From the NCBI GenBank assembly GCA_051362555.1, contig CM120640.1, positions 23,112,225 to 23,176,224 on the forward strand: 64,000 nt of DNA, given 5' to 3'. This document shows, piece after piece, positions 1 to 64,000 of this stretch. Numbering within the stretch: position 1 is the first letter of the stretch; each line of letters begins with the position of its first letter. Source of the DNA: Lingula anatina (lineage: Eukaryota > Animalia > Brachiopoda). The notes below the pieces were generated by a model, which had not been told where the DNA came from, did no database searches, and worked only from the letters and a program-made list of their open reading frames with translations. Made by a program: the position numbers and the translations under genes.

Positions 1-183
1 GGGAGGTAGGGCATAATACACTGCATGTGAAATAAGATATTTTTATCCATTTTCAGAAGTCTGTAAAGATAAATAATGAACATATTATTTTTCCAAATAT
101 ATTTTGCAAGTCATTTAAGTTCAGAGATCAATATCTTTAAACATATGATTATAGATTTATCATATACATATATTTTCCCATAG

Positions 184-3035
184 GAAACTTTTACTATGAA
201 CAGAGAAGAGCAGTGAATGCCTTGGTTCACATGGACAGAGCCTACCAAGTGTATAACTCCATCTGCACACCTCGGAAGGTGAGGTCCTTTCCCAGATATG
301 ATTAAACATTTTCTACAGTAAAAATAATTTTGATAAAAAAGCTTGAAGTAAATGTGAAGATATTAACCAGTGATGTGTCATGAATTTGTTTGACATACAT
401 GTAGTCAATTAAGCATTTCATATACCAGATCATAAGAAAATACATGCTTATATTAAATTCTGTCACTAATTTATGTCTTTTTTTGCCTTTTTAGCATGCC
501 CCACATGAACCTTCAATGAAGATGAGACAATTCCTTTTTATGCTGAAGGTAATTTCACTTATTTTATAATTATATCATCAAAGAAGTTTACATCATTCAT
601 CATCATTTGTTTACAATGATTTATAGATATAATAGGAGACATTGCTGTCATTTTCAGGTCATAATCAGAATTACAATGATGTTTTTAATGTTTGAATCTG
701 TGCAGGTCTCTGAATCAGTCAGTTCTGATTTCAGGCAGCAATACTTGTCCTTTTTTTTTTTTTTAGAAACTGCACCCTCATGGAAAATTTGGCCTTTGTA
801 TAAATTTATCTTACAAGTGAAAAATTATTTGTGTTTCCCTATTTACTTGTTCTAAGCAGTCCACATGTATGTTTCCAGGATTATAAACTGGTGAATGCTG
901 ACCTGACCCCACAGAATGCTATCAATGTCCTGGCAGCAGATGACCCTAAGGTAGCAGATCCAGAGGGAGCCTACAACTTAGAGCTAGAGGTATTAATGGC
1001 AATAAGTGGCAATGATGTTTTATTTGTCTGCATGTTTTCTGCATTTATTGGTATGAGCAGCTCATTGTCTCTAGAAATTTAGTAATAAAAAAAAAGAAAA
1101 GTTTCAAGGTAAAAAAAAATTGAACGTGGACATCATTTCTTACAACTGAAATTTGTGACACAAATATCCTTCCTAAAGCAAACAGTGTGTTTGTTTTCTC
1201 AAAAATTTCTTGCCTTCTAGGTTTTTGACATCTTGTGTCCACATTTCAGATGTGTTTCTTAGAGTTCTTTGAAGCCCTGATAGGCTGTGCCCAGGTGTAT
1301 GTGACAGAGGCAGTGGTCAAAGATCCGTCTACTCCACGTCCAAGTACACAGCTGACCCAGGAGCAGAGCATGCTGTCCATCCCACTGTCCCCTGGAAGAG
1401 CGGGCAGTCGAGAGCAGGTGGGGTTGCTTACTTACTTTTGAAGAAGCCTGGCACTAGTGTCATGCAGTTTTCTCTTTTTTTGACACCTGCCTTACTAAGA
1501 AAAATAACCCAGATCAGCGAAAAACCACCCTGAGCTTCAGAGATAACTTGCCACTAACCTCTTCACTATAGCCTATCTTCATCGTGTCTAAACTAGGTCA
1601 AACTATTTTCGTCAGAGGTAACTTGACACGATGAAGATAGGCTATAGTGAAGAGGTTAGTGGCAAGTTATCTCTGAAGCTCAGGGTGTGAAAAACATTTA
1701 AACCATGGTAATTTTCACCAAATTATGTCATATTTCTATTTTTTCAAAATTGGCTTATCAATTTTCTCTCCTTAAAATGACAACTTTAATATCATTCAAA
1801 AATACATTTCTTTATTAACTTGTATTTTATCAGACTGAAATAGATGACGGTGAGGAAGAAGAAGGGGAGGGATCACAACATCATAAATCTCCATCCCCAG
1901 AGACAGCAGCCACCCCTGTGGCCCCCAGGGCAGTCTCCTCCTCTGGTGGGACACATAAAACTGGGGAAGGTTCTCACAAACTCCAAGAACAGCAAGCCTC
2001 CAATGCTACTGCCAGTACTTCACATTCTGATCACCGACCTGCAGTGAGTCAACAGGAGAGTGCAAGGAACGTCCCATCTGGTAGGCTATTATTTTGTCTG
2101 AAGCTAAAAATAATAATTATTTGAATGAATGTGTCTCAAATTAATTCAAAGAGAAAAAATTAAAAGCCCGGTTTGTGGCCAACTTGAAAGTCCAAGACCT
2201 TATTTCCTGCAGGTTTATAGCAGTCACATAGTTACCGAAAGTTGAAATTGTTATTTTGAAAAAATCATTTATTCAGCCAGCTAACTTTAAATAAGCTGGA
2301 TACAAATATGGCTTTACAGTCACTAGAATTTTTCACACAAACAACATGTTATTGATGTAAAGTTATTTAGTTGTTTATGCTATCCAGAACAAGGTGGTTT
2401 GGCTGACACCAGGAAAACCATGTCCTTTATAAGTGCACACAGTCACAGGACAGAGGAGGGGGAGCCACCACTCATGCAGAGTATGGTCTCTGTAGGCGTG
2501 GCACACTCTGATATTGGAGATGAAGAGGAAGAAGAAGGTAACAAGGCATAAATCTAATAAATCTTTAAAAACTTGACATTTTCTTATTTATTATATAAAG
2601 AGAGCAAAGAGGCTAAATTTTTTATTCTTGCTGATATAGCTTAACTGGTATACTAATCCTGTCATATAATAAGGATGATTCATCCCCTTTTTTTGGTCTG
2701 TGTGTGCTTTAGGTATTGTTTGTTGAAACCCAATAGACAATCTTTCCAGTGTAGTAAGCACTTTCTTCATAAATTCATTCAATATTAACTGCCTTTCAGA
2801 ATGTGAGGAAGTGGTAGAAGAGGAGGAACTGGATGAAGACACAAGAAAATACAACTTCTGGACACATCAGGTGCACATCTTTTTTATGCGTAAATTTTTC
2901 CCAGCCTATGAGAACATGTCCATGCTGAATCACATGATAGCACTGAAGTATGCTGATGACGGAAGACGGCACTACCACCCAGAGGAAGAGAAGTCCACCA
3001 AGTCTCCATTAAGATCATCGCCTATTGAAAGTTAA
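184..3035 (+). CDS. RSPH10B: Radial spoke head 10 homolog B (RSPH10B), 3' part; gene begins upstream of the window
   Basis: GT-AG exons in consistent phase: 184-278, 495-548, 879-989, 1250-1417, 1834-2080, 2388-2537, 2800-3035 (TAA). The spliced peptide GNFYYEQRRAVNALVHMDRAYQVYNSICTPRK-HAPHEPSMKMRQFLFMLK-DYKLVNADLT...LELE-MCFLEFFEALIGCA...YNFWTHQVHIFF matches the recalled vertebrate RSPH10B C-terminal region (PHEPTMKMRHFLWMLKDFK...FLEFFEALL). Confidence 0.88.
1526..1687. mobile_element. Fold-back MITE with perfect 63-bp inverted arms
   Basis: 1526-1588 is the exact reverse complement of 1625-1687, with a 36-bp spacer. Flanked by CGAAAAAC / TGAAAAAC, an 8-bp TSD with one C>T change. Confidence 0.85.
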
Positions 3036-5591
3036 TTTTGTTCAAGGATATGTTTTAATCCCTGACAGGCACAGAGAGCACCAAGAGAGGGACTGCAAGG
3101 AACTTCCAAGATTACCAGTGCTCAATTCAAGTAAAAGACTAACCAGCATGACAACTAGGTTGAAGTTCACGTATGTGACTTAAAAAACTATCACTCCTTA
3201 TGAATAGGTATTCAACTCAAATGAGTAGCTCGACTTGGACTGTGATAGATTTGAATGGACTGATTTGATGTATAATGTACTGAACTAGTTAATGGAGTCA
3301 GTATCCAAGTCTGCAGATACTCAATCAGAAACCTTTTGAAATACTGTTCCACCTCGGTATACTTAATAATCTTATCGTATTTTATATTGATTGTTGTACT
3401 TATGTATTTTTTCAAGGATTAAATCTATTTGTGATTTTTGTTTTGGTTATGTCCGAGTATGGTCATTCTAAAATAACTATGCACTAAAAAGGCAATGATG
3501 AGACAGAAAAACAAGCAAGCAAACAAACAAAAAAACATTTTGTAATTTTTAAAAAATTGTATATTTATATATGCATTCCAAAATTTTCACTACATATTCT
3601 TGTTATCACTTTACCAATAGACTGTAAAATGAAGTTCAGCACAACACCAGTGGGATGACATAACGCTAGAATTATATTTTTCCCTAACGAGAGAACTCCA
3701 TTTTTTTTAGTTTCACTAAGTTTCAGCACCAACCATGTGTACAGCAGATACAACATCAAAATGTGATATTTACACCTGTTCAAAGCCATGCCACCAACTA
3801 AATCTACCATTCAAAAGCCCATGCCAAGTCTTTATTATTATCTCAGCTTACTAGATCAATGAAAGTGAAAATAATCTAAATGATCAGAAATAGCATTTAT
3901 AAATCAATACTGGATATTTACAAATAGTAAAAAGCAAATAATTACAGTAGGTTGAACCCCTAACTGCTGCTATTGAAATATAATGTATAATATGCTTTTC
4001 TGAACTATCTGACCTGGGTGGCTCAATGTTTGCAGAGTAGTGGGATATTGCCCCGAAAGCAACCCTGAATTCTACTGGAATGTCTCTACTCTTGTATATT
4101 CATTCAAATATGGTGCATTCAATACAGTTTTTAAAGATCCATGGCATAATAAAATATATAGATATACATATAGTGTTTAGATTCTTTTTAAGAACTGTCC
4201 CCCATGTGGCACTGATCATTTTATTCAAGGAACAACATCATTAGAATGGTTATATATATCATATAATTATGGTGACTCCTGGAAGGTCATTATGCAAATA
4301 TAATCATGCCCCGTTATTACCTGAAACAAAAGAAAAAAAAACATGACAGACATCAAACTCAAAATCAATTAAAAACTTATCCTTAAGATGGTGTTGTATA
4401 TAACACAATAAAGCTTCAAAATGATGAAGATTAACATATTTCATACAAACAATGGATGTAGATAATTCTACATACTCCACACTCTTCAGGGTACAAATAC
4501 AATATTATTCAATTCTGCACAAACAAGCACTTGCTACATCACCTGGCTTTTTCTTTCACTTATTTTAATTCCATCATAGGATATCAATATATTTTTTGTT
4601 AATATGTACTTCTGTAGCACACAATGCATCTATACATAAATGTTAACTAATCACCAATGGATTTCACACCCTTCACTTCCCATGCCTATGTTGTCACTTG
4701 ACAGTTAAGAGACAGACATTGATGAAGTATTCCCCAAGGTTGACATGGCCAAAAATATCAACAGTTTACACATAGGAATGACATTCACCTCGAGTGTTTT
4801 TTTTACATTCATTTTACAAAATACATCAGTGATATGCTATATATAATGAGCCAATTTTCTATGTTGTTATTCAATCAGTTACACTAAATCAATATTCTTA
4901 AATTTAGTTTGTATTGCTGCACAGAGATATCCCCAAGCTACAAATTTTTTATAAGACCATACACGACATTTTTAACATACACCCATGTACAGACACACTT
5001 ACCATTTACAGGTATAGTTACATGAATTCTGTTTAAACTCCAAGCAAAAATGAATAGCCTCTATTCAATGGTGAATTGGTATGAATACAAGAAACAAAAT
5101 ATATTAGCAGGAACATGACTTGCTTGGTATACTTATTCTTACAGTTACCAATTGACTAGGAGGCATGAGTCATCACCATACTGTTTATCAGTATCACAAT
5201 TAAATTATATCCAATATATTAAAGATTTGGTTTTTGTTTGGATACTTGTTTAAATGGCAGTAATGATTTCATCATATTAAATCATCATTTGATTTTGATG
5301 AAGAGAAGAAACCAGCTTCCAGAGTGATATATGTTCCCCCCCTATATTCATTCAAAGTAAAACACTCCAAATCTGCATATACCACAAAGTACTCTATCCA
5401 CATTGACAATATATTCTAGAACTGGACATAACTAAGACGGGTCACGATATTACAATTTACATATTCCATTCTTTTCTGATCCTGACTATTTGTACAATTC
5501 TATACAGCCAACAGCATTCTTGCACATGTTGTACACATAAGACAGTACTTGTATGCCTTGTATGTATAAATAAAAGGCAGTTTTAGTCCAG

Positions 5592-8500
5592 TCAGAACTG
5601 ACTCTCTAACAGCTCACATAGTGTTGTTGATATTGCATCTTTGCTTGCTCTAATTGTTAATCGGTACATCTGAAAATAGTATTTGAACAGTATTTCAATA
5701 TTATTGTAATGGAGAGTCAATGGTAATGGAAAAGGACTTAATTCTAAAAACAATGTATTCTGCTCCACTGTCAAAAGAGAAATATTTGTCAATATGACGT
5801 ATTCTTTACTTATACACAAACAAATTTTGGGCTCTATCATCTCCTGCATAACAGTAAAATCTGTAACCATAGTCCACATGCCATTTGTACTATTTTTTAT
5901 CTACTAATGCACCTACCTGAGCTTGTGAATTTGGTTCCAGTCGTAACAGCACACCAATCTGTTGATTCCGTGTGTGCAAGACACCAGCAGACACAAAGTT
6001 CTCTGGGTTTGGATCAACATCTTCTAATATACTCAAACCAAAGCAGAGAAGCTAGAAGTGCAAAACATTCTGTGTTGTTAACAAATGAATGCAAAAGCCA
6101 AATTCTAACAATGTTAATAATAGTATATCAAAGTTCATTTTGCCTTAAAAGTTTGTAGACACCTTTTCAAAAAATTGTCATGATATTCCTACCTAATCTT
6201 TCAGTTTTTTTTTTCTTTTTGTTCCTTATTAAAGAACAGCAATCTAATGTGTCATAAGAATACCTTTGATTTTGTTTGTTCTCCATCCATTGGTGGTTTT
6301 GCTTTAAATATTTTCTGGCATTCCTGGGCAGGGCTAAAGAGGTGAAATTGAAAAGCTTGACTTAGTCCATGTGCATTTTGGAAAAAAATAATTAAAAGAA
6401 ATCATAATTAAATGAAACAGTCTGTTAATTTTGTTTAGAGAAAAGCATTTCTGATACAGAAAAATCTTACGCAAAACAGACTTACGCTGATAAATTTTTC
6501 CATCTTTGAAAGAAAGTGGCCGCATCCATTTCAGCTGGTTCTAAAAATTTATTCACCATTACTGGCATCTTAACAGTCATATGTTGCTGGGCACCATTAT
6601 AACTGAAAATCCAAACAGATACAAAATTAACTTAAACATCATAATATTTGTTTTAAAAGAAATTTAAAAGAAATAAATCTAACCCCTGACATAATTTTAA
6701 TCAATCAATCGCCTTTTAATCAAAACATATTTGTGCAAAATAGCATTTATTTACTAACTGTACCTAACAAGTCAGAAAAACAAAAACAGTTCAATCATAT
6801 AAAATAGTTCAGTCATATGAGACTCATTTGTCCACATTCTTATCTCATAAATGCATCGACCAAACTACAACACCACCATTCAATATAATATTGTTGGAGA
6901 ATTAATGAAAAAGAAAACTGAATATACTTACAGGAAATTGATTACTAGTACAGGAGGCACTGTGAAATCTGTCACACACTCAATATTGACAAGTTGCTGC
7001 TTCTGGGCACCTGCCTCTACCTGTGAATCTACTGGTTTAGCTTGAGCCATGAGTTGTACAAAAGGTTAAGGAAAACACGACTTCAAACAAGAAAGCTTAC
7101 CACAAGATGGAAATACAGACTCCCAGTACTTAAGGTTGAAGATTATTGTGACAGTAATAGCAACTAAAAAGTATCATACAGACTGCTTTCCATTTGTACT
7201 TAACATTCTTTAACAAAGTAAGTACCTACTTAGATTTACAACAATGGAATTGATATTTAAAATAATAAGATTTACCATATATCCATATCAGATGTATTGA
7301 GAGCTATGATGTTTTTGTAGCAAAATGGCACACACCGTTTAACAAACCATTAACCATGTTTCCTAGACTAAGAAAACAATAATAAAGAAAAAGAAATTGT
7401 GTAAAGGATATGACTACTTAGCTCTCCTGGAAGGCTGACTTCTGCGGTAAAATTGGAAAATGGCACGCTAGTTTTGTTACCATAGAACATTCCCACTCTG
7501 CCAAGGTTTTGCTTGTACTCGGATTTGATCCCAATTTGAAGCAGATCATTTTCAAAAATAACACCATTGTTTCTGCATACAAACCTGGAATAACAAACAA
7601 AAGATTCAAATTGCTGTAAAAACAAACTGTAAATTATCCAAAAGTTAAAAGAGAAGAGTTATTCTACAAATACAAATGCCTGCCTCAAGTTAAAAATAAT
7701 CTTCAGGTCATGTTTAAAGGTACATTTCACGTAAAATCAAAACAACACTTTTCTCTGACAATCTTTTTAATACATTCTAATTACATCATTTTTATAAGAA
7801 AATGTGTGTAATTCAAAGTAAAAAAAAAGATCATCTCAAGATAAAACACTCCTGCTTTCCTAAATTTTCAAGTTCCCCTTGGATCTTTGGATCTTCATAA
7901 TGTCTTAGGGACACTGATTGCAATCTTTTTATTCTATGGTTAACAACCAAAATAAGAGTTACTTATGCAATAAGGAATCCTTATATTATTTCCCAAAGGT
8001 TGCTGAATGATGAGATACTATGTCACACAACCCTAATATAGCTTCACTACAAAAATGTTTAAACACATCTCTTAGCTACCACTTGGGTCACATGGCAAAA
8101 AAGTAAGATAACACAGTTACTGACAGCATGTAAACATTATGTAAGGTTCAAATATATGATTAGTAGGCATGATTCATGCTTCAATTTCTACACATCTGGA
8201 TCATACTTTGTTCTGCTCTCTAGGCTTTATATCAATAAACACTAGCATGAAAACAAACTACTCATATCTGAGCACTACAAAAACATATCAAGTTTATAAA
8301 ACTAAAAGGTTAGGGATTTGTGGCAACAAACTTTAAGTTGCATAAATACATTTTCTCTAATTATTGGAAAATGTGCTAATATTCTAAAAAGAAACAAAAA
8401 ATACTTGTACTACTTCACTGTACGTCATAATGAAAGATTCAATACAATTCACAGAACAAAATTCAAATCCACTAATACTTCAGCCATAGAAAGTTGTGAC

Positions 8501-9869
8501 ACTCACTCGTGTATTTTGTCTGGTCCAGCCTCAAGATCTGGGGTAGTTGCACTGAATAATAAGCAAGCATTCAATACAAACATGCATTACAATGGAACAT
8601 ACACTTTCAGTTCAAGCCAGGAGGATGTTCTAGCACAATCAACTACTTTTGTCACTTCTAAACTATAAGATGTACTCCACAAAGCAGCAAGAACATGGGG
8701 TAGCACTCCTTTTTAAACATTCAGAAATCATTATTCTATCCCATACTTGATAAAAATCACTGACAAAGCTCTAACAGATCATCTGGACAAGTACCTTTTA
8801 CTTTCTTGGCCACCAAGACTAAGATGTTAAACTATGAATAACAGTTTCTTTTTTCACAAGTTTACACCACAATTAAACACATTTTTCATTAAATTTTCAA
8901 CTCCTTTATAAATTACTGGAATATCAACAGAAAGGTAATTAATATCAAACATAATTCTTTCTTCAGGAAAAGGAAACCTCTAAATCAATATGCTGTTAAG
9001 TGTGATATTTTATGTTCTGATGTTGGTTAGTATGATTCAGAGAAGTAAAATCACAAATTCGTTCAAATTTATAAGCAGGTTCAACAATTAAAGGATTTAC
9101 ACATACATGTATAGAGTTAAGCAAATAAGCGGTTCACACTGCTATATCAAACAGTTTATTACCCCAGTTTAACACACTCTAGATAAGCACCTCAACCACA
9201 CAAAAAGCACTGATTTCTACAGACAATCCAATAATTCAACATCTTTAACAATGTTAAGCCAATATCTTCCAACTCCTCAATATTACAAAAGTAAGCTTTA
9301 CATAGAGTGGCACAATGCCTCCAGTTACTGAAAGCTCATCAGTAACTCTGCACTTCACATCATTAAAAGACTCATCTAGTAAAGGTGAAACTTTAAAACA
9401 TCTTGTACTTGTATAGATATTCCCAATTAAACCAAATTAGCCCAGATTATAATTCAGCTCCTCATTAACATTTTATAACGGGTGACTATTTCACCATGCC
9501 CCACCTCCACAACCTCCCAAATATATTGAATGTGTTGATCTATATCACACCAACTGTGTCCTCTTATCATGCCAATAGATCAGCTATACTGTAATAAACT
9601 ACATAAAAACAGCTCATCATCACCACAAACAAGTGAAGCACCACACACAGTCAAAACCCAAACAGATCCAAACCTTTTGTAGTTCTCGTCTGCAGCAGCT
9701 GTTAAGCCATTGCTTGTAGGAGATGCGCCAGTTCCCAGCATGTCAAACACATCCACCAGACAGCCAGTGTCATTGGAGGCAGGAGCAGCTGCAGGGGGCG
9801 CTGAAGACGAAAGGCCAAGCAAATCTGCTGATCCTCCTGATGCACCCTGAACAAGAAAATAATGCGTGG

Positions 9870-9902
<33 letters not shown>

Positions 9903-12900
9903 CAAAAAGTGCTATCTTATACTATCAACATGTAACCAAAAAATGCATAAAAAACATTACGTAGGTTGTTATTCAGAAAATGAAATAGCCAAACACAGAT
10001 GTGTAGCCCTTTTAATTTTCAATATTTTATTTAGATAATTCAAAATAATATTTTAAAATTAAAGTAACCAGATAAAGACAACATAATAAAATACACATAG
10101 GAAAAAAATTTAAATATCAACAATTTGGCCAGCAAGCTGTAGTATCATTGTCCACTCCTGAGGTTCTACATTAGGAGCCCACTAACCCATGGCTGATAAC
10201 TAACATATATACTAACCTGTGACTAGCAACTACCATATATACTAACCTCTGGCTGATAACTAGCATATATACTAACCTGTGGCTGGTAACTAGCATTAAC
10301 ACTAATCTCAGGCATTGGTTTGGATGCAACAGTGGGGGGTGAAGACTTGCCGCCAGCAGCATCTGGATCCTCTGCAGCTCCTGGCTTCTTCTTCTTCAAT
10401 TTGGCTAAAATGGAAGATTCTCTTTCCGGGAAGGGAGGCATCTCTTCTAATACTGTAGCCTGTGAAAAAGATTATATCTGAAGTATCTGCATTTTCTAAA
10501 AACCTAAGTGTAAAGATAAAATAAGATCCAAATATATTGAATTTATGCACATACATGTGTAAATTAAATTCTCAAAATATTCAGTCAACCATTTACTGTT
10601 GTTAATAACAAGAAATATCTTACTGCGGTGCATATATTCCTAGTCATAAATTTTCAGTTAAATGCATTTCTTTTTCTTTTTTGCACATACCAGTACATCT
10701 GTAGAAGTGACTGAAGTCAGCTGCAAATACTCTATAGCCCTCTGCTGAATTTCTACATCTGGGTTTCTTATATTATTGTCATTTCTTAGAATCTGAAAAA
10801 CAGTATGTGATACTTAAAATTATTGAACATCTATGTTCTACAGCATTTTCAAAAAGAAAAAAAATGATTATAGGAACATTTTCCTTCTGTAATATAGTTA
10901 GATCTAAACAGCTCTAATAAACCATTGTGCAACTGCTGATATTATGTTTTAAAAATCAACCAAAAACACTTGACCACACCATTACACTGACCTCTTGTAT
11001 TTGTGCCTTTATCTCTGGGAACAAATTGATAAATTTAACATAAGTTGAAAGCAGCAGTCCCCTAGTGCTTGGAATACACAGGTGGTACTTAGAATGGAGC
11101 AACTGGAACTGCACAATAGGACTGGAAAGAAAGTACAAATGGCTCTTCAATACCACATAAATCCCAATCTTTGTATCAACATTTTAAAAAAATTAGGTTT
11201 ATCTTTTCTTTAGATAAATGATAGGTTTTATTACTTATGTTTAACTCAAATAAAACCTATGTGTTAATTATAAAGAATTTTTCAAGACTAGAAAACTTAT
11301 ATCTACAATGGATACCCACCTTGACCTATGGTCTCCAGCTATTAGGTTACCAAATTCTCCTAATATGTATCCACCTACTTTCACCATGTTCTCATGACAT
11401 GCTGGTGCCTGGAGTGCCTGAAAAAAACATGACTATTTTCAGAATGTTGTTCCCAGTTAAAGGACAAAAACCTGGACATCTTCTGTAAAGTTATCCATGT
11501 TGGGTACAAGATAAAACATCAGGAGCTTTTATGTTATTAAGTAATCATTTTGCAAACATGCCTCAACTGTAACAAATACCATCAAATACTGACATAACAC
11601 ATAAAATGATGAACATTTAACACTGGCTACACAGCATCTTACTTCGAAGACAGTCTTGGCAGCATATCCCTGAACATCATCCCTGTTGATGACAATCTGT
11701 ATAACTCTGTACCAGACTTCCTCGCTGACGTAATCTCCAGCCAGGCGGATCAGATTCAGGATGGTGTCCACATACCATGTGTAGTCCACTGCATACTTCT
11801 CTGCCAGGATAGCCACTTTAAGGACCTGGTAGGGAGAATTGGATAAGTGAGAAAAGATAGTGCTTGCCACTTCTTCTAACTTGCTTATGCCCCTATGTAT
11901 AGTTATTGCACTAATATGCACTTATAATCTTTAACTTTAAAGCTTATGAAACTATATTTCACTTAAGTTTTAATAAAAATTTCATTTAAGACCTTCACAA
12001 AAGCTGCCTTGACTGTCAAATACTACATACAAATCACAGTGTTTAAAGCTCGGTTTAGTATCATTTGGTTTAAAGATGATACCCTTACCATTTCTTCTCT
12101 AATAGAATAATCTGCTGTTTCCAAATAAGTCAACATCTCTGCTACAATGTCTTCTGCATTGGTTCTGTCACACATGGCATACAACAGATCCACAGCCCTC
12201 TGACGAACACTCACGTCCCTCTCAGTCTGGAGATTTACAAATCAGAATTGGAGTTATTACTCATAATTCTTCATCATATTCTATTCATTTTGTTCATTTT
12301 TAGAAAAACAATTTCTGATATAATCCCAATTTATTTTTAAAACATTCAAATCACTTTTTACAGAATTACATACAAAACATTGTTTTAAGAAATGCAATTC
12401 ATCAATTTTTTAAAATCATTTATTGTATCATATTGTCAACCAACTGTAAATCAATTAATTTATATGACATTAAGTCTATAATATCTGTACCTTGAGTGCA
12501 TTGATCACAGTCTCCTGATGCTTTTTGACTGCTTCATGAGAGAATTCTGAGGTTGCCAGCAAGCACATACTTTCTAATGCAAGATACCTAGAAAACAGAC
12601 AATGTAGAGTAGGTGTGGCACTAGCAAATAACACAGAACACCATTCTCCTCCAGCAACGTAAAGAGCCTTCCCACATTTTAACACTTTATTTTAGACACT
12701 AAAACACAGACTAAGTTGAGTAGGAGTAGCACTGTTATATAACATAAAATGCCTTTCTCCTCCAGCAATAGTAAAGAGCATTCCCTTGTTTCAACACTTA
12801 ATTCACCACACTAAAATGTCCATAACTTTATTAAACCTAATCAATAATCATGGATGGCATTAAGCTGAACTGCTGAATCAACTAAATCAAGTCAATAAAA

Positions 12901-15742
12901 CAAGACTGAACATCTAATTATCACCTTCTTACCTTAGATTGGTTTCTCTATGTGACAAAAACTGTCCCAGTTGGTTACATGCCCTTACTAACAGATTAGG
13001 ATCACTGTCCATGTGGATTATCAGATTAATGGCTTCAAATAAGACTGCATTCTTGGCATTGGAGTGTTGCACTTTCTTTGACTTTGGTGGCTCCTGGGCT
13101 TTGTTCAGAATGGTTTCTAAACATTCAGTCAGCCTTGTGCGAACAGCCGGGTCCTCTGCAAATACAAATCCAATTAAATGAACAATAATGAATAAGTCTT
13201 ACTATGACTAAGTCATCCAGATTTTTAAAAAAATCTTACTAACCTATGGAAAGTATGTATAAAATTTTGTGTTCATATGCACAGGTGTGCTTGTAATGGA
13301 AATGGCACCAGATACCTTACTAGTATAAGTTACTTAGCTTTTCTCCTTCCTTACACTAATTTTTATACCCAGTGTACTTTTTCGGTAACTCAGACCATAC
13401 AGCACAATTGATTAAGAATGTGTTAACTAAGATTTTCACACTGGGAACACCAAAATGTACAAAATCTACAGATGTTCATATCACACAATATAAACACATC
13501 ACCTGGTGGAGGATAATTCTGTAGCAACCTCAGCAGTTTGACAGAGAGCCAAGGTGCTGGCACAAAGTAGTAGGTGTAATCCTGGAGGTCTGTGTAGGAA
13601 GAAGTGACAATTCTACTGAGTCTAGACACAGCCAGAGACACACAGCCTTTGTATTCCTCAGGACTCCTCTTCACCAGGGCCTCTATCAGACTGGCTGCTG
13701 CTGTTACCACACCCTTAAGGAAACAAATGTACATGTATATAGCAATTATATATTTAAATGGAGAACTGCTGTTAAGGCCTATCGTTTCTATGGGAGCAAA
13801 AGCACTTGCAACTTCATTATTTCACTACCTGATTCATTTTCATACAGAGCTTGTTCAATGATAATTGTATATGTTATTCTTCCTCAAATTATGATTTCTT
13901 GCTCAATAAGTTTAAGCCAACTTTATATGACAATAGCTTCACTAATTTAAAACGATTTAATATTTTAGGTGCACGTATATATAAATTATACAAACTACCT
14001 GGAGAAGGATATGTGATGCCATATATTTCAACTAGGAAAGCCATAGAATGTTGTGTTGGAGGAGGGGGGGGGGGGGGGGGGTAAAATAGGAAATATTTGT
14101 AATGTGGGCTTACCATGTGTTGATCATTGAGCAAGTGAATGACCCTGGAGGCCCACTCTCCAAGCTGAATCAGATCTGGGGCTGTTCTCAGCAGACGCAG
14201 CAGGCACAGGGCAGCACTCTGCTTTACAGAGTCTATGGTGTCACTGGAAGGAAAGCAATACTTAGTTTTACTCAAGTGTTTTGGTGTATTTATATTTCAA
14301 CTTGTGTAATACATACATACATACATACAAAGTGAGTCATGCAACGCATCTCCAAAAGTCTCATATACAAACATATTATGCTTGCATTTAAGTCTTCTAC
14401 CTACCATCACCTGCATTAATCAATTCAACCTGAACATTATGACATTTACAGCTATTATGAAAAAAGCTAGCAATCAACTGCAAAATTCATGACAGCCACC
14501 ACACTGGTTTTATAAATATATATCCTCTTCCTTTTTTCATTAGTTACTCACCGTCACCACTAAAAACTCTGCATTAATATTTTTCAAAAGCCAATTTCCT
14601 TTGTACTTAGTATCAATCTACAGATGAAAGCCACCTTACCCTGATACCAAAAGCTTTGGAATATCCCTATTAAAGGCTTCTGCCATGTCTCTGCTGCCTA
14701 TGTTGGCAATACACTGTAGGGCCAGGCACACATGCACAGGGTTACGGCTGACGATGTCATTCTTAATGGACTGGACTACCAGCTTCATCAGGTCACTGCT
14801 GGCACTGACCAGAACTGAGATGAACAAGTAACCCTAGAAAAAAAATAAATAAACAATACAAGCTTTAAAAAACTCAATTTATTTCTTTTTTATTCATTCT
14901 AAGTCTTACTTTTAGAGTTCTAAATAGGGTGTGTATGTATCTAAAATGTCAATTTTCTACCAAATTCTCTTACCATCATAATCACTTCAATAAAACCTAT
15001 TTTAAGCATCTATGACATCTTTATCTATACTACAGCAATGTACGCTCAACAAAATATCATTTCAAATTTCATTTCCTTTACCAAGACACGAAGGTTACAC
15101 CTCAAACTTAAAACAGATGGATTGCCATTCTCTGGATTACTTTAATTTATACTGAGAGGAAGTAAGTAGGTTAACTAAGCTGAACTTTGTCAGGATTCCA
15201 CTTACAATCTGTTTTTCTGTGTATTTGTTAGAACTGAGCAGGTTGACTGCCTCCATGTGGCCAAAGTCAATGTCATGGCCCAGCAGGAATATAAACAGCA
15301 GCTTACACACATACTTCTTCTTCTGGTAACCATCTAGGGTTTTATCACCTAGAAACAATACACATTACACTTAAAATTACATTTAAATTATAAATATTAT
15401 ATTTATAAATATACGTGTAAAGCTTGGATGACATAAGAGTTTACACAAAGATCAATGATGCCACAACAGCAGTAACATGTTTCGTAAGATTAAAACAGCA
15501 AATGGCAATGTGTGTCTCAATCTATTTCCATGATGTAAAGTAATGACAGAGTTCCTACCATGAGATCTAACCATGCATATATCAAAACAATTGTGTGTGT
15601 GAATGTCAACCCAATATAACATGTACAACTGTAAATGGCATCATGACTCATGGTTCATTTGTACATCATCAACGCATTTTGTCCTCAACGATCCCTTGCT
15701 GATAAAACAGTGTCTTGTGTATTTTTATTGGACTGTGTCCTG

Positions 15743-15838
<96 letters not shown>

Positions 15839-18800
15839 ATTCATGTACACAACATGTTTCAATCAGGAGCCAATGAAAACATTACCTTCTCAGACATGTC
15901 TTATCATAATGGAGGACAAAACACTGAGACCTAGCAATGCTATCTAAGTGAAGTCGTTAGACCACATTCACAACCAAAGCTGATTAGCGAGCGGACTAAC
16001 AGATCCGCAGATTAAATATGGCCAACCCACTTGAAAACTTGACACATAAACCCCCCCCCCCCCCCAGGGAATGTGTTGGGAGTCTATTAGATTATGCGTC
16101 AACTTTTCAAAGTGGGTCAGCCACATTTGATCTGTAGATCTCTTAGTATGCAGATCAACTGGTTATGAATGTGGCCTAATTCTTGAACCATCTAATATAT
16201 TTTTATTAGAATATTCCACGGACTAAATATAATACAATCCCTCACTAATGCTACTAATAAGACCTAAATCCATTTGATTATCTTACTGATTTTACCCATT
16301 TTGTTTCACTCTGGGTTCAATAATCTACACATGTAACATAGCAACCTGACATAATTTAAGGATTATATTTCAATGATTTTTTGGCTGACATGGGATGTGG
16401 GGGGGGGGGGGAGGCAGAGAGAGTGAGAGAGAGTACAGAAAACTCTTAAAAGGCAAAAAAGAACATTTATCAAACAAAAGCAAGATTAGTAAGCAGTATG
16501 TAGACATAATGCATACATGCCATATTTAAAACATTTCATCTTTAAACATCTGCCCATATGATCAACAATAGATATCAGATAAAAATTCAGAAACTGGCTG
16601 AGGAAATGAAACTGATACAACCCTTTGGGTGAATGAAATAGGAAAGTTGACAGTGGGCAACAAGGGAAAAGTACCAGAGACATGATTACTTTATCAAATG
16701 TCTTATTTTCAGTAAATATTAATCCCTGCCTTCTGTACATCATCCCTTTAGAAACAATTCTATACTCTAATGAAATAATGCTTGTATGTAGCTGCTGGTA
16801 TGTAAGAGGCAGAGCAAATTTCTTTGAAATTATTAGTGGCCACAGACATTTACATTTTATTACTGTGCAGATACTACACAAAACAGTAATATTTTACATA
16901 CGTATCCAAGCAGACAGAAGTTTAATTCATCAAATTTCCTTTGGGACTAATTCTCTGAAAAAAAGTAATTTAGATCAATCTACGATACCGAGTCCCTCAT
17001 CCCAATCCAACCACTCTTCACAATACTGCAACAAATTAGCTTCACTTTAAAGACCTCAGAAATTGAAAAGGTTAAACCATCCCAAAGTCCAGTGTCTAAA
17101 AAATGCATATATTAAAATTTTAAAAATGTGACATACAGGTGTTTGGATATTCCAGTCTTCAGTTTGTGCCTACAACCCCCCCCCCCCCCCCGGGCCCCAT
17201 ACACACACACACAATGACAGTATTGTGAACAGTGTTTGCCAATCCAGAGGGTTTTGAAAGCATTTCTAATTAGGTTACATCCTTGAATACAGTTTCTGAC
17301 ATTTTTAATAATGTCAGGGGAGAACTTTTAAAACCGCAAATCAAATCAGTCTGCATTTCAAAAAATGTTAACCCTCCTGGAGACATACAAGGATTTCCCT
17401 GAAAATCCATCTTTATTATTCAGAGTCAGGCGAGAGACTGGCGGTACACTAATCATTACCAAGTATTGACTTTTTCCTTTGAGTGAACATGTCTTAAATG
17501 AAATGCTCAAACTACAGATCTACCTAAGCCCAAAGCATCCACATGTGTCAATACCAAAGAAAAAGAACCAACCCAGGACAATGTATGGTTGACAAAAGAA
17601 TATAGCCATACAGATTCTGAGCCACTCACAAAACCAATGTATGCATGTCCGTGTCTAGGAGAAGTAGCAGTGAGTATCGATTCCTGTCAGGTCTCCAGGA
17701 TTGCTGGGTATCTGAATGTACAGTACAAGTTGGTGGAAATGATTTTTTATTTTGTTTCTAGTATAATACTTGTCTCTGACTGTGACTTAAATGTATTGTG
17801 GCACAGCTCAGGCACAATCTGTGGCACACTGCTGTTGCCATGAGATAATAGGAGAAGAATAAGGAACATCCAACCAGCATTTCTTATATAATCACATTAC
17901 AAAATCTGATGAAAACTGATATTAACCTTTGTAAAGTATCTGTTCATAACAGAATTATTTGGGGGGGGGGGGGGGGGGGGAAGGTGAGAAAAAGTTTTCC
18001 AAAGCAATAAATCAAATTATGTTTAAACAAAGCGTCTCCCAATTGCCTGCTTGGCAAGCAAGTGTAGATTCCAAATTCAGCCAAACATGAACATTTTTAC
18101 TTCAGGCCACACCAACTCATGTTGTGCACTTTCAACTACAGCAGACATTTTAGGAGCTAATTCATAAACAGACTAACACTGACACTTCCTACTGATATTA
18201 AATACTATTCATAATAACTAACCAAAAGCAGAAAAATAAAATATGTTCATATTGGCCAATTTATGACTGCAAATATTACTAATCAATATACTGATCCTCA
18301 CTGACATTTTTCCACATTTCGTCATCTAGGATAAAAACTGTAACTTTTTATATTTACTGTATCAACATTTTCTCAAGGACTAATACTTAACGTACTATGA
18401 ATTTCAAAATGATACTGTCTACTATTACTTTATGTACTCTGTATTTTCAAGGAGCATCTAAAATAATATTGCTGCTCATTAATTCTGCATGCAAAAACTA
18501 GAGGATCAGAGAGGCGATACCGCCTCCGAATATTGTATCACCAGCTGGAGCAAGCGCATTCGTATAGACCCCCACATACACAAAGTAAGGGACACAGCCA
18601 CCAGTCTTGTGCTTGACAAGCTGTAAAAATGCAATCAACAAGAATTTTCAAAATATGCAAAAATATATATATAATTTAAAATGGTACAATCAAAGGTAAT
18701 TCATCGTAAGGTAGGTCAAAGGTCAATTTCAAGGTCACAGTAAATTGCCAGTATATGACTTCCTTTTCAAGTTTAATAGTAACTATGGACCTATCTCTGC

Positions 18801-21800
18801 CAGTTTTGGAGATAAAAGGGAATCAAAATTTGCAAAGTTCAGTTCATGGTGAAAAGTAGGTCAAAGGTCAATTTCAAGGTCACAGTAAGATTGCCAGTAT
18901 ATGACTTCCTATTCAACTTCAATAGTAACTATGGACTAATCTCTGCCAGTTTTGGAGATAAAATAGAAGCAAAATTTACAAAGTTCAGTTCATGGTGAAA
19001 AGTAGGTCAAAGGTCAATTTCAAGGTCACAGTAAGATTGCCAGTATATGACTTCCTATTCAACTTCAATAGTAACTATGGACCTATCTCTGCCAGTTTTG
19101 GAGATAAAAGGGAATCAAAATTTGCAAAGTTCAGTTCATGGTGAAAAGTAGGTCAAAGGTCAATTTCAAGGTCACAGTAAGATTGCCAGTATATGACTTC
19201 CTATTCAACTTCAATAGTAACTATGGACCTATCTCTGCCAGTTTTGGAGATAAAATAGAAGCAAAATTTACAAAGTTCAGTTCATGGTGAAAAGTAGGTC
19301 AAAGGTCAATTTCAAGGTCACAGTAAGATTGCCAGTATATGACTTCCTATTCAAGTTCAATAGTAACTATGGACCTATCTCTGCCAGTTTTGGAGATAAA
19401 AGGGAAGCAAAATTTGCAAAGTTCAGTTCATGGTGAATAGTAGGTCAAAGGTCAATTTCAAGGTCACATTTAGATTGCCAGTATATGACTTCCTATTCAA
19501 GTTCAATAGTAACTATGGACCTATCTCTGCCAGTTTTGGAGATAAAATAGAAGCAAAATTTACAAAGTTCAGTTCATGGTGAAAAGTAGGTCAAAGGTCA
19601 ATTTCAAGGTCACAGTAAGATTGCCAGTATATGACTTCCTATTCAACTTCAATAGTAACTATGGACCTATCTCTGCCAGTTTTGGAGATATAAGGGACTA
19701 AATGTTATAATTTTGGAGTTACCATAATGTGCCATAAATTTCCTACAGAAAAAATTAATTAAAATAAAGAAAAGGTAATTTTGGTCAAAATTCTTGAAAT
19801 GGGAAGTGTCTTGAAGTTCGAGATGTTCAAATTTGATGATATAATGTCATTTTTGACCATGAGTTGTCTGCTTTGCCAAGCCTTATGTTTTATTTTTCTG
19901 GAGTTCAAAATTTATTATCCATTACCGTACTGCGCATTTTGCTTTCACCACCAATATATACTTTTTGATACAGCGTAACTTTGGAGATAGAAGGGAAGCA
20001 AAATTTGCAAGTTCAGTTCATGGTGGAAAGTAGGTCAAAGGTCAATTTTAAGGTCACATTTAGATTGCCAGTATATGACTTCCTATTCAACTTCAATAGT
20101 AACTATGGACCTATCTCTGCCAGTTTTGGAGATAAAAGGGAAGCAAAATTTACAAAGTTCAGTTTATGGTGAAAAGTAGGTCAAAGGTCAATTTTAAGGA
20201 CACAGTAAGGTTGCCAGTATATGACTTCCTATTCAACTTCAATAGTAACTATGGACATATCTCTGCCAGTTTTGGAGATAAAAGGGAAGCAAAATTTGCA
20301 AAGTTCAGTTCATAGTGAAAAGTAGGTCAAAGATCAATTTAAAGATCACAGTAAGATTGCCAGTATATGACTTCCTATTCAACTTCAATAGTAACTATGG
20401 ACCTATCTCTGCCAGTTTTGGAGATATAAGGGACTAAATGTTATAATTTTGGAGTTACCATAATGTGCCATAAATTTCCTACAGAAAAAAATAATTAAAA
20501 TAAAGAAAAGGTCATTTTGGTCAAAATTCTTGAAATGGGAGGTGCTCTGAAGTTCGAGATGTTCAAATTTGATGAAATAATGTTTTTTTTTTTTGACCAC
20601 AAGTTGTCTGCTTCGCCAAGCCTTATGTTTTATTTTTCTGGAGTTCAAAATTTATTATCCATTACCGTACTGCACATTTTGCTTTCACCACCAATATGTA
20701 CTTTTTGATACAGCGTAACTTTGGAGATAAAACGGAAGCAAAATTTGCAAAGTTCAGTTCATGGTGAAAAGTAGGTAAAAGGTCAATTTTAAGGTCACAT
20801 TTAGATTGCCAGTATATGACTTCCTATTCAAGTTCTATAGTAATTATGGACCTATCTCAGCCAGTGGTGGAGAAAAAAGGGAAGCAAAATTTGCAAAGTT
20901 CAGTTCATGGTGAAAAGTAGGTCAAAGGTCAATTTCAAGGTCACAGTAAGATTGCCAGTATATGACTTCCTACTCAACTTCAATGGTAACTATCAACATA
21001 TCTCTACCAGTTTTGGAGATAAAAAGGGAATCAAAATTTGCAAAGTTCAGTTCATGGTGAAAAGTAGGTCAAAGGTCAATTTCAAGGTCACAGTAAGATT
21101 GCCAGTATATGACTTCCTATTCAAGTTCAATAGTAACCATGGACATATCTTTGCCAGGTTTGGAGATAAAAGGGAAGCAAAATTTACAAAGTTCAGTTCA
21201 TGGTGAAAAGTAGGTCAAAGGTCAATTTCAAGGTCACAGTAAGATTGCCAGTATATGACTTCCTATTCAAGTTCAATAGTAACTATGGACCTATCTCTGC
21301 CAGTTTTGGAGATAAAAGGGAAGCAAAATTTGCAAAGTTCAGTTCATGGTGAATAGTAGGTCAAAGGTCAATTTTAAGGTCACATTTAGATTGCCAGTAT
21401 ATGACTTCCTATTCAAGTTCAATAGTAACTATGGACCTATCTCTGCCAGTTTTGGAGATAAAAGGGAAGCAAAATTTGCAAAGTTCAGTTCATGGTGAAA
21501 AGTAGGTCAAAGGTCAATTTTAAGGACACATTTAGATTGCCAGTATATGACTTCCTATTCAAGTTCAATAGTAACTATGGACATATCTCTGCCAGTTTTG
21601 TAGATAAAAGGGAAGCAAAATTTGCAAAGTTCAGTTCATAGTGAAAAGTAGGTCAAAGGTCAATTTCAAGGTCACAGTAAGATTGCCAGTATATGACTTC
21701 CTATTCAACTTCAATAGTAACTATGGACCTATCTCTGCCAGTTTTGGAGATATAAGGGGCTAAATGTTATAATTTTGGAGTTACCATAATGTGCCATAAA

Positions 21801-24800
21801 TTTCCTACAGAAAAAAATTAATTAAAATAAAGAAAAGGTAATTTTGGTCAAAATTCTTGAAATGGGAGGTGCTCTGAAGTTCCAGAAGTTCAAATTTGAT
21901 GAAATAATGTTATTTTTGACCATGAGTTGTCTGCTTTGCCAAGCCTTATATATATTTCTGGAGTTCAAAATTTATTATCCATTACCGTACTGCACATTTT
22001 GCTTTCACCACCAATATGTACTTTTTGATACAGCGTAACTCGAAAACCGTATGGAATACAAAAAAACGGAGACCACCTCCAGTGTTGGGCTTTACATGCT
22101 CTACAAAATGCAAAAAAGAATGGGTCTCTAGCATTAACGGTTCCCGAATTAGAGACAGTTTTCAGTTTCAGTATCTTATGGCCGCTACTCCCGTGAAAAT
22201 GCACCGATTGACCCCAAATTCACGGAGATGAAAGATGACCTGAAGGGTAACAACTTCCAATAATATTTTTGGTTAAGTCTGTGTGGTGTCTGAATAACAG
22301 GGCAAATAATTTTTTTTTTCGTAAAAAAATTAATTTTTTTGAAAATTTTGGCCCGTTTGACCTTGAAATAAAGGTCAAAGGTCAAATCCAAGGGCATATT
22401 TGAAATCTACACATATGACTTTTGGAAAGCCATCTGTAGAAATTTTTCCCATAATTCCTTCCGTAGGGTAGATAATTAGCATTTAATTTTGCCATTTTTA
22501 GACAAGGGTGCATTGCAATGAGTGCCACACCTAGACCCCAATACCGACAAAGCCCAAATTTTACGTGGAACGAGTTGAGATTATAGGTGACCTAAATCCA
22601 AGAGATGGGTACGGGGGCCCTTACCGTCTAGGAGGAGAAGCGGTAACGGTAGCCGTCCGGCGGAGCCGGCGGAGCCGGCGGAACGATCCGGACGGGACCG
22701 AAACCATGTGTACCGCCAGCGCTAACGCTGGTGGTACAATAATGCAGGTACCATACAAGTCTCAAGTGAAACTCCAGTCAAATGATGCCTGGCAGCTAAT
22801 TATTATAATAACCGAAGTGAACTGAAAACAACCCAGACAAGAGGAAATCCAAAAGAGACCAATTAAGGGCATCACTTATGGGGCTGATTATACAATGAAT
22901 ATAAATATTAAATGTCTGTTAAGATATGAAGAAACAGAAAAAAAAAAATAATAATCATAATTTGAGACAAAATAATAAAATTTCTGGAATTGCTTTAGGC
23001 TTTAGCACTGATAAAGCAGAAAATCCATATCCACTCCAAATTCAGCAAACACTGTTGGCTTGAAAGCATCAGACATCTCGGCAATGAATTTGCAATATAT
23101 CAAACAAAAGCGTGCATAAAGTTTATCATACCACAGAATTAAACGTCATAAAAAGACAGCCGTTCCTCACAGGAATAATAGTTAACTTCAGCATTCTCAA
23201 ATTATTCTGCACACTTGGAAAATACTCCAGGCATCATGTATTGACTTTTCATTACTCCCACATATACAAATACTCCTTTCCTGTTAAAATTCTATTATTC
23301 AGTGGAATGAATACTATACACAGATTTTGAGTATACTCCTATTATAGGTACAGATGAGCTTAATGAATTCAAACTTGACAATAAAATAAAATAAATAAAG
23401 AATTAAATAATAAGTTTCAAAAATTGCCAGAGTACAGGGAACATTAAAACTATCAGGGTCAAGATATAATGTTGAAAAACTAAAAAGTCATGTTCAGTTG
23501 CTAAATTTGAAATATTATACCCATACATTTCATTTTGACCAGTAAATATTCCATCATCAACAACAGCAGTACAACTGTCCTTTAACTTTTGTTTTACCTT
23601 TGAATTTTGATCTAATGTTGGCCAGTTCTTTGTTGATTCTTTTGATTTCTGCTTCTCTGCTTTTGCCTGAAAATGAAAATCAAAACAAATCAATTATTCA
23701 TGTGTAAAAAGAAAAATATATAATAGCTGTTATATAAAAACTCACCCCACACCCTCTATCTTGTTAAGAAAATATAAAATTAAAACGAACATTCTGAGAA
23801 AAAAATATTTCAACTTGGAAACAGTTTTAGGCTAGACAAGATGCCATATTTAGTATTTACCAGGTGGCAGTTTAATGTCATATCAACTAGTCAATAGTGG
23901 TACATTCCTGCTATGGAAAAAATAAATGTAGCAAAACCAGTAAACAAAAATTTAATGACAATTTGCCTAACATGTGTTGGTGTTTTCTATCCAACATTTT
24001 AATGTTTCTAAAAACTATTAATTGTTCTGGATTACAATCTGATAAAGCACTCAATTTCCTTATCAATTTTCTTAAGTAACAGAATGAGTAAAATGCAAAA
24101 TAAAATCTAAAACTATTTTGCTAATATTGACCTGAACAGTGGGATTAGCCTCACAAATTTAACTAAAACTTCTGAGGCTACCACATCAGCATACAGCTTG
24201 ACAAACAGAACACAAAACACACAAGGCCTTTCATCAAATTTTCATGGCCAATCCATGAGAAAGCATATAACACTGAGTCTCTATCACGGAACAGACTTCC
24301 ATTCTGCAGCCCCATGGGAATGCTAACTTGGCTGCACTTACTGGCTACATGGCAAATTTCACAGTTTACACCTATTCTCATTTCCTTGCTCCCTAATAGG
24401 AAACAATGGACATACACATTCATTTCTCTGTGTGTTAAGTAAATGACTGCACTTCAAAATGTATCTAATCAATAAACCCTAGGTATCAAAAGCTGGTTTA
24501 TATGCTTGAGTTATTTTTAAACAATCAGCAGTAGCCAGTCAAAGCCGTACATTAGAACCTTTTTCACTTAAATTTCCCTTCTTTTCTTCTTTTTTTTTTT
24601 TTACCAAAAGTGTAAAAGCTGTCAGTATTACTTAAAAATCAAATTTACTATCAAGGCCATATGACTTTAAGTTACAGTTTTTGAAATCAAAATTTCTCTA
24701 AAGCAAAGTGCACTGTACGAAGCTTTTACATACTTTGAAGCATATAACAATCCAGCATTCCAGTCATTACTTGTAAAGATAACTACACCACAAGATACAC

Positions 24801-25799
24801 TTATCAGCAGCATCTTGAATGTAACAGGATCAAGGTCACACAATGTATTCCACCTTAAGAGTGTTTTTAAATCCTATGATACCACATGCAAAAAGTCAAA
24901 TACACCAATTTCAGATACAGTTGCATTTAAAAGAAAATGAGACATTTTTATTCATTTTAGTGCTATAAATCAAGGAGCATAATTTGAAAACTCTTGACTT
25001 TATTGGAAACTATCATACAGTGTTATTGAGGACAATAAGCTTAGCTTGTTTAAACAATTATCCAGACAAATAATAAACAGAATACTGAAGAGCACTAAAT
25101 TTCCTGATTTTGAACACTGTAAACTGTAAAGAGTATATGGAACAAAAAGAGGTCGCATAACATAAAATTATATAGAAGATTCAGGAAAAGGTGGATATAT
25201 CACAAATCCATATTTTTAGAATGTAACCCTACAATTCACAACTTCCAAAGCTTCACCTACATTTTTATTTTTTTTATTTATTTATTTTTTTTTTTTGGAA
25301 ATCTGTTTGTATATGGTCCCTTTAAACCCACAAATTCTCATTGTTTTCTGCTGTGTCATTTGTTATTCTAGATAAGTATCAAGTACAAAAGTCATCATTT
25401 TATCTACTGCCGTACATAAAATCTTTAATATATGCACTCATTATTCAACTTCAAAGTATCTGTGCAGTAAATCTCAGATGGGCATATCTATAATGTTTAT
25501 TTTTTAATATAAAGTTAGGTACCTAATGCAAAAAATTTCTTTCATTTCTGATCCAGAACAACCACAAATTTAGCCAATAACAGGAAATGGAAATATGATT
25601 ATTTACAAAACACACAAGAAATAATCAAGAATGGAATACTATAATTATAAAGTAACTGACATTCAACTCTAAGCTAATAAGAGCAGAGTTTTCAGTCAGC
25701 CTGTGAGGGCCTTTCATCAACAACCTGAAACTTACAGTTTCTGATGTCAGATATAAAAACTGCAAGCCCTCTCATTCCATCTCCTTTCACTGCCGGCAT
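5592..25799 (-). CDS. AP2A: AP-2 complex subunit alpha (alpha-adaptin), complete
   Basis: Coding exons on the minus strand: 25736-25799 ([21 protein letters not shown]), 23598-23666, 15206-15348, 14640-14833, 14114-14243, 13503-13713, 12933-13155, 12491-12587, 12089-12226, 11643-11825, 11320-11417, 10992-11121, 10691-10792, 10277-10459, 9674-9846, 7412-7584, 6932-7055, 6486-6602, 6264-6333, 5917-6051, 5592-5669 (...LCELLESQF*). The translation is unmistakable alpha-adaptin trunk, hinge and ear, and all phases join. Confidence 0.97.
7056..7411 (-). other. U12-type (minor spliceosome) AT-AC intron in AP2A
   Basis: On the minus strand the 5' site is ATATCCTTT, the branch point is TTCCTTAAC, and the intron ends ...TTTTGTAC. 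Removing it joins [14 protein letters not shown] in frame. Confidence 0.93.
9871..9902. repeat. (CAT)n microsatellite
   Basis: About 10 CAT units just upstream of an AP2A acceptor; source of the spurious poly-M and poly-S ORFs. Confidence 0.95.
10181..10306. repeat. 30-bp tandem repeat (~4 units) spanning an AP2A exon/intron boundary
   Basis: Units start with ACTAAC at 10181, 10211, 10241 and 10271 (partial at 10301). Each unit carries a G|GTTAGT donor on the minus strand. Confidence 0.9.
15745..15836. repeat. (GT)n microsatellite
   Basis: Uninterrupted GT run. Confidence 0.98.
15960..16176. mobile_element. Degenerate fold-back MITE, possibly PIF/Harbinger (Tourist-like)
   Basis: The left arm GACCACATTCACAACC...CCCACTTGAAAACTTGACACATAA pairs imperfectly with the right arm TTATGCGTCAACTTTTCAAAGTGGG...GGTTATGAATGTGGCC. 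Flanked by TTA/TAA. Confidence 0.65.
18496..22742. mobile_element. Non-autonomous Helentron-associated element (HINE / pearl-CvA / DINE-1-like) with internal tandem array
   Basis: Begins AACTAGAG with a palindrome GAGGCG-ATAC-CGCCTC (18511-18526), then internal 146-bp core repeats and a short GC-rich CCGGCGGAG repeat (~22657-22681). Ends in a hairpin TGTACCGCCAGCG-CTAA-CGCTGGTGGTACA (22709-22738) followed by ATAA. This is the recalled architecture of molluscan HINE/pearl elements. Confidence 0.75.
18700..22040. repeat. Higher-order satellite: 17 x ~146-bp unit A with 3 x ~298-bp unit B (A7-B-A3-B-A7-B)
   Basis: AGGTCAAAGGTCA anchors at 18713, 18858, 19004, 19150, 19296, 19442, 19588 | 20032, 20178, 20324 | 20773, 20919, 21066, 21212, 21358, 21504, 21650. 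B units at about 19690-19980, 20425-20720 and 21750-22040. Confidence 0.95.
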
Positions 25800-26573
25800 G
25801 GTGGATGGTGGCTGGAAAGATAAAAGTGGCACATTATAATTAAATATGACATCAAATAAACTAAAAGAATAATAGACAAAAATGGAATTAGACTGAAATT
25901 GCAGTAAATGCCCAAATCAGTGAAAATAATGTAAACATCTCAGTTTCACAGAGATGCATTACTAATCAAGAGCATTTATATTTGAAAATTCATTTCCAAT
26001 AAATTAACACTGCAATCAAGGGGTAGTACAAATGGGCAGACATTATAAAACTTCTGCCCCTATTTTCAGTTTAAATTACATGCTCTGACAATAATAATAA
26101 AAAGCATTTCTTTTCACTGATAATTTCAGAATACATTTTTCAATTTACCACACATGCCCAGAGAGAAGATGAAAAAATGAATGGAAATTCTTGGCCATAA
26201 AATATATCTGTGTCTTAACAAGAACATTTACTGAGCTGGTAAAGAGGGCTAAGCTACATCATGATTACTTCAATATTTGGTTATGACTCATTACACATAT
26301 CCATTCCTTCCCCTTGTAACAACTCCCAGCATTCAAATTGTCATTTCCATTTATTTCTAGAATGTATTTTTCATGTCTTGTCTAGGAAATTGATTTCATT
26401 AGTAGACATGAAGAACAGACCACTGTAAATGATTAAAATGCGGTTCAAATACAGGAAGGGGAGGGGATCAATCAATGCACACAGGTGGCGCCGGTCAAGA
26501 AGTAAGAGAGAAATGGTAAAAAAGGAAAACATATGAAATGTTAAGACTGTGTTGGGTTGTACGACATACTTAC

Positions 26574-26690
26574 CTTTACTTAAGCAGCAAAGTTAAATAA
26601 GTGCACGTGTCCTTCTTTTCTTGTTTGATAGCCTAGACTTTCAACTACAAGCGCATCAAATGCTGTCCGCCATTTGCAGCTTGCTGTCGA
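26574..26690 (-). other. Probable non-coding first exon of AP2A
   Basis: Strong donor AAG|GTAAGT at 26574/26573, a YY1-type CAAATGGCGG motif and CpG-rich context. It splices to the acceptor TTTCCAG just before the ATG exon (exon edge 25811). The TSS position is approximate. Confidence 0.65.
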
Positions 26691-26940
26691 AATCGAGGTC
26701 AATGTACACCCACCAAAAATCACGTGACAAGGTTCAACAAACGGCACGGTGAACTAATGACGCGCTTGACATAATTCCCTATGAATTTGAGATTAAATTT
26801 ATCCTTAAGTTAAAATATTAAAAGTCAAAAACGTTTTTCTGTTTTCAATTGTCAGTATTATTTTTCAAGATTTTTGCTGCGTGCCGCCAGTACGTCATCT
26901 CCTAGGAGACCAAGAGCGAAAAATAGCTTCAAGATGGCCG
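26690..26940. promoter_or_regulatory. Bidirectional promoter shared by AP2A (-) and DCDC1 (+)
   Basis: CpG-rich interval between two divergent first exons. Contains E-box TCACGTGAC (26720-26728), CRE-like TACGTCA (26891-26897), RFX X-box-like ATCTCCTAGGAGAC (26897-26910) and YY1-like CAAGATGGCC (26930-26939). Confidence 0.65.
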
Positions 26941-27056
26941 TCTGCAATGACAAAAGAGGGGTGTTGCAGTTATAATTCAGTGATTCCTAGCTATTATAGC
27001 TATATTTTTCGGGAGTGACCACTTGCATTCAAGTATAGAATATATTTCAAGTTGAG
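26900..27056 (+). other. Probable non-coding first exon of DCDC1
   Basis: Donor GAG|GTAGGA at 27056/27057 downstream of the X-box and YY1 motifs. The DCDC1 ATG exon starts with an acceptor (33748), so an upstream exon is required. Confidence 0.5.
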
Positions 27057-30000
27057 GTAGGAGTAATATGCATGTGTTTGTTCCTAAGGGGCTTATAAAT
27101 ATCCGCAACTAGAACAAAGTTATTACATTGAATTTGAGTAACAACGTCAACAGGTGCCCCAATATGATAAAACTTGAATATAGTCCAAATAACAATCACG
27201 AGTGTTACCCTTCCTAATAACTAAGGGCACAATAAAAAGTCATTGTTTGTATAAGAGCGATTATTTTCACCCTACTGTTTCGTGAGACATTGCATTACTT
27301 GTCTTAAAAACAAAACAGATCAACTAACATACAATAATATTACATGTAGAACTCACACGTTTTTCCTAACAGTGCTATGGACATGAAATTTGGTACTCAG
27401 ATTGTCACTTATCTGAGTATCAATAGAATTTTAAATTTTAAGGCATCTCATTTATGTCAGATGATATTCATTTTGCCATTTTTTTTGTAGATGTCATCAA
27501 AAAATTTAGTCAAAATTTGTCCAACTTGATTTTCAGCCCTTAAATATTGCCATGGGCACATTTGATTACAATAAGTCAAGGACATAGGTAAAAGCTCACA
27601 GTTTATATTTTGGTTTTATGATTTTCCCAAGCAGATTAAAATGTATGTGAAAAAGGCAAAGTGAAAGAGTTGTGGTCTACAATGGAATATGAGAAAAAAG
27701 AGTTTAATATTGTGGTTATGTAATATAGTGTTTCTATGTAATGGTGCAGGGGTGGGGGGTAAATACCATAATGATGGAAGGGGGCATCCATGTTGGTAAT
27801 ATCATAAATTTGTTAAGAAGAGTAGAGATACAATGAAATAACAATGTGGAGATTAATGATACACTGACTTAAAAAGAAATTATCCACAACAATAAATGTG
27901 AGTGAGAATCTGCTGATTGCATGTTAGTTTGTGGAGGTGTGTGCATTTGTTTGTGTGTGAATCTGTCTATGTTCTGATTCTCTTTCTGTTTTAGCCTAAG
28001 CTATTTGCTTCTTAACTCAGCACTGAGTTGTATCTCAAACACCAATTTGGATAAAGAAAAGAATTGTCTATGCCTAAATTGTGGCATCAATAAGCATTGC
28101 AAGGCATTAAAAACTAAATATAATATTAAAAATATTAAAATATCTAAAGATGAGACACTGTAAAAAGAAATGTCTTGATATGATTATGTGAAGATGGAGC
28201 ACTAGATGATCTTGAAAGTCAGGTCTGCTACCAGTAGGATAAACAATTGATCTTAAAGATCTGCCAAAACACTTTGGGAAGAAGTCTTTATAAGAAAGGG
28301 GGTTGTAAGTTTGAGCTTGGGCTTTTGGGAAAAAATGTCAAAATATATGGCTGATCAGTTTCTTAAAACTGCCCACCCAGAGAGCATGTAACATGTGTGA
28401 TGCATGTATGCAGCATGAGCAGCATATAAAGTTTCAATAAATGATTCATTGTTTTATAAATCTCAGCTAGGACCTACCTAGTTCTCAGTCATAAACTAGC
28501 TAAAGGCTCTGTCACACCTAATGTAAAGTGGTACATATGTGACATTGATTATATGCACAACTTTGAGCCTATGAAATCATTCAGTTTCAAGCATATCAAA
28601 ATGAAGATATAAGCAGCATAAAAAAATTGCCTTTGAACATCTTCTAAACATTATCTCTCTTGTGTTTGCCAATGTACATCATCTTTTGGCTGGGTACTCG
28701 AGATGTATACAACATATTTAGGGCAGTTTTCCCATACGTTAGTGCTATACTAAAGGTGTGACAGTACATAAAGGGAGGAAGTGCTGTGGGGGATTGCAAT
28801 AGGTGTTCTTTGTTGAATTCATGAATGTGTTTTTTTTTTATTTTGAATGTGATTGCCTGCAGTTTTTCACACATATAAAAATTATCATTTTCATTATCTT
28901 TAATAAAAATTTTTGTCACTTAGTCCAGTTTCAGATTGTGCCATATGCTTGCGTTGGTTTTATATAAATAGAATTATTTAAGACATTGTTATTTATAATC
29001 CTTGCATATATTTGATTACCGTATTATGATTATTTTTATGATTAATATAGCTGTAGTGATTTTTGATATGCTCAAGATTGAAAATGTGTTTGAATAAGTA
29101 AGCTGTGTAAGTATGATGCCTTAAAAGATAAACTTTATGTTTACAAAATGATTAACATATATATATATATATATATTGATTATCTGGCATCTTTTTTAAG
29201 TTCTTAACAATTAGCGACATGTAACATCAAAATCTAGTGATTAATATTAGTAAACTGTGCATGACATGTGGAGGTAAAGAAGAGGATTGCATGTTTAAGT
29301 TTGCCATTCAAGCTTTAAACACGATTTTTGAATCTGCCAGGATGTCAGTACACAAAGGCTTACCTACTGAGCCAGTTATGCTGATTACCCCAATCCTGTT
29401 GACAGTGTACATAGTAACATGGGAATACAGCTTGGTTATGTCTCAACCAATAGGATTTCCCATGACTGTCTGTAGTTTATTGCAATGGTAGTTAAGGAAA
29501 TGATATATTGGTCATGATGAGCCAGTGGGATTTGATGGATGTTGGACTAGATAGCACATAAATCCACTGTTTTACCTGGACATAGATAGGGGTTGCTTCT
29601 GGTGATGATTACCAGGAGAATATGCCATAAGCCTCGTGAGGAACATATAATGTGAGATAGAGCATTATGCTGTCAGTAGTGGTAAAACATTAATTCAGCT
29701 GTACTGGCATAGTGATTTAACCCATACTCAGAGAAATATGAAAGGCAGTGGCTTAAACAGAAATAGTAGAAAAGTCACATTTCTTTCACCAGTGTTGATG
29801 GTACTCACAGAAAATCAGAAGGACCACAGCAAAAAGGTCTGTCATTTATCTTATTTTTGTTAGATACATATATTAGAATATGTTCATTTAGGGAAGAAAT
29901 AGAAAAAGCTCTAATATTACTGTTTCTGTTTTGTATAATATCGGTATATATTTTGTGGCATCTTGTTTTTACCCTTTCCTTTCTTGCTTCTTGTTCAAAT

Positions 30001-30445
30001 TTGAAGATTTCATGACTAATCATAGGCAGTATAACCGGTTCTGCAACCTTGGTATATATCCTTTTCAAATTTGTGGAATAATGCCATCAATATGCTTCAG
30101 TGACATTGCACAAAAGAAATAAATGAATACAGTTTTATATTAACATAACATGCTAAGAAAATATGAAATGTGGGTTGCACTTCATTTGTAACTTTTGAAT
30201 GTATACTACTGTAGTATATTTGTTAGCTCAAAGTAGCATATTTCTAAGTTTTATTTGAGTTAATATTATGTGTTGAATCTGTTTTATGTTCTTAATGTTG
30301 TGTCATTTACTTAAAAATAGATTGAACATCTGAAAAAAATTTTGAGAGGATTTTAAATACAAAACTTTTTAAATCATCCAATTAGCCACCGGGTACTGAA
30401 ATTACCCTTTCCAGTCAATTGATGAGGTATGATAAGTTTGGTTAA

Positions 30446-33223
30446 AGGGTTTGCTTCATGCCGTCAGAATGGCCTGAACGGAACATATTCTTCAGAAAAC
30501 ATGCCCAACTAACGATATCTTTATCCAAATACACAAATTAAAAGCTCATTTGGTAAATTTTTGGCTTTAAAAAACGTCCTATTTGCTCGGCCTGGGAGTT
30601 AATGAGCTACGTGGTCACGTGGTCCAATGACGACAATCGAGCCACTGGAGAACAGAGCGTGCTTAGCTGTCAAACTGAGCTGCATTGTCTACCTGTAAGA
30701 TGACTTCTCTGGCTTCTGATAAAAGTTTATACTCATTCAAATCTCTTACCCGAGGGGTCTAAATCCTCGTGAAGCTGTGTAAAACCATTTCCCGTCTAGT
30801 CATTTCTTTAACAAGCATTTCATTATGGTTATCCCAAGTTGTATAAAACACTGCATTTGAATGAGTTAAGGGAAATGTTGATTATTGCATATGAGGTCCA
30901 TGTTATTTGTGAAATTCAATTTATTTTATTAAACCGCTGACACTCCGTCTTGCATACTTTTATTAAACTGAGGTAAACAATGCCCGTTACCTTTACAAGT
31001 CCTATCTTAATCATCCATCTACCTGGAACTTCCTTTACCTCTTAATTAGAGGGTTAAATGGCATTCAATTTGTCTTGCTTGTATCGAACGCACTCTCTAT
31101 CTAAGCTTTAGTCCAGTTATCTCAGGTAAAAATCTACCTGTGCGTTAGTTACAAAGCGCAGCTCCCGTAGACCTGGGGGTACTAGATAAAATCTGAACAC
31201 CAGGTTTATCGAGGAGCAAGAGAAAGAAAGGAAAATTTTTTCCTGCACAACTTCATAGGAATTTTAACACGGACTTGATCCAGCTTAGACCTCCAAACTA
31301 ACAGGGTGACATGGGCAATTTTCACAAACAAATCATAAAACTATATTTCAGTTAACCGCCTTTAAAATAAATATACCGTTCTGGGTAAATTAAAATAGTT
31401 ATTAAATCGCAAGAATATTTTTGACTTAAATGATGATTTTATTATTAATGGAAATTAAGCTACTATATGAGGTACATTTGCTGTGATTACGCTGTCCTTC
31501 ATGTTTTGCGTAAGTCTACATTTTGCTGTATGTGCTTGTAATCTTTTTAAATATGTGCGTACAATTTTTGCAGGTCTGGTTACCCCCCTGTTATGTGATG
31601 AGAGTATTAATTTGGCAATTAGTTCCTTAGCTTATTTGAATAGAATTGCAGTGTAAAATTTTCAACAAGATGTTGGCGAAATAGCCCATTACTCTTTGTA
31701 GGTATTTCCCCCGTCAAAGTTTGTCTAAAATTATCTTTCAATCTTTACTCTTTCAAAGACAGTATAAAGTTACCTGACATATTTTCGTGTAAACTTAATG
31801 ACAAGCCAAGTGTCTCCAGTTCATTCCGTACTCAATTTTACCCAAGCAAATTTTTTTCTTGAGTAGATCTTTATAGCACGGTGTTATAAGCTTACAAATT
31901 TGCAAAAAAAAAAAAATTGCGTACTGACGCAGAATTTGCGTTTCAAGTTATAAAATAATCAATCTTTTAAAGCAATAATAACTCTTCGTTTCGGCCAAAA
32001 AATGAATTTTCCTGGAGTAAACAACAATTTTCCCATACTTACCAATGGTTAATGAATCCATTTTTACATTCAAAGTTAGTCCCTGGTTTTTTTCTAAAAA
32101 GTTTGGTTTTTTGTTAAAATCTCTTAAGAGATTTTAACAGAGTATAGATATCAATGGAGGTCACGTGGTCTAAAGACAAGTTCAAATATCAGAATAAAAG
32201 CTATAACTGCTGTTTTTGTGGTAAAACAGAATATATTATATTTCTATGAGTTATTCACAAGGTTTTTATTGTGAAATGTAGGTCTCATACAAAGAGTTAT
32301 TATGCCTTTAAATTATTTAATATTTCAGATGAAATAATCTTCAGAAACAAATCCTCAAAGCATAAACGAATTAGGATAACGAACCATTTTATTATAGCAG
32401 TTCCCATTTTTTCTTTAATATAACGCTCTTTTTCCTGTTTTTCCTCAACACGTTTTCTTCCACGGAAGCTTCAAGATACCCTGAGAGCAATTTCTTTTAT
32501 TAATGTTCGCGACCGTGTTTGAACTTAATTGTTTAAGTATTGATATTTAACGTCATTTACAAATACCAAAAAAATAACCCCATGAAATAAATGAGATATA
32601 TTGAAAAATATGAAAGCCCACCAAGACGAGTTTCATACCTGTTATTACCTGGCTTGGGAATTGCAGCGGTGCATAATTAACAGGTTTGTTGTAAACGAGC
32701 TTTTGGTCAACTACAATGCATTTAAAATGCATCAGCAATCAGTAAGTTTGCCAACTGATGACAGTTAATCTGAAAGACTACCAGCTCTTGATATGATCTA
32801 AACCACCTGAGGTGACGATGATCTAGAGCATCGCAACTATTGTCACCGAAGTTAGTAAGTAAGTCACGGAAGACCGTCACAGACAAAGAAATATTGTCAA
32901 CGAGAGCTGCAATTTTGGTGAATCCCACGGCAACACACCGAGGCATAACGAAAATTCCTCAAACTTCCTAACTATGCACCATGCAGCTCAGTTGAGTCTC
33001 ATAGACCTTTATCGTGATTGTCGTCACAGTACCACGTGACCCAGATCTGTTGCTTCATTTTTGCATATTGAGGTGAGGTTTACTAAAACGCTTTTTTTTC
33101 TACTAATAGATTGTTTTTATAATTTTTAAATGGCGGGGATCGATTAAAACATACCTCTAGTGTATAGATTGAGTGCTGTATCTTCAAAATTCGAGAAATG
33201 GATTTTTACATGAACATTGTCCT
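30446..33223. mobile_element. TTAA-flanked non-autonomous DNA transposon (Kolobok-like) in DCDC1 intron 1
   Basis: Ends are TTAA|AGGGTTTGCTTCATG and CATGAACATTGTCCT|TTAA (imperfect TIRs). Inverted subterminal motif GGTCACGTGG...TGACGACAATC at 30613-30638 and 33016-33041. A minus-strand ORF at 32946 starts MPRCVAVG, resembling a THAP-domain N-terminus. The interior is CpG-rich. Confidence 0.6.
31971..32307. mobile_element. ~340-bp TTAA-flanked MITE, copy 1 (nested in the Kolobok-like element)
   Basis: TIR ATAATAACTCTTCGT / ACAAAGAGTTATTAT with TTAA on both sides. Closely similar copy at 62060-62397. Confidence 0.85.
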
Positions 33224-33757
33224 TTAAGTTAATAATTAAAATTTTAAAGAATTGAAAGAGAGCTAACAATTATATATATCTTATTGTTAGAATATTTCTT
33301 GAATGTAGTATACACAAAAAATAGTGGTAGAAAAATAATTGTTTATTTCCATTGTCGGGGTATGTAATTCTGGGTACATTCTCTATCACTGTGAAATGTC
33401 TGCTAATATTACCTTGTGCTCACAGCAAAGAACATTAAGATCAGTTATGTTCATTTAGTTGCACTTACATAAGTGATAAACCTGGAATACTTGTGTGATA
33501 CACTAGGATGAAGTGTCATTATTAAAACATATCCTTATGAGCTTTCTGAATGTAATATGCCCTGAAAAGAGTAAAAAAAAGTATGGTAGATATTTTGCAA
33601 AGAGGTGTATGGACTTGATGTCAGTAAATTAATTGAAAAAAAAAAAAAACGTGGAAATTGTTATCTCAAAACTGCATTTCCTTCAATTAGTTAGCATACT
33701 ACAGTTTTTTTCTTTTCTTTGATTTAAAATGCCATCAAATTTTTTCAGACCAGCACC

Positions 33758-52775
<19,018 letters not shown>

Positions 52776-54126
52776 AGAAGCAGGGCAGATTGTGACATAA
52801 GATGTGCCCTTGAGTAATGCAGTTTATCGCTGGGATTAACGCCAATGTCTCTCCCCATGAAATATGCTTTATAGCTTTTGATAAATGTGTTTGTCATAAT
52901 GCCAAACATTGTATAACTTGTAACATATATTATTAATACATAAAACATCATACTCAGTTCTTTTGTGTATGATAATATTCAGAAAATGTTTATAATTATT
53001 GTTATTATATTGGATTGGTATTATATTTCAAAGGATGTAAAATAGTAGTTAAAACTTAATAATATATGATATATTTTTTTTCCTATGCATGTAGCCCTGC
53101 TTTATGCAGGAGCATGATGTATTCTGGCTATGCATTACAGGGTTGTTGCAGCATGCATCTCTTGACAATTTATTACATTCCTGCTATTACCACATATATG
53201 ATAATGCAATATGCTTTGTCAAATATCACTACATGGGAACAAAACAGAAACAGTGATGATCTCATTTATGATTTTAAAAAAAACATCCCAGAGTTTTGGT
53301 TCCCATCTTCAATGAGACTGTACAACGTTAATGGCTTTTGGGGCCAGTGTTCTTGGAACTGAACACATTTCACAACTGATTTCATAAACACTGCATTTGT
53401 ACATATATACGTCAATTAGAGATATTTATATTTTTTGTAAGTCGCATGCTTATTTTTTTTTCTTTTGACTTTTTGATTAAGCTTTTATTTTTTCATTTCC
53501 GTCCATATTTTTTTAAAAGTACAGAGCCCTGTTTCCATTTTTTTAAAAGCTCAATTCAGTATGTTTATACACATCTGTTAATCTGTGCAATATTTTCTCC
53601 CAGCATTTTACAAAGCAAACTTGTAAATTACTATGGTTCACTTGAATTATCCATTCTTAATGGAAAAAGTCTAACAGTAAAGCAGTCGTCTCCCTCAGGT
53701 TTCACCATATGATGATATAATGGGGTATTGTGTGCACATTTCAAATTTCAAGCTTTTAATTTGAAACAATTTTATAGGTGTTCATTTTACAACATGGTTA
53801 TATATCTGATATGAACCATGTGCTTACTTTGAAGCAAAACTATGATAAAAAAACAAGTATTTTTGGATGATAAAGGTTCCTATTATTATGTTTAAGTACC
53901 AAATGTTTTAAATATGCTTTTATTTGAGACTGATTTTTATCTTCTTATTTTCACTGTGATAAATGTATTCACCCTTTTTGTCTCACAATTTTTTTTTGGT
54001 TTTTACTGTGCTGTTTCTTTTATGCAACAATTTTTTTTCCGCATATTATATACATATATTAGAATTTTTTATAATTTTAGATGAAGTTAGTTAAGCCAAT
54101 GTAAAATATGAATAAGCAAACATTAG

Positions 54127-54142
54127 AATAAATTCCTTTATT
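54127..54142. terminator. Back-to-back polyadenylation signals (AATAAA on + at 54127-54132; AATAAA on - at 54137-54142)
   Basis: Sequence AATAAATTCCTTTATT lies between the convergent DCDC1 and lysozyme-like gene 3' ends. Usage is unverified. Confidence 0.45.
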
Positions 54143-54491
54143 ATATAGTGCAAATATCGTTTTCCATTCACCATTGTTAAAAAAAAAAAAGAAGTACCCG
54201 ATAGACTGATACTAAAATCTCATGGAGCTATTCTTTTTAAAAGATATTGCATTTTATATTGAATGAGAGATGAAGTATCCAGCTATTTTGAAGATTATTA
54301 TTATTTGAACCTAGTTCAAATGCCAGGTATTTCAACATATTAGAATATAGTCTTTAAAAGAGTGGTACGTACTATGTAATATTCATAACAACAATAATAT
54401 ACCAAAAACATATTTATGCAAAAGTCTGGTTTTACTAGAGACACCGTGTACAGTAGTACGTGCTAACCAAAATATCTATTGTTTGCTTAGT

Positions 54492-55278
54492 TTATTTCTC
54501 CAAAACCGCAACATCATCAATGAACTTCTGTGGCGTCCCCGCTCCACTCCCGGTATTGTAATACTTTCTTCCAGTATTCAGCCTGTCCTCTCACGTCTGC
54601 AGGAACGGCTGCAGGAATATTGGACAGAACCAGACGCGCTGCCAGGCCGGAGTAGAGGGGTTTAAGGAGGTCTGACCACTGGGCGGCAGGCCAGTCTATG
54701 CCGAACTTTTGTTTGATGCCAGCATGTTTTGCGTTAAGTCCAGGGTGACTGCCAGTGTCTTGGGTGGCTTGAAACCCAAGCAGATCAACCTATACAGATA
54801 AAGGAAAACCCAGTAACGATCGGGATATCTATAAAATGCCAGTTCTGAAGCACTTATTTTCCCCTCAAGTCAGTTTCGTTTTATGCAAAAAAAAAAAAAA
54901 AACTATCATTATCCCCGCTGACTCAAATAATACCCGCAGTTGCTATGTCAAGTTTCATAACTCTTTTTTTCAGAAAAAAATAGCGTGAATATCAATAAGA
55001 CTGGCGGCAACAAATTGACGCAGCGGTAGCAGCTAACGCCATGGATATCAATACAAAAACAACGCCAAATCAATACGTGCCATATGTTAGCTATGACTCA
55101 CCTGCCAAATTCCGCCGTAGTAATTAGGTCGGTAGGTGTTTCGGTCAGTTCCGTCTTTGGACTCTACGTAAGCTATTCTACGAAGGAGTTTCTTATCATC
55201 AGGAAATAAACTCAAATTATGAATCTGTTTAACCACGCTTTCCACGACATGTGAGCCGGATCCTCTGACGTCTGTCAT
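54492..55278 (-). CDS. Stand-alone lysozyme-fold-like protein (~157 aa if repaired), two exons, with a 1-nt frameshift near 54565-54567 (pseudogene or assembly error)
   Basis: Exon 55102-55278 encodes MTDVRGSGSHVVESVVKQIHNLSLFPDDKKLLRRIAYVESKDGTDRNTYRPNYYGGIWQ. Exon 54492-54789 encodes VDLLGFQATQDTGSHPGL...KPLYSGLAARLVLSNI...GQAEYWKK/YYNTGSGAGTPQKFIDDVAVLEK*. By manual count 65/98 residues are identical to the paralogue exon at 63449-63749, with the same acceptor position before VD. Confidence 0.8.
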
Positions 55279-55366
55279 CTTATTGTTGATGTATTTTTGA
55301 TAACGGGTGCTGATTATCACGCAGATCTGTCCTCGGTGGTACTAACTTCCAGTCCGTATTCCACTC

Positions 55367-55547
55367 TTTATAATGCTGAATACGTTTTACGTTGATTTAG
55401 TAATGACTTCTAAGAACACTGAACTTAGTCAAGATTCAGTTTATAGCTATATTTGGCGAAAAAAACCACCCAAAATTCCAATATTTCGCTTGCATATGAA
55501 AATCCCGGAAAAAATCCCCTTTTCTATTTGTGATTAATGGATTCCCC
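55367..55547 (-). promoter_or_regulatory. TATA box plus cluster of kappa-B-like motifs upstream of the lysozyme-like gene
   Basis: Minus-strand TATAAA at 55367-55372, plus GGGATTTTC (55498-55506), GGGGATTTTTTCC (55507-55519) and GGGGAATCCA (55538-55547). Confidence 0.5.
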
Positions 55548-58504
55548 ACACCAAACCTCCATACCAACATACTACTAAACCTGGTACAATATGTAATATC
55601 AACTAATGCAGCAGGCAAAAAAAGAATAAAAATAGAAATATTAAAAATAAAAACATGCTGTTGCATATTTTCATGGCATATAACTTATTTAATCTTATTT
55701 TATTCAACTGTGGCAGATTAAAAACATAAATCAGTGCGTTTATTATGGTCACTCAAATGTCAGACATCTTGAAGATATACTATAATACTATAATTTTATG
55801 AAATATTCCAATAGAATATCAACGCTTTGCTTAGAAAAAGGTCAAACTCTTCCCAGGGATATTTAAAGAAGTAATAACTGACAGCCTTTAAAAGTGCTGC
55901 ACACGTCAACTACAGGGACTCAGGTGCACGCGTGACCTGTCACATTTGACTTTGTCTTAAAACACATACATACATTCTCAGGACCATCAAACACTCCAAA
56001 ATTTCTATTGTAATGCCATAATGTTGACGCAGCGTCCCTTGTGCGACCGGGATTTAAATTTCTTTTCTATTTTTTATTTTCATTTCAGGCAGCATTGTAC
56101 AAAAAATTATACGCAAAGTACGTGGCATGAATATAACTGCTATTATCTTTGCAAGCAAGGTCCAACAATGCGGCGGCCTTTTTTACTATGCCTTTTTTAT
56201 CCCCGCTGTGTTGGGCAGGTAGAGTTACAAGGATGCATCAAACTGACGCGGATAATCTGCACCGGAATGTGCACTGAAAGAATTTTAACACAAGTTGGAA
56301 ATCTACTTTCATTTCAGTTCAAGTGTCATAGTGGTGATTTCATGGCCGAATTACATTTTAGAAACTTCATATTTTCATTCAAATTATTTCAAAGTTTGGT
56401 AGAATTATGTCAGGGTCTGAGTTATAACCATTTACCTGAATCTCTTAATATATGGTACTCATTTTGTGAACCCTATATTACATTTGCCAGGTGCGCCGCA
56501 CGACGAAATCGTATTCGATTTTCCATACTTTTTTTTTTTTTTTTTTTTTTGGAGGGGGGGGCTGGAGGGGTATCGTAAGTAGCTACGGGCTATGGCGAGT
56601 ACATTTACATGACATGAGGGTACCGTGCCATTTCTCGGGCAGGGTCAAGTGAAGAAAAATCTTTTTTATTTTGAAAAGTGATTTAAAGGAGCCCTTTCGG
56701 TCTCAGTGCAGTTGCCGCACGCCTTTCGTGCGGCTTCCATGAATATCGATGCGTTGTTGTAACCCCTACGCTATTTTCATCCATGTGGTCAAGTTAAGTA
56801 AAATCACAATTTCAAATTTATACAAGTGAACTACAATAAGTTTTAGACATCTTTACCCTCGTCATGCCCTCTTAACCACAAAAGAAGGGAAGGAAATAGA
56901 CCAACAACAGGTCCAACCATTTTCATGATCACTGCAAGTCCACCAAATATGGCCATACGTACGGGATCTGTGCAAAGTCAAAGTACGAGGCAAAGTCAAA
57001 GTACGAGCTACGGACTACGGCCCACGGGCTTACGATTTCAAAGGTTTATCATAAGTTTTAGCCTGACAAAATCGTAGAGGCTACGGAGGCCGTCTGCCTC
57101 CGCACAGACGCCGCACGAAAAGGGATTTACGGGAAGATACATGAAGGCAGTATACGAAAATGTACAGACATAGCATGACAAAGATATCACGGTAAACAAT
57201 CCGGTGATCAATTTGTAAGGGAAGATTTCAGTTGCAGGATATAACTGTGGCTTCATCTCCTGCTTAAAGTGAAGTCAACCTCAGTTAAATTGCTTCAAAT
57301 GTATCTCTAGTAAATGCACCTTACTGAGGGTCAAAATATCTTATTATAGGAATCCCTTTTGATGTATTTTATGGGCTTCGTCCTGTATATAGGAAATAGA
57401 GAGAAATGTTTGTAGTCATTTAGATAGCCTGATTGCCAGTGGCGTTTTAGGAAACTCCATAACACAGACAGAGAAATAAATATAGGGGTCAATGAGACAG
57501 TAAACCAGGGAGTTAGTGAACAGACATGCTTATCTCTACAAAGCGAACTAAGACGTTATGATACATGTAGAAGCACGAAACCCAATATTTCATACCCAGC
57601 GAAAACGAAAATGATTTGAATCATTTGATACTCTAACTTAAAACTTTGGATTTCCTCATATCTCTTTCTTGAGACTTTGTTACGCGATGAATTTATACTT
57701 TAATAGTAACAATTTATCAATCTCCCACCTGCCTGATGTATATAGCTCAAAATCAGTTAGCATGATAAGTGTTGTAACACCTATTCTTAGACTACACACA
57801 GCTGATCAAAACAGCTGTGCAACAATGATGTTACACGAGTTCGGTATCTCAAGAATAAATGCAGACGGCCACGTTGCACACAGAAGCATATTAATTACTT
57901 AAGATCTACATGTACTTAAAGATGCCGGAATAAGCCAACGTTTTAAAAAAGATCGAGGAAAGAGAGATTTCCTTTTCATCAATACTGGATGTTGCTTTGA
58001 ATAAGCAATACCAACACGCTGAATTAGCACTTTCCAGGTAAACATTTGCCAGGATGATATGTGGTTGCGTAATCGAGGTCTTTTTCCATTAATTATGAGT
58101 GTGGAAACCACACAACGATATGCGTTGCCTGGAAAAGGAAAGCAAGATCAAGTTCTGGGAGTTATTTTAAGTTCACGCAGTTCTGAAATTCCTCAGTGTC
58201 AAATAAATCAAATCGGAACAAACAATTACGAGCGCCAAAAATTTTTAAATTATATCCAATTTCATGGCCCTAAACACTCCGAAATTACATGTTATTTCGT
58301 AATATTGATTTTTCTGTAATATTACAAGCAGCATTGCACAAAAGATTCTCCAATGCGCAGCAACATAAAAAGATTATACTCAATGCATAAAATGGAGACA
58401 TATAACTATCAGACGAGCTTCTATTAGATTCGTTTTTAATAAACACACACACACACCAAAACATTTAAGCTATGACCTTAGATTGAAATAACCAGTCCAG
58501 CCAA

Positions 58505-59265
58505 CATTGTAAATTGTAAGAAAAGCTTTCGACAGAGTTAACAGGTTTTATTTATGGTATAAATTATATAAGTTAGGAATTTGCGGAAACTTCATGAATT
58601 CCCTTCATAGAAACCCGAAACGATGTGTTAAGGTAAATAACTATACAACAACTTTCCTTGACATAGATACCGGAGTGAAACAGGGGTGTTTGCTGTCACG
58701 TTTACTCTTTGACATGTTCATTAATGATCTGGTGCATGATCTTAAAGCTCTGGGCAAAGGCATTCATGTTTGCTCCTTTGTTCGAACTAGAACTCAACAT
58801 TGAGTCCTAAATGCGATGACGTTGTGCTTTTAGCTAAGAACGAAAGGACTTGCAGTCAATGCTTGATGTAGTGCACAAGTGGTATTACAAAGGGCAGTTG
58901 ACTCTGAATGAGAACAAAATCCAGTTCATTTCAGGACACCTAGAGTGCCTAAGACTTATTATGTATTTACATGTGGTAACTTAAAGTAAACATTGTCGAA
59001 AAACATATTTTGATATGTGGTATTTTGAGCATTTTGATGCGAGTATATCACGAATAGCTATGTCTGTAAGTAGAGCTCTAGGTCTTCTGATTGCAAAATG
59101 CAAAGCAAATGGGAGCATCTTTATGTTTGCGTTACGAAATTATACAATCCACTTGTAGCTCCAGTGTTAGAGTATGGTTCTGTTTTATGGGGATTCCAGG
59201 GTTTTAATCAAATCCATGCTATTTTTAACCGAGCTTGTAGGCATTTCGTTGGTGTGCTCTGAACG
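58505..59265 (+). mobile_element. Decayed non-LTR retrotransposon (LINE, CR1/L2-group-like) reverse transcriptase fragment
   Basis: Broken reading frames give KKAFDRVNR, LWYKLYKLGI, TGVKQGCLLSRLLFDMFINDL, DDVVLLA and LQSMLD...W, i.e. RT motifs with frameshifts and stops. Confidence 0.85.
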
Positions 59266-60763
59266 ATATTTTGGACAGAAGTTTGTAACTTTCATTTTAA
59301 GATTCTGGGCCATGCACCAAGATTTGTCTACCACAAACTGAGGTCACCCCTCGAGATTGAACACCCGGCAACGCAAAACATGAAGAATCGTACCTTGGCA
59401 GCCTCAACTTATTGGTATTCAGTGCACAAGCAGCTTCATAGGGTCTTTGTTTACGAAATAGGCGTTTTTGTCTACCTTTGCTTTGTTGATATTTTCACAT
59501 TGTTTTGACTAAAGGGCTGAAACTAAGGGCTGAAACGTCACCAAGGTAATGAGGGTTGTACAAACACGGTGTTGCGTGTTTTGTTTCACATTCCAGTCGA
59601 CAATCCGGACAGCCCGGACGGCTATAGTCAAACCACCAATATTTATTATCACATGAATTATGTATCTCAAGAATAAATGCAGATATCCACGTTTCACAAA
59701 GGTGTTTTCTACATATGCTTCCGAATACTGGAATAAACACACTACTGGAAAAGTATTTTATTCAAAACACAGATCAACAGACGAAAATAACACTTTCCAG
59801 GTAAATACCCGCTGAGATAAAATGTTTTTGCGTAATTTAGGGTCTTCTCTATGAGAAAATAATATGAAAACCACAAAATGATAGGTACTTTGTGTCTCCA
59901 AATTGAAAACAAAGTCGAATGCTGGAATTTATTCTTCGTCATGCAACTCAGAAACAAACAATATTTCAGCGCCCATTGAATCCAATCGGGACAGATTTTC
60001 TCCCCACATACAGGGCATTTTCTTCGTTGCGCAATGACAAAGGCTTAAGACACTTGCCTCTCCCATAATTTCCCTAATCTAAATAAATTGTATCACCCTG
60101 AAAAAGGTACATATACGTATCCCATGGTTACCAGTTAATTCAATTTTAATAAAGCGTGGATTTCCGGAACACGAAAGTTGAATATTTCTGTCAGAGTAGA
60201 GAGGATATTTCCTTTAATATATTTATTTATGTTCAATGCGCGCAACTACTTAAATCACAATGAAAAATATGAAATATAAAAATATATCAATGTATAAAAT
60301 AGATATCACAAGTCATTAATGCACAGCAATCAGTTAATCAATTACCTAAATCTGGACATATTACATAAAATATTTCACCTATGGAAGAGATATCTTATAT
60401 GTAAATGCGATGTGTTAAGGCTGGCATATGTACAATTGCAAAAAAAAAAAAGGATTAAAGCAACGTGTTATCAAATATATACACAAGTATAAACTTAAGT
60501 AAGCTTCACAAAAATTTTCTTGTCCTGAATTTCGTCCAGTACATACCTACTCAGCGTTAATTTTCTATTACTTAAAAATTCTATTGAACAATAATGTCAC
60601 ACGCGTACGTTCAAAAACCTGGGTGATTTAACGCACAGAAGCCATAAAATTAATCAGTCTTCTGCAATGTCTGAAATGATATTGATTTTTCTTTTCAGCT
60701 CGGATTTTCAACAGCTAAGAAGTAAGGCTTTTTCATGGAGTAGTCTCATTCTGCATGCTCTGT

Positions 60764-63749
60764 TTAAGAATACACCATCATGCAGAGCAACACTGCCAAG
60801 GCAATGTTTTTCAAACATCCAGATACGGTTCCACTTCCTCCGAAATTTTCCTGACCGACATACATGGTTATCTTGAAAGTGTTGGTGTCGCTTGTGCCTG
60901 TTCCATAGATGGAAGTATAAAGTGAAACGGTGGAGTTGGCGGTGGAGTTAGAAACATCACGTCTGACGCGAGAGAGGGAGGGCGGAGGTGGAATGTAGAA
61001 ATCGTAAAAACCCTTGCTTGTGTCGCTGTCGAGTTTATGATCATAAAAAGCAGGGCTTGGATTGGTTGTGGTATAAGACGCATACATGCTTGTCTGCCCA
61101 GCGGTCATTGCAACCTGAAATAAATTTGGAATTTTTTTAAACATATCCATTATGTTAGTGTGCAATTGAATTATTGAGATGTCACAGCTATTTATCATGC
61201 AAACAACAAAAGAGCTACAAACAAAAACGTCCATCGCATACCATAGGATTATAACAAAATGTCAACTGCAATTACTATTGTAAAACAGCTTTACCTTAAT
61301 AGTTGCCCCTGACTCCACAGATGCTGAAAACGTAAAGTAGGCAGCTTGGTCTTTCTTCAGTGTACCTGTTATTTCTGCTTCGGCATTCACCTCTGTTGAA
61401 ACTATAAATTCAAAATATAGATCGAGTTAATTACAGTATTGCTTTTACTTTCGTTTACTTTTCAATAAAATGTTTTTTAAAACTTTATTTTACTATTGAC
61501 TTATGGGATAGTCGAGGTGGAGAACACGATAAAATATTAACCTCTGGGAGAAATCTTACGTAGTAAATTTGAGATATGGCAGAAATCTATCACACTGAAT
61601 ATGCTTTGAGTAACCATATAAAACAGCAATGTATACAAGGACACACACATTGTGTACGTTTAAATAATACTCATATAATCTAGAACAAATGAATGATTTT
61701 AGCAAAATACTATTCTGACCATTGCCATAAACTGAATGTATCACACAAAAAGTATCTGAATAAAACGATGCGCACCATCGTCCAGCTATTTTTTCTATTC
61801 TCCGTTGTGACTTTTGTCGAAATAAAAACTAAATAAAAAGGTGAACTCTCGATCACATTTATAAGTCATCATGAGTTATCAACCAATATTTACTTCTTTT
61901 ACAATCGCAAGTCAGCTAAGGCATCGATATGCTCACTTGATCTGTGAACCTGCGTTCTGAAACAACCTGCATCTATTGGCAACAAGTGGAGATAAACGGA
62001 GTGCTATCGTGTGTAATGACACTCACTTTATTTGTCCCACGATTGATGGAAAAAATTAAAGTGATAATAACTCTTCGTTTCAGCCAAAAAATGAATTTTC
62101 CTGGAGTAAACAACAATTTTCCCATACTTACCAATGGTTAATGAATCCATTTTTACATTCAAAGTTAGTCCCTGGTTTTTTTCTAAAAAGTTTGTTTTTT
62201 TTGTTAAAATCTCTTAAGAGATTTTAACAGAGTATAGCCATCAATGGAGGTCATGTGGTCTAAAGACAAGCTCAGATATCAGAATAATAGCTATAACAGC
62301 CGTTTTTGTGGGAAAACAGTATATATTATATTTTTATGAGTCACTCACAATGTTTTTATTGTGAAATACAGATTTCATACGAAGAGTTATTATCCCTTTA
62401 ATGATACTGGGTCGCTTTCTTGTCAATTCTTTCAAAAAGGAAAAAAAGGAAACGGGCTTACCCTTGCAGGTGCGACCTTCTATCTCGGACTTAAAACTGC
62501 TAAAGTCTGTGAAATCAGTCAAGTCAAAAACATATTTTGAGTCTGGATTAGATGCAATGCTCTGAAGCTCGCTATAATCAATACCGCTTGTAACTCCTAC
62601 GGCAAACACGATGATGTCATTCTCGTGTACACGTTCGGCATACTGAATAGTGAGCGATTCGTCGTTGGATTGGCCGTCTGTGATGACTATACCTATCTGT
62701 GGAGTTCCCGTCACGTTCTGGCGTCCCGAACTTTTCATAACGTTGACAAGAGATGAAAGTCCCAAATGTGTTGCTGTACCGCCGCCTATGTAGTTAACAT
62801 TACCAATACGTGGAATAACTGTTGCGTTGCTGGTGTAGTCGTTGAGATCGAACTCGATTATCGCCGCGTTGCTGTACTTAATCAAACCAACACGGATCTT
62901 GTCCAAACCCACTTCCATTGAGTTCACGACATTCTGGACAAAAGTGAGCATCTGTTGAAAGTTACTGGCACCTACGCTGCCAGAGGAGTCCAGCACAAAT
63001 ACCAGATCAGCGCGTAGAATGTCGCACTCTAAAATGAAAATAATAATAGCAAATATACATACATATTGATAAAGAAAGAAGAATCGTTAACATCTCACTG
63101 AATTCCAAATCTGTTAGATCCAGAGGTATATGTTAGAACTTTATATGGCAAATAAATAAATAAATTTCCTTTTATATATATATATGAGTGAAATCACTAG
63201 TCTCAATCTCCATATCGAGAGGGACTAAAATTCAAACAAAGTAAATAACAAGCTATCCCTATCATCAACAGAAAGTACTCCAATTGACGGATTTCAATAC
63301 ACTTCATTTTCAATTTTTCGTTCCCAACCCATAACAAATAATGTAAAAACTCATTCCTTAGGTTCATTTTTGAATTTCGATTTACTGTCTTCTGCCTTTA
63401 ACAGCCTGCTTGCATAATTTTCTTTTCGTTTAACAGTGTATGACTTACTTGATTGTTTCTCTAATTCTGTAACGTCGTCTATAAATTTCTGTTCTGTCCC
63501 CGCTCCACTGTTGCTGTTATAATACCTTTTCCAGTACGTTGCCTGGCCACTAATGTCGCGGGGGATAACTTGGTTTATGTTGGAAAGGAACAATCTTGCA
63601 GCGAGACCAGAATACAGCGGCTTCTGGAGGTCCGACCATGAGACCGTTGTCCAGTCGATGTTAAATTTTGTCCTTATCGCTTCAAATTTTGATGTTAGAC
63701 CCGGGTGGCTAGATGTGTCCTGTGTCGATTCGAAGCCGATTCTATCAAC
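60764..63749 (-). CDS. Lysozyme-fold-like domain + von Willebrand factor A domain + beta-rich domain + furin site + GPI-type C-terminus; 5' exon(s) lie beyond the window
   Basis: Exon 63449-63749: VDRIGFESTQD...YWKRYYNSNSGAGTEQKFIDDVTELEKQS. Exon 62462-63028: CDILRADLVFVLDSSGSVG...IVITDGQSND...EGRTCK, a vWA domain with the DxSxS MIDAS motif. Exon 61295-61401. Exon 60764-61114: ...SRVRRDV...FGGSGTVSGCLKNIALAVLLCMMVYS*. Phases join. Confidence 0.88.
62060..62397. mobile_element. ~340-bp TTAA-flanked MITE, copy 2 (intron of the vWA gene)
   Basis: TIR AGTGATAATAACTCTTCGT / ACGAAGAGTTATTATCCCT with TTAA TSD. Homologous to 31971-32307. Confidence 0.88.
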
Positions 63750-64000
63750 CTGAAAATGAAGATGAATTTACATCCACCGTCAGTGTGCAAGATATCCAGG
63801 GAATTGCAAGCCGTTTTATTAACATGAAAATTGCAAAATAACTGTACTTTCGTTACAGATTGGAAAATTGAATTTCATCAATATGAAAATGAACACCAAT
63901 TATAAATATTTCTGACAAAAGGCTTCATCAGTATTATTCAATAACGATTGCTATTTGTCAACCAGACCAAGTAAGGGATGTACTCTATCAGTCAGAGAGG

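Follow-up and report, generated by a model that had tools for sequence, protein, structure and literature searches.

Organization of the gene pair

The window, i.e. the whole stretch of 64,000 nucleotides of Lingula anatina DNA that was analysed, carries on its minus strand two tandem paralogues with introns, here called gene A and gene B. They have in common one unnamed domain of about 155 amino acids and are flanked by animal genes (adaptin and DCDC1-like). The likeness between their domain exons is, judging by the alignment, not due to chance (BLASTP E 3e-38), and the intron position is identical in both (in gene A, according to the acceptor at 63749 and the L. anatina protein P0317). Both genes are transcribed and spliced, with RNA reads from poly(A)/oligo-dT RNA crossing GT-AG introns. 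An earlier note, made from the DNA letters, had described two adjacent minus-strand paralogues with introns, and this was borne out, as was the presence of the motifs RIAYVES, GGIWQ and LYSGLAARL. Its figure of 65/98 identical residues over the shared exon was obtained again on recounting, but it becomes 48/90 when the window is taken as written.

The domain exon of gene A (63449..63749, minus strand) encodes the C-terminal ~100 amino acids of the domain, beginning at the V-D of a Q-V-D motif and keeping an intact W-K-x-Y-Y-N tail. It shows an RNA depth of about 20+20 (run X18), is 100% identical to P0317 over 99 amino acids and matches the phage profile PHROG 3108 (E 2.6e-10). The upstream exon or exons, with the signal peptide and the candidate catalytic Glu, lie past position 64000, outside the window. 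The vWA exon (62462..63028, minus strand) is colinear with P0317 and matches PF00092 (E 4.3e-42), which confirms the vWA domain proposed earlier; its model matches the collagen VI vWA (Z 27.2) in a search that covered the vWA and beta domains together and whose match list was filled by the vWA. It carries DSSGS and later T/D residues, which we take to be a MIDAS-type motif. An unassigned all-beta domain starts in the exon at 61295..61401, joined to the last exon by a splice joint (61112-61293) present in 3/3 RNA runs. The last exon (60764..61114, both on the minus strand) contains the rest of the beta domain, an RVRR sequence predicted to be a furin-type site, a hydrophobic C-terminal tail and the stop codon. 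The tail has a hydropathy of 2.21, forms a helix in the model (513-527) and would act as a GPI-type signal or anchor. P0317 is 96% identical to gene A (423/441 over the part in the window) and presents the layout signal peptide, domain, vWA, beta domain and hydrophobic tail. The surface-tethered form proposed in the earlier note is thus supported via P0317, but it is not fully readable from the window, where the 5' exon is missing.

Gene B has two coding exons on the minus strand. Exon 1 (55102..55278) is leaderless, with a 5' UTR contiguous to about 55490; it contains the codon of the candidate catalytic Glu39 (55162-55164) and, at its end, Gly56 and Gln59. No hydrophobic leader was found for this gene, the sole upstream ATG (55495) being past the RNA cover. 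A signal-peptide exon further upstream was considered and rejected, since there is no upstream RNA joint and the RNA ends near 55490. Exon 2 (54492..54789) carries the Asp61 codon (54784-54786), LYSGLAARL, the YWK..YYN tail and the stop, and the intron joint (54787-55100) is crossed by 46 reads in X18 and 29 in X19. Gene B encodes no cysteines, as had been claimed for the domain, and its RNA together with P0317 agrees with the proposal of one leaderless and one anchored vWA form.

The window copy of gene B presents an extra base at about 54565 (54565..54568, minus strand) that puts YYN..GAGT..KFIDDV and the last helix out of frame, the in-frame product ending in KKVLQY..EVH and a stop. Consequently, what had been regarded as the complete copy is, as written, not complete in its tail. 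The base is missing in 27/32 RNA reads of X18 and 28/31 of X19. A DNA contig of X2 covers the site without gaps, although the X2 DNA may have the same source as the window sequence, and the X1 contigs break there. A plain assembly error was rejected because the X2 contig carries the extra base; it is a segregating frameshift allele found in one DNA haplotype, and not evidently an assembly slip. Among the 16 coding variants displayed for gene B, 12 are synonymous versus 4 non-synonymous.

Predicted fold and conserved residues

No Pfam or NCBIfam family covers the domain. Neither the domain exons of the window nor P0008, a close homologue that is 64-67% identical to them, matched Pfam at E<=5, and the PDB sequence search gave no meaningful match and no g-type lysozyme chain at E<=10. 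In the P0008 model (pLDDT 97.1), whose helices are the same as those of the P0317 model, the best VIA match was MltE (Z 9.1, rmsd 3.6, 126 aligned); identity to the superfamily enzymes matched is at most 20%, and Z values of 8-9 barely exceed what this tool usually gives as background (7-8). The best 50 matches (Z 9.1 to 4.3), classed partly by title, are all glycan-cleaving or lysozyme-fold proteins. There is a tie between the top rows, among them a GH23 chitinase (Z 8.3) and GH73 glucosaminidases. Foldseek against the PDB gave no match at E<=0.001, and lytic transglycosylases made up 7 of its first 10 rows. Regarding these comparisons, the domain is predicted to adopt the lysozyme-superfamily fold, in agreement with the earlier note.

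The conserved Glu that had been placed at a helix end is found there: Glu38 of the P0008 model closes helix 30-39, and the residue is kept in 322/331 aligned rows. The loop between Glu and Gln shows no beta-strands by DSSP and conserves Gly (324/335) and Gln (295/335), whereas the superfamily beta-hairpin is called invariant in PMC2976769. In gene B numbering, Glu39, Gly56, Gln59, Asp61, Trp132 and Tyr136 are conserved, the first four matching by sequence spacing the goose-type constellation of Glu73, Gly92, Gln95 and Asp97. PMC2976769 gives goose lysozyme Gly92-Gln95-Asp97, with spacing equal to the G-x-x-Q-V-D of the domain, and tabulates a Glu-Asp distance near 8.6 A for GH23; a placozoan g-type lysozyme has RES..GLMQVD (PMC12855814). 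The Asp is kept in 111/112 endolysin-type rows and in 183/215 other rows.

Glu39, with which the central helix ends, could donate a proton to the glycosidic oxygen of the beta-1,4 bond that links MurNAc to GlcNAc. Asp61 could position the attacking water like goose-lysozyme Asp97, or it may only be a helix N-cap, as it stands immediately before a helix. The earlier note had likened the domain to lytic transglycosylases; since the Q-V-D Asp is conserved with the goose Asp97 spacing, hydrolase activity has at least the same likelihood. By this analogy hydrolysis is given slightly better than an even chance, and 1,6-anhydro transglycosylation is a possible, less probable chemistry.

Distribution in eukaryotes and phages

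The family is large (2,958 clusters at 50% identity, E<=0.001), with homologues in sponge, annelid, molluscs, echinoderms, a tardigrade and an amoeba, the carriers including Halichondria and Willaertia. Many homologues are stand-alone secreted domains. Among 64 long homologues, 21 are fused to vWA and six to CBM14, four of the latter also having vWA, and sponge and tardigrade proteins share the same multi-domain architecture. Members of the family are at present named, for instance, 'vWA domain protein' or 'collagen-like'. In a tree of a 44-row subset (LG+G4) the eukaryotes were united in a single clade by 0% of the 200 bootstrap replicates, such a clade still being compatible (p-AU 0.31). Endolysin-type members formed a separate branch (support 100/100), the group labels of unnamed proteins being guesses. 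An ancient acquisition, as suggested earlier, fits the age of the architecture (sponge to bilaterians), but the tree fixes no direction of transfer and shows no single eukaryote clade.

Phage and bacterial homologues with the tail motif given in the earlier note do exist. The PHROG 3108 profile matches P0008 over positions 29-154 of 160 (E 1.6e-19) and the window exon over positions 78-154 (E 2.6e-10); its function is unannotated, and its Glu, Gln and Trp are invariant. Between phage and animal domains, identity is as high as 50-53%.

In phage PMBT28 the gene order is domain protein (AUZ95556), holin and Rz-like, and in phiKO2 it is the 2-TM gp53, the domain protein gp54, i-spanin gp55 and o-spanin gp57, both spanins being given in the supplement of PMC6139136. 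Neither genome has an annotated endolysin, none of the 51 other PMBT28 and phiKO2 ORFs scanned matched a lysis PHROG, and an endolysin is named neither in PMC12042878 (text and supplement) nor in PMC4294664 (text). This suggests that PHROG 3108 fills the endolysin slot in both phages. Moreover, small TM-bearing ORFs are more frequent next to viral copies than at a distance (27/62 versus 68/296, p 0.0014), a named lysis PHROG being matched by only 3/62 neighbours; no TM neighbour was seen among those checked in Shewanella 1/44, Vibrio 1.049.O and B8b. The domain also caps phrog_3883 internal virion proteins (2/27 scanned), and in L007 it comes after phrog_418. In phages, the family would have two uses, as endolysin and, on virion proteins that are ejected, as the domain that opens the cell wall.

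Proposed function and alternative explanations

The reading judged probable is that this unnamed domain of predicted lysozyme fold cuts bacterial peptidoglycan, with gene A predicted to expose it at the cell surface, and gene B to supply it in free, leaderless form. Gene A, with its signal peptide, enzyme, vWA, beta domain with the furin-type site and anchor, would sit on epithelial or gut surfaces; its product may be shed, and its vWA may bind matrix or microbes. Gene B could work inside cells or once released, and would be so little needed that a frameshift allele can segregate. The idea of the pair as a special two-part 'system' is not upheld: the family occurs widely, and gene B seems to have arisen by local duplication. 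More broadly, this is likely a new lysozyme family common to phages and animals. A more specific version, given an even chance, is a further animal lysozyme type beside the c-, g- and i-types, found from sponges to echinoderms as well as in amoebae. It would derive from the domain with which phage ejection proteins open the cell wall, and it includes the anchored vWA form of sponges and bilaterians; the missing endolysin of PMBT28-like phages and phiKO2-like telomere phages would belong to the same family.

Chitin is the substrate that competes with peptidoglycan. The animal domain could have switched to chitin or chito-oligomers like the GH23 chitinase Ra-ChiC, remodelling or binding a chitinous matrix (shell, chaetae, peritrophic membrane), with the phage copies remaining peptidoglycan enzymes. 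The CBM14 fusions speak for it, as do the tie of Ra-ChiC with the best VIA matches and the chitopentaose bound in the matched MltE entry; besides, chitin synthases are expanded in Lingula, and its shell contains vWA proteins (PMC4595640). Nevertheless, CBM14 is missing from both window genes, and the supplement of that paper shows 8 distinct VWA shell-protein rows (12 are counted there), of which not one matches gene A in length. An amoeba and a sponge are among the carriers, and the closest prokaryotic relatives are in peptidoglycan-lysis contexts. This switch is considered rather unlikely.

Still less credence is given to a mainly non-catalytic module for glycan binding or matrix (pattern recognition, adhesion) in vWA extracellular proteins. 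The frequent vWA fusion, the loss of the Glu in 9 domain rows, including the vWA-fused P0148_d1 and P0225, and the tolerated frameshift allele of gene B would fit it. On the other hand, the Glu is present in 201/210 filled rows of the eukaryote-profile set and in both window genes, and many homologues are secreted domains that stand alone. Finally, the high identity to phage domains and the frameshifted window copy might suggest that the genes are contaminating bacterial or phage DNA, or a recent insertion that is dead. This is refuted by the splicing of their introns in poly(A)/oligo-dT RNA, the animal neighbours and the sponge and tardigrade proteins of the same architecture, and is hardly conceivable.

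If the domain is active as a peptidoglycan-cutting enzyme, this large family would be a new component of antibacterial defence and digestion in invertebrates; an unannotated phage family would gain a function, and the missing endolysin of phages of Klebsiella and Salmonella would be found. It would also be a small cysteine-free enzyme, easy to assay. No description of the family was found in the open full-text papers searched, and a paper of 2026 about the origins of animal lysozymes treats the c-, g- and i-types, its introduction and section 10 making no mention of this domain family (PMC12855814).

Comparison with known lysozyme families

The earlier note saw no match to c-, g- or i-type lysozymes. 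This stands at the level of Pfam, but the g-type resemblance around the Glu and the G-x-x-Q-V-D was missed. For the c- and i-type (GH22) there is no Pfam match, and gene B without cysteines contrasts with their disulfide-rich domain. Other superfamily members at Z 5.1 and 6.4 share the fold only, with no sequence match.

The phage tail lysozyme PF18013, GH73, the GH184 muramidases and the chitinase Ra-ChiC have the same superfamily core (Z 8.2-8.8), with 11-17% identity to the domain and no family-level match for the window proteins; PF18013 matches 2/96 members (best E 6.8e-5). Family-1 lytic transglycosylases (MltE, MltC, Slt70, phiKZ gp144) are the best structural neighbours (Z 8.0-9.1). 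They present Glu-Ser/Thr, G-x-x-Q and Y-N in the same order and have the same phage uses, as endolysin and virion entry enzyme. However, identity is 11-13%, and the domain has a conserved Asp two residues past the Gln. The SLT family (PF01464) has no matches in the window proteins and weak ones in 5/96 members, the best (E 0.0094) below the Pfam cut-off.

Goose-type lysozyme (GH23) shares the E-S at the helix end and the G-x-x-Q-V-D with the same Gly/Gln/Asp spacing, salmon 4g9s aligning with the P0008 model over 111 residues (Z 6.8, rmsd 3.5). A prokaryote-to-early-animal transfer has been proposed for it (PMC12855814, section 10). It differs in its A-Y-N where the domain has a C-terminal Y-W-K-x-Y-Y-N, and the structural identity is 16%; the domain stands apart also by its vWA and CBM14 fusions, its anchored forms and its mostly phage prokaryotic relatives. 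With PHROG 3108 the homology is full-length; its stand-alone endolysin-type members form their own branch, whereas the eukaryote copies group with the virion-protein type, a closeness that is biased because the virion-type rows come from a eukaryote-seeded profile.

Gene models, transcription and gene B alleles

The two minus-strand paralogues proposed in the earlier note, genes A and B, were confirmed in the window. The gene A exons (63749-63449, 63028-62462, 61401-61295 and 61114-60764) form a single open frame of 441 aa; at least one of its splice joints was seen directly in RNA reads, and the remaining boundaries were set by colinearity with P0317, a nearly identical Lingula anatina protein. 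The gene B coding exons run from the ATG at 55278 to 55102 and from 54789 to 54492. Gene B had been taken for the complete copy, which does not hold, as an extra base at about 54565 leaves the YYN..GAGT tail out of frame. The shared-exon identity of 65/98 is recovered only if this base is skipped, and is 48/90 as written.

The extra base is missing from 27/32 and 28/31 RNA reads. One DNA contig set (X2) carries it in a contig that is gap-free across the site, and the contigs of the other (X1) break there. The most fitting reading is a loss-of-function allele that segregates. Of 16 distinct coding differences among the gene B variants listed, 12 are synonymous. Genes A and B differ from each other at 21, 17 and 51 first, second and third codon positions.

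RNA covers gene A in three runs from three studies and gene B in two of these, and the two runs that keep strand information are consistent with transcripts from the minus strand. Splicing of the gene B intron is seen in 46 reads of one run and 29 of another. The description of gene B as leaderless was borne out, since RNA cover stops near 55490 with no upstream joint and the sole ATG upstream of its start is at 55495.

The pair is flanked by an adaptin (AP-2 alpha-like) gene (exons at about 9580-14300, minus strand) and a DCDC1-like gene (exons at 43735-49210, plus strand). A reverse-transcriptase remnant (58513-58800; RVT_1, E 4.9e-7) lies between genes A and B. A gene A intron holds a short MITE-like element (62056-62401) of very high copy number (summed contig depth about 1e6), with a loose end at each border.

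Full-length gene A

When longer proteins were searched for, P0317 came up, which NCBI lists under the label of vWA domain protein. It matches gene A over 423/441 residues of the window part and is 100% identical over the 99-aa exon. From a hydrophobic leader it runs through the domain, with the VES Glu intact, then vWA and an RVRR-bearing all-beta domain, to a tail that is again hydrophobic. The domain, vWA and a C-terminal hydrophobic segment also occur together in Halichondria (sponge) and Hypsibius (tardigrade) proteins, so this architecture likely predates bilaterians.

Regarding the 18 differences between gene A and P0317, 14 sit in the vWA exon (62462-63028), in two loops adjoining MIDAS-type residues, and none in the 99-aa enzyme exon. 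RNA reads also vary from the window at 62648-62663. These loops are a possible diversifying ligand-binding surface. After vWA, several homologues carry an all-beta domain of about 120 aa, often with a furin-type loop; the gene A copy (60764-61401) matches no Pfam family.

Family, spread and phage context

The domain has no sequence match in Pfam, NCBIfam or PDB, and full-text search of the published literature returned no description of the family. It is matched by phrog_3108, a family of unassigned function, which upholds the phage homologues supposed earlier. A profile search gave 2,958 matches at E<=0.001 among 1.84 billion representatives. Named carriers among 30 clusters looked up were Owenia, Acanthaster, Amphiura, Tegillarca, Haliotis, Potamilus, Hypsibius and the amoeba Willaertia. 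Among 64 longer homologues from 150 matches listed, vWA was found in 21 and CBM14 in 6. In prokaryotes, a search of 185,579 genomes with one pattern confirmed no more than 357 stretches, a sparseness that fits prophages. The domain is a real, expressed, unnamed lysozyme-superfamily family common to phages and invertebrates.

Copies binned as bacterial, which share 44-47% identity with the animal type and have N-termini resembling signal peptides, occur at two Deltaproteobacteria MAG loci (L103, L104); they may be enzymes that bacteria secrete, or eukaryote contigs that ended up in these bins. In the uncultured 636-kb jumbo phage LR756504.1, three places match the domain (top identity 42%).

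In phiKO2 (gp53-57, locus L001 4082-5607), the domain gene has a two-TM gene on one side and the spanins on the other, the latter as curated in the supplement of PMC6139136. In PMBT28 (locus L002 3902-5352), PSA28 and VLCpiS6a it is followed by a holin and an Rz-like gene. Neither the phiKO2 nor the PMBT28 genome has an annotated endolysin, and a scan of 51 further ORFs there gave no match to a lysis PHROG. Counted over 41 viral clusters of the stand-alone type, small ORFs with TM segments are more frequent beside the domain gene than farther away (27/62 adjacent versus 68/296 distant, p 0.0014). A named lysis family occurs in only 3/62 neighbours of viral copies, and three phage isolates had no TM neighbour among those checked. 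PHROG 3108 is likely the unannotated endolysin of phiKO2-like phage-plasmids, which matched 172 Klebsiella plasmid records, and of PMBT28-like phages. The domain also terminates long proteins, two of which match the internal virion protein phrog_3883. The Vibrio phage yong1 homologue (L013 2833-3330) carries the annotation 'RNA polymerase subunit alpha', apparently in error.

In the unrooted trees, the one of 100 rows being built by a quick method, eukaryote domains cluster with the virion-type and apart from the endolysin-type (100/100). A single eukaryote clade was not recovered, nor rejected (p-AU 0.31). Phage-to-eukaryote transfer is plausible.

Predicted structure and function

As gene B has an intron and a frameshift, its homologue P0008 (64-67% identical) was folded instead with 96 sequences (pLDDT 97.1). 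The lysozyme-like fold claimed earlier is backed by VIA-align, where MltE scored highest (Z 9.1) and MltC, a GH73 enzyme, phiKZ gp144, MltF, fungal muramidases, FlgJ and Ra-ChiC lay within 1 Z, all at 11-17% identity. The g-, i- and c-type lysozymes gave 6.8, 6.4 and 5.1. However, Foldseek found nothing significant in the PDB; its TM of 0.90 was to an uncharacterised phage protein of 1,021 aa.

Glu39 lies at a helix end in the model and is retained in 322/331 alignment rows; Gly56, Gln59, Asp61, Trp132 and Tyr136 are also conserved. Phages place peptidoglycan enzymes in two spots, the endolysin slot and the ejection protein. Mainly because phage copies occupy both, the domain is probably a peptidoglycan-cleaving enzyme. 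Action on chitin instead, in a fold whose close neighbours include Ra-ChiC, seems unlikely, and a non-catalytic binding module would be more improbable still.

Peptidoglycan cleavage by this predicted enzyme can be compared with goose lysozyme, whose Glu73, Gly92, Gln95 and Asp97 are described in PMC2976769, with Asp97 positioning a water. Between Glu and Gln, no further acid is common to both sequence sets. The stretch between them has no strand assigned in the model, and Asp61 may serve to cap a helix, both of which count against a goose-lysozyme-like role of Asp61. Nevertheless, Gly92, Gln95 and Asp97 of that source have the same spacing as Gly56, Gln59 and Asp61, which follow Glu39. Although tests of sequence membership place the domain in neither g-type lysozyme nor SLT, in our view it would work like one or the other.
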